Origin: Syntrophaceae bacterium
GTDB lineage: Bacteria; Desulfobacterota; Syntrophia; Syntrophales; Smithellaceae
Direction: 5' to 3'
Length of the DNA: 64,000 nucleotides
Assembly: GCA_003142535.1 (NCBI GenBank)
Contig: PLMQ01000018.1
Span: 25,573 to 89,572, forward strand
Shown one piece after another: positions 1 to 64,000 of this stretch. The position numbers and the translations under genes are program-made. Each line of letters starts with the position of its first letter. The stretch's first letter is position 1. The notes beneath the pieces were generated by a model that did no database searches, was not told the DNA's origin, and saw only the letters and a program-made list of their open reading frames with translations.

Positions 1-2
1 CT

Positions 3-65
3 TCGACTGCTCTTGCCAAACAGGGTGGCAAGGTTGATTTTGATTTGCGGATTACATTGAAATGA
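3..65 (+). CDS. 3' end of a gene running off the left edge (position suggests a T2SS assembly-platform gene, GspL/PilN-like)
   Basis: The frame is open from the window edge (..STALAKQGGKVDFDLRITLK*). The TGA at 63-65 overlaps the ATG of the next gene (ATGA). Only 20 codons are visible. Confidence 0.3.
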   Translation, partial: STALAKQGGKVDFDLRITLK

Positions 66-622
66 TGAAAGCATTCTGGGACAAACTGGATAAAAAACAG
101 CGCTATTATGCAGCGGGGGTGGCCATATTTGTTTTAGCCGCGCTAATTCTCGAATTCGGCCTTCTCCCCTTCTGGGAAGCCCAAGGAAAAATTAAGCAGG
201 CAGTGCAAACCAATCAAAAGAAACTGGGCGAAATAATAAGGTTGGATAATGAATTTGCCCTGCAGGAAGCAAAAGCGGCTAAAGTCAAAAGAGTAATGGC
301 ATCGCGTCTCGCTGATTTCAGTTTGTTTTCCTATTTGGAAAAGAAAGCTCTTCAGGCGGCGGTAAAGGGAAACATTAAAAATATGAGTTCGTCCCGCGGC
401 ACGCAGACGGCGAACTTCGAAGAATCGCTCATTGATATCAGGCTCGATAAGATCACCATCAAACAACTGACGGATTTTCTATATTATGCCGAATCACCTG
501 CTGATCTGGTCAGAATTAAGAGGGTTACAGTGAGCAAGATGAAAGAAAGCCCTGAATATTTAAGCGTCCAGATGCAATTAGCCTCTTTTCAAATGCTCAA
601 CCCGCGGCAGGGAGGGCAATAG
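62..622 (+). CDS. T2SS protein M-like (GspM/PilO-like bitopic membrane protein)
   Basis: 186 aa with a single N-terminal TM (YYAAGVAIFVLAALILEFGLL) followed by a coiled-coil. It sits in the gsp block and is translationally coupled to its neighbours. Confidence 0.5.
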   Translation: MMKAFWDKLDKKQRYYAAGVAIFVLAALILEFGLLPFWEAQGKIKQAVQTNQKKLGEIIRLDNEFALQEAKAAKVKRVMASRLADFSLFSYLEKKALQAAVKGNIKNMSSSRGTQTANFEESLIDIRLDKITIKQLTDFLYYAESPADLVRIKRVTVSKMKESPEYLSVQMQLASFQMLNPRQGGQ

Positions 623-626
623 CAAA

Positions 627-1451
627 ATGAGTATTCTGAAAAACAGGGTTCTTTGGTTTACATTCTATGGCGTAATGATTACAGCCCTGTTCCTATACAT
701 TCTTTTTCCTTCTGATATAGTAAAGAGCCGCCTCGAATCAGGGGTAAGTTCGCCGGACTTCAGTTTAAATATAGGATCGGTGCGGCCTTCACTTCCTTTG
801 GGAATAAAACTGATAAATCCGGTTATAAGTTATCTGGCCAGGAAAGATGCTCTCTTTCAGGGAGAGACGCTGGATATTCAGCCCAATTGGCTGAGTTTTT
901 TCTGGAAACGTATGTATATAAATTTGAGCGGCAGGGCTTATGGCGGTAATTTTGACGGTCGCATCGGCTTGATTTCGCGGGATAAATCTTTCCCTCCGCC
1001 GGAGGGAAAACTGAATTTTCAAAACATTGATTTGTCCCGCTACGGTTTTCTCCAGGCACAGCTGGGCAGGGAGATTACCGGAAAAGCTAAAGGGAATATA
1101 TATTATGATAATGCTTCTGATAACTATCAGACTCTTACAGGTGCAATAGAATTATTTCTGACAAAAGGCAGTTATCCGCTGGCCGAGCCCTTTCTGGGAT
1201 TGAACAGGATTGAATATGAACGCGGCGAAATCAAGGCCAAGCTGAATAACGGCATTCTGCTAATTGAAAAACTGGAAATTTTCAGCCCGCAGATAAATTG
1301 TTCCTTAAAGGGCGAAATAAATCTGGCGGCAGCTTTAGAGCAAAGCCGGCTCAACCTTACCGGTGCTCTGGAAATTATCAGTAAAAATAAAATGAAAACA
1401 AACGTCACTATCAGCGGAACGCTGGCTAACCCTGTAAGTCGCTATTTTTAA
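627..1451 (+). CDS. T2SS protein N-like (GspN)
   Basis: 274 aa with an N-terminal TM. It lies directly after the GspM-like gene and before the GspC-like gene. Assignment is mainly by context and size. Confidence 0.45.
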   Translation: MSILKNRVLWFTFYGVMITALFLYILFPSDIVKSRLESGVSSPDFSLNIGSVRPSLPLGIKLINPVISYLARKDALFQGETLDIQPNWLSFFWKRMYINLSGRAYGGNFDGRIGLISRDKSFPPPEGKLNFQNIDLSRYGFLQAQLGREITGKAKGNIYYDNASDNYQTLTGAIELFLTKGSYPLAEPFLGLNRIEYERGEIKAKLNNGILLIEKLEIFSPQINCSLKGEINLAAALEQSRLNLTGALEIISKNKMKTNVTISGTLANPVSRYF

Positions 1452-1462
1452 GAGAATGCTTT

Positions 1463-2383
1463 ATGCTGACCACGATAACGGAAATAACTGATAATGTGCA
1501 GAATAAAATAAGGGATGTCATTGCCGGTCATCCGGCAAGCCTTGCTGTTTTGCAGCCCTTACTTATTGCGGCTCTAATAACGATCATCTCATATGAGTCG
1601 GTCGGGTTGTTTTATAAGCTTACGAGCTTTCCCCTGATCAGCCGTCATCCGGCAGCAAAAAATATTGTGGCCAGACAGGATGATTTGCCGGTAGCTCAAC
1701 GTGATGCCCTGCCGGCTTACGGAGTGATTGTCGAGCGTAATTTGTTCCGCACAACGCAAAAAGCAATTGCCGAAAAGCAACTCGACGGCGGTTTTTTCGG
1801 ATCAGGCCAGGAATATTCGGCATATGATTTAAAGGGTACAGTAGCCGGCGATTCTTCTTTTGGTTTTGCGGTACTGGAAGAACGCGGCAAGAATAAACAG
1901 ATATTGTGCCGTCTGGGTAATATGGTCGGTTCGGCCAGGCTGGTAAAAATTACCCGCAATGCTGTAGTTTTAAGAACGGCGGAACGTGATATAATCCTGA
2001 AAATAAAAGAAACCCCGGAAGGTTCTTTGTTTCCGCGTCCCGGTGCTGCGGAGATGGCAGGCCAATCCGGCGTATCACTCAGTCGCCGAGAGGTTAGTGA
2101 AAAATTAGGCGATTTAAAGACAATTATGAATCAGGCTTTGGTAAGACCATTTTTCGTTGACGGTGCTCAGGAAGGATTCATTATTTCCGACATCAAACCC
2201 GAAAGTCTCTATCAAAAATTAGGATTGCAAAATGGTGATATAATAATGGATGCGAACAACAAGCGTATGCAGAGCGCCGAAGATGTTTTGCAACTGGTCA
2301 ATTTAATGCAGTCCGGTGGCCAGATATCCCTTAGTCTGAAAAGAAACGGCAAAATGGAAATAATTAATTATTCTTTTCATTAG
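1463..2383 (+). CDS. gspC: T2SS protein C-like with C-terminal PDZ domain
   Basis: 306 aa with an N-terminal TM and a C-terminal PDZ-like segment (GLQNGDIIMDANNKRMQSAEDVLQLVNLMQSGGQISLSLKRNGK). Lies in the gsp block. Confidence 0.6.
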   Translation: MLTTITEITDNVQNKIRDVIAGHPASLAVLQPLLIAALITIISYESVGLFYKLTSFPLISRHPAAKNIVARQDDLPVAQRDALPAYGVIVERNLFRTTQKAIAEKQLDGGFFGSGQEYSAYDLKGTVAGDSSFGFAVLEERGKNKQILCRLGNMVGSARLVKITRNAVVLRTAERDIILKIKETPEGSLFPRPGAAEMAGQSGVSLSRREVSEKLGDLKTIMNQALVRPFFVDGAQEGFIISDIKPESLYQKLGLQNGDIIMDANNKRMQSAEDVLQLVNLMQSGGQISLSLKRNGKMEIINYSFH

Positions 2384-2464
2384 GCGCCGCAGGTATAATC
2401 AACCTTCGGGTAAAAGAGATAAAATCAGCAGAGGTTTTTATATAATTACGGGAGAAGATGTAAG

Positions 2465-3331
2465 ATGTATGCCGCATATTTCGGCCTGAAAGAAAATCCA
2501 TTCAACCTGGCGCCGGAGCCGCGCTATTTATATCTGAGCGGCCACCATCGCGATGCTCTGAATTGCCTGATTTACGGGATTAAAGAAAAAAAAGGATTTG
2601 TTCTGATTACAGGTGGTATCGGAACAGGTAAAACAACAGTCTGCCGGGCTCTGTTGAATTCTCTGGATGATTCTATCGAAACGGCGCTGATTTTCAATAC
2701 AGCCATTTCCGATCTGGATTTGCTGGAAACAGTACTCACGGAATACGGAGTTTCCATAAACGGCGGTCCGAAAACAAAAAAAGTTTACATTGATGCGTTA
2801 AATGATTTTTTATTAAATAATTTTGCCGCGGGCAAAAACGCCGTTCTAATCATCGACGAAGCACAAAATCTTTCCCACGGTGTTCTGGAGCAGATACGAA
2901 TGCTTTCCAACCTGGAAACGGAAAGAGAAAAGCTCATCCAGATAGTTTTAATCGGTCAGCCCGAACTGAATAATACTTTGATATTACCGGCGATGCGGCA
3001 GTTAAATGAAAGGATTACAGTTCGGCACGACCTGCAGCGGTTAGCGCCCGGAGAAGTGCGCAGTTATATCGCCTATCGTCTGACAATTGCCGGCGGCCCG
3101 GGTACCATTATCTTTACAGAAGGCGCTCTCGGGCAGATTTATAATTATACAGAGGGAATTCCCCGCCGCATTAATGCCCTTTGCGATCGTGCCCTGTTAA
3201 TCGCCTATTCGAAAAGCACTGCACGAATTGACCGCCGCCTGGTGAAGCGCGCTGTCCGCGATATCGGTATTAACTATTTCCAAAAAACTATGAGTCGCTG
3301 GGGAAAAATATGGTCGCGTTTAACCGCGTAA
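2465..3331 (+). CDS. gspA: ExeA/GspA-family AAA ATPase
   Basis: The N-terminus YFGLKENPFNLAPEPRYLY is typical of ExeA. It has Walker A (GGIGTGKTT) and Walker B (VLIIDEAQ). Confidence 0.8.
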   Translation: MYAAYFGLKENPFNLAPEPRYLYLSGHHRDALNCLIYGIKEKKGFVLITGGIGTGKTTVCRALLNSLDDSIETALIFNTAISDLDLLETVLTEYGVSINGGPKTKKVYIDALNDFLLNNFAAGKNAVLIIDEAQNLSHGVLEQIRMLSNLETEREKLIQIVLIGQPELNNTLILPAMRQLNERITVRHDLQRLAPGEVRSYIAYRLTIAGGPGTIIFTEGALGQIYNYTEGIPRRINALCDRALLIAYSKSTARIDRRLVKRAVRDIGINYFQKTMSRWGKIWSRLTA

Positions 3332-3364
3332 ACAGTGTGGTAAGTCCTTGACCGGAGAGTGATA

Positions 3365-4147
3365 ATGAGTTACATAAACGACGCCCTGCGCAAAGCGCAA
3401 AAAGAAAAAGAATCAAATTACTCGGCCTACAGCGGTATTATCTGCGCGCCCGATAAAAAAGCCGGTCGGCCTTCGAGCTTATTTTTAATAGCCGGTTTGT
3501 TTATATTGTTGACACTCGTTGTGGGCGTTATTGTTTTCTTATACGGGCTGAAGAATGAAAAGATACTGGTGGCAAAAGTATCAGCTCCGGCAGAGACGCC
3601 ATTAGCCGCGGCCGGGCACAGGCAGGGAGATGCTCCGGGGACCCCGGAGGCTGCGGCAATCAGGGAGCAGGTACCGGGTAAGAACACGACGGTGGGGGAA
3701 ATAATTGCGAGAAATACACCAGCGGCGGAAACTGAAAAGGCAAAACTGGAAGATGCAATTGTTCTTTATAGACACGCCCTTGCTTTACAACGGGAAGGGA
3801 AATTAAACGAGGCTAAAAAATTGTATAAAAAAATAATCAGAAATGACCCGCACCATGTAAATGCGCTCAATAATTTGGGGGTTATTTATTTAAGCCAGAA
3901 GAATTTTAAATGGGCTATAATCCGATTTAATGACGCGCTGACGATAAAACCCGGTTATGCCGATGCTTATTATAATCTGGCCTGCCTTTATTCACAGAAA
4001 AAAGAAATTGCCCGCAGTTTTCATTATTTGAAAACTGCCGTTAAGATAAATCCGGAAGTAAGACAGTGGGCAAAAAATGATGCTGATTTGCAAGAATTAA
4101 GCAGATTCCCCGACTTTAATAAGTTGATGGAGGAGAAGGAAAATTAG
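3365..4147 (+). CDS. GspB-like membrane-anchored TPR-repeat protein
   Basis: The N-terminus MSYINDALRKAQKEKE matches the GspB/ExeB-type start. It has one TM and C-terminal TPR repeats (AYYNLACLY, ALNNLGVIY). The ATG at 3365 lies behind GGAGAG, whereas the ORF track starts at a GTG at 3359. Confidence 0.6.
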   Translation: MSYINDALRKAQKEKESNYSAYSGIICAPDKKAGRPSSLFLIAGLFILLTLVVGVIVFLYGLKNEKILVAKVSAPAETPLAAAGHRQGDAPGTPEAAAIREQVPGKNTTVGEIIARNTPAAETEKAKLEDAIVLYRHALALQREGKLNEAKKLYKKIIRNDPHHVNALNNLGVIYLSQKNFKWAIIRFNDALTIKPGYADAYYNLACLYSQKKEIARSFHYLKTAVKINPEVRQWAKNDADLQELSRFPDFNKLMEEKEN

Positions 4148-4148
4148 G

Positions 4149-6416
4149 ATGAGCCTGCGGAAAAAACATTTAAACATAAGCCTGTTTTTTGCTTTGCTGC
4201 TATGTTCGGCAATTTTCTTAATTGAGCCGCCTGTGAGCATGGCGGCCAGGGTTGCCGGTTCCAATGTGCCTGTTACTACTACTCAAACTTTGCCGGTTGC
4301 GCCGACACCGGATAAAGAGGCGGTTCCGGCCGTAAAGAATCCTCAACAGGAAAGCGAACCGGCGGCAGACTCGGCCAAAAAGGTTATCCAGGGTATGCCT
4401 CCGCCGGCCGGTGCTCCGGTCCCGCAGAATGTTCCGCCCGCTCAGCAGATGAATATGCCGGCCACACCCGATACGTCTATAAAAAATGATACGGGTACGG
4501 TACCTCCTGCGGCCAAACAAAAACCAGCCCATTCCGTGAAGAGGCAGGCCGCTGAAAAATACGTGACTATTGATTTTGATAACGTGGATATTGGCGTATT
4601 TATTAAATTTGTCAGTGAGTTGACCGGCAAGAACTTTATTGTTGATGATAAGGTCAAAGGCAAGGTTACCATCATCTCACCGAAAAAAATTCCCCTTCAT
4701 GATGTCTATAAAGTCTTTCTTTCTGTTTTAGAGGTTTATGGTTTTACGACTGTTACCGTAGGCGACATGGTTAAAGTTATTCCGGCGGTTTTGGCGCGCG
4801 AAAAAAGTGTGGAAACAAGGCTCAAAAAAGAAATTACTGATCCTGAAGACCGGATTGTCACCCAGATTATCACCTTGGAGCGAGCCAATCCCGATGAAAT
4901 AAAACGCGTGCTCGATCCGATTATTTCCAAATCCAGCTCTGTTCTGTCCTATCCGCCCGCGGGCATGCTCGTTATTACTGATTTTCTTTCCAATATTAAA
5001 CGCCTGCAGGAAATAGTTCTGGCGCTGGATGTGGAAGGGGCCGGAGATCAGATATCTTACATTCCTCTGCAAAATGCTTCCGCGAGCGAAGTGGTAAAGT
5101 CGCTGACGATTATTTTCCAGCAGCGCCGTCCCAATGCTACGCCCCTGAGGATAGTTTCGGATTCCCGGACAAACTCAATTATCATCTTGGCCAGCGTTGC
5201 GGATACGGAAAATGTGCGCAAACTTGTTGCATTTATGGATAAAGACGTGCCCCGTGGCGAATCCAATATTCAGGTTTACCGCTTACAAAACAGCAATGCC
5301 GAAGATTTAGCGAAAGTTCTCAACAGTATTGTCAAAGATACCGGTGCCGCGGCCAGCGCGGCGGGTGGAGCGGCGGCGGCTCAAAAAGCGCTTACCCCGG
5401 TGGTTTCGAAAAATGTCCAGGTCGTCCCGGATAAGGCAACCAATACACTGGTGATTATGGCCGAAAGGGAAGATTATAAGATTCTCGAAAATATTATCAA
5501 GCAACTTGATGTGCCGCGGCCAATGGTTTACATTGAGGCCTTAATTATGGAAGTCAACGCCAATAAAGCTTTTAATCTGGGTGTTGAATGGCGCGGTCTG
5601 ACAAATACAGGTAAAGTCCCTGGTACAGATACAGGCCAATCGGCGGCTTTTATCGGTTCCGGTGGCGCGGGCAGTACAACACCGGGCGGCTACAATATCC
5701 TCGATACTTTAACTACGGCTGCTTTTCCGGGCGGTTTTACAATGGGCATTATCGGCGCCGGCATTACCATCGGTGGCGTTACCTTTCCTAACATCGGGGC
5801 TGTCATTCAGGCATACAAGACGGATCAAGAAGTGTCCATTTTATCCACTCCCCAGATCATGACACTGGATAATGAAGAAGCAGAAATAAATGTCGGCTCG
5901 AACGTGCCCTATATTACCCGTCAGGATGCAACTACAACGAGTGCCCAGTACCCGGTTAATTACAACACCTATGAGTATAAAGATGTCGGCGTGATCCTAA
6001 ACATCACGCCGCATATCAACGAGGAAAACTTTATTCGGCTGAAAATATCGCAGCAGGTCACCAAAGTGACCTCAGCCAGCACTTCTGCAACACCGACAAC
6101 ATTAAAAAGGACAGCAAAAACGACGGTAGTGATCAAGGATAATGAAACTATCGTTATCGGCGGCCTGGTGGGGGACAGTACGGAGAACGATACATATAAA
6201 GTACCGCTGCTGGGCGATATTCCCCTTCTGGGTTGGCTTTTTAAAACACATTCCACTTCCCGGGAAAAAACAAACTTGTATGTCTTTTTAACTCCGCATA
6301 TTGTCCGGACGCAACAAGATGCCAAGAAATTATTTGATGAAAAAAAGGAAACCATGGGTGAAGTTGTGGAAGGCGTAATAAAGTTGAACGAAAAAAAGCC
6401 GGAACAAAAACCCTAG
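4149..6416 (+). CDS. gspD: T2SS secretin GspD
   Basis: 755 aa with a signal sequence, N0-N3-like repeats and a secretin C-domain (VPLLGDIPLLGWLFK, LYVFLTPHIV). Confidence 0.9.
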   Translation: MSLRKKHLNISLFFALLLCSAIFLIEPPVSMAARVAGSNVPVTTTQTLPVAPTPDKEAVPAVKNPQQESEPAADSAKKVIQGMPPPAGAPVPQNVPPAQQMNMPATPDTSIKNDTGTVPPAAKQKPAHSVKRQAAEKYVTIDFDNVDIGVFIKFVSELTGKNFIVDDKVKGKVTIISPKKIPLHDVYKVFLSVLEVYGFTTVTVGDMVKVIPAVLAREKSVETRLKKEITDPEDRIVTQIITLERANPDEIKRVLDPIISKSSSVLSYPPAGMLVITDFLSNIKRLQEIVLALDVEGAGDQISYIPLQNASASEVVKSLTIIFQQRRPNATPLRIVSDSRTNSIIILASVADTENVRKLVAFMDKDVPRGESNIQVYRLQNSNAEDLAKVLNSIVKDTGAAASAAGGAAAAQKALTPVVSKNVQVVPDKATNTLVIMAEREDYKILENIIKQLDVPRPMVYIEALIMEVNANKAFNLGVEWRGLTNTGKVPGTDTGQSAAFIGSGGAGSTTPGGYNILDTLTTAAFPGGFTMGIIGAGITIGGVTFPNIGAVIQAYKTDQEVSILSTPQIMTLDNEEAEINVGSNVPYITRQDATTTSAQYPVNYNTYEYKDVGVILNITPHINEENFIRLKISQQVTKVTSASTSATPTTLKRTAKTTVVIKDNETIVIGGLVGDSTENDTYKVPLLGDIPLLGWLFKTHSTSREKTNLYVFLTPHIVRTQQDAKKLFDEKKETMGEVVEGVIKLNEKKPEQKP

Positions 6417-6479
6417 AGCCAGGTACGCCCTCGGAAAACAATATTCCGGCCAAGTCCAAAGAGTAGGCAATGTTCATCT

Positions 6480-8273
6480 ATGTCCAAAATCTATACAGCA
6501 CTGCAAGATTCCGCCATTACTGGCGCTGATTTGCCGCCCCAACTCGCAAAGCCCGCCCTCTCTTTCGCCACGAAACTGCTTTTAGCCGGTGTGCCTCAGG
6601 ATGTTCTGGATGAAGCTCTAAGTATCAAGGAGAAAACCGGTTCCGGCTTTTTTGAGCAGCTTCTGAAAAAGAAAGCAATAACGGAAGAGGAATTACTGAA
6701 AATAACGGGCGAACAATTTGGTCTGACCTGCTTAGCGGAACTGCCCACGGAAAGCATCAATATCGATTTTACCCAGCTTGTCGCCATCCACTATTTGAAG
6801 AAATTTAAAATGATTCCGCTGCAAACGCCGCAATCTGCGGCCATAGCGGTAAGCGATCCTACTAATTTCCAGCCCATCGATGATTTGCGCATGCTTTTGC
6901 AGATACCGCAGGCGAGCGTTGTTCTTGCCCCGCAAGAAGTGGTTATCGCGGCCATCAACCTGGCCTATGACATGAGCCGCTCTTCGGCTAAAGATTTCTT
7001 TGAGGAAATGAATGAGGAATCGGCCGATGATCTCATTTCGGAAATCAGCGAAACGGCGGATTTACTCGACGAAACCAGTGACGCGCCTATTATTAAATTG
7101 GTCAATCTGCTTGTTGCCGGCGCGATTAAAGACCGCGCCAGTGATATTCACGTCGAGCCGTATTCGAGTAACCTGAAAATTCGTTACCGCATTGACGGTA
7201 TTTTGTATGACATTTTAAACCTGCCGCGCCGTATCCAGTCTCCTCTTGTTTCCCGCATTAAAATTATGGCCAGGCTTAATATCGCCGAAAAGCGTCTGCC
7301 GCAAGACGGCCGCATCGAAATAAAAATTGCCGACAGACTTATCGACATCCGTGTTTCTATTATCCCGACGGCCTTCGGCGAAAGAGTTGTGCTGCGTTTG
7401 CTGGATAAAAGCGGCAAGATGATGATACTTTCCGATCTCGGCATGCGTGATGATCGCATCAAGCTGCTCAACAAACTGATTAAATCCCCCTACGGGATTC
7501 TTCTGGTAACCGGCCCCACCGGTAGTGGCAAAACAACAACTCTTTATGCCGCGCTCTCCACTATCAACCGGCCGGAAATAAATATCATTACCATTGAAGA
7601 CCCCATTGAATACCAGATGGAAGGCGTAGGCCAAATTCAGGTAAATCCGAAAATTGATTTGACTTTTGCTGCCGGTTTGCGTTCGATTGTCCGTCAGGAT
7701 CCCGATGTCATTCTGATCGGTGAAATACGCGACCGCGAAACGGCGGAAATTGCCATTCAATCGTCGCTAACCGGCCACCTTGTTTTTTCTACGCTGCATA
7801 CCAATGATGCCGCCAGCGCAGTCACCAGATTGATCGATATGGGTATTGAGCCTTTTCTGGTCACTTCATCCGTTATCGCGATTATCGCCCAGCGTCTGGT
7901 GCGGGTGCTTTGTCCGCACTGCAAGGAAGTCCATCAGCCGGATGTCGAATCTTTATCGAACCTCGGATTAAACAAATCGGTATTGAAGAACACCGCTTTT
8001 TACCGGAAGAAGGGTTGTAATTTATGCATGCACACCGGTTTCCGCGGCCGAATAGCTATATTTGAAATTATGGTTGTTGATGATGATATCAAAAGGCTCG
8101 TCTTGAAAACATCTGATGCCAACCAGATAAACGAGCTTGCCCTGAAACAGGGAATGATAACCTTGCAGCAGGATGGTATTCTTAAAGTCATGGAGGGAAT
8201 AACAACGATCGAAGAAGTGCTGCGCGTGACCAGAGCTCTGAATCGCAAAGAGGATATTGTGGCTGAAACATAA
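6480..8273 (+). CDS. gspE: T2SS ATPase GspE
   Basis: 597 aa with Walker A (GPTGSGKTT), Asp and His boxes, and a tetracysteine motif (CPHC...CNLC). Confidence 0.9.
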   Translation: MSKIYTALQDSAITGADLPPQLAKPALSFATKLLLAGVPQDVLDEALSIKEKTGSGFFEQLLKKKAITEEELLKITGEQFGLTCLAELPTESINIDFTQLVAIHYLKKFKMIPLQTPQSAAIAVSDPTNFQPIDDLRMLLQIPQASVVLAPQEVVIAAINLAYDMSRSSAKDFFEEMNEESADDLISEISETADLLDETSDAPIIKLVNLLVAGAIKDRASDIHVEPYSSNLKIRYRIDGILYDILNLPRRIQSPLVSRIKIMARLNIAEKRLPQDGRIEIKIADRLIDIRVSIIPTAFGERVVLRLLDKSGKMMILSDLGMRDDRIKLLNKLIKSPYGILLVTGPTGSGKTTTLYAALSTINRPEINIITIEDPIEYQMEGVGQIQVNPKIDLTFAAGLRSIVRQDPDVILIGEIRDRETAEIAIQSSLTGHLVFSTLHTNDAASAVTRLIDMGIEPFLVTSSVIAIIAQRLVRVLCPHCKEVHQPDVESLSNLGLNKSVLKNTAFYRKKGCNLCMHTGFRGRIAIFEIMVVDDDIKRLVLKTSDANQINELALKQGMITLQQDGILKVMEGITTIEEVLRVTRALNRKEDIVAET

Positions 8274-8314
8274 TCAGGCTGTTATTGCAGGTGAAGAAAG
8301 AATAATTAGGCGGT

Positions 8315-9169
8315 ATGAGCACCAGAACTATGTCCGATAAAGAATCAAAAATGATTGAATTTTATAAAATGAGCGGGAGCGGTAATGATTTTATTATCAT
8401 TGATAACCGCGATTTGTCACTGAATGTCGGCGATATCAGTAAATTTGTCCGCAAAGTCTGCCGGCATAAAATATCGGTAGGTGCGGATGGCTTGTTCTTA
8501 ATTGAACCGTCTGATCGTGCCGATTTTAAATGGCAATTTTTCAACTCGGACGGCAGCTCGGCGGAGATGTGCGGCAACGGCAGCCGCTGTGTTGCCCGCT
8601 ACGCTTATCTTAAAGGTATTGCGGGAAAGAAGATGTCGTGGGAAACCATCGCCGGCATTATCAGCGCTGAAGTTGAAGGTGATGTTGTGAAGGTAAAGCT
8701 GACCAATCCTTCAGCCGTGCAATTGGGAATCGAAATAGACGCCGCAGGCAGGCAATTTAGTTTAGATAAAGTTGATACCGGAGTTCCGCACGCAGTGGCT
8801 TTTGTCGATAACCTGGATACCTGCGATGTATTTCAATGCGGACGACATATACGCCACCATGAACATTTTCAGCCAAAAGGTACCAATGCCGATTTTGCTA
8901 CTGTTATTGACCTGCATAAAATCAGGTTGCGTACTTACGAGCGCGGTGTGGAGGATGAAACGCTGGCCTGCGGCACCGGTATGGTGGCAGCGGTTCTGGC
9001 TGCTGCGGAAAGAGGGTTTGTGGAATCGCCGGTTGACGTGCTGGTGCAAAGCGGTGAAACGTTACGCATTTATTTCGAACGTAAAAATGGCCACTGGCAG
9101 GAAATTTATCTTGAAGGTAAAGTAAAAATAGTCTATCAGGGATTTCTTTTTGCAGAAGCATATAAATAA
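8315..9169 (+). CDS. dapF: diaminopimelate epimerase
   Basis: Contains FYKMSGSGNDFIIID and catalytic Cys motifs (MCGNGSRC, LACGTG). The true start may be the internal Met at 8351. Confidence 0.9.
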   Translation: MSTRTMSDKESKMIEFYKMSGSGNDFIIIDNRDLSLNVGDISKFVRKVCRHKISVGADGLFLIEPSDRADFKWQFFNSDGSSAEMCGNGSRCVARYAYLKGIAGKKMSWETIAGIISAEVEGDVVKVKLTNPSAVQLGIEIDAAGRQFSLDKVDTGVPHAVAFVDNLDTCDVFQCGRHIRHHEHFQPKGTNADFATVIDLHKIRLRTYERGVEDETLACGTGMVAAVLAAAERGFVESPVDVLVQSGETLRIYFERKNGHWQEIYLEGKVKIVYQGFLFAEAYK

Positions 9170-9200
9170 TATTTAATTATTTCAATCAGGAGGTTTTACA

Positions 9201-10370
9201 TTGCGTACGGCCGAGCGTCTCACGAACATACCGCCATATTTGTTCATGGAGTTAAGAAAAAAAATCAACAAAGCCAAAGCCGACGGTGTTGATGTTATTT
9301 CGCTCGCTATCGGTGATCCAGTGGAAGCAACGCCGGATTCGATCATTGACGAGCTTTGCGCGACAGCGCGCGATTCCATGAACCACCGTTACCCGACAGA
9401 CGAGGAAAAGGGTATGCTTGCTTTTCGCAAGGAAATAGCCTGCTGGTATCAGGAAAGATATGGCGTCAGCCTCAATCCCGAAAATGAAATTCTGGGACTT
9501 ATCGGCTCGAAAGAAGGCTGCCATCATTTTATTCTGGCGCGGGTCAACACCGGCGATACAGTTTTAATGACCGATCCCGGTTATCCGGCCTACCGCGCGA
9601 GCATCCTGATGGGTGGCGGCGATCCGTATAATGTTCCCATTCTGCCGCAAAATAATTATCTGCCGGTATTCGAAGACATCCCGGCGGATGTCGCCAAAAA
9701 AGCAACCGCTATGTTCCTTAATTATCCGAACAATCCGACCGGTGCCTGCGCGACTTTGGAGTTTTTAAATAAACTTGTTGATTTTGCCCGTAATTATGAC
9801 ATTGCAATTTGTTACGATAATCCCTACAGCGAAATAGTCTTCGCCGGTCAGGAGCGAGTCAGTTTTCTGATGGCGCAAGGCGCAAAAGATGTCGGCATCG
9901 AACTTAATTCCTTATCCAAGCCTTTCAACATGTGCGGGTGGCGGCTGGGCATGGCTTGCGGCAATCCCGAATTGATTGCCGCCATCAGCAAAGTTAAAGA
10001 AAACACGGATTCGGGAATTTTTAATCCGATCCAGTTCGCCGGTATTAAGGCGTTGCAGAAAGAAGCGCCGTTTATTGAAAAAATGCTGGCTTTGTACGGA
10101 AAACGTCGCGAGCTGGTGCTCCAAACATTGAAAAAAATCGGCATTGATTTCAATCCGCCGCGGGGAACGTTTTACCTGTGGGTGCCCGTACCCAAGGGGA
10201 TGACATCGCTGGATTTCACCAACCGCCTGTTCGATAAAACATCCGTAGTTGTTGCTTCCGGCGTGGCTTACGGCAAATATGGCGAGGGTTTTGTGCGCAT
10301 ATCGCTGACTGTTTCCGATAAAAGGCTGGAAGAGGCGATGAAACGAATAGAAAAGGAATTCACACAGTAG
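9201..10370 (+). CDS. dapL: class I aminotransferase, probably LL-diaminopimelate aminotransferase
   Basis: TTG start behind CAGGAGG. The N-terminus is LTNIPPYLFMELRKKI..ISLAIGDP and it carries the PLP-lysine motif SLSKPF. It is adjacent to dapF. Confidence 0.7.
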   Translation: MRTAERLTNIPPYLFMELRKKINKAKADGVDVISLAIGDPVEATPDSIIDELCATARDSMNHRYPTDEEKGMLAFRKEIACWYQERYGVSLNPENEILGLIGSKEGCHHFILARVNTGDTVLMTDPGYPAYRASILMGGGDPYNVPILPQNNYLPVFEDIPADVAKKATAMFLNYPNNPTGACATLEFLNKLVDFARNYDIAICYDNPYSEIVFAGQERVSFLMAQGAKDVGIELNSLSKPFNMCGWRLGMACGNPELIAAISKVKENTDSGIFNPIQFAGIKALQKEAPFIEKMLALYGKRRELVLQTLKKIGIDFNPPRGTFYLWVPVPKGMTSLDFTNRLFDKTSVVVASGVAYGKYGEGFVRISLTVSDKRLEEAMKRIEKEFTQ

Positions 10371-10488
10371 CTTTTGTATCCTTCGTATAACTTTGTTGGC
10401 AGCTGCGCAGTCATCCTCGACGTATTATAATATACGCCTGCGGAGCCTGCTCGCCGCCGCCGCGTTCTACTTTGGATACAAAAGCTAC
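10367..10488. repeat. family-2 hairpin element, copy G (level-1 form)
   Basis: Perfect 15-bp inverted ends (GTAGCTTTTGTATCC / GGATACAAAAGCTAC) enclose AACTTTGTTGGCAGCTGCG plus an inner hairpin module. It lies between dapL and ychF. The ORF-track extension 10393-10509 reads through it. Confidence 0.7.
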
Positions 10489-10509
10489 TATAGAGAAAGA
10501 TTATTAATT

Positions 10510-11541
10510 ATGGAAATGGGTATATTGGGCCTTCCCCAAAGTGGGAAGAGCACATTGTTTGAAATCATGACCGGCGTGAAAAGCGGCCAGTTGCACAACG
10601 AAACGGTTGTGCGCGGACAGGCTTCCGTGCCGGATGAGCGTTTTGATAAGCTCGTCGAAATATATAAGCCGGTAAAAGTATCTCCGGCCAAAGTCCCTTT
10701 TGTGGATGTTCACGCCGTGGGCGAACATCCCTGGGAAGCTATCCGGCAAAACTTAAGCGGCACGGACGGGATTCTGCACGTTGTTGATGGCTTTTCTCTG
10801 CCTGATGTTCAATTGAGCATTGAAGCCTATCGCAAGCTGGAAGACGAGTTGATTCTTTCCGATTTATTAATCATTGAAAAAAAAATGGAGCGCCTGACCA
10901 AAACGTCCAAGAAAGCGCTCACGCCGCAGGATGTGGCGCAAAATGATCTTCTGCCCAAACTAAAAAAATGCCTCGAAGCGGGAAAACCATTACGCAAGGC
11001 AGGGCTCACCCCTGCGGAAGTTTTTACACTGCGGAGTTTTTCTTTCTGGAGCATTAAACCGGAACTGGTCGTGGTCAACGTGGCCGAAGATAATCTTTCC
11101 TTTGCCGATGCTTTTTCCAAGGAGGCAAAATTAGAAGAATCCGTCCTGGGGATTTGCTGCAAGATAGAGGCGGAGATGGCCGGACTCGCTGCGGCCGATC
11201 AAAAAGAATTTCTGGACTCGATGGGTATTGCCGAGCCGGCGTTTGGCCGGATTATCCGCGCGGCTATTTCTCTTCTGGGGCGCATGTCCTTTTTTACTGT
11301 CGGCGAGGATGAAGTCAAAGCCTGGGTTATTCCGCTGGAGACCAAAGCTCCCAAGGCGGCCGGAGCAATTCATAATGATTTTGAGCGGGGGTTCATTAAA
11401 GCCGAAGTCATGTCCTATGACGATTTTATCGCCTGTGGCAAATCGGTAGCGCAAGTCAAATCAGCCGGCCGCCTGCGCCTGGAAGGAAAAGAATATATTG
11501 TCAAAGATGGCGATATTATCACCTTCCGCTTCAATATTTAA
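10510..11541 (+). CDS. ychF: YchF-family ribosome-binding ATPase/GTPase
   Basis: G1 motif GLPQSGKSTLF and C-terminal TGS-like end (EGKEYIVKDGDIITFRFNI). The start is moved to the ATG at 10510 because the upstream extension is translation of a repeat. Confidence 0.85.
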   Translation: MEMGILGLPQSGKSTLFEIMTGVKSGQLHNETVVRGQASVPDERFDKLVEIYKPVKVSPAKVPFVDVHAVGEHPWEAIRQNLSGTDGILHVVDGFSLPDVQLSIEAYRKLEDELILSDLLIIEKKMERLTKTSKKALTPQDVAQNDLLPKLKKCLEAGKPLRKAGLTPAEVFTLRSFSFWSIKPELVVVNVAEDNLSFADAFSKEAKLEESVLGICCKIEAEMAGLAAADQKEFLDSMGIAEPAFGRIIRAAISLLGRMSFFTVGEDEVKAWVIPLETKAPKAAGAIHNDFERGFIKAEVMSYDDFIACGKSVAQVKSAGRLRLEGKEYIVKDGDIITFRFNI

Positions 11542-11551
11542 TATTATTTAT

Positions 11552-11953
11552 TTAAAGACTACTGAGCATTGCCATGATCTGCTTGCAAAAAGAATCAGGC
11601 TCTACCGTGTTCAGGGCAATAATCTCGCCGGGGCAAATGGAACTTTTGTCTTTCTTTAAAATATTGGCAACAATTTTTTTGGCGTAGAGCTTAATGCCGT
11701 ATTCTTCCAAAAACTTTTTTGCCGGCTTGGAGGCCAGCGGCGTATGAACGCAGGAAATAATTCCTGAATAAACGATCAGCTTGGCTGCAGCGAGCCCGAT
11801 AACTTTATCATGCAATGTCAGTTTTTCCTTTACCTGGCTGTAGTTCTCGAGGCAATCCATGAGTGGCTTCAGTCCGTGCCTGTCTGAGGAGAAAATAATT
11901 TTATCGTCCTGGATCAGCGCCAGCGAATATTTTTCAAAATCAGCCTTCAGCAT
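11552..11953 (-). CDS. DUF1893-like small protein
   Basis: 133 aa. Its start overlaps the end of the upstream membrane-protein gene by 7 nt. The family assignment is from memory of TM1506-like proteins and is tentative. Confidence 0.45.
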   Translation of the reverse strand: MLKADFEKYSLALIQDDKIIFSSDRHGLKPLMDCLENYSQVKEKLTLHDKVIGLAAAKLIVYSGIISCVHTPLASKPAKKFLEEYGIKLYAKKIVANILKKDKSSICPGEIIALNTVEPDSFCKQIMAMLSSL

Positions 11954-12453
11954 AAAATTTTCCGTAACGGTTTAATACCGGCATGGATTAAAGCCGCCCA
12001 GAGGATATTCGCTAAAAACAAAACAACAACAAGCCTTCCAATAAATGCCGCCGGTAGATGAATAAGATAATAATCGGATAATATCAGCCAGGGAAGTTCA
12101 CACAAAAAGGCGAGCAAAACGGAGATGATGATACTGCCCGTTTTTTTATAAAAAATACCGGTTAGTAAACCAAACAGCGCGTTGCCCACAAGGATGTAAG
12201 GGTTTCCCAGCAACAGCGCCGAGTATAGAGAGCCCGCAATACCGGCTACTATGCCGCCGCCCGCGCCGAATAATACTGCGGCTAAAATTATTGCCGCCGG
12301 GAAAAAATGAATTTTCCAGTCCTGCGCGAAGTTGATATTAATCAAGCTGGCCAGGCAGGGTAAAAATACTAAAATCGCAAAACCAGTCAATATTCGTTGT
12401 AACGATTTTATGCCTCCGGAATCATTAATAGAGGAATTGTCCATTTCTTTCAC
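11947..12453 (-). CDS. polytopic membrane protein (ECF S-component-like)
   Basis: 168 aa with about 5 hydrophobic helices and glycine-rich helix motifs. Confidence 0.45.
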   Translation of the reverse strand: MKEMDNSSINDSGGIKSLQRILTGFAILVFLPCLASLININFAQDWKIHFFPAAIILAAVLFGAGGGIVAGIAGSLYSALLLGNPYILVGNALFGLLTGIFYKKTGSIIISVLLAFLCELPWLILSDYYLIHLPAAFIGRLVVVLFLANILWAALIHAGIKPLRKILC

Positions 12454-12528
12454 CTCTTTTAAAAGTTTTTCAATTGTGTCAATTTTACACTATTGTTACC
12501 TTTTTGAATAGTTATTTTGCAAATTAAA

Positions 12529-13638
12529 TCAAGAAAATTTATCGATGAATTTCCGCATTATTTTACTGCCCATTGACTCTCGAGAGTGTAAAGCTGCGTA
12601 GGGACAAACTTCGATACAGCAATAGCAGCGAATGCATTTTGTATAGTTAAATTCGATATTATGCGCCAGCGGCCCTATGGCCTGTGCCGGGCAAATTGTC
12701 CAGCATTTGCCGCAAAGTTCACACAAGTTATCATCGCATACGGGTAAAGAAAGAGTGTGTTTGCGCAGAAAGTTGTGCAGAAAACGCGGTCCGAACACAA
12801 TTGCCTGCCTGCCCGGTAACTGAAAATTGTCGAAGATAGGCAGAACGCCATCGATTTCATAATCAGGGATTAAATTGTTTTCCGTAGCGGCTTTCAGGAT
12901 TGGTGCTTTATCAGGGTTTATGCCGAGCATTTTACAGACAGCCGTATCCAGAGCGAAAGAATCACAACTCCCCATAAGAACTCCGATTTTTCTGGGTTTT
13001 CCTCTTTTACCCGGCCCTTCGCCTTCCAAACCGAGAATGGCATCTAATATGGAGACTGTTGGTTTAACCGCCTGGTGGATGGCGATAAGCAGCCGGGCAA
13101 AACCAATTGTGTCCACTCCGGCGCGCATGTGCCAGTGCGATTTTTCAAAGCCGACAATGCAACCGAACATATTTTTTACGCTCAACGTCAACAGCATCTG
13201 GCTGTGGGTTTTCAGCTTCGGCAGGTTGATAATAACATCTGCTTCTACCGCATCTCGCGCAATATCAATGTTGCCATAAGGTTTGCCGATGCCCACTTTG
13301 ACTGTATTTTTAAAAGGCCGGCAGGCAACATCAAGGTCGGCCAGAGCTTCTTTGATGCCATTAACTTTCGCGATACGATCAAAAGAACCGATTGCTGGAG
13401 AATCAGATACCTGAGGCCTTGCTCCTTTGTGTAAAACATATTCCACCGCGGCTCGAATAACAAGCGGATGAGTAAGAACCGCATCTTCCGGTTTTGCCGC
13501 CGACAGCATATTGGGTTTAATAAGTACCTTGTCGCCGAACTTTATTTTATTGCTGGCTAAAGTTTCGATGATTTCAAAAAAAGCAGCTCTCAGCTCTTCA
13601 TAATTATAAGAAACATTGCGGATTATTACGCAGGCCAT
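12529..13638 (-). CDS. DUF362-family iron-sulfur protein with 2x[4Fe-4S] ferredoxin domain
   Basis: 369 aa with C-terminal CxxCxxCxxxCP motifs (CELCGKCWTICP and CIRCYCCIEVCP). Confidence 0.65.
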   Translation of the reverse strand: MACVIIRNVSYNYEELRAAFFEIIETLASNKIKFGDKVLIKPNMLSAAKPEDAVLTHPLVIRAAVEYVLHKGARPQVSDSPAIGSFDRIAKVNGIKEALADLDVACRPFKNTVKVGIGKPYGNIDIARDAVEADVIINLPKLKTHSQMLLTLSVKNMFGCIVGFEKSHWHMRAGVDTIGFARLLIAIHQAVKPTVSILDAILGLEGEGPGKRGKPRKIGVLMGSCDSFALDTAVCKMLGINPDKAPILKAATENNLIPDYEIDGVLPIFDNFQLPGRQAIVFGPRFLHNFLRKHTLSLPVCDDNLCELCGKCWTICPAQAIGPLAHNIEFNYTKCIRCYCCIEVCPYAALHSRESMGSKIMRKFIDKFS

Positions 13639-13891
13639 ATTGTGATAAACTTTCTTAAAGAAAAACAGTTAAATTAATCTTGCTGAAAAGTCACATACCA
13701 TAACCCATATTTACCTGACAAGAATTATCCAATTAATTACAGAGCTTCCTGCCTATGGCTTGGCAATGTTGCGATTATTTTTTGCTGCCAATTTTTCTTG
13801 ACACTCTATTGGACTTCTCTTATGCTTAACTTAAAGGAAGTTACAACCGATATAGAAAAACAATGGAAAGGATAAACGGCATAATTACTTA

Positions 13892-14145
13892 TTCGTGAAA
13901 CTCCAATTCCGAAAGCGAAGCTCGGCAGGGAACCCCGGCGCATGCCTGGGGATGCTGGTCGAAGCGTATCAGAATTGGGAAGTTGTAATGAGACCCAAAC
14001 TTCAGAAACAAAGTGCATAACCTAAAGGTCACAAGCTGAAGTTGGTTGGTCGAATTATCCCGCGAAGCGGAGAGTATAATCCCCCGCAGCGGGTTTAGGA
14101 ATCGGTTTCCAAAGCTTGCTTTGGGGATTATACCCGTGATTAAAG
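13892..14145 (+). repeat. family-1 hairpin-module array, locus A (3 modules, two with loop insertions)
   Basis: Starts TTCGTGAAACTCCAATT and ends CCCGTGATTAAAG. Module stems are CCAATTCCGA/…CAGAATTGG, AAACTTCAG/CTGAAGTT and TATAATCCCC/GGGGATTATA. The TAACCTAAAGGTCACA insert is at 14018-14033. Confidence 0.8.
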
Positions 14146-14206
14146 CGCTACAAATGTAATTATTCTGGTAAAATGTAAGTACATCTGTATTTCATATAGC
14201 AGGAAA

Positions 14207-16429
14207 ATGAGGGTGAATATGGATATAAAACAGAAAATTTTGGATACACTTCTCATTTTGAACACAGCCATCAAGAATGAGCGTCTTTATCCGCCTACCA
14301 GTTCGATCATTATCCACACAATAGAAAGACTTCATCAATCCTTGCTGGAAATTTTAACGCAGATAGATTCTTTAATTCTGGCCGAATCGGAAAAAAACAT
14401 CCTCATCTGCGGGGAGCCGCTAAATGCAAAAGAGCAGGAAAAACTACAGGTAACTGCATTTCTCAATATTCTTCTTAACTTTGGAATTAAAAGCATAACT
14501 TTTGAAAAAGGCCTGGAGAAAGAAGAGCTCCTTGCTTTCATTGATATTCTTTCTCGAAAACCGGCCGACCTGGCTGGTGAAAATGCTTTTGCGCAAATCA
14601 TGGCGGAAAAAAATGTAAAACATATTCTTTTGGATAAAAAAATTTATGTGGTTTTGAACAAAGATCAACAAATTATATCGGGGCTTGGTTTAAGTATTAC
14701 TGATGACCAGATTATGAAATTTGTTCAACATGTGCATCCTGATTTGGCTCCTGATCTTCAGAAGCTTCAGGAACTTGCCAAGGATCCGGAATGGCTGATG
14801 CTTACCTTTAAGGCCGGCTTATCTGAAGCCATGGCGCAAAAGGGGATTCTGACGAATGTTCAGCTTTCGCAAGGCCTGATAAATATGATGTCCCTCCTGG
14901 ATAAGGTGGCAGGCCCTCTGGAAAAAAATGATCAGGATAAGTTATCGCAGCGGATGGGCAAATCCATTGCTGATATAGACCCTGATGTGGCGGCTCAGGT
15001 GATGTCTCAAAATATCGAACATCTTTTCGGCGGCATGCTGATGCAGTATATTGCCAGTGAATTGGCCGGGCTGAAAGCCGTTGGTTTACGGACATCAGGA
15101 ACCGGCGGCCCAGGTGCAGGTGGTGGCGCAGGTAATGGTGCAGGCGGTGGTGGTGCGGGCTCAGTCTCAGGTGAAGGGGGGGTGCCGGGACAGTCCATTG
15201 ATGTTAAGGAAACCCTGAGTATGTTGCTGAAAGATGACAAAAAGGCATTGCTGGACGAATCTTTGCTGATGTCGCTGCCGAAAATTATTGAACAGCTCAT
15301 AGCTCAAAAGCAGCAGGAAACAATAGAAGCAGTTATTGACCGTTTGATGGACAATCTGGCTAGCGATAATATTGAAGTGCGCTCTCGGGCAGCGAAATCA
15401 CTGGTCGAGATTATAGAGCAAATTCCCGCCGAACAGAAAACCGAACTTATCGCGAATATAAATGACAAATTAATTGACTGGGTAAAATTGGAAACACTAG
15501 CCACTCCGGCCTATGAGAAAATATGCAGTATTCTGCAATCAGTTGCACAAGATGCAATTCGCCAGAGACAATTTGCGCGGGCAATACCAATCCTGAATGT
15601 TTTTAACGACATTCGCTCCGACGCTCTGGACAAAAATGACACAATTCATGAAATATCCAAAGATTTTATTCGCGTGCTGGCAACCGAAGAACAGCTTGCC
15701 TTTCTCTTCAGTGAATTTAACGTAAGTGAACACGAAAAGCAGTTGGAAGTGGGCGAGATATTAGTGAGGCTGGGCGATGTGGCCCTGAACCGTTTACTGG
15801 ATATACTTCGGGAAACCAAAGATAGTGATGAACGTGTCCGTATTATGCGCATGATTATCGGTATCGGGCCGATAACCATCCCCCTGATCAGGGAGCGGAT
15901 CAATAAAAGCGTGTCCTGGTTTTATTTGCGTAATCTGGCCTACATTTTGGGGCATATCGGCAATGAAGCCAGTGCAATTGCACTGAAACCGCTGCTGCTG
16001 CATGAAAACAGCAAGGTTCGGCAGGAGGCACTGAAAAGCATTTATCGGAAAGGGGGAGATCAGAGGAGCAAGGTGCTCTTGTCTGTTCTTCCGGACGCAG
16101 CTGATGAATTCAAAATTAATATTGTGGAGACGCTCGGTAATATGAAAAGTGCCGATGCGGTTGCCGATCTTCTGGATATGCTCAAGACCAAGCCGGTAAG
16201 ATCAAAATCGTTGCTATCCAGCCTGGAAGAAAAAATCTGTATTGCTCTGGGTTCCATCCGGTCTCCCGAGGCGATACCCGCCCTTACCGAAATTGCTGAG
16301 TCGAAATCATTTTTGCGCATCCGGTCTTATCCCGCCAATGTCCGCAATGCCGCCACAAATGCGGTAAACTCCATCAGGAAGAAACAGGCTGAGGCTAAAA
16401 AAGATAATGCCGGCACTTCCGCAAAGTAA
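14207..16429 (+). CDS. HEAT/armadillo-repeat protein with internal Gly-rich linker
   Basis: 740 aa. The C-terminal half has HEAT-like repeats (VRSRAAKSLVEI, VRQEALKSI, AIPALTEIA). The linker is GTGGPGAGGGAGNGAGGGGAG. The ATG at 14219, behind GAGG, is the more likely start. Confidence 0.65.
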   Translation: MRVNMDIKQKILDTLLILNTAIKNERLYPPTSSIIIHTIERLHQSLLEILTQIDSLILAESEKNILICGEPLNAKEQEKLQVTAFLNILLNFGIKSITFEKGLEKEELLAFIDILSRKPADLAGENAFAQIMAEKNVKHILLDKKIYVVLNKDQQIISGLGLSITDDQIMKFVQHVHPDLAPDLQKLQELAKDPEWLMLTFKAGLSEAMAQKGILTNVQLSQGLINMMSLLDKVAGPLEKNDQDKLSQRMGKSIADIDPDVAAQVMSQNIEHLFGGMLMQYIASELAGLKAVGLRTSGTGGPGAGGGAGNGAGGGGAGSVSGEGGVPGQSIDVKETLSMLLKDDKKALLDESLLMSLPKIIEQLIAQKQQETIEAVIDRLMDNLASDNIEVRSRAAKSLVEIIEQIPAEQKTELIANINDKLIDWVKLETLATPAYEKICSILQSVAQDAIRQRQFARAIPILNVFNDIRSDALDKNDTIHEISKDFIRVLATEEQLAFLFSEFNVSEHEKQLEVGEILVRLGDVALNRLLDILRETKDSDERVRIMRMIIGIGPITIPLIRERINKSVSWFYLRNLAYILGHIGNEASAIALKPLLLHENSKVRQEALKSIYRKGGDQRSKVLLSVLPDAADEFKINIVETLGNMKSADAVADLLDMLKTKPVRSKSLLSSLEEKICIALGSIRSPEAIPALTEIAESKSFLRIRSYPANVRNAATNAVNSIRKKQAEAKKDNAGTSAK

Positions 16430-16514
16430 AAAAGTTTAAGCTGCGCGAGGTTTCCTGAAATTACCGAAGCGAGAATGACGTAATCAACTTGCTGCAATCC
16501 TTCCTTGCCGGAGA

Positions 16515-16745
16515 AAATCACGGATACTATATCCCTGCTTATACGGGATAATTCGGCTAACAAACTTCAATTCGCTTCGCTTTTGAAGTTTGAGTCTCAT
16601 TATCCTCCGCTTCGCGGGATAGTTCAACTTATCAATTCCGACGCGCTTTGCTTTCGGAATTGGAGTTTCACGACCACCGCTTACGCGGGATTGTTCAACT
16701 TGCCAATTTCAATGCACTGCGTTATTGAAATTGGAGTTTCACGAA
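16515..16745 (-). repeat. family-1 hairpin-module array, locus B1 (3 tandem modules)
   Basis: Three units of about 72 nt. Each has a small CCGC-N3-GCGG hairpin, then GGATARTTCRAC, a long variable-stem hairpin, and AGTYTCAY. The array ends in GTTTCACGAA. The ORF 16505..16864 is a read-through artefact. Confidence 0.8.
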
Positions 16746-17010
16746 TAAAAAAATACAGCAAAGCAGGCTGCCGCTTCTTCTCTTCAGAAATTACATTTTT
16801 TGAAGTAACGATGCGGGATATATCGATTAAGTATGAGAGTAAAGATAAAAAATCCCGGCTGTAACTATTAAGGATTACAATCGGTCTGTTTCAGGAAGTG
16901 GAGGCGGCAAACCAATGATAGCAAGTAAGGCCGGGCCGCTAGTTATTTATAAAAAATGTCAGCATTTTCGTTTGCATAAACATTTGAACTGGAATAAATA
17001 GAAATAATAT

Positions 17011-17110
17011 TTAATCCCGCTGTACGGGGCTGTGCGGGATTGTTCAACTTGCCAATTTCAACTTGTGACCTTTAGGTTATGCACTGCGTTATTGAAATTG
17101 GAGTTTCACA
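17011..17110 (-). repeat. family-1 hairpin module, locus B2 (copy of the last B1 module plus an 18-nt loop insert)
   Basis: 17034-17061 and 17080-17109 are identical to 16685-16712 and 16713-16742. The extra CTTGTGACCTTTAGGTTA lies at 17062-17079. The module ends 35 nt upstream of mobB. Confidence 0.85.
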
Positions 17111-17141
17111 AATGAAATAATGGTAATAAGAGAATTAATAT

Positions 17142-17636
17142 ATGGCAATACCAATTATTTCCGTCGTAGGTAAATCCAATGCCGGCAAAACAACTCTGCT
17201 GGAAAAGTTGATTCCCGAACTGGTGAAGAGGGGATACCGCGTGGGAACTATTAAACATAATGTCCACGGATTCGAGATTGACCATGAAGGGAAGGACAGC
17301 TGGCGGCATAAAAAAGCAGGTACCCATTTGACTGTAATTTCATCTCCTGTTTGTTTAGCATTAATTGAAGATGTAGATAAAGATCACTCTTTGGAGGAAA
17401 TCAGAGAAAAATACATGAAAAATATCGATATAATCCTTTCCGAAGGATATAAGGGCAATCCTTTCCCCAAGATTGAAGTTTTTCGTTTGGAATTAAAACG
17501 AGAACTACTATGCCGCAAAGAAGACAATTTATTAGCTATTGCCTCTGATGTAAAAATAAACGCAGGTGTTCCCTGTTTGGATATAAATGATGCCGCAGGT
17601 ATTGTTGATTTAATCGAAAAAGAATTTCTTAAATGA
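17142..17636 (+). CDS. mobB: molybdopterin-guanine dinucleotide biosynthesis adapter MobB
   Basis: Contains IISVVGKSNAGKTTLLEKLI (P-loop) and GTIKHNVHGFEIDHEGKDSWRH. Confidence 0.85.
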   Translation: MAIPIISVVGKSNAGKTTLLEKLIPELVKRGYRVGTIKHNVHGFEIDHEGKDSWRHKKAGTHLTVISSPVCLALIEDVDKDHSLEEIREKYMKNIDIILSEGYKGNPFPKIEVFRLELKRELLCRKEDNLLAIASDVKINAGVPCLDINDAAGIVDLIEKEFLK

Positions 17637-17669
17637 TCATTTCCGTCGAAAAATTAAGCTCTTCGTCTT

Positions 17670-20600
17670 CTAAAACTGAATCCGCGAACTCAACAATCTT
17701 TTTCTCGGGAATTTGATATACGGCCTGATCTTTTGATTAATATTTTTACCCGTACCGTCATAATTAAGGGTAACGATCGGAATTCCGGTGTATTCTTCAA
17801 TCCGCGGCGCCATAGCTTCGGTTATCAGGCCGGCACAACAAAATGCCGGATTGGTCTGAACAAATAATGAGATGTCGGGATAATGTTTGGTCAGGGCGGC
17901 AATTTTGAGCAAATTGTCCATTGATTCACCGCACTGCTGAACTTTAACTTCAAAACTCTTATATATTCCCATATAATCAATATCAGCGTCCAGCGGCTGA
18001 TCGTTTACCAACTCGTTGAATAATTTATAATAGCTTTTTTCCAGTTGATTGACGAGGGTGATAACTGTTTTAGCCATCAAAACATCCATATATTCGCCTT
18101 CATAAAACCAACGCCGGATATAGGGGTCGGCGATCAATTTCGCAAATTCGTTGAAAGGCGTGGTTATGACTTCACCGCCGTATTCCTCAATGCAATGAAT
18201 GAGGTTTTGATTAAAGACATCGTTGTCGCGGGCATACATATCCCCGAAAATGGCTATTTTGGGTCGTCTTCCCGGGACTGTTTCAATTTTTTTGAAAAGA
18301 TTTATTACCTTGGCTACATCATCATCTTTGTTTCTACCGCCGAGCAATGTATTGTAAAAAATGTTCAGAGCCTGTGCGATGACTCTGTCCGTCATACCCT
18401 TTTCTTTTTCATAAGGCCTGATCTTGCAGCCGATTTTTCTGAGCATGCCACCGAATAAATGAGCAAAATAGGCCTCAATCGAAGCCTGTAAAGATATATC
18501 ATTCATGCTGATACTGCCCATATAAACATCAACTTTTTCCATACCATTGCCCACTACTTCCATCAATCCTTTGATCATTTGCGGATACATACGAATATTA
18601 CAGGCAACATGGCTTTCAAAACACCAGACGGCTGTCTGGGCGGGATCAAGATAATTATTTTCAATATAGTCAATATAGCTTTGAGCAATAAGATTGACCG
18701 GAATACACTGACCAGTGTTGGTCCGCAGACCGCGCTGAATAATCTTTTCTGTCAGCGGAACCATCCGGGCATCTATTCCTTCCTTAATATATACCGCTTC
18801 CAACAGCTTGGCGCTTAATGGATCAAAACCGGGAATGAGCAGAGTCTTATCTTTGATTTTGGTGGCACTTTCGGAGTTTAGCGGCAAGCTATGTTCCGGC
18901 ATGGTGCGCAATGACTTATTCTTATAATGATTACGGAACGAACGTACCGCCGCTTCAATCCGCGTTTCATAACCGACCTGGGAATCATGTTCGTCCAACT
19001 CGAGAATCAAATAGGGCTTCCCGTATTTATCCATGATCCGTTTGAAGTACTCGATTGTGAAAGAATCCGGGCTGCATTTGAATGACGTAACATAAACAGG
19101 ATATATCCCTTCGGTAAGTGCAGTAAAAAGTGCCGCTTTCAGAATTTTTGCGGCATAGTTCCAGTGCAGCCTTTTTAGCAGCGGATCGATCTCGGCAATA
19201 TCTTCTTTGTGATAGGGCAGCATGTCCTGATAGAAAGTTTTGATATTGAGATTGCTGAAGATGCCTGGTATCCCTTTGTTCATGGTATTTTGCAGGATGG
19301 AATAGGGTCTGCCGAGAAGAGCCACATGGATGTCCTTTTTGTCGAGCATTTCACGCTCGTAGATGTTGCGCAAATTGCCCCGCCTTTCCTTATAGTAGGA
19401 AAGCGCTGATTCATAGGCATTATAAATCTCCCAGTATCCGGAAGAAAGAATTGATTTCAGTAAAGTAAATAACTCTATTCTCGATTGAAACGAATTGTGA
19501 TCAATGACCGGCATAATTGCCTTGTTCTTCAGATGCAGGCTTTTGATTCCGGCGGCGAGTGTCGCGGCAAACTGAGTATAATAGCAGTAATATCTGTAGG
19601 CGTTCCGTTTTGGTTCTTTAGCTTCCAGATAGACAGGCAGAAAAATGTAATCGCATTTGTCGGCCAGATATTGGACATGGCCAAAGAAGGCATTCATCGG
19701 GGCACAGAATTCAGCCCCGGCAATTTTTTTGCCGTTTTTAATTGCATTTTTGAAATTATCACTTGTTATAGTTTCCACACCCAGAGTATTGAAGAAATGT
19801 TGCCATAACGGCATTTCCTCGGCCAGATATAATGCATGGGGAATTCCGATCTTAATTGGAATTTTGAATGACGAAGATTTCTTTGCTACCTGAAAAACTT
19901 TATTTCGTTCTTTGAGCAGATCATATTGTTTTTTTGTATTGCCGACATAATGCTTCGTATCATAATCACGACCGCAAAGGAATCCGAAGGCAACCGTTTC
20001 TCCCTGTACGGTAACTTTATTTATTTTGCAGCTATTATGGCAGAGTTCGCAAACTTCATTTTCTACCGGAATTGCTTCCTTATGCAGAGTGAGCCCGCGG
20101 AAAGAAGAATTTTTTACTCTATTTTCCGCCAGGATCAACGCGCTGCCTAATGCACCCGTTAAATGACAGAACTGAGAAACAAAGATAGGTTTTTTTAACC
20201 TATGCTCGAAAGCGGCAATCAATGCTTTATTACGCGCCGTTGCCCCCTGAAAGCAGATCCGGGCACCAATATTGGCCTCCATTGCCACCTTAGCCAGATA
20301 ATTTTCACAAACCGAATGTAGGACACTGGCCAGCACTTCATCAACCGTATATCCCTCAGTTAGGTAGTTGTTGATATCCCGTTCCATAAAAACAGTACAG
20401 CGGTCGGAAGAAATAGGGGACGGGGTATTAATGGCGCGATCGGCATAATCAGTAAGGGATACGCCAAGTTTCATTGCCTGCTCTTCGATAAAGCTCCCCG
20501 TTCCGGCGGCACAAACATTATTCATTACCGAGGAAGTGACCATGCCGTTTTTCATGTTGGTAAATTTGGCATCCTGCCCGCCGATTTCAATAATAGTGTC

Positions 20601-21863
20601 AACTTCGTTATCCAACTCGTAGGCGGCACGGGCGTGTGCCGTGATCTCGTCTATCACCAAGTCGGCGTTGATAATTCGTCCGATAAACTTTCTACCGGAA
20701 CCGGTAGTACCAACACCGTGAAAAATAAAGTTGCAGTCATGGCGAATATTAATATCTTCAATACAGTCGAAAAGAGCCTGAACTGCTTGAACCGGCTGAC
20801 CTGATGTCCGGGTATAAATGCCAATAAGCACGTTATTTTTTTCATCGATCAGAACAGCTTTCGTGCTGGTGGAACCGATATCAATCCCTAAGTAAACTTC
20901 CTGCGGCTTTTTTAGCGTTGAATAAATATTAACCTCAATCATTGAGGAGTTGTTTTTCGGCTGGTAGTTGTAACTTTCGATACTGGTGAAATCGGGATAT
21001 TGTGATGAGGATAACTGTAGTGGTGGATATCCGTAAATTTTTTCTTTTTGCTCATCGATAAAGATTTCATCCCAGCTTTTAATCTTCATCAGCTGAGGCG
21101 CTGTTTCTTCCAGATAGAGCAGCGCTGCACCGATTGCACCGTAAAGATGACTATATTCGCCGATAATCGGTTCCGCTTTCAGCAGATTACGGAAGTGTTT
21201 AACAACCGCCTGATTCATCGATACGCCACCGGCAAGGATTAACGGCGTCCGAATATTTTGGTCGGGAATCAAAGTATCCAGAACATTTTTTGCAAGGCCT
21301 TCACAGAGGCCGTCGCTAATCTGGCCTATCGAATAACCTTCCTGCTGGGCATTGATTAAATCTGTTTTGGCAAATACAGCACAGCGCGTAGCTATTTTAG
21401 GTGGATTTTCCTTATTACAAAAAGCAATCATGCTGAGCGCATCAATGCTTTTTAAGTTAAGCCGTTTGGCCTGCTGATCAAGAAAGCTTCCCGTGCCGGC
21501 AGCACACGATGAATTGGAACGATAGCGTTCATAATCGCCTTGCTCGGTAAAAGTGATCATGCCGAAGTTTTCACCGCCAACTGAAAGTATACTGCCGACT
21601 TCACGGTGATATTGTTTTACAGCAGCAATAATAGCGATCTGGGTATCATACCGCGAAACGTTACGCATTACTTCCGGGCCGGATAAAGTCATGGCAATAC
21701 CGCCAATCCGGCTAATATCTATGCTTTTCAGCATCTCTTTGAGCGTTTCGCTGATTGCACCGCTGTGGAACTGGTATGATGAATGAACTACTGCTCCTTT
21801 CTCATCAACGAGCACCAAAGAGACGGCAACCGAACCGATATCTATTCCAACGATGTTCAACAT
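17670..21863 (-). CDS. 1397-aa fusion: two BcrAD/BadFG-type ATPase (activase) domains plus 2-hydroxyacyl-CoA-dehydratase-like / DUF2229-like C-terminal region
   Basis: Two acetate/sugar-kinase-fold modules (IVGIDIGSVAVSL..CAAGTGSFLDQQA and LGIDIGSTSTKAV..CAAGTGSFIEEQA). A Cys cluster (CELCHNSCK) follows, then a C-terminal region of about 750 aa. Confidence 0.75.
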   Translation of the reverse strand: MLNIVGIDIGSVAVSLVLVDEKGAVVHSSYQFHSGAISETLKEMLKSIDISRIGGIAMTLSGPEVMRNVSRYDTQIAIIAAVKQYHREVGSILSVGGENFGMITFTEQGDYERYRSNSSCAAGTGSFLDQQAKRLNLKSIDALSMIAFCNKENPPKIATRCAVFAKTDLINAQQEGYSIGQISDGLCEGLAKNVLDTLIPDQNIRTPLILAGGVSMNQAVVKHFRNLLKAEPIIGEYSHLYGAIGAALLYLEETAPQLMKIKSWDEIFIDEQKEKIYGYPPLQLSSSQYPDFTSIESYNYQPKNNSSMIEVNIYSTLKKPQEVYLGIDIGSTSTKAVLIDEKNNVLIGIYTRTSGQPVQAVQALFDCIEDINIRHDCNFIFHGVGTTGSGRKFIGRIINADLVIDEITAHARAAYELDNEVDTIIEIGGQDAKFTNMKNGMVTSSVMNNVCAAGTGSFIEEQAMKLGVSLTDYADRAINTPSPISSDRCTVFMERDINNYLTEGYTVDEVLASVLHSVCENYLAKVAMEANIGARICFQGATARNKALIAAFEHRLKKPIFVSQFCHLTGALGSALILAENRVKNSSFRGLTLHKEAIPVENEVCELCHNSCKINKVTVQGETVAFGFLCGRDYDTKHYVGNTKKQYDLLKERNKVFQVAKKSSSFKIPIKIGIPHALYLAEEMPLWQHFFNTLGVETITSDNFKNAIKNGKKIAGAEFCAPMNAFFGHVQYLADKCDYIFLPVYLEAKEPKRNAYRYYCYYTQFAATLAAGIKSLHLKNKAIMPVIDHNSFQSRIELFTLLKSILSSGYWEIYNAYESALSYYKERRGNLRNIYEREMLDKKDIHVALLGRPYSILQNTMNKGIPGIFSNLNIKTFYQDMLPYHKEDIAEIDPLLKRLHWNYAAKILKAALFTALTEGIYPVYVTSFKCSPDSFTIEYFKRIMDKYGKPYLILELDEHDSQVGYETRIEAAVRSFRNHYKNKSLRTMPEHSLPLNSESATKIKDKTLLIPGFDPLSAKLLEAVYIKEGIDARMVPLTEKIIQRGLRTNTGQCIPVNLIAQSYIDYIENNYLDPAQTAVWCFESHVACNIRMYPQMIKGLMEVVGNGMEKVDVYMGSISMNDISLQASIEAYFAHLFGGMLRKIGCKIRPYEKEKGMTDRVIAQALNIFYNTLLGGRNKDDDVAKVINLFKKIETVPGRRPKIAIFGDMYARDNDVFNQNLIHCIEEYGGEVITTPFNEFAKLIADPYIRRWFYEGEYMDVLMAKTVITLVNQLEKSYYKLFNELVNDQPLDADIDYMGIYKSFEVKVQQCGESMDNLLKIAALTKHYPDISLFVQTNPAFCCAGLITEAMAPRIEEYTGIPIVTLNYDGTGKNINQKIRPYIKFPRKRLLSSRIQF

Positions 21864-21873
21864 TTTTAATGAC

Positions 21874-22123
21874 CTTTAATCACGGGTATTATATCCCTGC
21901 TTATACGGGATAAATCGGCTAACCAATTCCGATGCACTTCGTTTCGGAATTTGAGTCTCATTGCCCTCCGCTTCGCGGGATAATTATATTGCCCCGCTTA
22001 GCTTTGCATGCGGGATTAATTCAACTTGCAGATATTACTACCCTGCGCTTGTAATATCTGAGTTTCATTAATTCAACTTACCAATTTCCCTACACTACGT
22101 TATGGAAATTTGAGTTTCACGAA
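21874..22123 (-). repeat. family-1 hairpin-module array, locus C (4-5 modules)
   Basis: Starts CTTTAATCACGGGTAT, the reverse complement of the end of locus A. Ends GAGTTTCACGAA, the reverse complement of the start of locus A. It begins 10 nt upstream of the start codon of the 1397-aa gene. Confidence 0.8.
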
Positions 22124-22175
22124 TGAAGGGACTTTGCTCCTAAATGGCACCAGTAAAAATGCAGTTATTGTTCTG

Positions 22176-22976
22176 TCAAAATGCAAATGCCGGTTCGGCA
22201 GATACTGTTTTCAGAAGTTCTTCCGCCGTGTACACCTGTGATGATTTGCCACTGACGGCAAGCCATACTCCGCCTTCCGCTCCGCAAACACCTCCCGCAG
22301 CAACTAATTGAGCATGGGCTCCGGTTAATGTAACTATGGCATCAAGTTCAGTAAAAACCTCACCCGGTACCGGTAAAAGACGAGGGCCCTGAACACCGGG
22401 TGCATTTATTTTTGCGGCTAAATCATCGACATCACCGCATACTCGCTTTTCCAATCCCACTGGTATAATCAGGCGCACTCGCCGACCAGCTACTGCCGGC
22501 AGTATAGCGCCGGAAGTTCCGGCCTGGGGATGCGCTATATATATTGCTGCGCGCTTTTTTGATAAATCGAGGGCGTTTGCACCCTTTAAAATTATGTCAC
22601 CTTCTTGGAGATTATTGGCAACGTCAAATATCGTTTTGCCCTTCTGCCATACACCATTAGTGATAACGACATCACATGGTAATGCGCTTGCCTGTGGAGC
22701 CTGCCCGGCAGTAGTTGCTAAATAGGATGGAGGCAGTGTAACTCCGCGAAAAAAACTTTTGCGGGAAAAGTTGTCCACCTGCCCGATTGCCGCCAATATT
22801 TCTTCAGCGACATAGCCATTAGTCGTACCGGCAATAATCACAATTGTTCCGGATTGCAGAACTTTTAAAATTTCGGGATGCTTGGCCAGTGCCTTACCGA
22901 TAAGCCTTTTTCCTGCCGAGGGTGTTACCAGAAATTGTTTCATAATAATAGACTCCTTTCCAATTGTCTGGTGCAT
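22176..22976 (-). CDS. conserved hypothetical protein (no family recognised)
   Basis: 266-aa ORF, Gly/Ala-rich and soluble, last gene of a three-gene minus-strand operon. The likely start is the internal MKQFLV at 22943. Confidence 0.5.
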
Positions 22977-22992
22977 TTTTACTTAGATCATA

Positions 22993-24045
22993 TTACTTAG
23001 CAATCACAGCTGTTAATTCAATTTCGAACAACAAATCTTCCCGGCAAACATCGACATCGAGTTGAAATATTGTCCGGTCGACAGGAAATTTATGTTCATC
23101 AAGAATACGCATACATGTGCTGAAATCGCCATGTCTTTTTAGATATATTACAGACTGGGCAATGTTCGCATAATTCGCGTTAACAGTATCGAGAATTGCC
23201 TTTACCACATTTAGAGTGAATTCCATTTGCCGTTGGAAATTTCCGATATGTATGCTTGATCCCGCTTTGTCGATTGCGGCGGTGCCGCTAATGAATAATA
23301 ATATGTTATTGGAAAACTGAACAGCCACGGCACGGCTGAATAGTTTGCTATAAGCCGTTGGCTCGTTCTGCAAAGGGGATGATAGTTGTTTAATTGTAAT
23401 ATTGTTTCCGGAAAAAGCACAAAATTCAACAGCCAACGCTTCATTGCCGATCATGTGCCCTTGAATTCCGGTGCTTGCGGGTATGAAATGATTTGCGGCA
23501 GAATACCATTTTGCAAAAAATTGTTCTCTTGCCGTATTTAATTTTTTATAATCCTTCAATATATTATTCATGAAGAGCCAGGTGCGGGCAATCGCCGATT
23601 CCTGCATTGGAAAGCCCTGCAGGGTTTCGCTGATTTTATTGAATGCAGCAATAAACGAACGGCTGTTTCCCCCCTGCTTACTGAATATCGGGGCGCTGTA
23701 TAAAATATTTACTCCGTCTGATGTTATTTTTATTGCCTTATTGTTTTTTTCGGCTTTTGATTTTCCCTTTTCTAGTTGCGCGATTACAGATGAATATTGA
23801 GCAGGAAGGTCAGGGTGGCCTATGAATATTATCGGTGTATTTGATTGTAAAGAAGCAACTGATCCAGCCGAAAAAGAAGTGGCCTTCGCTGCAAGATGCG
23901 GCGGAACAATAATTTTTTCCTGCAAAACATAGTCTTCCCGGAGAATGTCGGCAACAAAAGGATCCCCAATTTCCCCAGTGTAATTATTTATGGTCAGGAA
24001 TTGAAGGCTGAAGGAATCTTCCTTGAGAATTACTCGTTGACTCAT
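22993..24045 (-). CDS. RidA/YjgF-fold protein resembling FkbO/Hyg5-family chorismatases
   Basis: 350 aa. Central ARTWLFMNNILKDYKKLNTAREQFF and the C-terminal RidA-like segment (ISGTAAID..., CREDLLFEIELTAV) recall the chorismatase pattern. This assignment is from memory and has not been searched. Confidence 0.4.
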   Translation of the reverse strand: MSQRVILKEDSFSLQFLTINNYTGEIGDPFVADILREDYVLQEKIIVPPHLAAKATSFSAGSVASLQSNTPIIFIGHPDLPAQYSSVIAQLEKGKSKAEKNNKAIKITSDGVNILYSAPIFSKQGGNSRSFIAAFNKISETLQGFPMQESAIARTWLFMNNILKDYKKLNTAREQFFAKWYSAANHFIPASTGIQGHMIGNEALAVEFCAFSGNNITIKQLSSPLQNEPTAYSKLFSRAVAVQFSNNILLFISGTAAIDKAGSSIHIGNFQRQMEFTLNVVKAILDTVNANYANIAQSVIYLKRHGDFSTCMRILDEHKFPVDRTIFQLDVDVCREDLLFEIELTAVIAK

Positions 24046-24048
24046 TAT

Positions 24049-25380
24049 TTATGTCCTTGAAAAATGAGCAAAGCTGCCGAGATGTCCAGTAAAACAGCAA
24101 TCCGTATCGTAACCCTCAATTTTTTGCTCGCTGATAAAATGACCCGTGTCAATGTCGGCTATTTTAAAATAGCCGGTACCGGCAATAAATAAAGCGTTTC
24201 CATCTTTCGACGCGGCAATGCCGTAGCTGTCATGATTGCAGATATGGGGGATCTGTGAGGTCTCGACATTTTCGCCGGGATCCATTTCAATGGTCTTATA
24301 AAGTTTCATTGTGGCAGCGTCAATCAGGAATACGGTATTGGGATAGCCGCTGACACCGATTAAAATTTTTCTCCGATGGCGAAAGACGATATGGGTGGTA
24401 ATTCGATGAAAATGGGGATGCGAAAATTCTCCCGCCAATTCCGGACCGGTTTTTTTCAGCCGAATTTTTTTTATAGTGCCGGAACCGAATATGCCTACCT
24501 TGGCTCCAATCAGACCGATATTGTGCCCCGAGAGATAACAAATTTCCTGATCTTCGGGATCGAATTCCACATGGCCCGCTGTCGGCATCGGCAGTCGCCA
24601 CTCACCGCCTGTCTTCAAATTCAGAACGAGTATTTCTGAGGGAACCAATCCACTTTCCAGCACCTGTCTCCAGGCTGAAGGGGTTTGATCCGGCGATTTG
24701 GCAGGAATAGTTTCCTCCAGTCGCAGGCCAAGTTCAGTCAGAATCAAGAAACAACGATCAGGGCTCAGCGACAACTGGTGCAGAGAATCTCCCAAATCCC
24801 CCTGCCAAACCTTCTCGACATGATTGTTCTGAACCGAAAGCTTCCATATAGTTACATGGACATTTTCCCGCGGATTATTAATTCGCCTAACTGTTTCTTC
24901 TAAAGGCCAGGAGGCAAACCACAATTCGCCAGTCTTTTGATCAAACCAGTTAGTGGTGGACAGCATTGCATTGCCAACTCCGGGATCAACTAATTGAGCG
25001 GATCGCAAATTGAAATCTATGTGCAGGAAGCGGTTAAATAAATTAAGCCCCACTTGAATTTTCCCATCATTCAGAGGAAGATAGCTGTGCGGCGCCACAC
25101 AATATTCCCACCACTGAGACTCTGATTGTCCATAAGGGAATTTATTATAATCTATCGACCATTTGTTTTTGGCTTCTGCGAAATCTGGTTTGCAGTTACC
25201 TTCTGCGCCTTTCAGGTCTACTTGCAGAGAAATGGCTGATTGTTTGGATGCCGGGAAATAATAGTGAGTTTGCGCCATTTTCCCTTTATGTAAAGATGGG
25301 CTTATAATATCCGGAAAACAAAAACCATCTAAAGAAAAGGGTTGTTCGCTGTTCGCCACGGTCAGATTAGTATATTTCAT
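24049..25380 (-). CDS. hypothetical protein, probably beta-propeller fold
   Basis: 443 aa with repeated beta-strand-rich segments and no recognisable catalytic motif. It ends 3 nt before the start of the next gene. Confidence 0.4.
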   Translation of the reverse strand: MKYTNLTVANSEQPFSLDGFCFPDIISPSLHKGKMAQTHYYFPASKQSAISLQVDLKGAEGNCKPDFAEAKNKWSIDYNKFPYGQSESQWWEYCVAPHSYLPLNDGKIQVGLNLFNRFLHIDFNLRSAQLVDPGVGNAMLSTTNWFDQKTGELWFASWPLEETVRRINNPRENVHVTIWKLSVQNNHVEKVWQGDLGDSLHQLSLSPDRCFLILTELGLRLEETIPAKSPDQTPSAWRQVLESGLVPSEILVLNLKTGGEWRLPMPTAGHVEFDPEDQEICYLSGHNIGLIGAKVGIFGSGTIKKIRLKKTGPELAGEFSHPHFHRITTHIVFRHRRKILIGVSGYPNTVFLIDAATMKLYKTIEMDPGENVETSQIPHICNHDSYGIAASKDGNALFIAGTGYFKIADIDTGHFISEQKIEGYDTDCCFTGHLGSFAHFSRT

Positions 25381-25529
25381 AAAAACTACTCTATGCTAGT
25401 GGAGCCCCCTCCGGCAGGAGCCGGAGGCTACTAAAACAACGCGACCTCCCGCAGATTACAGCGCTTTCTTTCCCGGTCGGAACCGGGGGATTTCAAGTCG
25501 CGGGATTAATTTTATGATATGTATTATCA

Positions 25530-26396
25530 TCAATTCAAAATTTTGTCCGGCAATATAAAATAATTTCCAAAAAATAAATTATAATTATCTGGAGTGAAAG
25601 GTATTAATCCGCCATCCGGATAAAATGTTAATTCGCCGAATATTATTTGATCTTTTACCAAGTATAAATCAACCCGCACAAAGGGGAACCCCTTGCATAA
25701 TTTTTTGGCAACAGCAATCATAGCGTCAAAAGTATTCGGCTTTTCTATTATAAGGTCGCTGCAGGGCTTACCTTTGTATGCATATATCCTGTTCCAATTC
25801 ATATCATATGCATTATACTTTAATCCTCCGGCGCTAAATCGGCCGGTACAGACAAATAATACTTCTGGCTTATTATTGTAGCAGTAAATTTTATAATCTA
25901 TGAGTTCATTAAATTCCTCATTCTCCAGGTACTTTTCACAGATCAGGCGCGGTTTAATATTTTTGTACGCCCATTCTCGACCGGCATAAAAATAGTTTGT
26001 CTTTAGCCATTTATTCATTGTGCGGCAGCATTTATCCCAATTGAGATTATTCTTGTCTTTGCATATTATATTCATGCCGCAGCTGTGAGTGGCCTTTAAT
26101 ACAAAACTTTTTGGCAGCCTGGAAAAGTCGATTTCATCTACTCTGTCATAAACGCCATACAATTTATTTAATATTGCGGCAAGCCCATTGCCCTCGATGT
26201 ATTTTCTAACGGCAAATTTGTCGGTTAAATCTGTCATTAACGGGTCGCGATAATAGAGCTTATACCATTGAATTTTTTCATCAAAGGTCTGGGGGGTATC
26301 TAAATTGGGCAAGCATCCATAAACTTTTAAATATCGCAAACGTATCAATAATTTATCCGGCAATATTCTCAAAAGTTTCCACAGTATTCGTTTCAT
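25530..26396 (-). CDS. ATP-grasp-fold amidoligase family protein (TupA-like)
   Basis: The N-terminus (LRYLKVYGCLPNLDTPQTFDEKIQWYKLYYRDPLMT) is characteristic of TupA-like glycan-modifying ATP-grasp proteins. Confidence 0.7.
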   Translation of the reverse strand: MKRILWKLLRILPDKLLIRLRYLKVYGCLPNLDTPQTFDEKIQWYKLYYRDPLMTDLTDKFAVRKYIEGNGLAAILNKLYGVYDRVDEIDFSRLPKSFVLKATHSCGMNIICKDKNNLNWDKCCRTMNKWLKTNYFYAGREWAYKNIKPRLICEKYLENEEFNELIDYKIYCYNNKPEVLFVCTGRFSAGGLKYNAYDMNWNRIYAYKGKPCSDLIIEKPNTFDAMIAVAKKLCKGFPFVRVDLYLVKDQIIFGELTFYPDGGLIPFTPDNYNLFFGNYFILPDKILN

Positions 26397-26567
26397 TTTA
26401 TAACCAATAATATTTATGCATCGGCAAATTCTTTTTTTTGCACGTTGCTCACTTGTCTACTAACTTTAGTGAGCTCTTTAATAAAAAAAGCAATCATAGG
26501 CGCTCGAAGGGATTAAATCTCCCACGGCAATGCGGAATTGCCATCCGGTGAAGCGCCTAGTTAAGTA

Positions 26568-27623
26568 CTATTTTTTATTGTATAATATCCTGTCAATAAT
26601 GTGCTTAAGCGCAGGAGGAAATAACCTCTTAATTCTGTGCTTAAGCACAGAGGGAATTGAAGAAATTAACCGTCTTTTTCCGCCTCTCTTGAGCCAATTC
26701 CCCTCTCTTTTCGTGGCCAAATAATTATTACAAGTAGCACAAGGAATATCATCTCTCGTTCCTTGTCTACCCATAAGCATATCTCTGGCGTAATTAATCT
26801 TTTCATTATTGAGACATTCAAAAAGACCATCGGTAAAGACATTCCCACCAAAATCTCCCCAAAAGTTTTCAGAACACCCCAGCACTTTTCCGTCCCAGTT
26901 TATTTGTGGTTGTTCCCACAATTCATGGCAGGTTCCCTGCATATAGGAGTCTACCCCATATTTTTCTTTGTATTCTTTCCATGAAATAGCACCATGTTCT
27001 TTTCTGATGGCTTCTCGCTTCCGGACAGGTGAAAATTCAGCATCCCATGATAGTTTCGAGTAGAAATACATATTAAGTTCGTCAGCCAAATTTCTTGCTG
27101 TTGGCAATTCATGCTCGTTGTGTCCAAAGATTACGAACTGCCATGACAACAAGGGATATTTTGACTGATACTGCTGCTTGAAAAAATTTATCTTCTTTAT
27201 GTTTTCAATTACTACATCATAGTTTCCGTTGATTCGATACCGTTTATAAGTTTCATTAGTTACACCATCTATAGAAACAGTCATAGTTCGAAACTTGTAT
27301 TTAACTAATCCCTCCAACACTTCTTTATCGACATTATTAAGATTTACACCATTATTAGCAGTTAAAACAACTCTCCGCTCATATGCGTACTTCATAATTT
27401 CCAATAGATCAGGATTTAGAAATATCTCGCCAAAGTTAGAAAGTTCGATTTCTGTAATCCATGGATTTTCATCAAGAAGCTTTTGAAAATCGCTCAACCG
27501 AAGGAAACCACTTCCTACAATTGGTAAGATCGCTTTACTGGCATTCGGACAAGAATAACACCTCAGCTGACATACTGATGATGCTTCGAGTCTAATCTTT
27601 TTATGTCTTATTTGCTTTGACAT
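26568..27623 (-). CDS. radical SAM protein with C-terminal Cys-rich (SPASM/twitch-like) extension
   Basis: CxxxCxxC motif (CQLRCYSC) near the N-terminus, and downstream Cys residues (CHELW...GCSENFWG...CATC). Confidence 0.7.
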   Translation of the reverse strand: MSKQIRHKKIRLEASSVCQLRCYSCPNASKAILPIVGSGFLRLSDFQKLLDENPWITEIELSNFGEIFLNPDLLEIMKYAYERRVVLTANNGVNLNNVDKEVLEGLVKYKFRTMTVSIDGVTNETYKRYRINGNYDVVIENIKKINFFKQQYQSKYPLLSWQFVIFGHNEHELPTARNLADELNMYFYSKLSWDAEFSPVRKREAIRKEHGAISWKEYKEKYGVDSYMQGTCHELWEQPQINWDGKVLGCSENFWGDFGGNVFTDGLFECLNNEKINYARDMLMGRQGTRDDIPCATCNNYLATKREGNWLKRGGKRRLISSIPSVLKHRIKRLFPPALKHIIDRILYNKK

Positions 27624-27905
27624 AAATTACCACCATAAAAATCGATGGGTATAATCACACCATCAGAAACAACAACCTGCAAATGACACCTAATAAATTA
27701 TTTATCATGATCGCTAAGAAAAAAATCATTTATTTCGGATTGAAATCCAGCATATCCATTGATGTTGTCGATTTGCGGCTTTCAGGAAGTTGTCAATAAA
27801 GAAAGCCCCATTAAAAATTTCATGATTGCCATCCGCCGGATTTACTATCTGAAGAGGTATAGTCACTAACTATTACTTATAAACTTGACACCTGACATCT
27901 TACTC

Positions 27906-29126
27906 TTATATGTACTCGGTTTCATGTACGTTATTCAGGATTCTATCCAGATAATTCTCAAATATCGGGCCGTTAAATACCTGGTGATAGTCAAGCCCTG
28001 GAAATAAAAGGTTATACTCGATCAGGACATATTTATTAACCTTATCCACTCCAAAATCCCAAGCCACTAAATCAAAGTGTGGAAGGCGTTCGTGGCCTTG
28101 AACGATGATCTTTTCTAGCTTGCCAAAATTCGGAAGGGCTATGTTCTTAAATGGTTTGCGGGTAAAGGGATGTTCAAATACCTTATTGAATTTGTGATCA
28201 TATCCAAATTCAGTGATATTACCATTTTTATCAACTCCGCACACCACGCCTTCAGCCCCTGTATTATCAACATAGTTTCTATTATTGCCAAATTTCATTA
28301 AATTGGAAAGGACTATAATTTTGTCTTCATACCTTAAACTCATAGACCGTATGCAGTTAACAGAATACGGATACATATCAGAAAGAATTAAGGATTGATC
28401 TATGCTTTCCTGTATTATGAATTCTCCTTTGTATGAAGATTTCAATTTATTAATATCCTGTAAGACGTCATCTACAAATATTTTGCCACCCCTTATTTTA
28501 CATTTCTTGATATTTTTCCCTGAACCCGAATCAATAGTCGGTTTGATAAAATAATCTACTTCTTTATCTGTTAAACTCTTTGAGTAGTTTCCAATATTTA
28601 ACAAATTATAATTAGCATCATGAAGGTTCCCGTGCATGCATCTCAGCACGGTCTTCGGCATTGTTATGCCTTGCATAAAAACATCGTACATATTTTTATC
28701 ATTATATGCCTGGGCCAGAATAAAATTGTTTAATGAAGGCATTATATAGTTTAAAAAAATATCTTCGGGAATGTATCTGCTGCTGTGTATGTTGTTCAAT
28801 GCCGCACAGAAGGCATTCCTTTTAGGATTTAGTCTTAGATTGTATTTTCGCCAATATTTTTTCGCTTCAGTTATTGATGGATGGTTAAGGTCCAGGACTG
28901 CAGACGTGCTTTTATATATACGATTTACTTGTTTGTTCCAATTTAATGTCCTGTTCCATCTTCTCAGGGAACGATCAATTTTTTTAAGTTGAAGTATGAT
29001 TCTTTTTTTCAATTTGTACCAGCACTTTCTTGTATGGTTATTTGTTACCGCAATCATACTAAAGTCTCCGCTTGAAGGCGAGGGTTTTCTCCCAATCCAG
29101 GAGGGGGATAATAAATCCGTCGTCAA
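27906..29126 (-). CDS. ATP-grasp-like protein (sugar-transfer-associated type)
   Basis: 406-aa ORF with an ATP-grasp-like core (FIKPTIDSGSGKNI, FIIQESIDQ). The true start is probably an internal Met, since the ORF abuts the divergent GT2 ORF with zero spacing. Confidence 0.5.
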   Translation of the reverse strand: MTTDLLSPSWIGRKPSPSSGDFSMIAVTNNHTRKCWYKLKKRIILQLKKIDRSLRRWNRTLNWNKQVNRIYKSTSAVLDLNHPSITEAKKYWRKYNLRLNPKRNAFCAALNNIHSSRYIPEDIFLNYIMPSLNNFILAQAYNDKNMYDVFMQGITMPKTVLRCMHGNLHDANYNLLNIGNYSKSLTDKEVDYFIKPTIDSGSGKNIKKCKIRGGKIFVDDVLQDINKLKSSYKGEFIIQESIDQSLILSDMYPYSVNCIRSMSLRYEDKIIVLSNLMKFGNNRNYVDNTGAEGVVCGVDKNGNITEFGYDHKFNKVFEHPFTRKPFKNIALPNFGKLEKIIVQGHERLPHFDLVAWDFGVDKVNKYVLIEYNLLFPGLDYHQVFNGPIFENYLDRILNNVHETEYI

Positions 29127-29213
29127 ATGATGGCATATTTTTTATTTCAGATTAATTTTATTATTATTGCTATAATTATAATAAGTTTAATAATACTAAT
29201 CGGAGAATACATA

Positions 29214-30176
29214 ATGAACAATTTAGTTACAGTTGTGATTCCTACTTATAAAAGACCTAATCAACTCAAACGAGCTATTGATAGTTGTTTAAGCCAAACA
29301 TATTCAAATGTTGAAATAATTGTTGTTGATGATAATTCCCCTGAAACAGAATACCGGAAAACAACTAAAGAAATTATGCGCCTGTATAATAATGAAAATA
29401 TTAAGTACATACAACATGACAAAAATAGAAATGGATCTGCTGCAAGAAATACCGGCTTAGCTAATGCAAATGGAAAATATATCACCTTTGTTGATGATGA
29501 TGATATTCTTTATCAAGAAAAATTAGCGAAGCAAGTAACTATTCTTGATCATAGTGATATTCAAATTGGTGGAGTTACGTGCGGATATGAATATTTAAGA
29601 AACGATGTTCGCTGCAAAGTCAACTATCCAATAAAAAGTGGAAACATGCAAAAAGATATCTTTTTGATCGAATGGGCAACTGGATCAAGTTCAGCCCCCC
29701 TTTATAAAACGGAAGCAATGCGAAGGATTAATGGCTATGATGAGAATTTTACAAGACTTCAGGATTGGGAAATGCTTATCCGCTTTTTTGAATTATACTC
29801 AATGGAGATGATTGATGAAGTATTAATTGCGGTGGATAAAGATGACCGCCAAAATGAATATAATATCCAAAGAATTATTGATATGGATCGCTTGTATATA
29901 GATAAATACAAAGATATAATTCACAGGTATGGATCAGAATATGCAGACGAAGTTACAAGAACTCAGCATTTATTTATTGCTGTCAAAGCATACAAAGTGG
30001 GAAAGCCGAATATTGCATTAAATTACACTTCTAAGGCAAGTGCAATAAAATCATTAACGCTTAAAGAACGATCTGTATTCCTTTTATATATGATATACTC
30101 TATACTACCATTTAAGGTTTTTCTATCAAATGTTTTTGGGAAAATTATTGAACATATAAAGTTTAAAAAAATATAG
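29214..30176 (+). CDS. family 2 glycosyltransferase
   Basis: Contains VTVVIPTYKRPNQLKRAIDSCLSQTY, VVDDNS and FVDDDD (DxD). The start is set at the ATG at 29214 behind GGAGA, because the track's 29-aa hydrophobic extension is doubtful. Confidence 0.8.
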   Translation: MNNLVTVVIPTYKRPNQLKRAIDSCLSQTYSNVEIIVVDDNSPETEYRKTTKEIMRLYNNENIKYIQHDKNRNGSAARNTGLANANGKYITFVDDDDILYQEKLAKQVTILDHSDIQIGGVTCGYEYLRNDVRCKVNYPIKSGNMQKDIFLIEWATGSSSAPLYKTEAMRRINGYDENFTRLQDWEMLIRFFELYSMEMIDEVLIAVDKDDRQNEYNIQRIIDMDRLYIDKYKDIIHRYGSEYADEVTRTQHLFIAVKAYKVGKPNIALNYTSKASAIKSLTLKERSVFLLYMIYSILPFKVFLSNVFGKIIEHIKFKKI

Positions 30177-30412
30177 GATTGAAGATATCCGGCAAAGCGT
30201 TTAACAGTTTCCGTAATATCACTTTCATAATCGGATCATAATTAATGATGTTTAGGTATTGACCAGTGCTTCTCGTATCTGCGTGGCTTGTTTCTGCAAA
30301 CTCGCAACCTGGTTGCGGTCTCCCAGTAATGCGGTGCAAAAACAAATAAAACTTATAAGCGGTGTCATAATCAGAAGATATAACGTAATGAAAAAAGATC
30401 GAATAATCATAA

Positions 30413-31807
30413 TTATTCTTTAACTTTTAAATGATTTTGCAAATAGTTTTTAAAATCAACATAGTTGTTAGTCATGGATAAAGCATTTCCCTTGCGTTCA
30501 TCAATGCCTTTCATGCTGGCGGGCAGTTCGGGAGTTAAACCTAAAAGTTTTTGAATTTCCTCCGGGAATTTGGCCGGATGTGCAGTTTCCAGCGATACTG
30601 CTAAACCTTTTGTTTTGGTTGCCTGAAAAAATGCTTCCAGTCCGGCCCAGCCTACTGCTCCGTGTTGTTCCAAAACAACATTATATAACTGATAAACTTT
30701 CTTTATTGTTTTTCTAGTTTCCTCATCAGAAATGCTCACCGAAAAAATGTGTTGCCGCATTTCCTCTAAATCAGGATTACTATGAACAACTCCTGCCCGG
30801 TCAACAGTGCCGCCGTAAAGCTCAAAAAACCGCGCCAGATTACTGGGATGTCCGACATTCATGGCATTAGAGATACATGCCCGGGACGGAGATACTTTCT
30901 TGTAGCTTCCATTTTTCAGGTAGTTAGGAAATTCATCATTTTCATTTGTCGGCATGACGAGTTTGGCTAGAGGCATTCCCATGCGCCGCGCGTATTCACA
31001 GCCGAGCGCATCGCCGAAATTGCCCGACGGTACGGAAAAAATAATTTCTTCTCCAGCTGCGGCCAGTTGAGCATAAGCATATATGTAATAAATAATTTGC
31101 GGCAAAATACGGCCAAAGTTGATGGAATTAGCGGACGTTAAATTAAACCTGGCGAGTGCCGGATCAGAAAAGGCCTGCTTGACTAAATTCTGGCAATCGT
31201 CGAATTTTCCGGAAACGGAAAGTGACTGCACGTTGCCGCCGATGGTATCGAGTTGCTTTTTTTGCCGAAGGCTGACTTCATCGGTCGGGTAAAGAATGGT
31301 AACATCAATCCCTATTACATCCTTAAAGGCTTTGCCCACAGCGCTGCCGGTATCGCCGGAAGTAGCCACAAGAATATTGAGTCTTTCGCCCTGAGGGCGA
31401 CAGTAACTCATTAAACGAGCCATCATCCGCGCGGCAAAATCCTTAAATGATGCCGTCGGTCCCTGATCCAGGCGCATTACAAATGTTCGACGACTGACTT
31501 CTTCCAGAGGCACCGGATAGTTATAGGCATCCTGCACCACATGAGTGAGCACTTCCACGGAAAATTCATCAGCAAGAAATGCCATGGCCACAAGCAGCGC
31601 AGTTTCCCAATAGGGCTTGCCTTTTAATTCCTGAATATCGTTTAATGATAACCGGGGAATGGAATCAGGCATGAACAACCCTTCATCAGGCGCTTGTCCG
31701 GTAAGCAAAGCTTCTTTAAAAGAAACTTTGCCCGCAAAAGGCTTAATCCCGGTGATATTTTTTAAGTCGCGATTGGTGCTGTAGTAGCGAATGGACATTT
31801 TGCTCAT
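30413..31807 (-). CDS. thrC: threonine synthase (long form)
   Basis: 464 aa with the PLP-lysine motif (GPTASFKDFA) and SGDTGSA. Confidence 0.9.
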   Translation of the reverse strand: MSKMSIRYYSTNRDLKNITGIKPFAGKVSFKEALLTGQAPDEGLFMPDSIPRLSLNDIQELKGKPYWETALLVAMAFLADEFSVEVLTHVVQDAYNYPVPLEEVSRRTFVMRLDQGPTASFKDFAARMMARLMSYCRPQGERLNILVATSGDTGSAVGKAFKDVIGIDVTILYPTDEVSLRQKKQLDTIGGNVQSLSVSGKFDDCQNLVKQAFSDPALARFNLTSANSINFGRILPQIIYYIYAYAQLAAAGEEIIFSVPSGNFGDALGCEYARRMGMPLAKLVMPTNENDEFPNYLKNGSYKKVSPSRACISNAMNVGHPSNLARFFELYGGTVDRAGVVHSNPDLEEMRQHIFSVSISDEETRKTIKKVYQLYNVVLEQHGAVGWAGLEAFFQATKTKGLAVSLETAHPAKFPEEIQKLLGLTPELPASMKGIDERKGNALSMTNNYVDFKNYLQNHLKVKE

Positions 31808-31990
31808 CCTCTTATTAATTAGTCTCTTTTTTTAACTCAGTATCGGAAATAAATCAATCACAAAGCGGCGACTCATGAAGTTACGGCAACGCCACTAATT
31901 CCAGTTGGAAAATATAGGCTTATATGTTAAAAATAAACATATGCGTTGATTCAAGATAATGCAAATTTTTTTGACAGGCCTTGAAAGAAA

Positions 31991-33043
31991 ATGAAAGAAA
32001 AAGAGATCATCCGCTTGACGGAAACAGTTCACAGCGCCGGTTGAGCCTGTAAGATAGGTCCGGGTGACCTGAAAGAAGCTCTGCGCGATTTGCCGCTGAT
32101 TCATGATCCTAATTTGCTGACTGGGATTGAACATGCGGAAGACGCGGGAGTGTATAAAATCAGCCCCGAGCTTGCGCTGGTGCAAACCGTTGATTTTTTT
32201 ACTCCCACTGTTGATGATCCTTACATATTCGGCCAGATTGCCGCAGTCAATGCGCTTAATGATGTTTATGCTATGGGCGGCAAGCCTCTGACGGCAATGA
32301 ACATCGTTTGTTTCCCTGTCCAGAAAATGAACATCGAAGTTTTACGGGAAGTCCTGCGCGGTGGGCTGGATAAAATGCGCGAAGCCGGGGTTTTGTTAGT
32401 CGGCGGGCACAGCGTGGAAGATAATGAAATCAAGTACGGCCTTTCCGTAACCGGTGTGATTCATCCCGATAAAGTCCTCTTTAATCACGGCGCACAAGCG
32501 GGAGATAGCCTCATTTTAACCAAGCCTCTGGGTACCGGAATAATCAGCACTGCCATTAAAGGAGGCGAGGCTGAGTCGCAGCAAATAGAAGAAGCGATTA
32601 ATTCCATGACTATGCTCAATAAAACGGCTGCCGAACTAATTGTTGCAGCAGGCGACATTCATGCCTGCACCGATATAACCGGTTTTGGTTTCTTAGGGCA
32701 CGCCTGTGAAATGATCGATGGCAGCGATGTCGGTTTACGCATTAACTCAGCGGCCGTCCCGATTTTCAGCGGCCTGCAGGAATTAGTGGAAACGGGATTT
32801 GTGCCGGGCGGCCTTTACCGAAATAAAAATTTCCGCCTTTCCCAAATCGAAACGCTGGATACTTGTCCCCCCTGGATATTAGAAGTTCTTTTCGATCCGC
32901 AAACTGCCGGCGGGCTATTTTTCAGCTTGCCGAAATCGCAGGCGCCGGAGCTTGTGGAAAAAATGCATCGGGCCGGAATCAGCGATGCCGCTATTGCCGG
33001 TGAAGTTGTAGCTGAACATCCGGGCAAAATTATTGTTTACTGA
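31991..33043 (+). CDS. selD: selenide, water dikinase (selenophosphate synthetase) with in-frame TGA = selenocysteine
   Basis: An ATG at 31991 is in frame with the track ORF 32090..33043. Translation gives MKEKEIIRLTETVHSAG-U-ACKIGPGDL, the SelD active-site loop, with the TGA at 32042-32044 where E. coli has Cys17. The rest of the protein is SelD-like (DFFTP, GGHS). Confidence 0.85.
32056..32070 (+). promoter_or_regulatory. candidate bacterial SECIS apical hairpin
   Basis: AGGTC-CGGGT-GACCT begins 11 nt after the UGA and its loop contains GGU. The stem is only 5-6 bp, so this is tentative. Confidence 0.45.
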
Positions 33044-33078
33044 GACAATAATCTCTTAAACATTTAAGCGCTTAAATC

Positions 33079-34152
33079 ATGAAATTTAAATCTTTTTTCA
33101 TCAAGAAAGAAACCGAGCTAAACTGGGCAAAGCTGATGGATTTGGTGCAGCCCAATGATTCCTTGCTTTTACTGATGTATGGCAGCCCTGATCCCGATGC
33201 CATTGCTTCGGCGATGGCTTTGCGTGAGCTTTTACAGCGCACCCGCGGGCTTGCCAAATGCAGTTTTGCCTCAACTGAACCATTGAACAGGCAACAAAAT
33301 TACGAGTTTATTTTTTCGATGCGCCTTAATATCCAGTCAATTAATCAAGTTGATTTATCTGCCTATCAGTTAATCGCGCTTATAGATGCGCAGCCATCTT
33401 TTCTTGGCGGCCCCTTAAGTTTTTTGCAGCCGCATATTGTTTTCGATCATCATCCGCGTGAAGGTAAATGGAAAGCAATGCTGGAAGATATCCGTCCTAA
33501 TTACGGCGCTTTATCCAGTATAATGACAGAGTATTTGCTTTGCGCCAATATAAAGATACCACGTAGCCTGCATACTGCCCTTCTCTATGGAATTAAAACA
33601 GACACGGATAATTTTGACCGCGACACTATTGCCGAAGATATCAACGCCTATACCTATCATACAAAATATGCCAACATGCCGCTCATCCGGCGCATTGAAC
33701 TCAATCAAACGCCGGACAGATTTTTAAAGTATTTCGACCATGCTTTCCATCATGTGAATAATTTTCGCGGTCGCAGGATTTGCTACTTGGGAAAAGTGGA
33801 AAGCCCCGATGTTTGCGTACAAGTGGCTGATTTTTTTCTGCGATTGATCGGCACTTATTACGTTGTTATCGCCGGCATTGTCGAAGACAAACTCATTATC
33901 ACTTTTCGCGGCGATGGTTACAGGCAGGATTGCGGCGCTCTTGCCCAAAATGCCTTTGGTTCATTCGGTAGCGGTGGCGGGCACAAGGGTGCTGCGCGCA
34001 TGGAAATTCCACTGAATGTTTTAAAAAAGCAGCTTGGCGATAATTTAGCGCAACATATTGTTGATCGATTTTTGATCGAAAATCTGAAAAGTGGACAAAA
34101 ATCAAAACAGGGTAAAAATGATTCGGCAACCAAGGGAGATAATAATTCATGA
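33079..34152 (+). CDS. DHH/DHHA1 phosphoesterase (NrnA-like)
   Basis: Contains the motifs SPDPDAIAS, FDHHP and GGGHKGAA (DHHA1). Confidence 0.7.
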   Translation: MKFKSFFIKKETELNWAKLMDLVQPNDSLLLLMYGSPDPDAIASAMALRELLQRTRGLAKCSFASTEPLNRQQNYEFIFSMRLNIQSINQVDLSAYQLIALIDAQPSFLGGPLSFLQPHIVFDHHPREGKWKAMLEDIRPNYGALSSIMTEYLLCANIKIPRSLHTALLYGIKTDTDNFDRDTIAEDINAYTYHTKYANMPLIRRIELNQTPDRFLKYFDHAFHHVNNFRGRRICYLGKVESPDVCVQVADFFLRLIGTYYVVIAGIVEDKLIITFRGDGYRQDCGALAQNAFGSFGSGGGHKGAARMEIPLNVLKKQLGDNLAQHIVDRFLIENLKSGQKSKQGKNDSATKGDNNS

Positions 34153-35192
34153 AAGAATTCGGGTTTAAAAAAGAAACAGCAACCGGCCGCTATCTCGATC
34201 CTTTTAACGGTTTTCAGGAAAAGCAGGTTGATTTTGAATTACGCTATGACGAAATTACCGGCGTCGCCTGCCATGTTTTACCTTATCGTCTGCGGCTTGC
34301 CCAAAAGCCCGATGTAGATGCATATCTGGAAAAATCACCGGAATCATTGTGCTCTTTTTGCCCGGGCTTGTTCGAAAAGTTAACACCCAAATATACACCG
34401 GATATAAATCCTACGGGAAAATTTCAATGTGGTGAAGCTTATCATTTTCCCAACGCTTTTCCTTACGATCAAAATAACGGCGTGGCAATTTTTTCCGCGC
34501 GTCATTTGGTTTACCTGAATGAATTAACCCCTGCTTTTATGCATGATGGATTTCGAGTCTGCGGCGATTATTTTCATCGCCTGGCCGAGATGAATTTGCG
34601 TTATAAATATTGCTCAATTAATTGGAATTATATGCCGCCGGCCGGCGGGGGAATGATCCATCCTCATTTACAGACTATTGCCGGACGCAAACCCAGCAGC
34701 TTTATGCAGCGTCTTTTGACCAGCGCCCAAAATTATTCCGTGGCAACTGGTAATAATTTATGGCAGAGTTTAATCCAATGGGAAAAAGAGACAAAAGAGA
34801 GGTTTATTGCTTCTACCGGTATAATCAGCTGGCTCGCGAGCTTTGCGCCGAAAGGCATGGCGGGGGAAATTGATTTTATTTTTCGGGAAAAGACTTCGTT
34901 TTTCGAATTAACCGAGGCCAATTTTGCCGAACTTCTCGACGGCTTAGCCAGGGTATTCCGCTACTTGTATGTGAGCAACTTCATAAGTTTCAATATGGTT
35001 CTCTACGCCCCGCTGCTCAGCGACCGTAACTTCTGGGTGCAGGGAAAAATTGTGCCGCGCTTTGTGGTTAATCCTCTGGGAACGAGTGATATCAATTATT
35101 TTGAAAAGCTACATAATGAAATTATCTGCCCGGTTGTCCCGGAAGAACTTTGCCGCGAATTACAGCCGTATTTTAATCAATCACCGGTATGA
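34149..35192 (+). CDS. GalT-like HIT-superfamily nucleotidyltransferase
   Basis: Contains CSFCPG (zinc knuckle) and the GGMIHPHLQ His-x-His motif. Overlaps the upstream gene by 4 nt. Confidence 0.55.
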   Translation: MKEFGFKKETATGRYLDPFNGFQEKQVDFELRYDEITGVACHVLPYRLRLAQKPDVDAYLEKSPESLCSFCPGLFEKLTPKYTPDINPTGKFQCGEAYHFPNAFPYDQNNGVAIFSARHLVYLNELTPAFMHDGFRVCGDYFHRLAEMNLRYKYCSINWNYMPPAGGGMIHPHLQTIAGRKPSSFMQRLLTSAQNYSVATGNNLWQSLIQWEKETKERFIASTGIISWLASFAPKGMAGEIDFIFREKTSFFELTEANFAELLDGLARVFRYLYVSNFISFNMVLYAPLLSDRNFWVQGKIVPRFVVNPLGTSDINYFEKLHNEIICPVVPEELCRELQPYFNQSPV

Positions 35193-35354
35193 ATACTCCG
35201 GCGACTAGCTATGCAGTATGGCACACAATCACAACTTCGGTCGCCTATATCCGGAGGGAAAATGTTATGCGAGAGCAAAAAATTTACCCGACCCTTTAGA
35301 CATTCACGAAAGAATAGTTTTTGTCTTTTTTCTGGCTCTTTGGCTTAGCGCAAT

Positions 35355-35456
35355 TTAGAAGACTTTGAAGTAAGACAATAAGAAAACAATAATGACAACA
35401 ACCAACACCGCCAATAAGACAAAATTGAATTTGCGTTTCTCTTTTATTACTGCCAT
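35355..35456 (-). CDS. possible 33-aa single-TM small protein
   Basis: MAVIKEKRKFNFVLLAVLVVVIIVFLLSYFKVF, preceded by the strong SD AAGGAGG 6 nt upstream. The only support is the RBS and the hydrophobic helix. Confidence 0.3.
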   Translation of the reverse strand: MAVIKEKRKFNFVLLAVLVVVIIVFLLSYFKVF

Positions 35457-35640
35457 CGTTCGCCTCCTTAGTTGTTACCGTTATTATAGTTCTTTCGCCG
35501 CCCCGGGGCATTGCCCTCAGTCTATCCACGCCTCTGAAAATTGTTACTAACTATTATACTATTAATTTTGATATTTGATAAAACATTGTTTCTTTCATAC
35601 AAAATATAAGAAAGTTCCGTTTGCATGTCAACATTTTTAT

Positions 35641-35850
35641 TAATGAGACTCCAATTTCAAAAGCGTAGCGAATTAAAATTGGTTAGTCGAATTATCCCGC
35701 ATAAGCGGCGGTAATGAGACTCCAATTTCAAAAGCGTAGCGAATAACCTAATAACCTAAAGGTTACGCGAGGTCACAAATTAAAATTGGTTAGTCGAATT
35801 ATCCCGCGTAAGCGGTGGTAGTGAGACTCCAATTCCAAAAGCAAAGCGAA
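35641..35850 (+). repeat. family-1 hairpin-module array, locus D (2 full modules plus a third truncated in its loop)
   Basis: The unit TAATGAGACTCCAATTTCAAAAGCGTAGCGAATTAAAATTGGTTAGTCGAATTATCCCGCATAAGCGGCGG is repeated. Unit 2 has a 36-nt loop insert at 35744-35779. Unit 3 stops after ..GCAAAGCGAA, where the first attC-like site begins. Confidence 0.85.
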
Positions 35851-35911
35851 TAACGAAAAAATCAGCGGGAGGCGGGCGTAGCCTGCCGATCCGCTGTATT
35901 GTCTGGTTATG
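35849..35911 (-). repeat. attC-like site 1
   Basis: Sequence is ATAACGAAAAAATCAGCGGG-AGGCGGGCGTAGCCTGCCGA-TCCGCTGTATTGTCTGGTTAT, with outer AAC...GTT boxes. It is 3' of hicA. Confidence 0.55.
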
Positions 35912-35934
35912 CCAATTCTTTAATTATATGCTTT

Positions 35935-36081
35935 TCAAAGGTGTTCATCTATTTCATCATGTCTTGGAACGGGCTGCTTTTTACCTGTTTTAGGATTAAT
36001 ATAAAGATCGTGACGGCCGCCGTGCCTTACAAACTCGCAGCCGAAGGAAGTGATTTTCTTAATAAGTTCTTTTCTCTTCAT
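35935..36081 (-). CDS. hicA: HicA-family mRNA interferase toxin (48 aa, below the ORF-track cutoff)
   Basis: Hand translation gives MKRKELIKKITSFGCEFVRHGGRHDLYINPKTGKKQPVPRHDEIDEHL. The ATG overlaps the hicB stop (ATGA). Confidence 0.7.
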   Translation of the reverse strand: MKRKELIKKITSFGCEFVRHGGRHDLYINPKTGKKQPVPRHDEIDEHL

Positions 36082-36275
36082 AGATTGAAAGCAAGTTCTC
36101 TAACATTATGATTTTCAGGAACATCTTCCATAGTCATGAGCATGTAGGCATCTTTCATATTCTCTTCAAGCTCTTCAAGAGTTTCACCCTGGGTCATTAT
36201 TTCTGGATGTTCAAACAATTTGCCTATCCAAAATTTTTCGCCCTTCCAATAAATCATTTTCAGTTTTGTTTCCAT
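36078..36275 (-). CDS. hicB: HicB-family antitoxin (UPF0150-like)
   Basis: METKLKMIYWKGEKFWIGKLFEHPEIMTQGETLEELEENMKDAY, starting at an ATG behind AGGAGG. The track's longer ORF (to 36359) runs into attC-like site 2. Confidence 0.65.
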   Translation of the reverse strand: METKLKMIYWKGEKFWIGKLFEHPEIMTQGETLEELEENMKDAYMLMTMEDVPENHNVRELAFNL

Positions 36276-36355
36276 ATTCTTACCTCCTGACAACAACTTT
36301 TGATAATAATACCATAAAAATTGAAAATTTTCCGTTTTATATTGCTGGTTTTCAG

Positions 36356-36413
36356 GCATAACGAAAAAATCAGCCGGAGCGTAGCGATTGGCTATATTGA
36401 TTTTGAGGTTATC
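36356..36413 (-). repeat. attC-like site 2
   Basis: Sequence is CATAACGAAAAAATCAGCCGG-AGCGTAGCGAT-TGGCTATATTGATTTTGAGGTTATC. The vapC stop codon (36409-36411) lies inside the outer box. Unpaired bases are on one arm only. Confidence 0.6.
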
Positions 36414-36777
36414 TTTTTTTTATGTATTTTATGCACAGGTTATCTGCAGCTTGCGCCAGTTTCTTATCTTGTGTCCAGATAGGAACACCTGTCAATACAG
36501 CGGATGTAATAAGGTGGACATCAACATAGCCCAACCCTTTTCCCATTAAACGGTTATTTTCTATAAATGACAATACTTCGTCATGTTCGGCTTCGATGCA
36601 CATCGGCAGCAATTGCAAAAACGAAAGGATGATTGCTCTGTCTTTGAGATTCCCGCAGGCAAGTTCGCCTGCAATCAATGGGTGGCATAGTACCCGTCCA
36701 TCATTGAGCAGGTTTGCAAGATCAGCATTTCCATCCCTCAAATGTGAAACCCAAACCGATGTATCCACAAGAACCAT
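36409..36777 (-). CDS. vapC: PIN-domain toxin VapC
   Basis: MVLVDTSVWVSHLR... carries the conserved acidic residues of a PIN domain. It lies 3 nt downstream of vapB. Confidence 0.8.
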   Translation of the reverse strand: MVLVDTSVWVSHLRDGNADLANLLNDGRVLCHPLIAGELACGNLKDRAIILSFLQLLPMCIEAEHDEVLSFIENNRLMGKGLGYVDVHLITSAVLTGVPIWTQDKKLAQAADNLCIKYIKKR

Positions 36778-36780
36778 TTC

Positions 36781-36975
36781 CTATACCGCTCCTTTTCTTC
36801 TCGGTATCGCTTTCAACTGCTTTTGAGTCCCACCGAGCCTTGCAAGCCTCTTGCCACTTTCTCTGGCAATAAGAGCCTCAAGTCCAAGCTTAACGAGGGC
36901 GGTCTTTTCCTTGATTCCAGTCATTTTGGATGCTTTGGCCAGCAGGTTATCTTCGATATTCAAAGTTGTTCTCAT
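36781..36975 (-). CDS. vapB: VapB-type antitoxin
   Basis: 64 aa (MRTTLNIEDNLLAKASKMTGIKEKTALVKLGLEALIARES), upstream of the PIN toxin. Confidence 0.75.
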   Translation of the reverse strand: MRTTLNIEDNLLAKASKMTGIKEKTALVKLGLEALIARESGKRLARLGGTQKQLKAIPRRKGAV

Positions 36976-37043
36976 AGCTTCATCTCATACAATTAGTATG
37001 CCTGAGTATGTATCATCTATGCATATCTGTCAAGTCATTCTTA

Positions 37044-37096
37044 GCTAACGATAAAATCGCCCGGAGCATAGCGATCGGGTGTATTGACTGGTTAAT
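37044..37096 (-). repeat. attC-like site 3
   Basis: Sequence is CTAACGATAAAATCGCCCGG-AGCATAGCGAT-CGGGTGTATTGACTGGTTAA. Confidence 0.55.
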
Positions 37097-37118
37097 AATT
37101 TTATTAAATATTTTAATA

Positions 37119-37673
37119 TCACTTTATTTTATCAAGCCACTTCTTAATGGAAAGAAAAAATTTCATAAAGACATTCGACCCTATCGTCATTAATACTATT
37201 GTGTCGCGTGTAGATGAAGATGATATTTTGTTTTGAGAGAAATTAAAATCAGATTTACCCATTGATATTGCAAAACATTTACCTATGGCAAAAATAAGTT
37301 CATCCCAATCCGATGTTTTTCCCGTAATTGTATTTTGATATGTAGCGATTTCGTTGTTGACCGATTCCCATATACTGTCATTATTCGGTCGAATCATCAT
37401 GCTTGCTCTAATTATCTTGCTAAAAGAAACAAGAATTTCATCTTTCTTCTGTGCGTCGCCTGACCATAAGGTAAAAGCATAAATACAAGTAAATAGTTTT
37501 AATGCGTAAATATGAAATCGCAATTCAGTTTCTACGTTTGGATCAATTTGTTCAATTTCATAATTTTCTTTGTAAGATTGAATAGAAGAATTTGCCTCCT
37601 TATCCATAATACACAGAAAATACAAATGTTCGGCAATTTGATCTGGTGTATATTTTGTTTTGAAAATAGTCAT
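37119..37673 (-). CDS. cassette-encoded hypothetical protein (184 aa)
   Basis: The ORF is bounded by attC-like sites 3 and 4. The start is set at MTIFKTKY because the track's start (37703) lies inside site 4. No motif was recognised. Confidence 0.5.
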   Translation of the reverse strand: MTIFKTKYTPDQIAEHLYFLCIMDKEANSSIQSYKENYEIEQIDPNVETELRFHIYALKLFTCIYAFTLWSGDAQKKDEILVSFSKIIRASMMIRPNNDSIWESVNNEIATYQNTITGKTSDWDELIFAIGKCFAISMGKSDFNFSQNKISSSSTRDTIVLMTIGSNVFMKFFLSIKKWLDKIK

Positions 37674-37686
37674 GAAATTGCTCCAT

Positions 37687-37740
37687 ATTAACGAAAAAAT
37701 CACCCGGAGCGTAACGATCGGGTGTATTGACCTTGTTATA
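37687..37740 (-). repeat. attC-like site 4
   Basis: Sequence is TTAACGAAAAAATCACCCGG-AGCGTAACGAT-CGGGTGTATTGACCTTGTTAT. Confidence 0.55.
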
Positions 37741-37745
37741 GAATT

Positions 37746-38729
37746 TTATTGATTGTGATTCCAAGCATTCATAATATCTCGTGCCCTATCTTTGCTGAAA
37801 CCTTGACCAATAGCTTCATCAAGATGCCTATTTATGTCTGCTTCATTTGGTCTGAAATTTGGTGCCATAGACCTACTAAGTAATCCAAATCCGGAAATTG
37901 TATCTAAATCTTCGGAAAGTAAGGTAGGCACTTCTTCTACCGGAAGGATTGGTGTATCTTTTCTTTTACTTTGTGCCATATATTGATTTCTCTCTACTCT
38001 AGATAATGACATAGCTTGGTCAAGCAGTTCTTTCCCGTCAGGCATTATTTTATTCATATATTCAATCATTTTTTTCTCGGTGTCTTCCAATAAAAGTATT
38101 ACATCTTGAATGTTTCCACCTATCGATGCGCCTTGCTCCAACACTGCTTGGACTTTTTGCAGGGCGGTTGAATCCTTTAGAGTGGATAAAGGGATTTTGT
38201 CTTCGGAAATTTCTAATTCAGCGCCTAGGTTTTTTGCAGCTTTAATAAATCTATCTTGATCAAGTTTATCTTTTTCCCTAGCTTCTTCTATATCTTTTTT
38301 TGATATAGGTCGCCTCTCTGGTGGAAATAAGACGTTTTTATATCTTCGCTGAAGATGCCGCTCAAAACAACCAGGATATTCACTCCATATTATCATTTCA
38401 CCATTTTCAAAAAATGCATCCTCGGGATGAATATATGCGCCGTATTTATTTATAATTTCTTTTTTCATGTTATCTATTACCGCAATGTATCTTTGATCTC
38501 CACCATGCTCCGCTTTTGATTCTTCAAGATTTTTTAAAAATATAGGGATAGATAATCTACCACCTTCTTGAGACAATCGTGCTATCTCTTTATCTATTTC
38601 TTTCATTTGTTCTGCAGTTAGATCTTTTATCTTTTCAGGGGAGAATTGAGGAGCGCCTTTTTTACGGCTGTAGATAACATAACCAATAAAGATGAATACC
38701 AAAACAAGTATTATCCAAGACATAAGCAA
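37746..38729 (-). CDS. cassette-encoded hypothetical protein (327 aa, N-terminal TM anchor)
   Basis: MLMSWIILVLVFIFIGYVIY forms a TM helix, followed by a charged helical soluble domain. No motif was recognised. Confidence 0.55.
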   Translation of the reverse strand: MLMSWIILVLVFIFIGYVIYSRKKGAPQFSPEKIKDLTAEQMKEIDKEIARLSQEGGRLSIPIFLKNLEESKAEHGGDQRYIAVIDNMKKEIINKYGAYIHPEDAFFENGEMIIWSEYPGCFERHLQRRYKNVLFPPERRPISKKDIEEAREKDKLDQDRFIKAAKNLGAELEISEDKIPLSTLKDSTALQKVQAVLEQGASIGGNIQDVILLLEDTEKKMIEYMNKIMPDGKELLDQAMSLSRVERNQYMAQSKRKDTPILPVEEVPTLLSEDLDTISGFGLLSRSMAPNFRPNEADINRHLDEAIGQGFSKDRARDIMNAWNHNQ

Positions 38730-38751
38730 TCACCTCTTTATTCATTTATCC

Positions 38752-38815
38752 TATAACGAAGAAATCAGCCGGAGCGTAAGCGATCGGCTGGATTGAAAGG
38801 CGAAAAATGTTCTTG
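38752..38815 (-). repeat. attC-like site 5 (most divergent outer arm)
   Basis: Sequence is ATAACGAAGAAATCAGCCGG-AGCGTAAGCGAT-CGGCTGGATTGAAAGGCGAAAAATGTTCTTG. Confidence 0.5.
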
Positions 38816-38894
38816 CAATCACCTTTTTCCGTCAAGGGGATATTTTTGCTCTTGACAAGATGAGGCCTTATAGGGGTTAGGTTTTGATTTTCCT

Positions 38895-39467
38895 TTACTT
38901 ATTCGGCATCGTTGTCTTTTTAATAGTATTGTCATTTGCAGTGTATGTTTCGATCAGCGATTTGTATAATTTTGTATCAGCAAATTTTAAGCCAAGGCAA
39001 AACATGAAAAAAAGTATCAAAACTAAGGACCAAAAATAATATGCAGGAACATGATCTCGAAGCCATTTGAGAGTAATTTTTTCTGGATAGTCTATTGCCT
39101 TTTTTTCTGGCACTATGATTTCTTTTTTGGGGGTACAAACATCGGGATTTCTCTTCAGCCAAGTAACAACGGAGTCCAAAACGGAAATAATGTTTTGAAC
39201 GCTTGTTATAGACGGCGACTGGTAATAATTAGAAATTCCTTCATTGAATATTTGATTTATAAGACTAGAATATTTATTTGTTCCAATAGTATCATTAAGC
39301 AGATCAATTATTTCTATAACAAACGTGCGAAAGCGGGGATCGTCTTGTGGGTTAATATGGTGATGGTGGATCATGTCAGAACTTGTTGGTGGTGTAAACC
39401 GAGCCATTATAGCGCTAAGTTCATTGCGGTATCGCTCAAGCTCTTGCAGAATATTTTCAGTTGTCAT
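38895..39467 (-). CDS. hypothetical protein (190 aa, C-terminal TM), probable first cassette
   Basis: The ORF is followed by attC-like site 5. It has a C-terminal TM (YYFWSLVLILFFMFCLGLKF) and a HHHH run. GTTAAAC (minus strand, 39469-39475) lies just 5' of the ATG. Confidence 0.5.
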   Translation of the reverse strand: MTTENILQELERYRNELSAIMARFTPPTSSDMIHHHHINPQDDPRFRTFVIEIIDLLNDTIGTNKYSSLINQIFNEGISNYYQSPSITSVQNIISVLDSVVTWLKRNPDVCTPKKEIIVPEKKAIDYPEKITLKWLRDHVPAYYFWSLVLILFFMFCLGLKFADTKLYKSLIETYTANDNTIKKTTMPNK

Positions 39468-39793
39468 AGTTTAACCTAACAATTAATATACCAACTTAGT
39501 ATTTTCCGATATTTCGTGCAAGTATAAGCTTTTGAAAAATAAAATGCAAATGTATATATTCCTTTAAAATCAATGGGGAATAGAATACTGTTGCTTAGCT
39601 TTTTGTGGTAATATGGAGTAACCCCAATAAAGGCAAATTGGGATAATTTATGGATAATTTGGCAAAAACTTATAATAATGTCCTTCCTGGTTCCAAAAAT
39701 TTCTTCTGGAGCCTGAGGGGTCATATCTGTATTTGACCTTGGACAATATGCTCAACTTGCGATATCCGTCTAGCCAGTGCCTTACTATCAAAT

Positions 39794-39828
39794 AAAAAAG
39801 GCGGCGCTGATGAGCGTCGCCTTTTTCT
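39794..39828 (-). terminator. bidirectional rho-independent terminator
   Basis: AAAAAAGGCGGCGCTgatgAGCGTCGCCTTTTT is a GC-rich stem with A/T runs on both sides, 3' of the zinc-ribbon gene. Confidence 0.7.
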
Positions 39829-39847
39829 GTTAGAATAATTGTAGCAA

Positions 39848-40147
39848 TTAATCTTCTTTACTGCTTTTAGCCTTTTCAGCTTTTTTGGTTGTTTCCGCAG
39901 GTTTAGTTTCAACAGTTGTGGACGCGCTTTCGGATTCCTTTTTTTCTACTGTTGTTGACGGTACTTTTTTTCCGCCGTAGTCTGTTGCGTACCATCCTGA
40001 GCCTTTCAGGCTGAAAGACGATAAGGAAAGAAGCTTCTGCACTTTACCTTTACAGAACTTGCAGCTTTTTAATTCCGGATCGGTAATTCCCTGAAACTCT
40101 TCAAATTGCTTGCCGCATTTCCGGCATTTGTATTCGTAAATTGGCAT
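39848..40147 (-). CDS. FmdB-family zinc-ribbon protein with Lys/Thr/Glu-rich tail
   Basis: MPIYEYKCRKCGKQFEEFQ...CKFCKG, starting at the ATG behind GGAGG. Confidence 0.75.
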   Translation of the reverse strand: MPIYEYKCRKCGKQFEEFQGITDPELKSCKFCKGKVQKLLSLSSFSLKGSGWYATDYGGKKVPSTTVEKKESESASTTVETKPAETTKKAEKAKSSKED

Positions 40148-40191
40148 AACTAAAAACCTCCCCAATACCATTGAAACCGAAACGGTATCAA

Positions 40192-40752
40192 TTAAATCGC
40201 GGATATTTCATACCCGCCGCTGAAGCAGTCCAGCACCAGTTCCAAATCATGATAACTGGCTGGCTGCAGCGCCGATTTTGTTAAATTATGGACAATATTT
40301 TCTTCTTCAGCTTTTTCGTCCGCCGAAGCGTTAAAGTCTATGTCTCCATTGCCGAAGCGCAAAACGTGAATTAATTCATGCACGGCAATGTAGAGCATCA
40401 AGGGGCTGAATTTAATGAAAGAATTCGCCCTCTCCACCGCATCCAGAATTATGTTGTCCTGCAGGCAGATTCTGTAAAAATCGAAAACACCCTTATCATT
40501 TTCAGCTAACCCGCCCGGTTTTTCATAACTGTACTTACACAGGTGGGCAAATGCGCTGTCTTTTATTTCATGTTGTTCCAAATATGCAAGTGTTTTTACA
40601 TCATACTTATTTTTTTTGAACTGGTTTTCTCCTATTCTAAAATGGCCAAAAACCAGCTTCTCCGCATCGCTGAATGCCTTACTTGCTACCGGCAACTGAG
40701 CTGCATTAAAATAGCGCACCATAAATCCACCGTAAATATTCGTTTTGTTCAC
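40192..40752 (-). CDS. hypothetical protein with HExxH motif (possible zinc metallopeptidase-like)
   Basis: 186 aa with HELIH at the expected spacing in a helical context. No further family was recognised. Confidence 0.4.
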   Translation of the reverse strand: MNKTNIYGGFMVRYFNAAQLPVASKAFSDAEKLVFGHFRIGENQFKKNKYDVKTLAYLEQHEIKDSAFAHLCKYSYEKPGGLAENDKGVFDFYRICLQDNIILDAVERANSFIKFSPLMLYIAVHELIHVLRFGNGDIDFNASADEKAEEENIVHNLTKSALQPASYHDLELVLDCFSGGYEISAI

Positions 40753-40900
40753 TAGTAATATATGTATTTGAGCTTACGAAGTCAAGATTGGTAAAGTTTT
40801 ATAACAGGGAGGGAAAGGAAAAGTAAATTGATTTGACATCATGGTTTCTGTTAGCGTATATCTAACCAATATTATGCAGTAATATTTTAAGGGAGCCGCG

Positions 40901-42031
40901 ATGCAACGGCAAACAGCAAAAACTAAAATCGGAATTTTATACGGTGGCAGGTCGGGTGAACATAATGTTTCGCTTTGTTCCGCGGCTTCAGTCGTTTCCG
41001 CCCTGGATAGAAACAAATATGATGTGACGGCCATTGGTATTGATCGGGACGGGCGCTGGTACGTTCAGGACAAATCGCAGATAATTCCCGATAAGGATTT
41101 CGGCAAGATTCTGGCGATGAAAAAACGAGGCAAGTGGCTGGTTAATCATTTTGAACAGAAAAACAAACTGCACCTCTATAATATTGAAAACAGGGGTGAA
41201 GAGGTTGTAATCGATATTGTTTTCCCTGTTTTGCATGGAACCTTCGGCGAGGACGGCACGTTGCAGGGATTATTGGAGCTGGCGATGGTGCCATATGTCG
41301 GCGCGGATGTAACCGGCTCTGCTATAGGTATGGATAAAGATGTCGCCAAACGACTATTACACGAGGCCGGAATTCCGGTTGTGCCGTCCGTAACTTTAAA
41401 TAAGCAGCAATGGCAGAATAATTCCGGACATATCATGCAAGCGGCGCTCGATAAACTCGGGTTGCCGGTCTTTGTCAAACCTGTCTGTACCGGGTCTTCC
41501 GTTGGTGTAAAAAAAGTAAAAGAAAAAGGTGAATTGTCTGCGGCTGTTGACTTTGCCTTTCAGTTCGATACCAGGATAATGATCGAAAAAGGCATTGAAT
41601 GCCGCGAGATTGAATGCGCGGTATTAGGCAACGAAAACCCCGTGGCATCGATATTGGGCGAAGTAATTCCCAGCCATGAGTTCTATTCCTATGAAGCCAA
41701 ATACATCGATCCCCAAGGCGCTGCCCTGAAAATACCGGCGGAAATTGAACCGTCTCTTGCCGATTCTATCAGGAAGGCCGCAGTTCGCGGCTATGTTGCT
41801 TTGGGCTGCAGTTCGATGGCGAGAGTTGATTTCTTCCTGGATAAAAAGACCAACGAATTTTATCTTAACGAAATTAATACGCTCCCCGGCTTCACCAGCA
41901 TCAGCATGTATCCCAAACTTTGGGAAGCCAGCGGGATCAAATACAGCGATCTTCTGGATAAGCTGATTCAACTGGCCGTAGATCGGCACAAGAAAAAACT
42001 GGAAATTAAGACGGACTGTACTGAAGTATAA
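40901..42031 (+). CDS. ddl: D-alanine--D-alanine ligase
   Basis: Contains KIGILYGGRSGEHNVSLCSA, FPVLHGTFGEDGTLQGLLE and EINTLPGFT. Confidence 0.9.
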   Translation: MQRQTAKTKIGILYGGRSGEHNVSLCSAASVVSALDRNKYDVTAIGIDRDGRWYVQDKSQIIPDKDFGKILAMKKRGKWLVNHFEQKNKLHLYNIENRGEEVVIDIVFPVLHGTFGEDGTLQGLLELAMVPYVGADVTGSAIGMDKDVAKRLLHEAGIPVVPSVTLNKQQWQNNSGHIMQAALDKLGLPVFVKPVCTGSSVGVKKVKEKGELSAAVDFAFQFDTRIMIEKGIECREIECAVLGNENPVASILGEVIPSHEFYSYEAKYIDPQGAALKIPAEIEPSLADSIRKAAVRGYVALGCSSMARVDFFLDKKTNEFYLNEINTLPGFTSISMYPKLWEASGIKYSDLLDKLIQLAVDRHKKKLEIKTDCTEV

Positions 42032-42217
42032 GTATTTAAGTGTTTTGTCTGTGATTTTCTACAAAAACTTTCAAAGTAGGCGGAGCACGTTGAGTACAAA
42101 GTGCCCGGAATTCCAGAGTTCATCGAGCATTTGTTCCACAGCCTTACCGGTTATCCGCACAACGCATAATTCCCGGTCGCCCTGCTGTACCGACAGGAGA
42201 CTGACTACGTGGATATA

Positions 42218-42703
42218 TCATCTTAGGGCAATCGGGGCTATCAGCCCGAAGGTGTCTTCTTCCTTGGCAATGGCAAAGGTAATGCGCGCACCGCCCCGGG
42301 GGAAATCGAATATGCTCACAAATACCCGGAAAATGTCCGACTCCGTAATCAACCCGACTTGTTTCATCTTTTGGGTCACCATTAACGTACTGATCCTGCC
42401 GTTCCGCATCAATCTGGCGGCTTCTTCTATTGGTGTTTCCTGCGAGACAGTTTGCAGGGAGCGGCTCATGATCTCCGCAGCCGTAACATGGAACGTCTTA
42501 TTATCGGAGGCTTTGAGCGCAAACGGATTGACTTTCGGAGGATAGGCGTGGAGAATATCAGTGGCGGTAATTATTCCCACGGGATGCGGGTCGCCGGCAT
42601 GATGCTCGACTACGGGCAGGCGGCGGATGTGTCTTTTGGCCATAAGTGCCACTGTCTTGGTAACGGATGTATGAGATTCAATCGTCACCAAATCCAGCGT
42701 CAT
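42218..42703 (-). CDS. CBS-domain pair protein
   Basis: Two CBS-like repeats (IRRLPVVE..., ISTLMVTQ...) and a C-terminal ACT-like tail. Confidence 0.65.
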   Translation of the reverse strand: MTLDLVTIESHTSVTKTVALMAKRHIRRLPVVEHHAGDPHPVGIITATDILHAYPPKVNPFALKASDNKTFHVTAAEIMSRSLQTVSQETPIEEAARLMRNGRISTLMVTQKMKQVGLITESDIFRVFVSIFDFPRGGARITFAIAKEEDTFGLIAPIALR

Positions 42704-42917
42704 CCATTATATAATAAAGCTGTATGGTGATCTCATTTTTCCGTTGGATAGAGAAATTGTGTGTCAAATAAATGCCGGTATGACATACAATCTCTGTTGT
42801 AAGCATTCATAAATTATGCTTATAATAAATTAGCTCTTGATTTAAAAATAATGCTTAGGCATGATTAAGCCGGTTTTAGTGATTACTAATATTTTTCAAT
42901 AAAGGAGGGGAGATAGA

Positions 42918-44012
42918 ATGAAAAAATTCTATACAATTATAATTGTCAGCTTCATGATGATAATGTTTATTGCCCGTTCGGCTTTTGCCGAGCCTATCAA
43001 ATGGCAAATGATTACTTGCTGGATCCCATCAATGGCTGTTTCCGAAAGCGATAAGCGCTTCGCGAAAAGCGTCTATGAGCTCAGCGGCGGGAGGCTGCAA
43101 ATTACGGTTAATTCCGCAGGAACAATTGTTCCTGCTCTATCGGTTTTTGATGCTGTTTCCCGCGGTGTTGCCGAAATAGGTTCCGATAGTCCGGCATATT
43201 GGTCAGGCAAGAATTCCGCGTTTGATCTTTTAGGGTCATTTCCCACAGCGCTTAGTCAATATGATGTATTTAACTGGTACTTCCATTCCGGCGGCCATGA
43301 TTTGTATAATTATATGTATGGCAAATATAATATGCTTTACTTTATCACATCTGTAGCTCCCATGGGTTCGGGTATACGTTCGCGTCAGCCGATAAGAACA
43401 TTAGCCGATTTCCGGGGTAAAAAATTAAGAATGTCCGGCAAGGCTCAAGGCTATATCCTGCAGAAACTTGGTGCAGCTCAGCTAATGATGGCCGGCGGTG
43501 ATATTTATCAGGCACTGCAAATGGGTACTATTGACGGTGCTGAATTTTCGTGTCCTTCCATTGACTGGAGTTTGGGTTTAGGTGATGTGACTAAATATAA
43601 TATCGGTCCCGGCTGGAATCAACCGGCAACAGTTTTTGGTATTATGATCAACAGGGATGCCTGGTATAAATTACCGTCGGATCTGAAGAGAATTGTGGAA
43701 TTTGCAGCGAATGATAATATGATTTATATGAGTTCTTATTATGAAGCAAAAAATGGTGCAGCCCTTAGTCTTTTCCGCGATAAAGGAACGGAAACATACA
43801 GATTAAGCCCCAGAGACATGAAGCAACTGGAAGACTGGTCATGGGAATATATTGTCGTAGAAGCTCAAAGAAATGAGGATTATGATAAAGTAGCTACCTC
43901 TATCGTTCAGTATTTGAAAGATTTTCGTGTGACTCGTACTTCGGAAGAACCTTTTGCTCATGGACGCAACCCGGCAGTTGTTCCCCGGTTACCTCATTTA
44001 GTAGGAAGATAA
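42918..44012 (+). CDS. TRAP transporter substrate-binding protein (DctP family)
   Basis: Has a signal peptide, begins behind AGGAGGGGAG, and is followed by the Q and M subunits. Confidence 0.75.
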   Translation: MKKFYTIIIVSFMMIMFIARSAFAEPIKWQMITCWIPSMAVSESDKRFAKSVYELSGGRLQITVNSAGTIVPALSVFDAVSRGVAEIGSDSPAYWSGKNSAFDLLGSFPTALSQYDVFNWYFHSGGHDLYNYMYGKYNMLYFITSVAPMGSGIRSRQPIRTLADFRGKKLRMSGKAQGYILQKLGAAQLMMAGGDIYQALQMGTIDGAEFSCPSIDWSLGLGDVTKYNIGPGWNQPATVFGIMINRDAWYKLPSDLKRIVEFAANDNMIYMSSYYEAKNGAALSLFRDKGTETYRLSPRDMKQLEDWSWEYIVVEAQRNEDYDKVATSIVQYLKDFRVTRTSEEPFAHGRNPAVVPRLPHLVGR

Positions 44013-44090
44013 GAGATATTTTTAAGCCTATAGAGAATGAAGTCTGTGGTAAATATATTAATAATAATATAACGAAAGAGGACTATTATT

Positions 44091-44624
44091 ATGGAAACCG
44101 ATTTTTGGATTTCAACGACAAATTTTCTGGACAATATCAATGAATGGGCAGGCAGAATTTTTTCCTGGTTAATCGTTATACTTACACTGGTGATGGTTAT
44201 TGAAGTATTTATGAGATATATGGGAATGCCGACCGCCTGGGGTTTTGAATCTATTAAATTCCTTTTTGGTGCCCATTTTATGCTCGTTGCCGGTTATGGT
44301 TTGCTTTACGGTTCGCACGTTCGCATCGATCTTTTAACCAGCCGCATGTCGAAAACGACGGAATGCATTATCTCTATCGTCTGCTATCTTTTCCTTTTCT
44401 TCCCTTTTATTATTGTCTGGTTATATTTTGGCTGGGGATATTTTCAAACATCTTGGTCTATTAGCGAAAAATCATGGAGCACCTGGGGGCCTCCCTTATA
44501 CCCTATTAAGTTCGTTATTCCGTTGACTGCGCTATTCTTATTAATTCAGGGACTGTCGGAAGTTATTAAAAATATCGCAATGATTCGAATATTAGCATTA
44601 TCAGACGAGGGGGTGACCAAATGA
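44091..44624 (+). CDS. TRAP transporter small permease (DctQ family)
   Basis: 177 aa with 4 TM helices. Overlaps dctM by 4 nt. Confidence 0.75.
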   Translation: METDFWISTTNFLDNINEWAGRIFSWLIVILTLVMVIEVFMRYMGMPTAWGFESIKFLFGAHFMLVAGYGLLYGSHVRIDLLTSRMSKTTECIISIVCYLFLFFPFIIVWLYFGWGYFQTSWSISEKSWSTWGPPLYPIKFVIPLTALFLLIQGLSEVIKNIAMIRILALSDEGVTK

Positions 44625-45946
44625 GCGTCGTTATCATAGGCATTTTGATGTTTGTGGTTCTTATTGTTTGCTTTTTCCTCGGGCATCCGCTGGCATTTGT
44701 TTTAGGAGGAGTCGGGACGATTTTCGCTTATTTCTTCAGTGGCCCCGCGTTTTTTAATATTTTTATTGAGCGTATTTACGCCGGAACAATGGACAATATG
44801 ACGCTGGTTGCCATTTCTTTGTTTATTTTTATGGGCAACTTGCTAACCATCTCCGGTGTTGCTGATAAGCTATTCGAATCTATGCACTATCTTTTAGGTA
44901 CCATGAGAGGCGGATTAGGCCTGGCAGTTTTATTGGTATGCATTTTATTTGCCGCCTGTACGGGAATTGTCGGCGCATCGGTAGTTACCATGGGACTTCT
45001 CACCGGGCCAATGCTTTTGCGTTACGGCTATCAGAAAGAATTGACCATGGGAATGATTGCCGCCGGTGGTACACTGGGTCTTCTAATCCCTCCCAGTATT
45101 ATGCTCGTTATCATGGGTGACCAGGCAGGAATTCCTGTATACAAGCTTTTTGCTGCTACCGTTATCCCCGGACTATCCCTGACTATTGCTTACATGTTAT
45201 ACGTTGGCATCAGGTGCGGCATCAATCCTGAACTCGGGCCGCCTATTCCCATGGAAGAGTTGCATAAAACATCCTTCGGTACCAGACTATCCGATTTCAT
45301 TATTTACGCTGTGCCGCCTTTGGCTCTCATTATTTGCGTGTTGGGAGTAATTTTTTATGGTTATGCAACGCCGGTGGAAGCGGCCGGTATCGGAGCCTTC
45401 ATTGCTCTTATTTTAGTAATAATATACCGGCATTTCACCTGGGAAGGATTCCTTGCCTGCCTTTATCAAACAGCAAAAGCAACGACAATGGTATTAATAA
45501 TCATTGTCGGGGCCTCGTGTTTTACAGGAGTTTTCATGGGAATTGGCAGCGGACCGGCTATGGTGGAATCATTGACTGCTCTGGGCTTAAGCAAATGGGG
45601 GCTGTATTTTATAATGATGATTTTGCTCATTATCATGGGATGTTTCATTGACTGGGTCGGTGTTGTTCTTATTACTTTTCCCATTTTCCTGCCGATTGCC
45701 AAACTTATGGGTTTTGACATGGTCTGGTTTGTGACGATGATTGCAATCTATTTACAAATTTCTTTTCTAGCGCCGCCTTTTGGCTATGCGCTGTTTTATC
45801 TGGCGGGCATGAATTTTGAGGGTGTTCACTGGGGACATATTTATCGCGGTGTCTTGCCTTTTCTCATTATACAGCTTATCGGACTTGTTATCTTTACCTA
45901 TTTCCCGGAAATAACTCTTTGGTTACCATCAATGATGGTTGGATAG
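44621..45946 (+). CDS. TRAP transporter large permease (DctM family)
   Basis: 441 aa, polytopic, with a typical DctM N-terminus. Confidence 0.85.
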   Translation: MSVVIIGILMFVVLIVCFFLGHPLAFVLGGVGTIFAYFFSGPAFFNIFIERIYAGTMDNMTLVAISLFIFMGNLLTISGVADKLFESMHYLLGTMRGGLGLAVLLVCILFAACTGIVGASVVTMGLLTGPMLLRYGYQKELTMGMIAAGGTLGLLIPPSIMLVIMGDQAGIPVYKLFAATVIPGLSLTIAYMLYVGIRCGINPELGPPIPMEELHKTSFGTRLSDFIIYAVPPLALIICVLGVIFYGYATPVEAAGIGAFIALILVIIYRHFTWEGFLACLYQTAKATTMVLIIIVGASCFTGVFMGIGSGPAMVESLTALGLSKWGLYFIMMILLIIMGCFIDWVGVVLITFPIFLPIAKLMGFDMVWFVTMIAIYLQISFLAPPFGYALFYLAGMNFEGVHWGHIYRGVLPFLIIQLIGLVIFTYFPEITLWLPSMMVG

Positions 45947-46060
45947 TGAATAAACTTTAATTAGCGGTCAGTCGCCGGCAGACGGCTGCCCGCTTTTCAT
46001 CTTTGGTCTTAGACGGCGCATTTTTCAATTGATAATCGTTCGTAAATCAAAAAATATATT

Positions 46061-46207
46061 ATACCATTTCGCCTTTCTTTGGCTAACTTTGTTGGCTGCG
46101 TCGTCGGCTTCCTCAGCGTATGTACTAACGCGTGACCTTTAGGTTATACGCCTCCGGCGCCTCCTCCTAGCCGCCTCGTTATCCTTTGAAAGCAAAACGG
46201 AATTACC
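46061..46207. repeat. family-2 hairpin element, copy E (level-2 form: backbone + 75-nt insert + mini-insert)
   Basis: The backbone is identical to copy H (CTTTGGCTAACTTTGTTGGCTGCGTCG ... TTATCCTTTGAAAGC). It is interrupted at 46104-46178, and the insert carries GTGACCTTTAGGTTA at 46132-46146. Confidence 0.8.
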
Positions 46208-46395
46208 CGTTTATAATTTTTCTCCGGCATTGTTTTTTAATCATGGCATGAACCCCCTCCAGCTAACTCTGGATACAGTCTTGCGGCAAATTGCAAGGAA
46301 TATTCCATAAAGGAAATAATTCTTGCTGATGCCTGGAAAAGCGGATATAGACCAATTATCATCTACGACAATTAAACTAAGGAGCAATAAAACTA

Positions 46396-47250
46396 ATGGC
46401 CGCAACTCTGCGCAAATCTTTACAATCAATAGAAGATCACAAAATAGCTAATCCTCATTATAATGATCTTTTGGATATATTGGCTGATATTTTGATTTTA
46501 CGCGAAGAATACCGCAATAATATGAAAGATTCTATTTTTTCCGTCGATGAAAAATATATTAATCAAAAAATGGAAGGGGGACTTCCTTTAATTGATTTTG
46601 CCGGCGGCAATTATGATCTGACTCATCCGAAAGAATATTTTAATTCTCTTGTTGCCATTGCCGAAAAAAGAATGCCGGAAGATGCGAAAAATATTATCGA
46701 GATCATCAAAGATCAAAAATTTGACTGGGAAAAAATGATTTGCTCGTCATTTGACTGTACGGAAGAAGAAAAATTGCCGGGAAAAATAAAAACTAGCAGC
46801 GAGTCTGATGAAAATCTGGATCTTATAGATTTGTTTGTGGAAGAAAGTTTGCGACCGGAATTGGAATTCATTACCGAAAAATACGGTAAAGTTGTTGCCA
46901 GATTGGGCTGGTCTGAAGGTTACTGCCCCATTTGCGGTAAGGAACCGAAAATTGGTGAAATCAGGGAAGGGGAAGACGGGAAACGCTACCTTTTTTGTCA
47001 TCAATGCGGTTATAAGTGGTCTTTCCGCCGGATCAAATGCCCTTTCTGTGGTAACGAAGAGCAGCACTCGCTGGCATATTTCGCCGTGGAAGGTGAGGAG
47101 CGCCACCGGGTTGATGTCTGCAATAAGTGTCGCCGCTATATAAAAATGGTCGATGTACCCAAAACCAGCGGCGATGATATCAACCTCGACGTCGAAGACA
47201 TTGCTACCTTGCACCTCGACATGCTGGCCTATGAAGAAGGTTACAACTGA
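46396..47250 (+). CDS. fdhE: formate dehydrogenase accessory protein FdhE-like
   Basis: Four CxxC pairs (CPICG, CHQCG, CPFCG, CNKCRRY) with FdhE-like spacing. Confidence 0.7.
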   Translation: MAATLRKSLQSIEDHKIANPHYNDLLDILADILILREEYRNNMKDSIFSVDEKYINQKMEGGLPLIDFAGGNYDLTHPKEYFNSLVAIAEKRMPEDAKNIIEIIKDQKFDWEKMICSSFDCTEEEKLPGKIKTSSESDENLDLIDLFVEESLRPELEFITEKYGKVVARLGWSEGYCPICGKEPKIGEIREGEDGKRYLFCHQCGYKWSFRRIKCPFCGNEEQHSLAYFAVEGEERHRVDVCNKCRRYIKMVDVPKTSGDDINLDVEDIATLHLDMLAYEEGYN

Positions 47251-47253
47251 CGG

Positions 47254-47387
47254 CACCATAAAAAAGCCCATATGCTGGTTTCCACCTTAGGTGGCGTTGC
47301 GCTTCATCCCTCGTCACTGCGGCCTACGGAGAAGTAGGCCTCATTCCTCACGCTTCGCGCGCCTTGCCTCTGGTGCTTTTTATGGCG
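47254..47387. repeat. structured intergenic element F (possible distant family-2 relative)
   Basis: Closing stem CACCATAAAAAAGC/GCTTTTTATGGCG, with inner hairpins CCACC-TTA-GGTGG and GGCCTAC-GGAGAA-GTAGGCC. The segment TTCATCCCTCGTCAC resembles TCATCCTCGAC in copy G. Confidence 0.5.
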
Positions 47388-47430
47388 TCGTTTCATATTT
47401 AATATTTTTGTAATTCTTACGAGTTCATTC

Positions 47431-48087
47431 ATGCAAGATCAGCAAATCAATAATATAATTAAAATTCTGCAAAAGGAGTTGGAAGTGGGTACGCTGCCCA
47501 TTGTCTCGCATTTGGCGGCGGATCAGCGCGATCCTTTTGTCATCTTAATTTCCACACTCTTGAGCTTGCGCACGAAAGATGAAGTTACGGCGGTAGCCAC
47601 AGAAAGGCTATTTACTCTAGGTTCCACACCGCAGGAAATGCTAAAATTGTCATTGAATAAAATCGCTAAAACAATTTATCCTGTTGGTTTTTACCGCGTT
47701 AAAGCACAAACAATTCATCATGTCTGCCGGGAATTAATCAATCGTTTTAATTCCCAAGTTCCCGATAATCTGGATGATTTGCTCAGCATTAAAGGCGTTG
47801 GACGCAAAACGGCGAACCTGGTTATTGCTCTAGCTTACGGTAAAGATGCGATTTGTGTCGATACCCATGTGCATCGAATTTCCAACCGTTTAGGTTATGT
47901 GCAAACAAAAACGCCCGAAGAAACGGAATTTGCTCTGCGGGCAAAGCTGCCCCGCCGCCACTGGATTATTTATAATACCCTTATGGTCGCTTTCGGCCGG
48001 AAAACATGTAAATCTGTTTCGCCGTTCTGCAGCCAATGTCCGGTATTCAAATACTGCGATCGGATAGGCGTTACCCGTAGCCGATAA
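47431..48087 (+). CDS. nth: endonuclease III
   Basis: HhH-GPD motif (LLSIKGVGRKTANLV), catalytic Lys/Asp, and a C-terminal [4Fe-4S] cluster (CKSVSPFCSQCPVFKYC). Confidence 0.9.
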   Translation: MQDQQINNIIKILQKELEVGTLPIVSHLAADQRDPFVILISTLLSLRTKDEVTAVATERLFTLGSTPQEMLKLSLNKIAKTIYPVGFYRVKAQTIHHVCRELINRFNSQVPDNLDDLLSIKGVGRKTANLVIALAYGKDAICVDTHVHRISNRLGYVQTKTPEETEFALRAKLPRRHWIIYNTLMVAFGRKTCKSVSPFCSQCPVFKYCDRIGVTRSR

Positions 48088-48209
48088 ATGCCGCTCCGTG
48101 GTATTTCGTATTTCCATATTTCGGGGACATAACAATTAATTAAGCCTGATTTCTTCATTCGCAAAAGAAATATGTGTCATGTTCCCGGAAATGGGATAAA
48201 AGAAAAAAG

Positions 48210-48238
48210 TTGACGATCTTCCTGCGTTTGTATATCAT
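48210..48238 (+). promoter_or_regulatory. sigma70-type promoter candidate for gap
   Basis: TTGACG, a 17-nt spacer, then TATCAT, about 55 nt upstream of the gap ATG. Confidence 0.4.
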
Positions 48239-48293
48239 TCCGCGTTTTTAAAATAGATACGGATAATTATTAGAATTTTGGCGGAGGTTAAAA

Positions 48294-49298
48294 ATGGCTA
48301 TAAAAATAGCAATTAATGGTTTTGGACGCGTAGGCCGTTATATGATTCGCGCCTGCCTCGACTATAAAAATATTGATATCGTTGCCATCAATTCGCGAGC
48401 CAAAGCTTCGGCGCTTGCGCACTTACTTAAATACGATTCCGTTCACGGTAAAATTAAGGCTGATGTCAGCGCGGATGATAATAATATCATAGTCAACGGC
48501 AAAAAAATTGCTGTTACACAATTTTCCAATCTCGCTGATTTACCCTGGAAGGCAATGGGCGTCGATATCGTCATTGAATCCACCGGCAAATTCCGCAAAG
48601 GCGCCGAACTTGCCGCTCATATTACAGCAGGGGCGAAAAAAGTTATCTTAGCCGTTCCCGGTAAGGGCGTTGACGGCACCTTCGTCATGGGTGTAAACGA
48701 AGAAACCTATGACCATCAAAAACACCATATTATTTCTAACGCCTCCTGCACGACTAACTGCCTCGGGCCAGTAGTAAAAGTAATAAATGAAAAATTCGGT
48801 ATAGTAAAGGGTTTGATGACGACAGTTCACTCCTATACAATGGATCAGCGTCTGCTTGATGGTTCACACAAGGATTTAAGGCGCGGCAGAGCAGCAGCTT
48901 TAAGCATTGTCCCGACTTCCACGGGAGCAGCCAGCGCTATCGGTGACGTCATCCCTACCCTCAAAGGAAAACTGAACGGTATCGCTTTGCGCGTGCCGAC
49001 GCCTAATGTATCTTTGATTGATTTGGCGATAGAAGTAGCGCGCCCTGTTACCGTTGAGGAAATAAACGGAGCGCTAAAAGATGCCGCCGAAAATAAGTTA
49101 AAAGGTATTTTAGCTTATAGCGAAGAAGAACTCGTTTCGGTTGATTTTACAAGCAGTTCTTATTCTTCGATTGTTGATGCACCCCTAACCCAGGTTGTCG
49201 GTGGAACATTGGTTAAAATATTTTCCTGGTATGACAATGAAAGCGGATATAGTTGCAGATTACGTGACTTGGCTATTTATATAGCCGGTAAAGGCTAA
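48294..49298 (+). CDS. gap: glyceraldehyde-3-phosphate dehydrogenase
   Basis: Contains INGFGRVGR and SNASCTTNCL (catalytic Cys). Confidence 0.95.
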   Translation: MAIKIAINGFGRVGRYMIRACLDYKNIDIVAINSRAKASALAHLLKYDSVHGKIKADVSADDNNIIVNGKKIAVTQFSNLADLPWKAMGVDIVIESTGKFRKGAELAAHITAGAKKVILAVPGKGVDGTFVMGVNEETYDHQKHHIISNASCTTNCLGPVVKVINEKFGIVKGLMTTVHSYTMDQRLLDGSHKDLRRGRAAALSIVPTSTGAASAIGDVIPTLKGKLNGIALRVPTPNVSLIDLAIEVARPVTVEEINGALKDAAENKLKGILAYSEEELVSVDFTSSSYSSIVDAPLTQVVGGTLVKIFSWYDNESGYSCRLRDLAIYIAGKG

Positions 49299-50062
49299 TG
49301 GGCAACATGGCTGAAACAATTATTGCGGCAAACTGGAAAATGCATAAAACTATTGGGCAATCAATTGAATTTGCGCGTAGTTTAAAAGATGCGCTATCCA
49401 AAAAGCCGGTTTCAGCGGCAATTGTAATTGCGCCGCCTTTTACCAGTCTGGGGGCATTAAAGCTGGAACTGAAAGACTCGGCGGTTCTCCTTGCCGGTCA
49501 AAACATGAATGCGGTACCGCAAGGAGCTATGACCGGAGAAATCTCCGGTGAAATGCTGTTGGATGCGGGCTGTAAATATTGCATCCTAGGCCACTCGGAG
49601 CGTCGTCTGCATTTTGGTGAAGATGACAGGCTGATCAATGCCAAAGTAATCGCAGCCTTGGAATGTGGTTTAAAACCGGTTTTTTGTATAGGGGAAAAAC
49701 TGGCCGAAAGGGAAGCGGCGGCAACTTTGCAAGTAATTTCCCGGCAGTTAAAAGAAGGATTGAATAAAGTATCGGCCGGTGATATAAAAAAAATCGTAAT
49801 TGCTTACGAGCCTGTCTGGGCAATTGGCACGGGGAAAACGGCAACGCCGCAGCAGGCTCAGGAAGTTCACTTATTTATCCGTAAATTCCTGAATGAAATA
49901 TACGGAGAAAAAGAAGTGGCAGGCGTTTCCCTAATATATGGCGGCAGTGTCAATGCCGAAAACATAGATTCATTAATGGCGCAGACAGAAATTAGCGGAG
50001 TATTAGTCGGTTCGGCAAGTCTTGATCTCGCGTCATTTTTAAGAATAATAAATTTTCAATAA
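49298..50062 (+). CDS. tpiA: triosephosphate isomerase
   Basis: Contains AANWKMH, GHSERR and AYEPVWAIGTG. The start is at 49298 (TAATG overlap with gap) or at the ATG at 49307. Confidence 0.95.
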   Translation: MGNMAETIIAANWKMHKTIGQSIEFARSLKDALSKKPVSAAIVIAPPFTSLGALKLELKDSAVLLAGQNMNAVPQGAMTGEISGEMLLDAGCKYCILGHSERRLHFGEDDRLINAKVIAALECGLKPVFCIGEKLAEREAAATLQVISRQLKEGLNKVSAGDIKKIVIAYEPVWAIGTGKTATPQQAQEVHLFIRKFLNEIYGEKEVAGVSLIYGGSVNAENIDSLMAQTEISGVLVGSASLDLASFLRIINFQ

Positions 50063-50073
50063 GAGGATTTTAT

Positions 50074-50418
50074 ATGCATACATTAATTACAATAGTACAT
50101 GTGTTAGCCTGCTTTGTCCTGATTTTAGTTGTGCTTTTACAGGCAGGCAAAGGCGCAAATATGGGTGCTGCTTTCGGCGGTTCCAGCCAGACAGTTTTTG
50201 GCTCCTCAGGAGCAGGTACTTTCCTGGGTAAGATGACTGCGGCAGTAGCGATAATTTTTATGCTTACTTCTTTAACGCTTACTTACACGGCAACCCATAG
50301 AGGTTCATCGCTGTTTGATCGTTCTAAGGCACCGGTCAGCAGACAGGCTGCGCCGGTTACACCGGCACAAAATCAGGCAAGCCCGGCGACACCTCCGGTA
50401 GCTCCGGCTGGAAAGTAA
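50074..50418 (+). CDS. secG: preprotein translocase subunit SecG
   Basis: N-terminus (LILVVLLQAGKGANMGAAFGG) with a second TM helix. It sits in the classic tpiA-secG-tRNA-Leu context. Confidence 0.85.
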   Translation: MHTLITIVHVLACFVLILVVLLQAGKGANMGAAFGGSSQTVFGSSGAGTFLGKMTAAVAIIFMLTSLTLTYTATHRGSSLFDRSKAPVSRQAAPVTPAQNQASPATPPVAPAGK

Positions 50419-50516
50419 TGAAGCTCTTGGCCAACCATAAAGGGGAGCCTGATGGGAAGCACAGCGCAATTTACACGGGAAATAAAGCTGGTTTAAATAA
50501 ATTTGAAGTTGATGAT

Positions 50517-50603
50517 GCCGAAGTGGTGGAACTTGGTAGACACGCTATCTTGAGGGGGTAGTGGACAAAATCCGTCCGGGTTCAAGTCCCGGCTTCGGCA
50601 CCA
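50517..50603 (+). tRNA. tRNA-Leu (anticodon GAG), CCA encoded
   Basis: Acceptor GCCGAAG/CTTCGGC, anticodon stem CTATC/GGTAG with loop TTGAGGG, a long variable arm, and T-arm CCGGGTTCAAGTCCCGG. Folded by hand. Confidence 0.85.
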
Positions 50604-50859
50604 TTTAATCAATGGTATAGTCCCCAGAGCAAGCTCTGGGCACAATGCCGCAGTAAGCTGCTATGTTTTACAGGATGATGTTTTGTGCCGAAATCAATTT
50701 TAAAGCAGGAAATAGCAATTATGAGCCATCCACGCTCTCCCATTGCCGCTAATTTTTCTCAAATCGGCAAAGCAATTCTGGATTTGCTAAAATCCTAACT
50801 GCCGCCCTCGGCAAAGGTTATATCAAGCCGCCTTTTACAGAAGGGCATGGCTCCAAGAG

Positions 50860-51711
50860 TTAATACCTGTGTTCGTTAATAATCTCCTCTAATTCGGAGC
50901 CATAAGCTCTGACTTTTTCCTGCGGCAGGACTTCACGGAAGTTTTCGCCATACAAAACAAGATCTAATAAAATCTTATCCGGCAAAAACATAAATATGGC
51001 GCGATTTTCATCTTTTGCGCGCTGGAAACGCCAGGTATATAGTTTTTTCAGAAGCTCTTTTTGCAGCTGGTTTAAAGAATAATAACCGGCAACTTTAGTA
51101 TGTCCGCGTCGATCAATTTTCCTTTCCTGCCAATTAGCAGCTGCAATTTTGGCGAAGGCTTCGTGCGCCTTTTCTTCCAAACCGCTTTTCTGTAATTGCG
51201 CCAGTTGTCCTGCGTATAATGCAGAAAGATATTTAACGTCTTCAACGGCATATTGCAATTGCTCATCGGAAAGTGGCCGGTTATCCCAGCGGGAACGCTG
51301 CATCTTCTTGCTTTTTTTTAATTCCATATCCAGAAAGTGATTAATCATTTTCTCCAGTGATAACTGCTGAAAGCCCAAAATATGGGCAGCCCGGTGAGTA
51401 TCAAAAATATTTCTAAATTCGAACCCATAATCCCTTCTCAAAAGCCGAATGTCATTATCAGCAGCATGAAGAACTTTAATAATTTTCCTATCCGCAAAAT
51501 ATTTCCCTAAAAAAGATATATCCAATTTATCTAATGGATCAAAAATATAAGTAGCATTATGAGCTTTAATCTGGATAAGGCACAATACTTCCCGAAAATA
51601 GCGGAACGAATCATATTCCGTATCAATGCTTAAGATAGTACTCTTGTTAAAGTCATCAACCGCAAATTGTAACTTTTTTTGAGTGTTTATTAAAAACCAA
51701 TGTTTATTCAT
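50860..51711 (-). CDS. rnd: ribonuclease D-like 3'-5' exonuclease with HRDC domain
   Basis: Contains ExoI (SIDTEY), ExoII (HAADNDIRLL) and ExoIII (YAVEDVKYL) motifs, plus an HRDC-like C-terminus. Confidence 0.75.
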   Translation of the reverse strand: MNKHWFLINTQKKLQFAVDDFNKSTILSIDTEYDSFRYFREVLCLIQIKAHNATYIFDPLDKLDISFLGKYFADRKIIKVLHAADNDIRLLRRDYGFEFRNIFDTHRAAHILGFQQLSLEKMINHFLDMELKKSKKMQRSRWDNRPLSDEQLQYAVEDVKYLSALYAGQLAQLQKSGLEEKAHEAFAKIAAANWQERKIDRRGHTKVAGYYSLNQLQKELLKKLYTWRFQRAKDENRAIFMFLPDKILLDLVLYGENFREVLPQEKVRAYGSELEEIINEHRY

Positions 51712-51721
51712 AAATCGAAAC

Positions 51722-52516
51722 TTAACCGAAACAGTAATTTAAAGCTATAAAAATGAAGAAAAAAACACTAAGAAAAAATAATGCTATAAAATCTGTACTT
51801 ACCATTCTTAATTCAACAAAAGATGTCCTGGTATCTTGTTGATAGTTTCTTGCTTCCATCGCCACGGCCAATTCATCCGCCCGTCGGAAAACGCCGAGCA
51901 GCACTGCGGCAGTTAAAGACAGGAAGGCTTTTATCCGGAGAATAAATCCTGATTTTTTCTCGTTATAGCCACGGGCTCTCTGGGCAATTTCGATCCTTTC
52001 TTTTTCCGAAAGTAAGACAGGCATCATTCGTAGTGCCAGCATTATCATTACGGCAATAACATCAACAGGTACACGCAATAATTTTAGAGGATATAAATAG
52101 TATTTGATTGCTGCAATAATTTGTGCAGGCGGTGAAGTCATGGTCAGTAGAACTGCTGCTAAAATCAAGCACAAAAACTGCCAGGTAACGAGAAATCCGG
52201 CACTTAATCCCGCGCGGGAAAGTGAAAGCCCAAAGCAGGTAATACTTAAAAAAGCGTTCCCTTCGGTAAACAAGGCGTGAACAAAAAAAATCAGCACAAT
52301 AAAAAATAAAAGAGGCTTAACGGCCTGCGCGATAGTTCGCAACCTTATGCCACTGAAAAATGCTAAGATAATCAACGCAAGACCAAGGAAAACAGAAGGC
52401 AGTGGTTTTGCCGCCAAAATAACAATGCTCAAAACAATTACAGCCGCGAGCTTAATTCTGGGGTCCAGGCGGTAAATAATTGCTCCACCCCGAATATAAG
52501 AGCCGATATGATACAT
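51722..52516 (-). CDS. ECF transporter transmembrane (T) component (CbiQ/BioN-like)
   Basis: 264 aa, polytopic, with an ARG-containing coupling-helix motif (AQRARGY). Lies downstream of the ecfA-like gene. Confidence 0.75.
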   Translation of the reverse strand: MYHIGSYIRGGAIIYRLDPRIKLAAVIVLSIVILAAKPLPSVFLGLALIILAFFSGIRLRTIAQAVKPLLFFIVLIFFVHALFTEGNAFLSITCFGLSLSRAGLSAGFLVTWQFLCLILAAVLLTMTSPPAQIIAAIKYYLYPLKLLRVPVDVIAVMIMLALRMMPVLLSEKERIEIAQRARGYNEKKSGFILRIKAFLSLTAAVLLGVFRRADELAVAMEARNYQQDTRTSFVELRMVSTDFIALFFLSVFFFIFIALNYCFG

Positions 52517-52522
52517 AGCGGA

Positions 52523-53350
52523 TTACCTGGTCTTTACTAATAATTTAATTTGTTCGGTGGCATCTTCCATAGCGACAATATCAGTGCGCACAGGAAAGCC
52601 ATCCAGCTTAAGCCTGATCAGAAGTTCGGTAACTTGTGGTAATTGCATTCCCATTTCCTGGAGCAGGTCAACTTTACCAAAAATATCCTGTGGATCCCCT
52701 TCCATGCTGACGCGGCCTTCATTGATCACAACAACTCTAGATGCCATTGCCGCTTCGTCCATATTATGGGTAATGTGAATTATTCCGACATTTTCGGTAT
52801 TTAGTTTGTCGATTATTTTTAATATTCGCTTTGCGGCTGCAGGATCAAGAAAGGCAGTAGGCTCATCAAAAGCGATATAACGCGGCCGCATAGCCAGGAC
52901 TCCGGCAATAGCTACCAGTCTTTTTTCACCGCCCGAAAGATGTTCGACATTGCGCTTAGCCAGTTCCAAAATGCCAACGCGCTCCAAAGCTTCGGCAACC
53001 CTTTCTTTGATTGCAGCAGTTGGTAACTGCAGATTTTCCGGTCCGAAAGCAACATCTTCTTCTACTGTCATGCCAATAATCTGATTTTCCGGATTTTGGA
53101 AAACCATGCCGACTCGCGATCTTATCTGAATGTGGTTTTCCGTATCACTAGTATTCAATCCATCAATAATTACTTTGCCCTGCCGGGGCAAGATTAAGGC
53201 ATTTAGATGCTGAATCAGCGTAGTTTTCCCGCATCCGTTAGGGCCGATTAATGACAGGTGCTCTCCTTCCTGGATTTCCAGAGAAACACCGCACAGAGCA
53301 TCAATGCCTTCCTGCTCATATCGATAGTAAATGTTATTTATACTTATCAC
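52523..53350 (-). CDS. ECF transporter ATPase (CbiO/BioM-like)
   Basis: Walker A (GPNGCGKTT), signature (LSGGEKRL) and Walker B (IAFDEPT). Confidence 0.85.
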   Translation of the reverse strand: MISINNIYYRYEQEGIDALCGVSLEIQEGEHLSLIGPNGCGKTTLIQHLNALILPRQGKVIIDGLNTSDTENHIQIRSRVGMVFQNPENQIIGMTVEEDVAFGPENLQLPTAAIKERVAEALERVGILELAKRNVEHLSGGEKRLVAIAGVLAMRPRYIAFDEPTAFLDPAAAKRILKIIDKLNTENVGIIHITHNMDEAAMASRVVVINEGRVSMEGDPQDIFGKVDLLQEMGMQLPQVTELLIRLKLDGFPVRTDIVAMEDATEQIKLLVKTR

Positions 53351-53358
53351 GGAAAGTC

Positions 53359-53895
53359 CTAAGTTTTGATTCGGCCTTTAAGCCGGGAAGCAATGATTGC
53401 CGCCAGCAATATCTTGATTATATCACCGGGAATAAAGGGCAATACCCCAACGGTCAGCGCCTCGCGGAAAGTAATTTTGGCGACATATGCGAGCTGTAAG
53501 CTTCCGATAAAATATATAATCAGCATGCCTATGGTCATTGCAAAAATATTCCAGAAGATGCCGGAGTTTTTTTTTACCCCGGAAATCAAGCCAATGACAA
53601 AAGCAGCGATAATAAAACTCAGCAAATAGCCGCCGGTAGGTCCGAAAATAATACCTATACCTGCTTTGCCGCCGTGAAAAACAGGAATTCCTACTATACC
53701 TAAAAGAAGGTAAACAAACTGGCTTAAAGCGCCTAAAGGTCCGCCCAGCAATACGGCTGCTAAGTTTACAAAAAAAGTTTGCGCGGTAATCGGCACAGGA
53801 GGCAGAGGGATAATTATAAAAGCACCCGCTGCAGTAAGCGCTCCGAAAAGCGCTGCGTAAACTATACCTTTAATTGATTTATTACTTGCTGCCAT
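53359..53895 (-). CDS. bioY: biotin transporter S-component BioY
   Basis: 178 aa. ITAQTFFVNLAAVLLG...GGYLLSF is typical of BioY. Confidence 0.85.
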   Translation of the reverse strand: MAASNKSIKGIVYAALFGALTAAGAFIIIPLPPVPITAQTFFVNLAAVLLGGPLGALSQFVYLLLGIVGIPVFHGGKAGIGIIFGPTGGYLLSFIIAAFVIGLISGVKKNSGIFWNIFAMTIGMLIIYFIGSLQLAYVAKITFREALTVGVLPFIPGDIIKILLAAIIASRLKGRIKT

Positions 53896-53924
53896 AAAAC
53901 ATCATTTGCATAATTTATGATCTA

Positions 53925-54074
53925 TTAAAATGTAAATGATACACCGCTTTTAATAATCAAACCGTCAACGGGATAATATAGGTTTTCACCCCACGGGGCC
54001 ATGTCTATACCGTAAGTTGCATATTTTTCATCAGTTAAATTTTCCACGACGGCAAAAGAATATATCTCTTTCCT
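53925..54074 (-). pseudogene. orphan C-terminal fragment of a TonB-dependent receptor
   Basis: A 49-codon open frame ends in SFAVVENLTDEKYATYGIDMAPWGENLYYPVDGLIIKSGVSFTF*. It aligns with the C-terminus of the intact neighbour (FFGVENLANVKYSSFGMYGAPYSDNTYYPMPGITFKGGLSFEF*). A stop codon lies directly upstream and there is no start or plug/barrel. Confidence 0.7.
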
Positions 54075-54182
54075 TTAATTACCTGCAACCAGAAAGATGA
54101 CTTTCGGCAGGAGGTCTATTGTGATGATATATAATGTCGTTCCGAGACGAAAAGTAAATCTTTTTTTCAGAGATGAGTCCCC

Positions 54183-56237
54183 TTAAAACTCAAAGGAAAG
54201 TCCTCCTTTGAAAGTAATCCCCGGCATAGGATAGTAAGTGTTGTCGCTGTAAGGAGCTCCATACATGCCAAAAGATGAATATTTCACATTGGCCAGATTT
54301 TCCACACCAAAGAAAGCAGTCATTTTGACCTTCTCAATAGGTGGTTTATAAGAAAGATAAATATTGAGAAGAGTGTAACTATCTAGCTTTTCACCAACGT
54401 TATCGAAGTCCTGCGACAGAAAGGAATCCCCCACATAGCGCACTTCAGGACGTAACATCAGGTTATAGGGTAGATAAATCTCCAAACCTAAAGTTGCCAT
54501 CCGGTTGGGTACAAGCCACAGCTCCTTTTTATTGTAGGCACCGTTCTCATAAGTGGCTTTATGATAAGTGAAATTACCATACAGCAGGGCTTGTTTTTCC
54601 CACAAGTAGGAAAGGGAAACCTCTGCACCATCATGGCGTGTATTTCCGGTATTTTGATTATAACCCGTCGGGAAAAACCCCACATACTGGATTTCATCCT
54701 CCATATCGATCCTGAACAGGGTCAGTCCTATTTTCAAGTTATTCAGCGGATAGAATTCCATGCCCGCTTCGGTACTGATACCTTTTTCTTTTTCAAGGCT
54801 CTTTAAAAATCCTCCACCGGCGCCATTAAAGGAAGCTACTTCATCGAGAAAAGGAATACGGTAGATGGTACTGTATTTTGCGAAGACCTTCGATTTTTTG
54901 CCCACAAGCCAGGTCAGCCCTGCTTCATATGCTTCGGCATTGTATGTTTTATCCTGATCTGTAAAGCTGTTGGCCGGAGTCACAAAATCCAGATTGGAGC
55001 CCCTGATCGACGCCCGTTCCAGGCGATAACCGGCGCTGAAAATAAGATTTTTCAGAATGCTGAATTCGTCGCGAATATAGCCTCCCAGGCTCTCCCGCGT
55101 AAAATCCGCCATACTTGATTTACTGGTTCTCTCCTGATCACTGTAAAAATATTTCCTGTAGGGTTCGTTATAATAATCAACACCCAAAATCACTTTATTG
55201 TTGAACCCGAAGATTTCTTTAGTCAGAACATACTTTGGCGTAATGCCGTATGTATCCGCGCTCGTGTCGGCAAAGAGAAACCACGATGGCATATTCACCC
55301 CGAGGTCTTTTTTGCCATACAGAAAATTGATTTCGAGTTGTCCCCATGATCCGAAGAATGATTTGATCCCCAGATTAACATTGGTATATTTATCAGAACC
55401 GTCATCGTTCGAATGGGCAGGAGACCAGGGACCACCAGCCGGCTGATATTGGCGCCGATCCTGCTCCATTTGTAGCTTAGTTAAAGCGCCCGGCATTTGA
55501 TAATCAGTTTTAATAAAAGAGACGCCCAGCGAAACGCTAAGCAAATCACTGGCTGTATATCCCAGATCAAAACCGCCGCTCTGCGCCGAATATTTCGAGC
55601 GCTCCCGATAGCCGAAGTTAAAATTATTTTCTCCGTTTGCAGCGTAAGTCCATTTTTCAGTGGCTCCGGTTACGCTAACCCGTTCGTCATTAAGGCCATA
55701 ACTTCCGACAATGGCGGACGCGTTAAACTGCGGTTGGGCCTTGCCTTTCTTGGTGATGATATTAATAACACCGCCGATCGCGGCATCACCGTAAAGAACA
55801 CTTTCCGGACCCCGGACGACTTCAATCCTTTCGATATTATTGACCGGTATCTGCAGCCAGTTGATGGAAGACATATCCGTCCGGTTCAGGCGGCGTCCAT
55901 CCAGCAAAATCAGGGCTTTCCCGTAAGGGTTATCTCCACCCATACCACGCATATCGACGTAGGCTTGGGAGGTATTGCCGCTGGATGTGCGGAATTGGAT
56001 ACTTTCCAGATTATCCAGAACATCAACTACTGTTGTTGCGCCGGATTTGCTGATATCATCTGCCGTGATAATGGTAACATTAGCAGGAGTTTTACGCGTT
56101 TCCTGCTTGTCACGCGTGGCAGTTACAACTATTTCGCCCATTGTTACAGCAGTGTTGTCATCACTTTTATTTTGAGCTTGTGCCTCTGAAAAATTTGCTA
56201 CAGAAAACAACAGAATTAAAAGAAATACTTTCTTCAT
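54183..56237 (-). CDS. TonB-dependent outer-membrane receptor (BtuB-like, B12-riboswitch controlled)
   Basis: Signal peptide (MKKVFLLILLFSVANFSEAQA), TonB box/plug (GEIVVTATR) and terminal ..GLSFEF. The start is set at 56237 behind AAGGAG, because the track's 27-aa extension overlaps the riboswitch. Confidence 0.85.
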   Translation of the reverse strand: MKKVFLLILLFSVANFSEAQAQNKSDDNTAVTMGEIVVTATRDKQETRKTPANVTIITADDISKSGATTVVDVLDNLESIQFRTSSGNTSQAYVDMRGMGGDNPYGKALILLDGRRLNRTDMSSINWLQIPVNNIERIEVVRGPESVLYGDAAIGGVINIITKKGKAQPQFNASAIVGSYGLNDERVSVTGATEKWTYAANGENNFNFGYRERSKYSAQSGGFDLGYTASDLLSVSLGVSFIKTDYQMPGALTKLQMEQDRRQYQPAGGPWSPAHSNDDGSDKYTNVNLGIKSFFGSWGQLEINFLYGKKDLGVNMPSWFLFADTSADTYGITPKYVLTKEIFGFNNKVILGVDYYNEPYRKYFYSDQERTSKSSMADFTRESLGGYIRDEFSILKNLIFSAGYRLERASIRGSNLDFVTPANSFTDQDKTYNAEAYEAGLTWLVGKKSKVFAKYSTIYRIPFLDEVASFNGAGGGFLKSLEKEKGISTEAGMEFYPLNNLKIGLTLFRIDMEDEIQYVGFFPTGYNQNTGNTRHDGAEVSLSYLWEKQALLYGNFTYHKATYENGAYNKKELWLVPNRMATLGLEIYLPYNLMLRPEVRYVGDSFLSQDFDNVGEKLDSYTLLNIYLSYKPPIEKVKMTAFFGVENLANVKYSSFGMYGAPYSDNTYYPMPGITFKGGLSFEF

Positions 56238-56279
56238 GGTTCTTCTCCTTTCCCCCTCGGGATTAAAGTAAGTTGAACC

Positions 56280-56420
56280 GCCATAAAGTCTCCTGGCTTG
56301 CGGCAGCCTACTTTCCACGCCTTCCCAATGCTCTTGGCATCAGTGGCAAAATGTGGATTTCGTTCCGCTTACAGGTGCGGGGCAGCGCCGGCTTTTTACC
56401 GGCTTCCTCTCTTGGCAGTT
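56280..56420 (-). promoter_or_regulatory. cobalamin (B12) riboswitch
   Basis: The minus strand reads ..AGAGGAAGCCGGTAAAAAGCCGGCGCTGCCCCGCACCTGTAAGCGG..GCCACTG..GGGAAGGCG..AAGCCAGGAGAC. This includes the conserved GGAAGCCGGT core and the B12 box (AGCCAGGAGAC, 56288-56298). Confidence 0.8.
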
Positions 56421-56422
56421 CT

Positions 56423-57199
56423 CTAGGTTAGTAATGTCATCCTGGGTAATCCGGTTTGCGGATTTCGGTCTACCAGAACATCAACATCATAAACCTCTTT
56501 TATATTTACCGCGGTTATGACTTCCGCGGGATTTCCTATAGCATAATTTTTACCGCAGTAAAGTAAAATTATGCGGTCAGCATGTTGACTGGCCAAATTT
56601 ATGTCATGGGTGACAAAAATCACCGTAAGATTTTGTTCTTTATTCAACTGGCGCAGTAAAGAAAGAAATTGAACCTGATGTTTTAAATCCAGAAAAACAG
56701 TACTCTCATCAAGCAGCAGTATTTTCGGCTCCTGAGCAAGAGCGCGGGCAATCAAAACACGCTGGCGCTCACCGGTGCTGAGCTCGTCGAATCTGCGGGA
56801 GGCCAGGGCCAGAGTATCCGTCTTTTCCATCGCCTCGCGGACTATCCGGTAATCTTGCATATTTTCAAATGTAAAATTGCTCAAATGCGGAAATCGCCCC
56901 ATGAGCACTATTTCTTCGGCATAAAATGAAAATATGGAAGGAGTTTCCTGCGGCACAATGGCTACTGTTTTAGCTATTTCCCGGCGGCGCCATTGATTCG
57001 TTTCCTTACCATCAATCAGCATTCTCCCCGTATCGGGAAAGAGAATGCCGTTAATAATTTTTAGAAGGGTTGTTTTGCCGGAACCATTAGGTCCGATTAC
57101 TGCCACAACCTGGCCTTCCTCAACCGTAAAAGAGAGGTCATTTAAAACCGGCTTTTCGTCATAACAGAAATTTATATTTTGACCGCAAATCAACGGCAT
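56423..57199 (-). CDS. ABC transporter ATPase (FepC/BtuD-like)
   Basis: Walker A (GPNGSGKTT), signature (LSTGERQR) and Walker B (LLLDEST). Confidence 0.8.
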   Translation of the reverse strand: MPLICGQNINFCYDEKPVLNDLSFTVEEGQVVAVIGPNGSGKTTLLKIINGILFPDTGRMLIDGKETNQWRRREIAKTVAIVPQETPSIFSFYAEEIVLMGRFPHLSNFTFENMQDYRIVREAMEKTDTLALASRRFDELSTGERQRVLIARALAQEPKILLLDESTVFLDLKHQVQFLSLLRQLNKEQNLTVIFVTHDINLASQHADRIILLYCGKNYAIGNPAEVITAVNIKEVYDVDVLVDRNPQTGLPRMTLLT

Positions 57200-57201
57200 A
57201 G

Positions 57202-58197
57202 TTAATTAGACTTCCTTTTCAAAAGAAAAATAAAATAAGGCGCGCCGCAAAGAGCGGTGATCACACCAACAGGTAATTCCGATGGGGCTAAAATAATTCT
57301 GGCGATTGTGTCGGCGGCCACCAAAAAAGCAGCGCCGAAAAGAGCGGCGGCAGGTAAAAGCAGGCGATGGTCGGAGCCGAAAAGTAGGCGCATCATATGC
57401 GGCACAATGATGCCGACAAAACCAATAATACCGCTCAAAGACACGGCAACGGCGGTAATAAGGGATGTGATAATTAAAAGCCCCTGCTTGGAGCGATCTA
57501 CATTAACCCCCAATTGCCTCGCCGTTTCATCACCCTGAACAAACAAATTTAATTTACGCGCCTGCAGGTAAAGAAAAATAAATCCGCCAATCAGACAAGC
57601 TGCGGCTATCCAAACTTCTTTTACCGATGCGCGGGAAAGATCGCCCATCAGCCAGAATGTAATACTGTGCAATTCCATGCTGTTTACTATCGAAAGGAAA
57701 AACAGGATAGCAGCGGAAAAAAAAGCATTCACGACGACACCGGAAAGTAAAAGCGAATTATCCAAAAGAGGTCCTCTGCCGCCGCCGGCAACAATAAAAA
57801 CCAGAAATACAGTAGCCAGAGCTCCGAAAAAAGCAAGCAGGGGCACACCGAGATAAAATGATCCGGCTCCAATAAGTATTCCAATAATTGCTCCCAAAGC
57901 CGAACCGCCGGAAATTCCCAAAACATAGGGGTCAGCTAGTGGATTGCGCAGCAGCGCCTGAAAAACAACACCGCTGAGCGAAAGAGAAGCACCGACAATA
58001 CCGGCGAAAATTATTCGGGGCAAACGTACGGAAAAAATGATTAATTCATCCTGTGCGGAAAGAGAATATCGTCCGGTAAAAATATCCGTGAAAGACATTA
58101 GTATCTGCCCGGGATTAATATAGACGCTGCCCGCTGCAAGTGAGACGATGCCCAGCGCCAGCAAAATAATGAACATTACCGCGCTGATTTTCAGCAC
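57202..58197 (-). CDS. FecCD-family permease (BtuC-like)
   Basis: 331 aa, polytopic. Contains RLPRI and a C-terminus (GAPYFIFLL) typical of FecCD/BtuC. Confidence 0.8.
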   Translation of the reverse strand: MLKISAVMFIILLALGIVSLAAGSVYINPGQILMSFTDIFTGRYSLSAQDELIIFSVRLPRIIFAGIVGASLSLSGVVFQALLRNPLADPYVLGISGGSALGAIIGILIGAGSFYLGVPLLAFFGALATVFLVFIVAGGGRGPLLDNSLLLSGVVVNAFFSAAILFFLSIVNSMELHSITFWLMGDLSRASVKEVWIAAACLIGGFIFLYLQARKLNLFVQGDETARQLGVNVDRSKQGLLIITSLITAVAVSLSGIIGFVGIIVPHMMRLLFGSDHRLLLPAAALFGAAFLVAADTIARIILAPSELPVGVITALCGAPYFIFLLKRKSN

Positions 58198-58246
58198 TCT
58201 GGATAATTTTACCCGATGATAAATAGCAAATTCCCCCTCAAATCAA

Positions 58247-58600
58247 TTATTGCTTATCCTTATTTTTCTTATTTTTTCTTTTATCAATGACGGTATTGCG
58301 TAGAATTTCCCATGCTTTTTCTACTTTTTTCGCCTCTTCCTCATCGGCCTCACTCACAGTGCTTTTGCCGGTTGTATAAATGGTTACGGTATTTCCGTCT
58401 TTGTCTTTAACCTCTTGAACACCCATTGTGGCAGTTGGATCTTTCGCGGCCTCTTCCTGCTGAATCATTAATTGAATGGTTTTGTCGCTGACACCGGCTT
58501 TTTTCAATTCCACTACTTGCTGCGGTGTCAGTGCAAAACAAGAAATTGCCACCAATAAAGCGCCCACAAAAACTGCGCAGCTAACTATTGTTTTTTTCAT
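58247..58600 (-). CDS. small secreted hypothetical protein with Lys-rich tail
   Basis: Signal-like N-terminus (MKKTIVSCAVFVGALLVAISCFA). First gene of the btuCD-like cluster. Confidence 0.45.
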   Translation of the reverse strand: MKKTIVSCAVFVGALLVAISCFALTPQQVVELKKAGVSDKTIQLMIQQEEAAKDPTATMGVQEVKDKDGNTVTIYTTGKSTVSEADEEEAKKVEKAWEILRNTVIDKRKNKKNKDKQ

Positions 58601-58735
58601 ATAATTCACCTTATTTGGGTTCAACCGTTTTTCCAATAATAATCAATTACGAATATTATAAATTAACCGACAAATTACAGATAATTATTGCTTCAGTCAA
58701 GTATCCTTATTGAAGATTAATGTTCGTGGATTTTA

Positions 58736-59818
58736 ATGCAAAGACTTGTTAATATGCATTTCAGGTTATCACATCGTAAGAAAGCGCCAGAGAATATGAT
58801 TATCAATGCAATATTGTTGACTTTAGCAATAGCCATTTTTATTATTGTTTTTCCTATGATTAAAATTGCTCATACCCCATCCGAGATGAAAGATGTTCCT
58901 CACCCGGACTCTTTGTCTCTTACTCACCAGCTTTACCGTCATGTTGAGGTGCTAAGTTCAGAAATCGGTTCACGAAGCCTTAATGAGATCGATAAAATAG
59001 ATAGGGCTAGGAATTATATTGAAACTTGCCTCCTGGAGGGAGGATTGCCGTATGTCCGGCAGGATTATCAATATTACAATAAGAAGACATACAGCAATAT
59101 TATTGTCACCCGTCCAGGTGGGACTAAGCCTGCAGAAACAATAGTTATCGGCGCGCATTATGATACTATTTCCACCACTCCCGGAGCAGATGATAATGCT
59201 TCCGCTGTGGCCGTACTTTTAGAGATGTGCCTCGCCTTGAAGGATTACTTGCCGGATAAAACTTTAAAGCTGGTTTTCTTTACACTGGAAGAACCACCGG
59301 CTTTCGATACTAATAAAATGGGTAGCTATGTTTTTGCCGAAGACGCCAAAAAAAGGGGCGAAAGCATTTATGCCATGATTTCGCTGGAGATGCTTGGCTA
59401 TTATAGCAACAGGAAAAAAGGGCAGCAATTCCCCCTGCCTTTCATGAACATGTTTTATCCGACAACGCCTGATTTTATTTTAATAGTCGGTGATTCTGCC
59501 TCCAAGTATATTGTAGAATTAACAGGAGATAATATTCGTCAGGCGTCTGACGTGCAGGTGGAGACTCTCACTGTCCCCCGTTTTTTTCCGGGGATTACTC
59601 TTTCCGACAACTCATCATTCTGGAAAATGGGATATAACGCGATAATGATAACGGACACCGGATTTTATCGCAATCCCAATTACCATTCACCCAAAGATAC
59701 AATCGGGACTCTGGATTTCCATAAAATGACGTCGCTTTGTTCCGGCTTAGTGGAAACAATAAAAGTGTTATGCAAAAGCGAAAATTATTCCGGGGATGAC
59801 CACGGGCATGATCTGTAA
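58736..59818 (+). CDS. M28-family metallopeptidase (membrane-anchored)
   Basis: Contains GAHYDT, GADDNASAVAVLLE and EEPP, and has an N-terminal TM helix. Confidence 0.75.
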   Translation: MQRLVNMHFRLSHRKKAPENMIINAILLTLAIAIFIIVFPMIKIAHTPSEMKDVPHPDSLSLTHQLYRHVEVLSSEIGSRSLNEIDKIDRARNYIETCLLEGGLPYVRQDYQYYNKKTYSNIIVTRPGGTKPAETIVIGAHYDTISTTPGADDNASAVAVLLEMCLALKDYLPDKTLKLVFFTLEEPPAFDTNKMGSYVFAEDAKKRGESIYAMISLEMLGYYSNRKKGQQFPLPFMNMFYPTTPDFILIVGDSASKYIVELTGDNIRQASDVQVETLTVPRFFPGITLSDNSSFWKMGYNAIMITDTGFYRNPNYHSPKDTIGTLDFHKMTSLCSGLVETIKVLCKSENYSGDDHGHDL

Positions 59819-59832
59819 AAAGTTGATTAAAA

Positions 59833-59908
59833 TGGAGCCGATGAGCGGGATCGAACCGCTGACCTGCTGATTACGAATCAGCTGCTCTACCAGCTGAGCT
59901 ACATCGGC
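59833..59908 (-). tRNA. tRNA-Thr (anticodon CGT), CCA encoded
   Basis: Acceptor GCCGATG/CATCGGC, D-arm AGCTCAGCTGGTAGAGC, anticodon stem GCTGA/TCAGC with loop TTCGTAA, and T-arm GCGGTTCGATCCCGC. Folded by hand. Confidence 0.85.
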
Positions 59909-60014
59909 ATCCTGAATATCCGGTAAGAGAAGAAGTCCTTATCTTAAGGACTTAGCGTTGTCAAGTTTTTGTATAACCGTTACACCCGGCTATTGCTATT
60001 TACCGAGGCGCTTA

Positions 60015-60791
60015 TCATTTTAAATTTTGCGCCAGCACCGCGGCGCCGATGGCGCCGGTAAGTTGGGCATGTTCGGAAATTATGGTGTTGATATTCAGCG
60101 CCTTTTCCAGCGCTTTTACTGCTCCGATATTTTTGGCCACACCTCCGGTGATCATTACAGGCACAGTCAAGCCTGCTCTGGCAGCTAAGGCGGATACTCT
60201 GGTGGCTATGGATTCATGGATGCCCGCGGCGATATCTTCCCTCGCGACTCCCTTGGAGATTAGCGATATGACCTCCGATTCGGCAAACACGGTGCAAAGG
60301 CTGCTTATTGGGGCCGGTTTTTGCGATTTCAGTGATAAAGCGCCGAATTTGTCCAGATCAATCTCCAGCGCCCGCGCCATGACTTCCAGAAAGCGTCCCG
60401 TACCCGCCGCGCACTTGTCGTTCATAACAAAGTTTTTCACTTTGCCGTTTTCATCCAGCAGAATTGCTTTGCTGTCCTGTCCGCCGATATCAATGATAAA
60501 GCGGATGGTGTTGTTCAGATAACGCGCCCCTGCCGCATGGCAGGTAATTTCGGTTATTGCTTTATCGGCAAAACTGACGCTGCCGCGTCCGTAGCCGGTA
60601 GACACAACTTTAATATGCTCTGATTCTTTAAGCCCCGCTTCCTGTAAAATTTCCGTAAATATCTTTTTCCCCGCTGCCTCGGAGTTATAGCCGGTAAAAA
60701 TAAGTTTGGTTGCGGCGAGCTTTCCGTATTTGAACAGCGCGGCTTTAGTTGTGATGGAGCCGATATCAATGCCTGCCGTGTACATTCCCAA
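60015..60791 (-). CDS. BcrAD/BadFG/HgdC-type ATPase (dehydratase/reductase activase)
   Basis: Contains GIDIGSITTKAALF and CAAGTGRFLEVMA, with the conserved Cys for the bridging [4Fe-4S] cluster. Confidence 0.85.
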   Translation of the reverse strand: MGMYTAGIDIGSITTKAALFKYGKLAATKLIFTGYNSEAAGKKIFTEILQEAGLKESEHIKVVSTGYGRGSVSFADKAITEITCHAAGARYLNNTIRFIIDIGGQDSKAILLDENGKVKNFVMNDKCAAGTGRFLEVMARALEIDLDKFGALSLKSQKPAPISSLCTVFAESEVISLISKGVAREDIAAGIHESIATRVSALAARAGLTVPVMITGGVAKNIGAVKALEKALNINTIISEHAQLTGAIGAAVLAQNLK

Positions 60792-62033
60792 TTAAGCTCC
60801 CTTTCTTTCCCTGACCAGTTCCATAAAGGCGTCAATGCGCGTGGCGATTTGGCTTTCCGAAAAAAATCTTTCATCAACCATGTCCGCTTCAATCATCAAG
60901 GAAGGCAGGCCGCGCTCTTTGCGGACTATGCGCTGAATATCCAGTTGGCCGAAGGAGTAAGGCTTGCAACTGCGGTTGGAATGCATGACTAATCCGTCAA
61001 CATCATATTTATCAACCATCTTGATTACTTCCCTGGCCATCTCATCAATGCCGATATTCAGATAAATGCGGGAATAGCCTTCCGCCATGGATTCCAGAAA
61101 ATTATTCTCATCAATATATTTCAATGCTCCGCACCAGGCCGAAGTGTAAGTATCCGCGACAAGACAAGCATCCGCTGCCGCAAATTTTTCGGAAAGCCAC
61201 TTCGTCCGGTACCAGATGGGCAGATTGTCCCATAATAGACGATATTTTTCGTTTGCGACGGCACCGATGCCATCAGCAATGCGCTGTTTCATCTCGGCCA
61301 GCAGCTCTTTATAATAATCAACCGCCAGCTTTGTGCCGCGTAGCGTAACAATCAGCGCCAGATGAAAAAAAGCATCAAAGGCGGAAAGCGGCGCCGGTTT
61401 GTTTTGCGCAGTATCCAGCACAGCCTGCCAGAGCCTTTGCCCTTCAACCGAAATTTTGCCGACCTCCTTCATCCGGTCATGATCCATCTTTTTTGCGCAG
61501 ACATCTTCCAAAAATAATATATATTCTTCAATTTGTTTACGGACGTATTTTCTCGCTTCATCCGTGAACTGGGTATGGCAAAAAGGTGTATCTAGGATAA
61601 ACAGCGGCACATTGAAATACCGGGCCTGCACTTCATACCATTTGAGCACGGTGCCGCAGATATTATTGCAGCAGATCAGCATGTCCGGTTTGGGTAGTCC
61701 CCCGATCGGGCCGCCGTTGACAGTCGCGCAGGAAATATCCGAACGTGCGTAAGAGCATAAATCGCTCGAATAGTTCATGGCTTCCGCCTTCTGGCACAGA
61801 TCAATACCCATTTTGGAAGCGCCGATCATCGCGCCGTGATTTTCGGGATAAACGGGAATGACGTCCATGGCGATCAGCGGCTCCACCGGGCCTCCGCTGG
61901 TTATCCAGGCGACTTTCTTGCCCGTTTGCTCCGCCATTTTCGCCTCGATATAATACGTCGTCATGATATCTTTCATCTTTTTGACGGATTTAATTTTTCG
62001 TTTTTCTTTTTCGGGGTCTTTTTCTTCGGCCAT
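60792..62033 (-). CDS. 2-hydroxyacyl-CoA dehydratase / benzoyl-CoA reductase B/C-family subunit
   Basis: 413 aa with the HgdA/BcrB-like pattern (conserved Cys residues, PVYPENHG). The gene abuts the activase gene with no intergenic gap. Confidence 0.7.
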   Translation of the reverse strand: MAEEKDPEKEKRKIKSVKKMKDIMTTYYIEAKMAEQTGKKVAWITSGGPVEPLIAMDVIPVYPENHGAMIGASKMGIDLCQKAEAMNYSSDLCSYARSDISCATVNGGPIGGLPKPDMLICCNNICGTVLKWYEVQARYFNVPLFILDTPFCHTQFTDEARKYVRKQIEEYILFLEDVCAKKMDHDRMKEVGKISVEGQRLWQAVLDTAQNKPAPLSAFDAFFHLALIVTLRGTKLAVDYYKELLAEMKQRIADGIGAVANEKYRLLWDNLPIWYRTKWLSEKFAAADACLVADTYTSAWCGALKYIDENNFLESMAEGYSRIYLNIGIDEMAREVIKMVDKYDVDGLVMHSNRSCKPYSFGQLDIQRIVRKERGLPSLMIEADMVDERFFSESQIATRIDAFMELVRERKGA

Positions 62034-62081
62034 ATGCGTCTCCTTGTGATAAACCGGTTATCTCTTATATCGCTCTTGTTG

Positions 62082-63203
62082 TTATAGCGTTTCTAAAAAT
62101 GCCTCAATGCGAGTTTGCAGCTGCCCCTGGGCCTGTGGCTGATCTTCAACCTCCAAGAGCAAGCTGGGGATGACCGCTTTATCCAGAGCTTCTTTTAAAT
62201 AGGGATAGTCAAAGGCATGGGGGTCGCAGAATTTAAGCAGCATGAAAATGACTCCGTCAGCGCCATTTTCCTGAGCCGTCTGAATAAGATTTTCCGCGCG
62301 ACTTTTATTGTCTTTATGTTTGGCGGAGCAAATTACTCGCTGTAAATATCTTTCCGCGATAGCGGTAATCGGATCACCATCGGTTTTAATCAGGCCTGCA
62401 AAATACCTGGAGCCTGTGCATAAATCATCAGCGACGACGTCTCCTCCGGCATCTTCGATCACTGAGTAAATATCGGGATGCGAGCATAAGCCGCCGGATA
62501 AGACCAGACGCTTCTTTTTTGTGTTAGTCGTTTTTATTGCGGACTTTTCGAGCTCTTTGATGGCACTTTGCAGAAGTTTCAGGTAGCTGCTTCTTTCCAT
62601 AATCATGGCGCCGCGTAGCAGGGTGTAAATATCTTTGCCCTTTATTATTTGCGGATTCTTGCTTTTCAATTCATAAACCCTTTTCAGACTGTTACGGATT
62701 TCATTATAGAGGGCTATTGATTTTCTCAGGTCATCACCGGTAATTTTGACTTTCAGCGCTTTTTCCAGATTACTGCGGAAAAGATTAAGCACATCGATCA
62801 AATACTCTCGGGCGCTGGCGGTGTTGAGCTTAACCGGCAAAACGACATCCAGATGAAAACCGGCAGGCACGTTGAGTCGCCAGATATCTGAGAGCCGCTG
62901 CACCGTATCGCAGGTATGCGGGAAAATCATGCCGTCCAGAAAATTCAAATCACCTGATAAGGCATCTTCCAGCACACCGCGCACCAGTGAACAGCAGTAA
63001 GCCTGCAGATGGCCATCGGCGAGGATAATGTTTTTGTTGGAGCCAAACAAGCGTAAAGGATGCGCCCCGGCAGCGAAAATAATTTCTTCCGGCGCATAAG
63101 TGCACATGTAACCCACAACTTTTTTGCCGCCGTCTTTCTTCAGCTTCCGCGCGTAAGTAAAAGGATCAGCAACTGCTGCGGTCAGTATTTCCAAGCTTTC
63201 CAT
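62082..63203 (-). CDS. 2-hydroxyacyl-CoA dehydratase-family subunit (second subunit)
   Basis: 373 aa, HgdB/BcrC-like (YMCTYAPEEI, FCDPH). First gene of the three-gene operon. Confidence 0.7.
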   Translation of the reverse strand: MESLEILTAAVADPFTYARKLKKDGGKKVVGYMCTYAPEEIIFAAGAHPLRLFGSNKNIILADGHLQAYCCSLVRGVLEDALSGDLNFLDGMIFPHTCDTVQRLSDIWRLNVPAGFHLDVVLPVKLNTASAREYLIDVLNLFRSNLEKALKVKITGDDLRKSIALYNEIRNSLKRVYELKSKNPQIIKGKDIYTLLRGAMIMERSSYLKLLQSAIKELEKSAIKTTNTKKKRLVLSGGLCSHPDIYSVIEDAGGDVVADDLCTGSRYFAGLIKTDGDPITAIAERYLQRVICSAKHKDNKSRAENLIQTAQENGADGVIFMLLKFCDPHAFDYPYLKEALDKAVIPSLLLEVEDQPQAQGQLQTRIEAFLETL

Positions 63204-63222
63204 CAGTATCTCCCTGATTATG

Positions 63223-63289
63223 ATACCCTTTCGCTTTCTTTGGCTAACTTTGTTGGCTGCGTCGTTATCCTTTGAAAGCGAAAGGGTAT
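63223..63289. repeat. family-2 hairpin element, copy H (minimal level-0 form)
   Basis: ATACCCTTTCGCTTTC ... GAAAGCGAAAGGGTAT encloses TTTGGCTAACTTTGTTGGCTGCGTCGTTATCC. It lies 20 nt upstream of the dehydratase operon start codon. Confidence 0.8.
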
Positions 63290-63643
63290 GAGATTATGTG
63301 ACTAATTAAAGAATCACATTAAACAAACATAGATATAATTCCAAATAGTATTCTGAAACGCAAGTATAATTTAGGATGCCCTGGTGACCATTTGAGTTAT
63401 GTAAAGCCCCTTGTCTGACACATTTTATGAATTGACATATGTGATAGCATTTGGCTTTTCGCGACGCAGTCACCCTGTTGCTTAATTGGTCGGTCAGGTT
63501 GCAAACTTATAACACGACTGATTATTCCGTTTGACATTGCCATGGGTAAATATTAAATTAAACCTGACTTTTAGGTTAATAAGTTTCGTAACAAATATCT
63601 TTTTATTTTCAGCCACACCTTTTATCGCGTCAGGGGGCATCAG

Positions 63644-64000
63644 ATGAAAGAGCCATCCAAGACAAAGCAGGAACTTATCGAAGAGATAGCCGCCTTAAAG
63701 AAGAAAATCAAGAAACTGGAAAAATCAGAAACATCGCGCAAGCAGGCGGAGGATGAGCTGAGGGAGACAGAAAAGCATTATCGGCAGCTAGCAGAGGATA
63801 TGCCGGCGTTTATTTGCACTTTCTTGCCGGATAGCACCCTGACCTACGTCAATCCGGCCTACTGTGAAATATTTCAAAAGCGCCCAGATGAACTTGTTGG
63901 ACAAAAATTCCTTAATTTCTTGCCGGATGAAGCGATTCGCGAAAATGTTCGACGCCAATACATGTCCCTCACTCCTGAAAATTCGGTGCATACTTATGAA
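63644..64000 (+). CDS. PAS-domain sensor protein, N-terminal part (runs off the right edge)
   Basis: Translation from the ATG at 63644 gives MKEPSKTKQELIEEIAALKKKIKKLEKSE.. (coiled-coil), then a PAS start (AEDMPAFICTFLPDSTLTYVNPAYCEIFQKRPDELVGQKF). The frame is open to the window end. Confidence 0.7.
   Translation, partial: MKEPSKTKQELIEEIAALKKKIKKLEKSETSRKQAEDELRETEKHYRQLAEDMPAFICTFLPDSTLTYVNPAYCEIFQKRPDELVGQKFLNFLPDEAIRENVRRQYMSLTPENSVHTYE

Follow-up and report, generated by a model that had tools for sequence, protein, structure and literature searches.

An ERIC-like hairpin repeat family of Smithellaceae with discrete nested modules

Background

A 64,000-nucleotide stretch of contig PLMQ01000018.1 from a Syntrophaceae bacterium, referred to below as the window, contains three intergenic hairpins of unequal length, designated H, G and E. 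The initial annotation read them as a nested-insertion series, with a simple hairpin (H) as the starting point, G as an intermediate, and E, which carries a further mini-insert in its loop, as the last level. This raises the question of what these hairpins are and whether their differences record three rounds of insertion. The facts of that annotation hold, and so do discrete nested units; the order H, then G, then E does not. Taken as a whole, the data are best explained by a non-autonomous transposable element (MITE), widespread in Smithellaceae and Syntrophaceae, of which E, G and H would be copies, and we consider this quite likely. A mobile non-coding repeat, with one copy bearing a tiny insertion and another lacking its middle, would then be ordinary selfish DNA in a new host group.

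Three members of one repeat family in the window

The three copies and the relevant parts of E are located as follows.

46059..46205, + strand: copy E, a full-length type-A element TACC...GGAA (46062-46202), TTA/TTA duplications included
46104..46178, + strand: segment of E absent from H, made up of the central 56 nt of the family and an 18-19-nt module
46128..46145, + strand: 18-nt hairpin module ACGCGTGACCTTTAGGTT, in the apical loop of E, abutting the right half of the GTAT/ATAC stem
63221..63291, + strand: copy H, a 67-nt element, very likely internally deleted (63224-63288 plus the A/T of the ends)
10366..10489, + strand: copy G, a diverged full-length member of type G, CGTATAAC...GTTCTAC, with an orthologous copy in locus L037

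E, G and H are members of one repeat family. A family profile made from 68 copies outside the window, when searched against its 64 kb, returned exactly these three (nhmmer E-values 2e-31, 3e-27 and 2e-8, respectively). The duplications of E are the TTA triplets at 46059-46061 and 46203-46205, the hairpin is placed at 46061-46203, and its right outer arm is decayed. Copy E is identical base for base across five independent metagenome assemblies (L001-L005) and is therefore not an assembly artefact. H, flanked by TGA/TGA duplications, is indeed the simple 67-nt hairpin first described (63223-63289), with a perfect 16-bp outer stem and a predicted RNA minimum free energy of -31.5 kcal/mol (z -7.4). 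The sequences also agree with the description of E as the backbone of H split by a 75-nt segment, 46104-46178, with TCG at its bounds. In G, the inverted ends are perfect as claimed, but they measure 16 bp (10366-10381 and 10474-10489) rather than 15 bp. This stem is private to G and unlike that of H and E, and G has no recognisable target-site duplication; it does bear, as the annotation stated, the AACTTTGTTGGC core, and its inner part is homologous to that of E. The 12-nt core AACTTTGTTGGC occurs 3 times in the window against 0.5 expected, and GTGACCTTTAGGTTA, the mini-insert of E, is found four further times against 0.07 expected.

Two other kinds of hairpin repeat are present in the window.

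47254..47387, + strand: element F, at the stop codon of fdhE, a member of another hairpin-repeat family
13882-14072, 16516-16755, 17029-17117, 21878-22127 and 35634-35861: family 1, tandem hairpin units of about 71 nt

Element F had been suggested as a distant relative of the three copies. It is not matched by the family profile (nhmmer E>10), and its alignment with the enterobacterial repeat ERIC, discussed below, has a z of 1.8. F has a repeat family of its own, with the right-half motif GCGCCTTGCCTCTGG and further loci L037, L039, L104, L109 and L072, whose members are often found beside or around copies of the E/G/H family (family 2). Downstream of fdhE, three species hold three different elements: F occupies the stop-codon site in the window, and two other species have independent type-A copies there (L070, L066). 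The family-1 unit combines a CCCGC-loop-GCGGG hairpin with a longer hairpin whose stems covary. In addition, five copies of a 26-47-nt repeat (TAACGAAAAAATCAGCCGGAGCGTAGCGAT...) lie 500-1000 bp apart at 35850-38778, each adjoining a small minus-strand gene.

The intergenic location claimed for all copies is reproducible, except that the stop codon of the aminotransferase gene (TAG, 10368-10370) falls within the left arm of G. The neighbours of G are a class I/II aminotransferase gene (dapL in the annotation) and ychF, and E is found upstream of fdhE, as annotated, in the order DctM, E, FdhE, F, HhH-GPD glycosylase. The ATG of an HGD-D dehydratase gene, encoded on the minus strand, stands 17-20 nt downstream of H, again in agreement with the first description. 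A promoter-like site, TGGTCA-16-TATACT at 63390-63363 (-), is found upstream of H and is kept in L123, which would place H in the 5' UTR of the dehydratase operon. A 2-hydroxyacyl-CoA dehydratase-type operon thus appears to have H between its promoter and its ribosome-binding site, where H could affect expression. A second consensus match, TAGCCA-18-CATAAT at 63217-63246 (-), owes part of its sequence to H and the junction. Reading TGGC-N-TTGGC as a sigma-54 promoter was rejected by inspection, the spacing being wrong by one.

The longest YchF ORF, 10393-11541, begins at a TTG within element G, and the true start is likely the ATG at 10510; such repeats can inflate ORF calls in these MAGs. The small contig L037 (1-260 and 4150-4730) holds two alternative sequences upstream of ychF, one with a G-type element after the aminotransferase gene and the other without it, reflecting either strain polymorphism or an assembly chimera. 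At gathering and permissive thresholds alike, Rfam models identified in the window only a cobalamin riboswitch at 56268-56450 (-), upstream of a TonB-dependent receptor and ABC transporter cluster, and a tRNA gene at 59836-59908 (-); nothing was matched at E, and F reached no better than E=6.

The family in Smithella and related MAGs

An exact-pattern scan with one genome per species gave at least 116 stretches, and the loci compared are referred to by L-numbers. Nearly all hosts among the matches listed are Smithella, Smithellaceae or Syntrophaceae MAGs, and blastn with the family consensus gave about 110 copies in about 95 8-kb stretches among the matches listed. Viral contigs yielded no copy of the family, and a literature search found no report of Smithella MITEs.

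Through their inverted ends, 87 copies could be delimited. Fifty of these are 122-124 nt long and 69 fall within 119-128 nt, with a mode of 123; the minor length classes are 67 (four copies), 69, 104, 140-143 and 187-217 nt. This sharp mode indicates that the standard unit is the long form, not an H-type hairpin. The unit is an imperfect palindrome of 122-124 bp with the layout TACC-outer stem-TTT-GGCTAAC-TTTGTTGGCTGCGTCGTCGGCTTCCTCAACGTAT-loop-ATACGCCTGCGGAGCCTCCTCCTTGCCGCCGCGTTATCC-TTT-outer stem-GGTA. Three subfamilies have the inner sequence in common and differ in the outer stem.

Type A: outer stem ATACCAAGTCGCATTC...
Type C: outer stem TTCCATTTCCAAATCAAGC...
Type G: CGTATAAC...GTTCTAC, with private stems

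Changes on both sides of a pair are seen in 13 of 32 pairs, every one of them in the outer stem, and the inner-helix pairs are invariant. The terminal inverted repeats correspond to the 16-bp outer stem, which is perfect in H and G and whose arms covary across copies. As in MITEs generally, which measure 50-800 bp, the family is small (67-217 bp), non-coding and dispersed in many copies. On the other hand, a varying and covarying outer stem around a conserved interior is the opposite of the textbook MITE.

Target sites and mobility

The flanks of 66 type-A copies read T-N-A/TACC...GGTA/T-N-A, with T at -2 in 63 copies and A at +2 in 60. The middle bases of the two flanks agree in 43 copies (17.2 expected) and are complementary in just 5, which identifies a direct 3-bp duplication rather than an extension of the palindrome. 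The family inserts at TNA and duplicates that triplet. Three orthologous empty sites were found, which confirms insertion and shows the element to be mobile. One of them is the site of H: in L123, the dehydratase orthologue is 76% identical, the promoter-like region upstream is conserved, and the sequence reads ...AAATTATAATCAGGGAG (also given as ...AAATTATAATCAGGGAGATATTGATG), as compared with ...ATC[TCA-H-]TCATAATCAGGGAG (also TCATAATCAGGGAGATACTGATG) in the window. At the second site, L025 has TTA...TTA around its copy and L042 a single TTA. L115 and L113 form the third filled/empty pair. A search of 1.3 Mb of related DNA for an autonomous element sharing these ends gave only lone remnants and a separate-copy pair in L025. 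A putative transposase acting in trans would move the element.

Nested modules

The mini-insert in the loop of E is a real secondary insertion, as the annotation had proposed: the other copies that hold the same module in the identical position number at least ten, and both mirror configurations are represented. The 18-nt module consists of AACCTRAAGGTCAC plus four bases and always lies against a stem, either as GTAT^module-loop-ATAC or, as in E, in the mirrored arrangement. Of two orthologous copies, that of L032 contains the module and that of L116 lacks it. In 1.29 Mb, 35 matches were counted, about 28 of them clear cases; the latter come after ..RYAT, ..CGT or ..AGT within loops of hairpins that belong to three or more repeat families. 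Family 1 and at least one further family also have the module in their loops. The family-1 loops of the window contain it at 14018, 17065 and 35752.

Insertions of at least 4 nt, counted against the consensus, cluster at two sites, the apical loop (59-65) and the right arm TTGCC^GCCGCC (88-90). The apical loop holds the 18-nt module seven times, a 70-nt insert (two loci in one genome) and an 82-nt insert, and positions 88-90 hold single 70-71-nt family-1 units three to four times (L023, L051, L054, L087). Since the inserts occupy fixed sites, the variants represent discrete units. A continuum of random indels, named beforehand as the contrary outcome, was not seen. In three copies of three subfamilies, the TGC directly after GTTGGC is replaced by a 25-nt GC-rich hairpin, ACAGCCTGCCCCGGCGCAGGCCGGG, which represents another fixed-site module.

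L095, 6434-6578: 25-nt GC hairpin copy
L039, 1185-1258: 25-nt GC hairpin copy
L104, 2292-2356: 25-nt GC hairpin copy

Stop codons and orientation

The copies stand 5' and 3' of unrelated genes, in both orientations and in all four gene contexts: (+,+) 24, (-,-) 15, (-,+) 14 and (+,-) 13. Stop codons are a frequent landing site, and the + strand of the element then nearly always has the sense of the mRNA: the left TNA serves as stop codon for a gene running into the + strand in 16 copies, and the right end does so in 1 (p=2.7e-4). In the stop-codon class (16 copies at loci L008-L115, with G as the example in the window), the left triplet is usually TGA and the right one TAA, with nine such cases and one reverse case overall, and the right junction reads TATAAN. 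This skew could reflect selection on the junction, for example as a -10-like box or an RNase E site; as an outward promoter, TATAAN is represented by consensus matches only. The minus-strand RNA would fold more stably (alifold -29.1 vs -17.4), and G-U-type mismatches number 166 vs 95. By analogy with ERIC, which is co-transcribed with flanking genes, Smithella copies that are co-transcribed would form long mRNA hairpins and could alter transcript stability depending on orientation. For Yersinia ERIC, an orientation-dependent effect on mRNA decay is mentioned in PMC2229807, which cites De Gregorio 2005.

Discussion

The difference between H and E can be read in two directions. Of the three nesting levels proposed for H, G and E, the one created by the mini-insert of E stands, whereas the step from H to E and the place of G as an intermediate do not: G is a diverged full-length copy, and H does not represent the backbone from which E arose, the modal form being the 122-124-nt one and the unit aligning, centre included, with the 127-bp ERIC consensus. 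The latter alignment suggests that the full-length layout is ancestral. Moreover, the TCG bounds of the supposed insert are not constant, as the right-hand TCG reads GCG in about half of the full-length copies. The inner 56 nt are never found outside the CTTTGTTGGC context and are common to the outer-stem subfamilies A, C and G. The short forms show at least two junctions, GCGTCG/TTATCC and GTCGTCG/CGTTATC, the latter in L092 and L198. In consensus positions, the deletions are 40-96 (four times, plus two chimeric copies), 43-94, 73-96 and others, and further partial deletions are present in L058, L114 and L119. The long form being modal, the inner 56 nt never occurring alone, the second junction and the GCG variants together make H best read as a deletion derivative, and we find it very likely from these comparisons that H is a full-length copy minus its central 56 nt. 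The end points 40/96 coincide with the base of the inner hairpin and are flanked by CGT/TCGT microhomologies. A hairpin base between short direct repeats is a classic setting for slippage across the hairpin. The GGC(T/A)GC polymorphism occurs in long and short copies alike, which argues for several independent deletions.

The opposite direction, in which a primitive H-type 67-nt unit received a 56-nt element with a TCG duplication to give G and E before the mini-insert entered the loop, is improbable, even though some observations are in its favour. Four to six independent short copies have exactly the one junction GCGTCG/TTATCC, and short copies look young, H having a perfect stem and an intact duplication. 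Furthermore, a long copy (L057) and two short ones (L097 and L098) occupy one orthologous site, where the flanks of L057 and L098 are 85% identical and those of L098 and L097 66-75%. This pairs L057 with L098, so that parsimony at this site favours a gain; a deletion there needs two events, or else the tree is wrong. Against this, the inner part of L057 has diverged as much as its outer part, and the context of the inner segment, its presence in all three subfamilies, the GCG variants, the second junction with the other partial deletions, and the ERIC alignment of the whole unit all speak for loss. A different kind of explanation would see the hairpins primarily as functional RNA, that is cis-regulatory UTR structures or small RNAs under structural selection, with spread being secondary. 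The compensatory changes in 13 outer-stem pairs, the stabler minus-strand fold, the 16:1 orientation bias at stop codons, the retention of G at an orthologous site in two species, and the position of copies in UTRs beside ribosome-binding sites all count in its favour. Nevertheless, we assign it a low probability: there is no Rfam match, the copies adjoin unrelated genes on either side and in both orientations, and target-site duplications with empty sites mean insertion. The invariant inner-helix pairs give no structural signal, and covarying ends are expected of transposon termini or palindrome homogenisation as well. It is still harder to view the copies as site-specific recombination or REP-type sites, either integron attC-like hairpins or REP/REPIN elements moved by RAYT, and we think this extremely unlikely. 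They are imperfect hairpins with AAC...GTT boxes (GGCTAAC/GTTATCC) and variable central parts, and the 18-nt module is of REP size. However, the boxes do not match RYYYAAC/GTTRRRY and sit inside the 16-bp outer stem, a position unfit for attC core sites; the copies are single and dispersed among housekeeping genes, with no cassette arrays; TNA duplications are at odds with attC recombination or IS200/RAYT-type insertion; and the GTAG or CGTC tag is absent.

Once inserted, copies change in discrete ways, with smaller repeats entering the apical loop or TTGCC^GCCGCC. Under the preferred reading, that of a MITE, E is a full-length copy that received the 18-nt module in its loop. Loss of the distal part of the hairpin between the short direct repeats at its base would lead to the 67-nt form, and H would be such a shortened copy, inserted in the dehydratase operon in the interval from promoter to Shine-Dalgarno sequence. 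G would be an old copy kept at the aminotransferase-ychF junction. Small repeats in these genomes are built of modules that have a fixed site apiece: the 18-nt hairpin, the 25-nt GC hairpin and the 70-nt unit. An ERIC-like element is now extended to an uncultured syntrophic lineage of another phylum, for which well-defined filled and empty sites and a clear TNA target are available. For the annotation of Smithella MAGs, the family accounts for many conserved intergenic hairpins and for some false ORF extensions (for example, 10393-11541).

Comparison with known systems

The closest likeness is to ERIC (also IRU or RU-1), for which the E. coli consensus of 127 bp printed in PMC2759123 was used for alignment; its properties were taken from the same source and from PMC2229807, PMC3184786 and PMC10969869. 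Both are imperfect palindromes of nearly equal length (123-125 bp in the Smithella family vs 127 bp). Both have the termini TATACC...GGTATA, and in both GTTGGCTGCGT occupies positions 31-41 counted from the left, while CTTGCCGCC stands 30-38 nt away from the right terminus. Both are intergenic and often located straight after stop codons; the orientation effect of ERIC has a positional counterpart here in UTR locations and the 16:1 bias at stop codons. Length variants by internal deletion are found in the Smithella family and, as Wilson and Sharp reportedly described in 2006, in ERIC. A parallel to the fixed-site inserts of about 70 bp is seen in a Salmonella IncC plasmid (L203, NZ_CP028316.1, 81744-81946), where an ERIC copy contains a 76-bp GC-rich insert right after GTTGGCTACG; this arrangement is present in at least 15 Salmonella plasmids.

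Aligned end to end, the type-A consensus and ERIC are identical at 81 of 132 columns (61%). The global alignment score is 14, as compared with -23.3±5.6 for dinucleotide shuffles (z 6.7); shuffling within 6-20-nt blocks gives z 5.3-6.4, and none of 2000-3000 shuffles of both kinds reaches the observed score. It is nevertheless conceivable that this likeness is a convergence of unrelated palindromic MITEs and that the family is a lineage-specific MITE. Profile comparison by nhmmer gives only 2-7 bits between the two families, though in register and on the same strand; an ERIC profile run on the 64-kb window does not pick out E, G or H; and blastn of the family consensus against all complete E. 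coli genomes (28 Gb) gave no match. ERIC has 5'-TA-3' at both termini with a TA duplication (PMC2229807, PMC3184786), unlike the 3-bp duplication in T-N-A-TACC...GGTA-T-N-A, and CCTCC-rich interior arms are present in the Smithella family and absent in ERIC. The host range of ERIC is Enterobacteriaceae/Vibrionaceae (PMC10969869), whereas the hosts here are Smithella, Smithellaceae and Syntrophaceae MAGs, which belong to Desulfobacterota and not to Gammaproteobacteria. Even so, we regard convergence as rather unlikely, because the similarity is tied to orientation (z just 2.6-2.7 against the reverse complement of ERIC) and the palindromic control repeats RU-2, RU-3 and F score near zero (z at most 1.8). 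Moreover, there are exact runs in register with either terminus, of 6 and 11 nt (the latter GTTGGCTGCGT) on the left and of 6 and 9 nt (the latter CTTGCCGCC) on the right. When 8 ERIC and 12 Smithella copies are aligned with MAFFT, the result is nearly gap-free, with 45 columns conserved in both families, and the two share variants of the same style, the 76-bp insert of Salmonella ERIC included. From this comparison, the family is probably a distant relative of ERIC outside Gammaproteobacteria rather than a strict member. The missing BLAST match, the 2-7 bits, the TA vs TNA duplications and the other hosts make "ERIC-like" the appropriate term.

No transposase is known for ERIC (PMC2229807). 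Tentatively, and with more doubt than belief, one may imagine ERIC-type elements as an old and widespread MITE superfamily in which the blocks TACC termini, GTTGGC and TTGCCGCC mark recognition by a mobilising protein, the Smithellaceae copies being active, species-rich and equipped with fresh TNA duplications, and the 18-nt module being a parasite of parasites. If this were true, the question of what moves ERIC would become testable via co-occurring transposases, and the entry of the 18-nt module into loops of several families at one fixed position would point to structure-directed insertion, possibly into single-stranded DNA.

Correia/NEMIS of Neisseria, RUP of pneumococcus and Chunjie of Geobacter are MITEs that use TA (IS630-like) or other duplications. 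Like the Smithella family, they are full palindromes, 100-200 bp long, that duplicate their target site, lie between genes and have long and short forms differing by an internal segment; they are co-transcribed, as the Smithella copies in UTRs may be. They have no sequence similarity to the Smithella family, and the IHF sites and promoters of Correia elements are not seen in it.

At a smaller scale, the 18-nt module resembles the small dispersed repeats (SDRs) that Elhai et al. reportedly described in 2008 (Genome Res 18:1484, cited in PMC3116915) from Nostoc and other cyanobacteria. SDRs are likewise very small and nested in larger repeats or hairpin loops, and they too are present or absent between orthologous copies and occur in several host repeat families. 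The module is shorter (a 14-nt core in an 18-nt unit), belongs to a different phylum, and inserts always beside a stem after ..RYAT. As a hairpin repeat of less than 30 nt that is nested and polymorphic between orthologous sites, it can be described as SDR-like.
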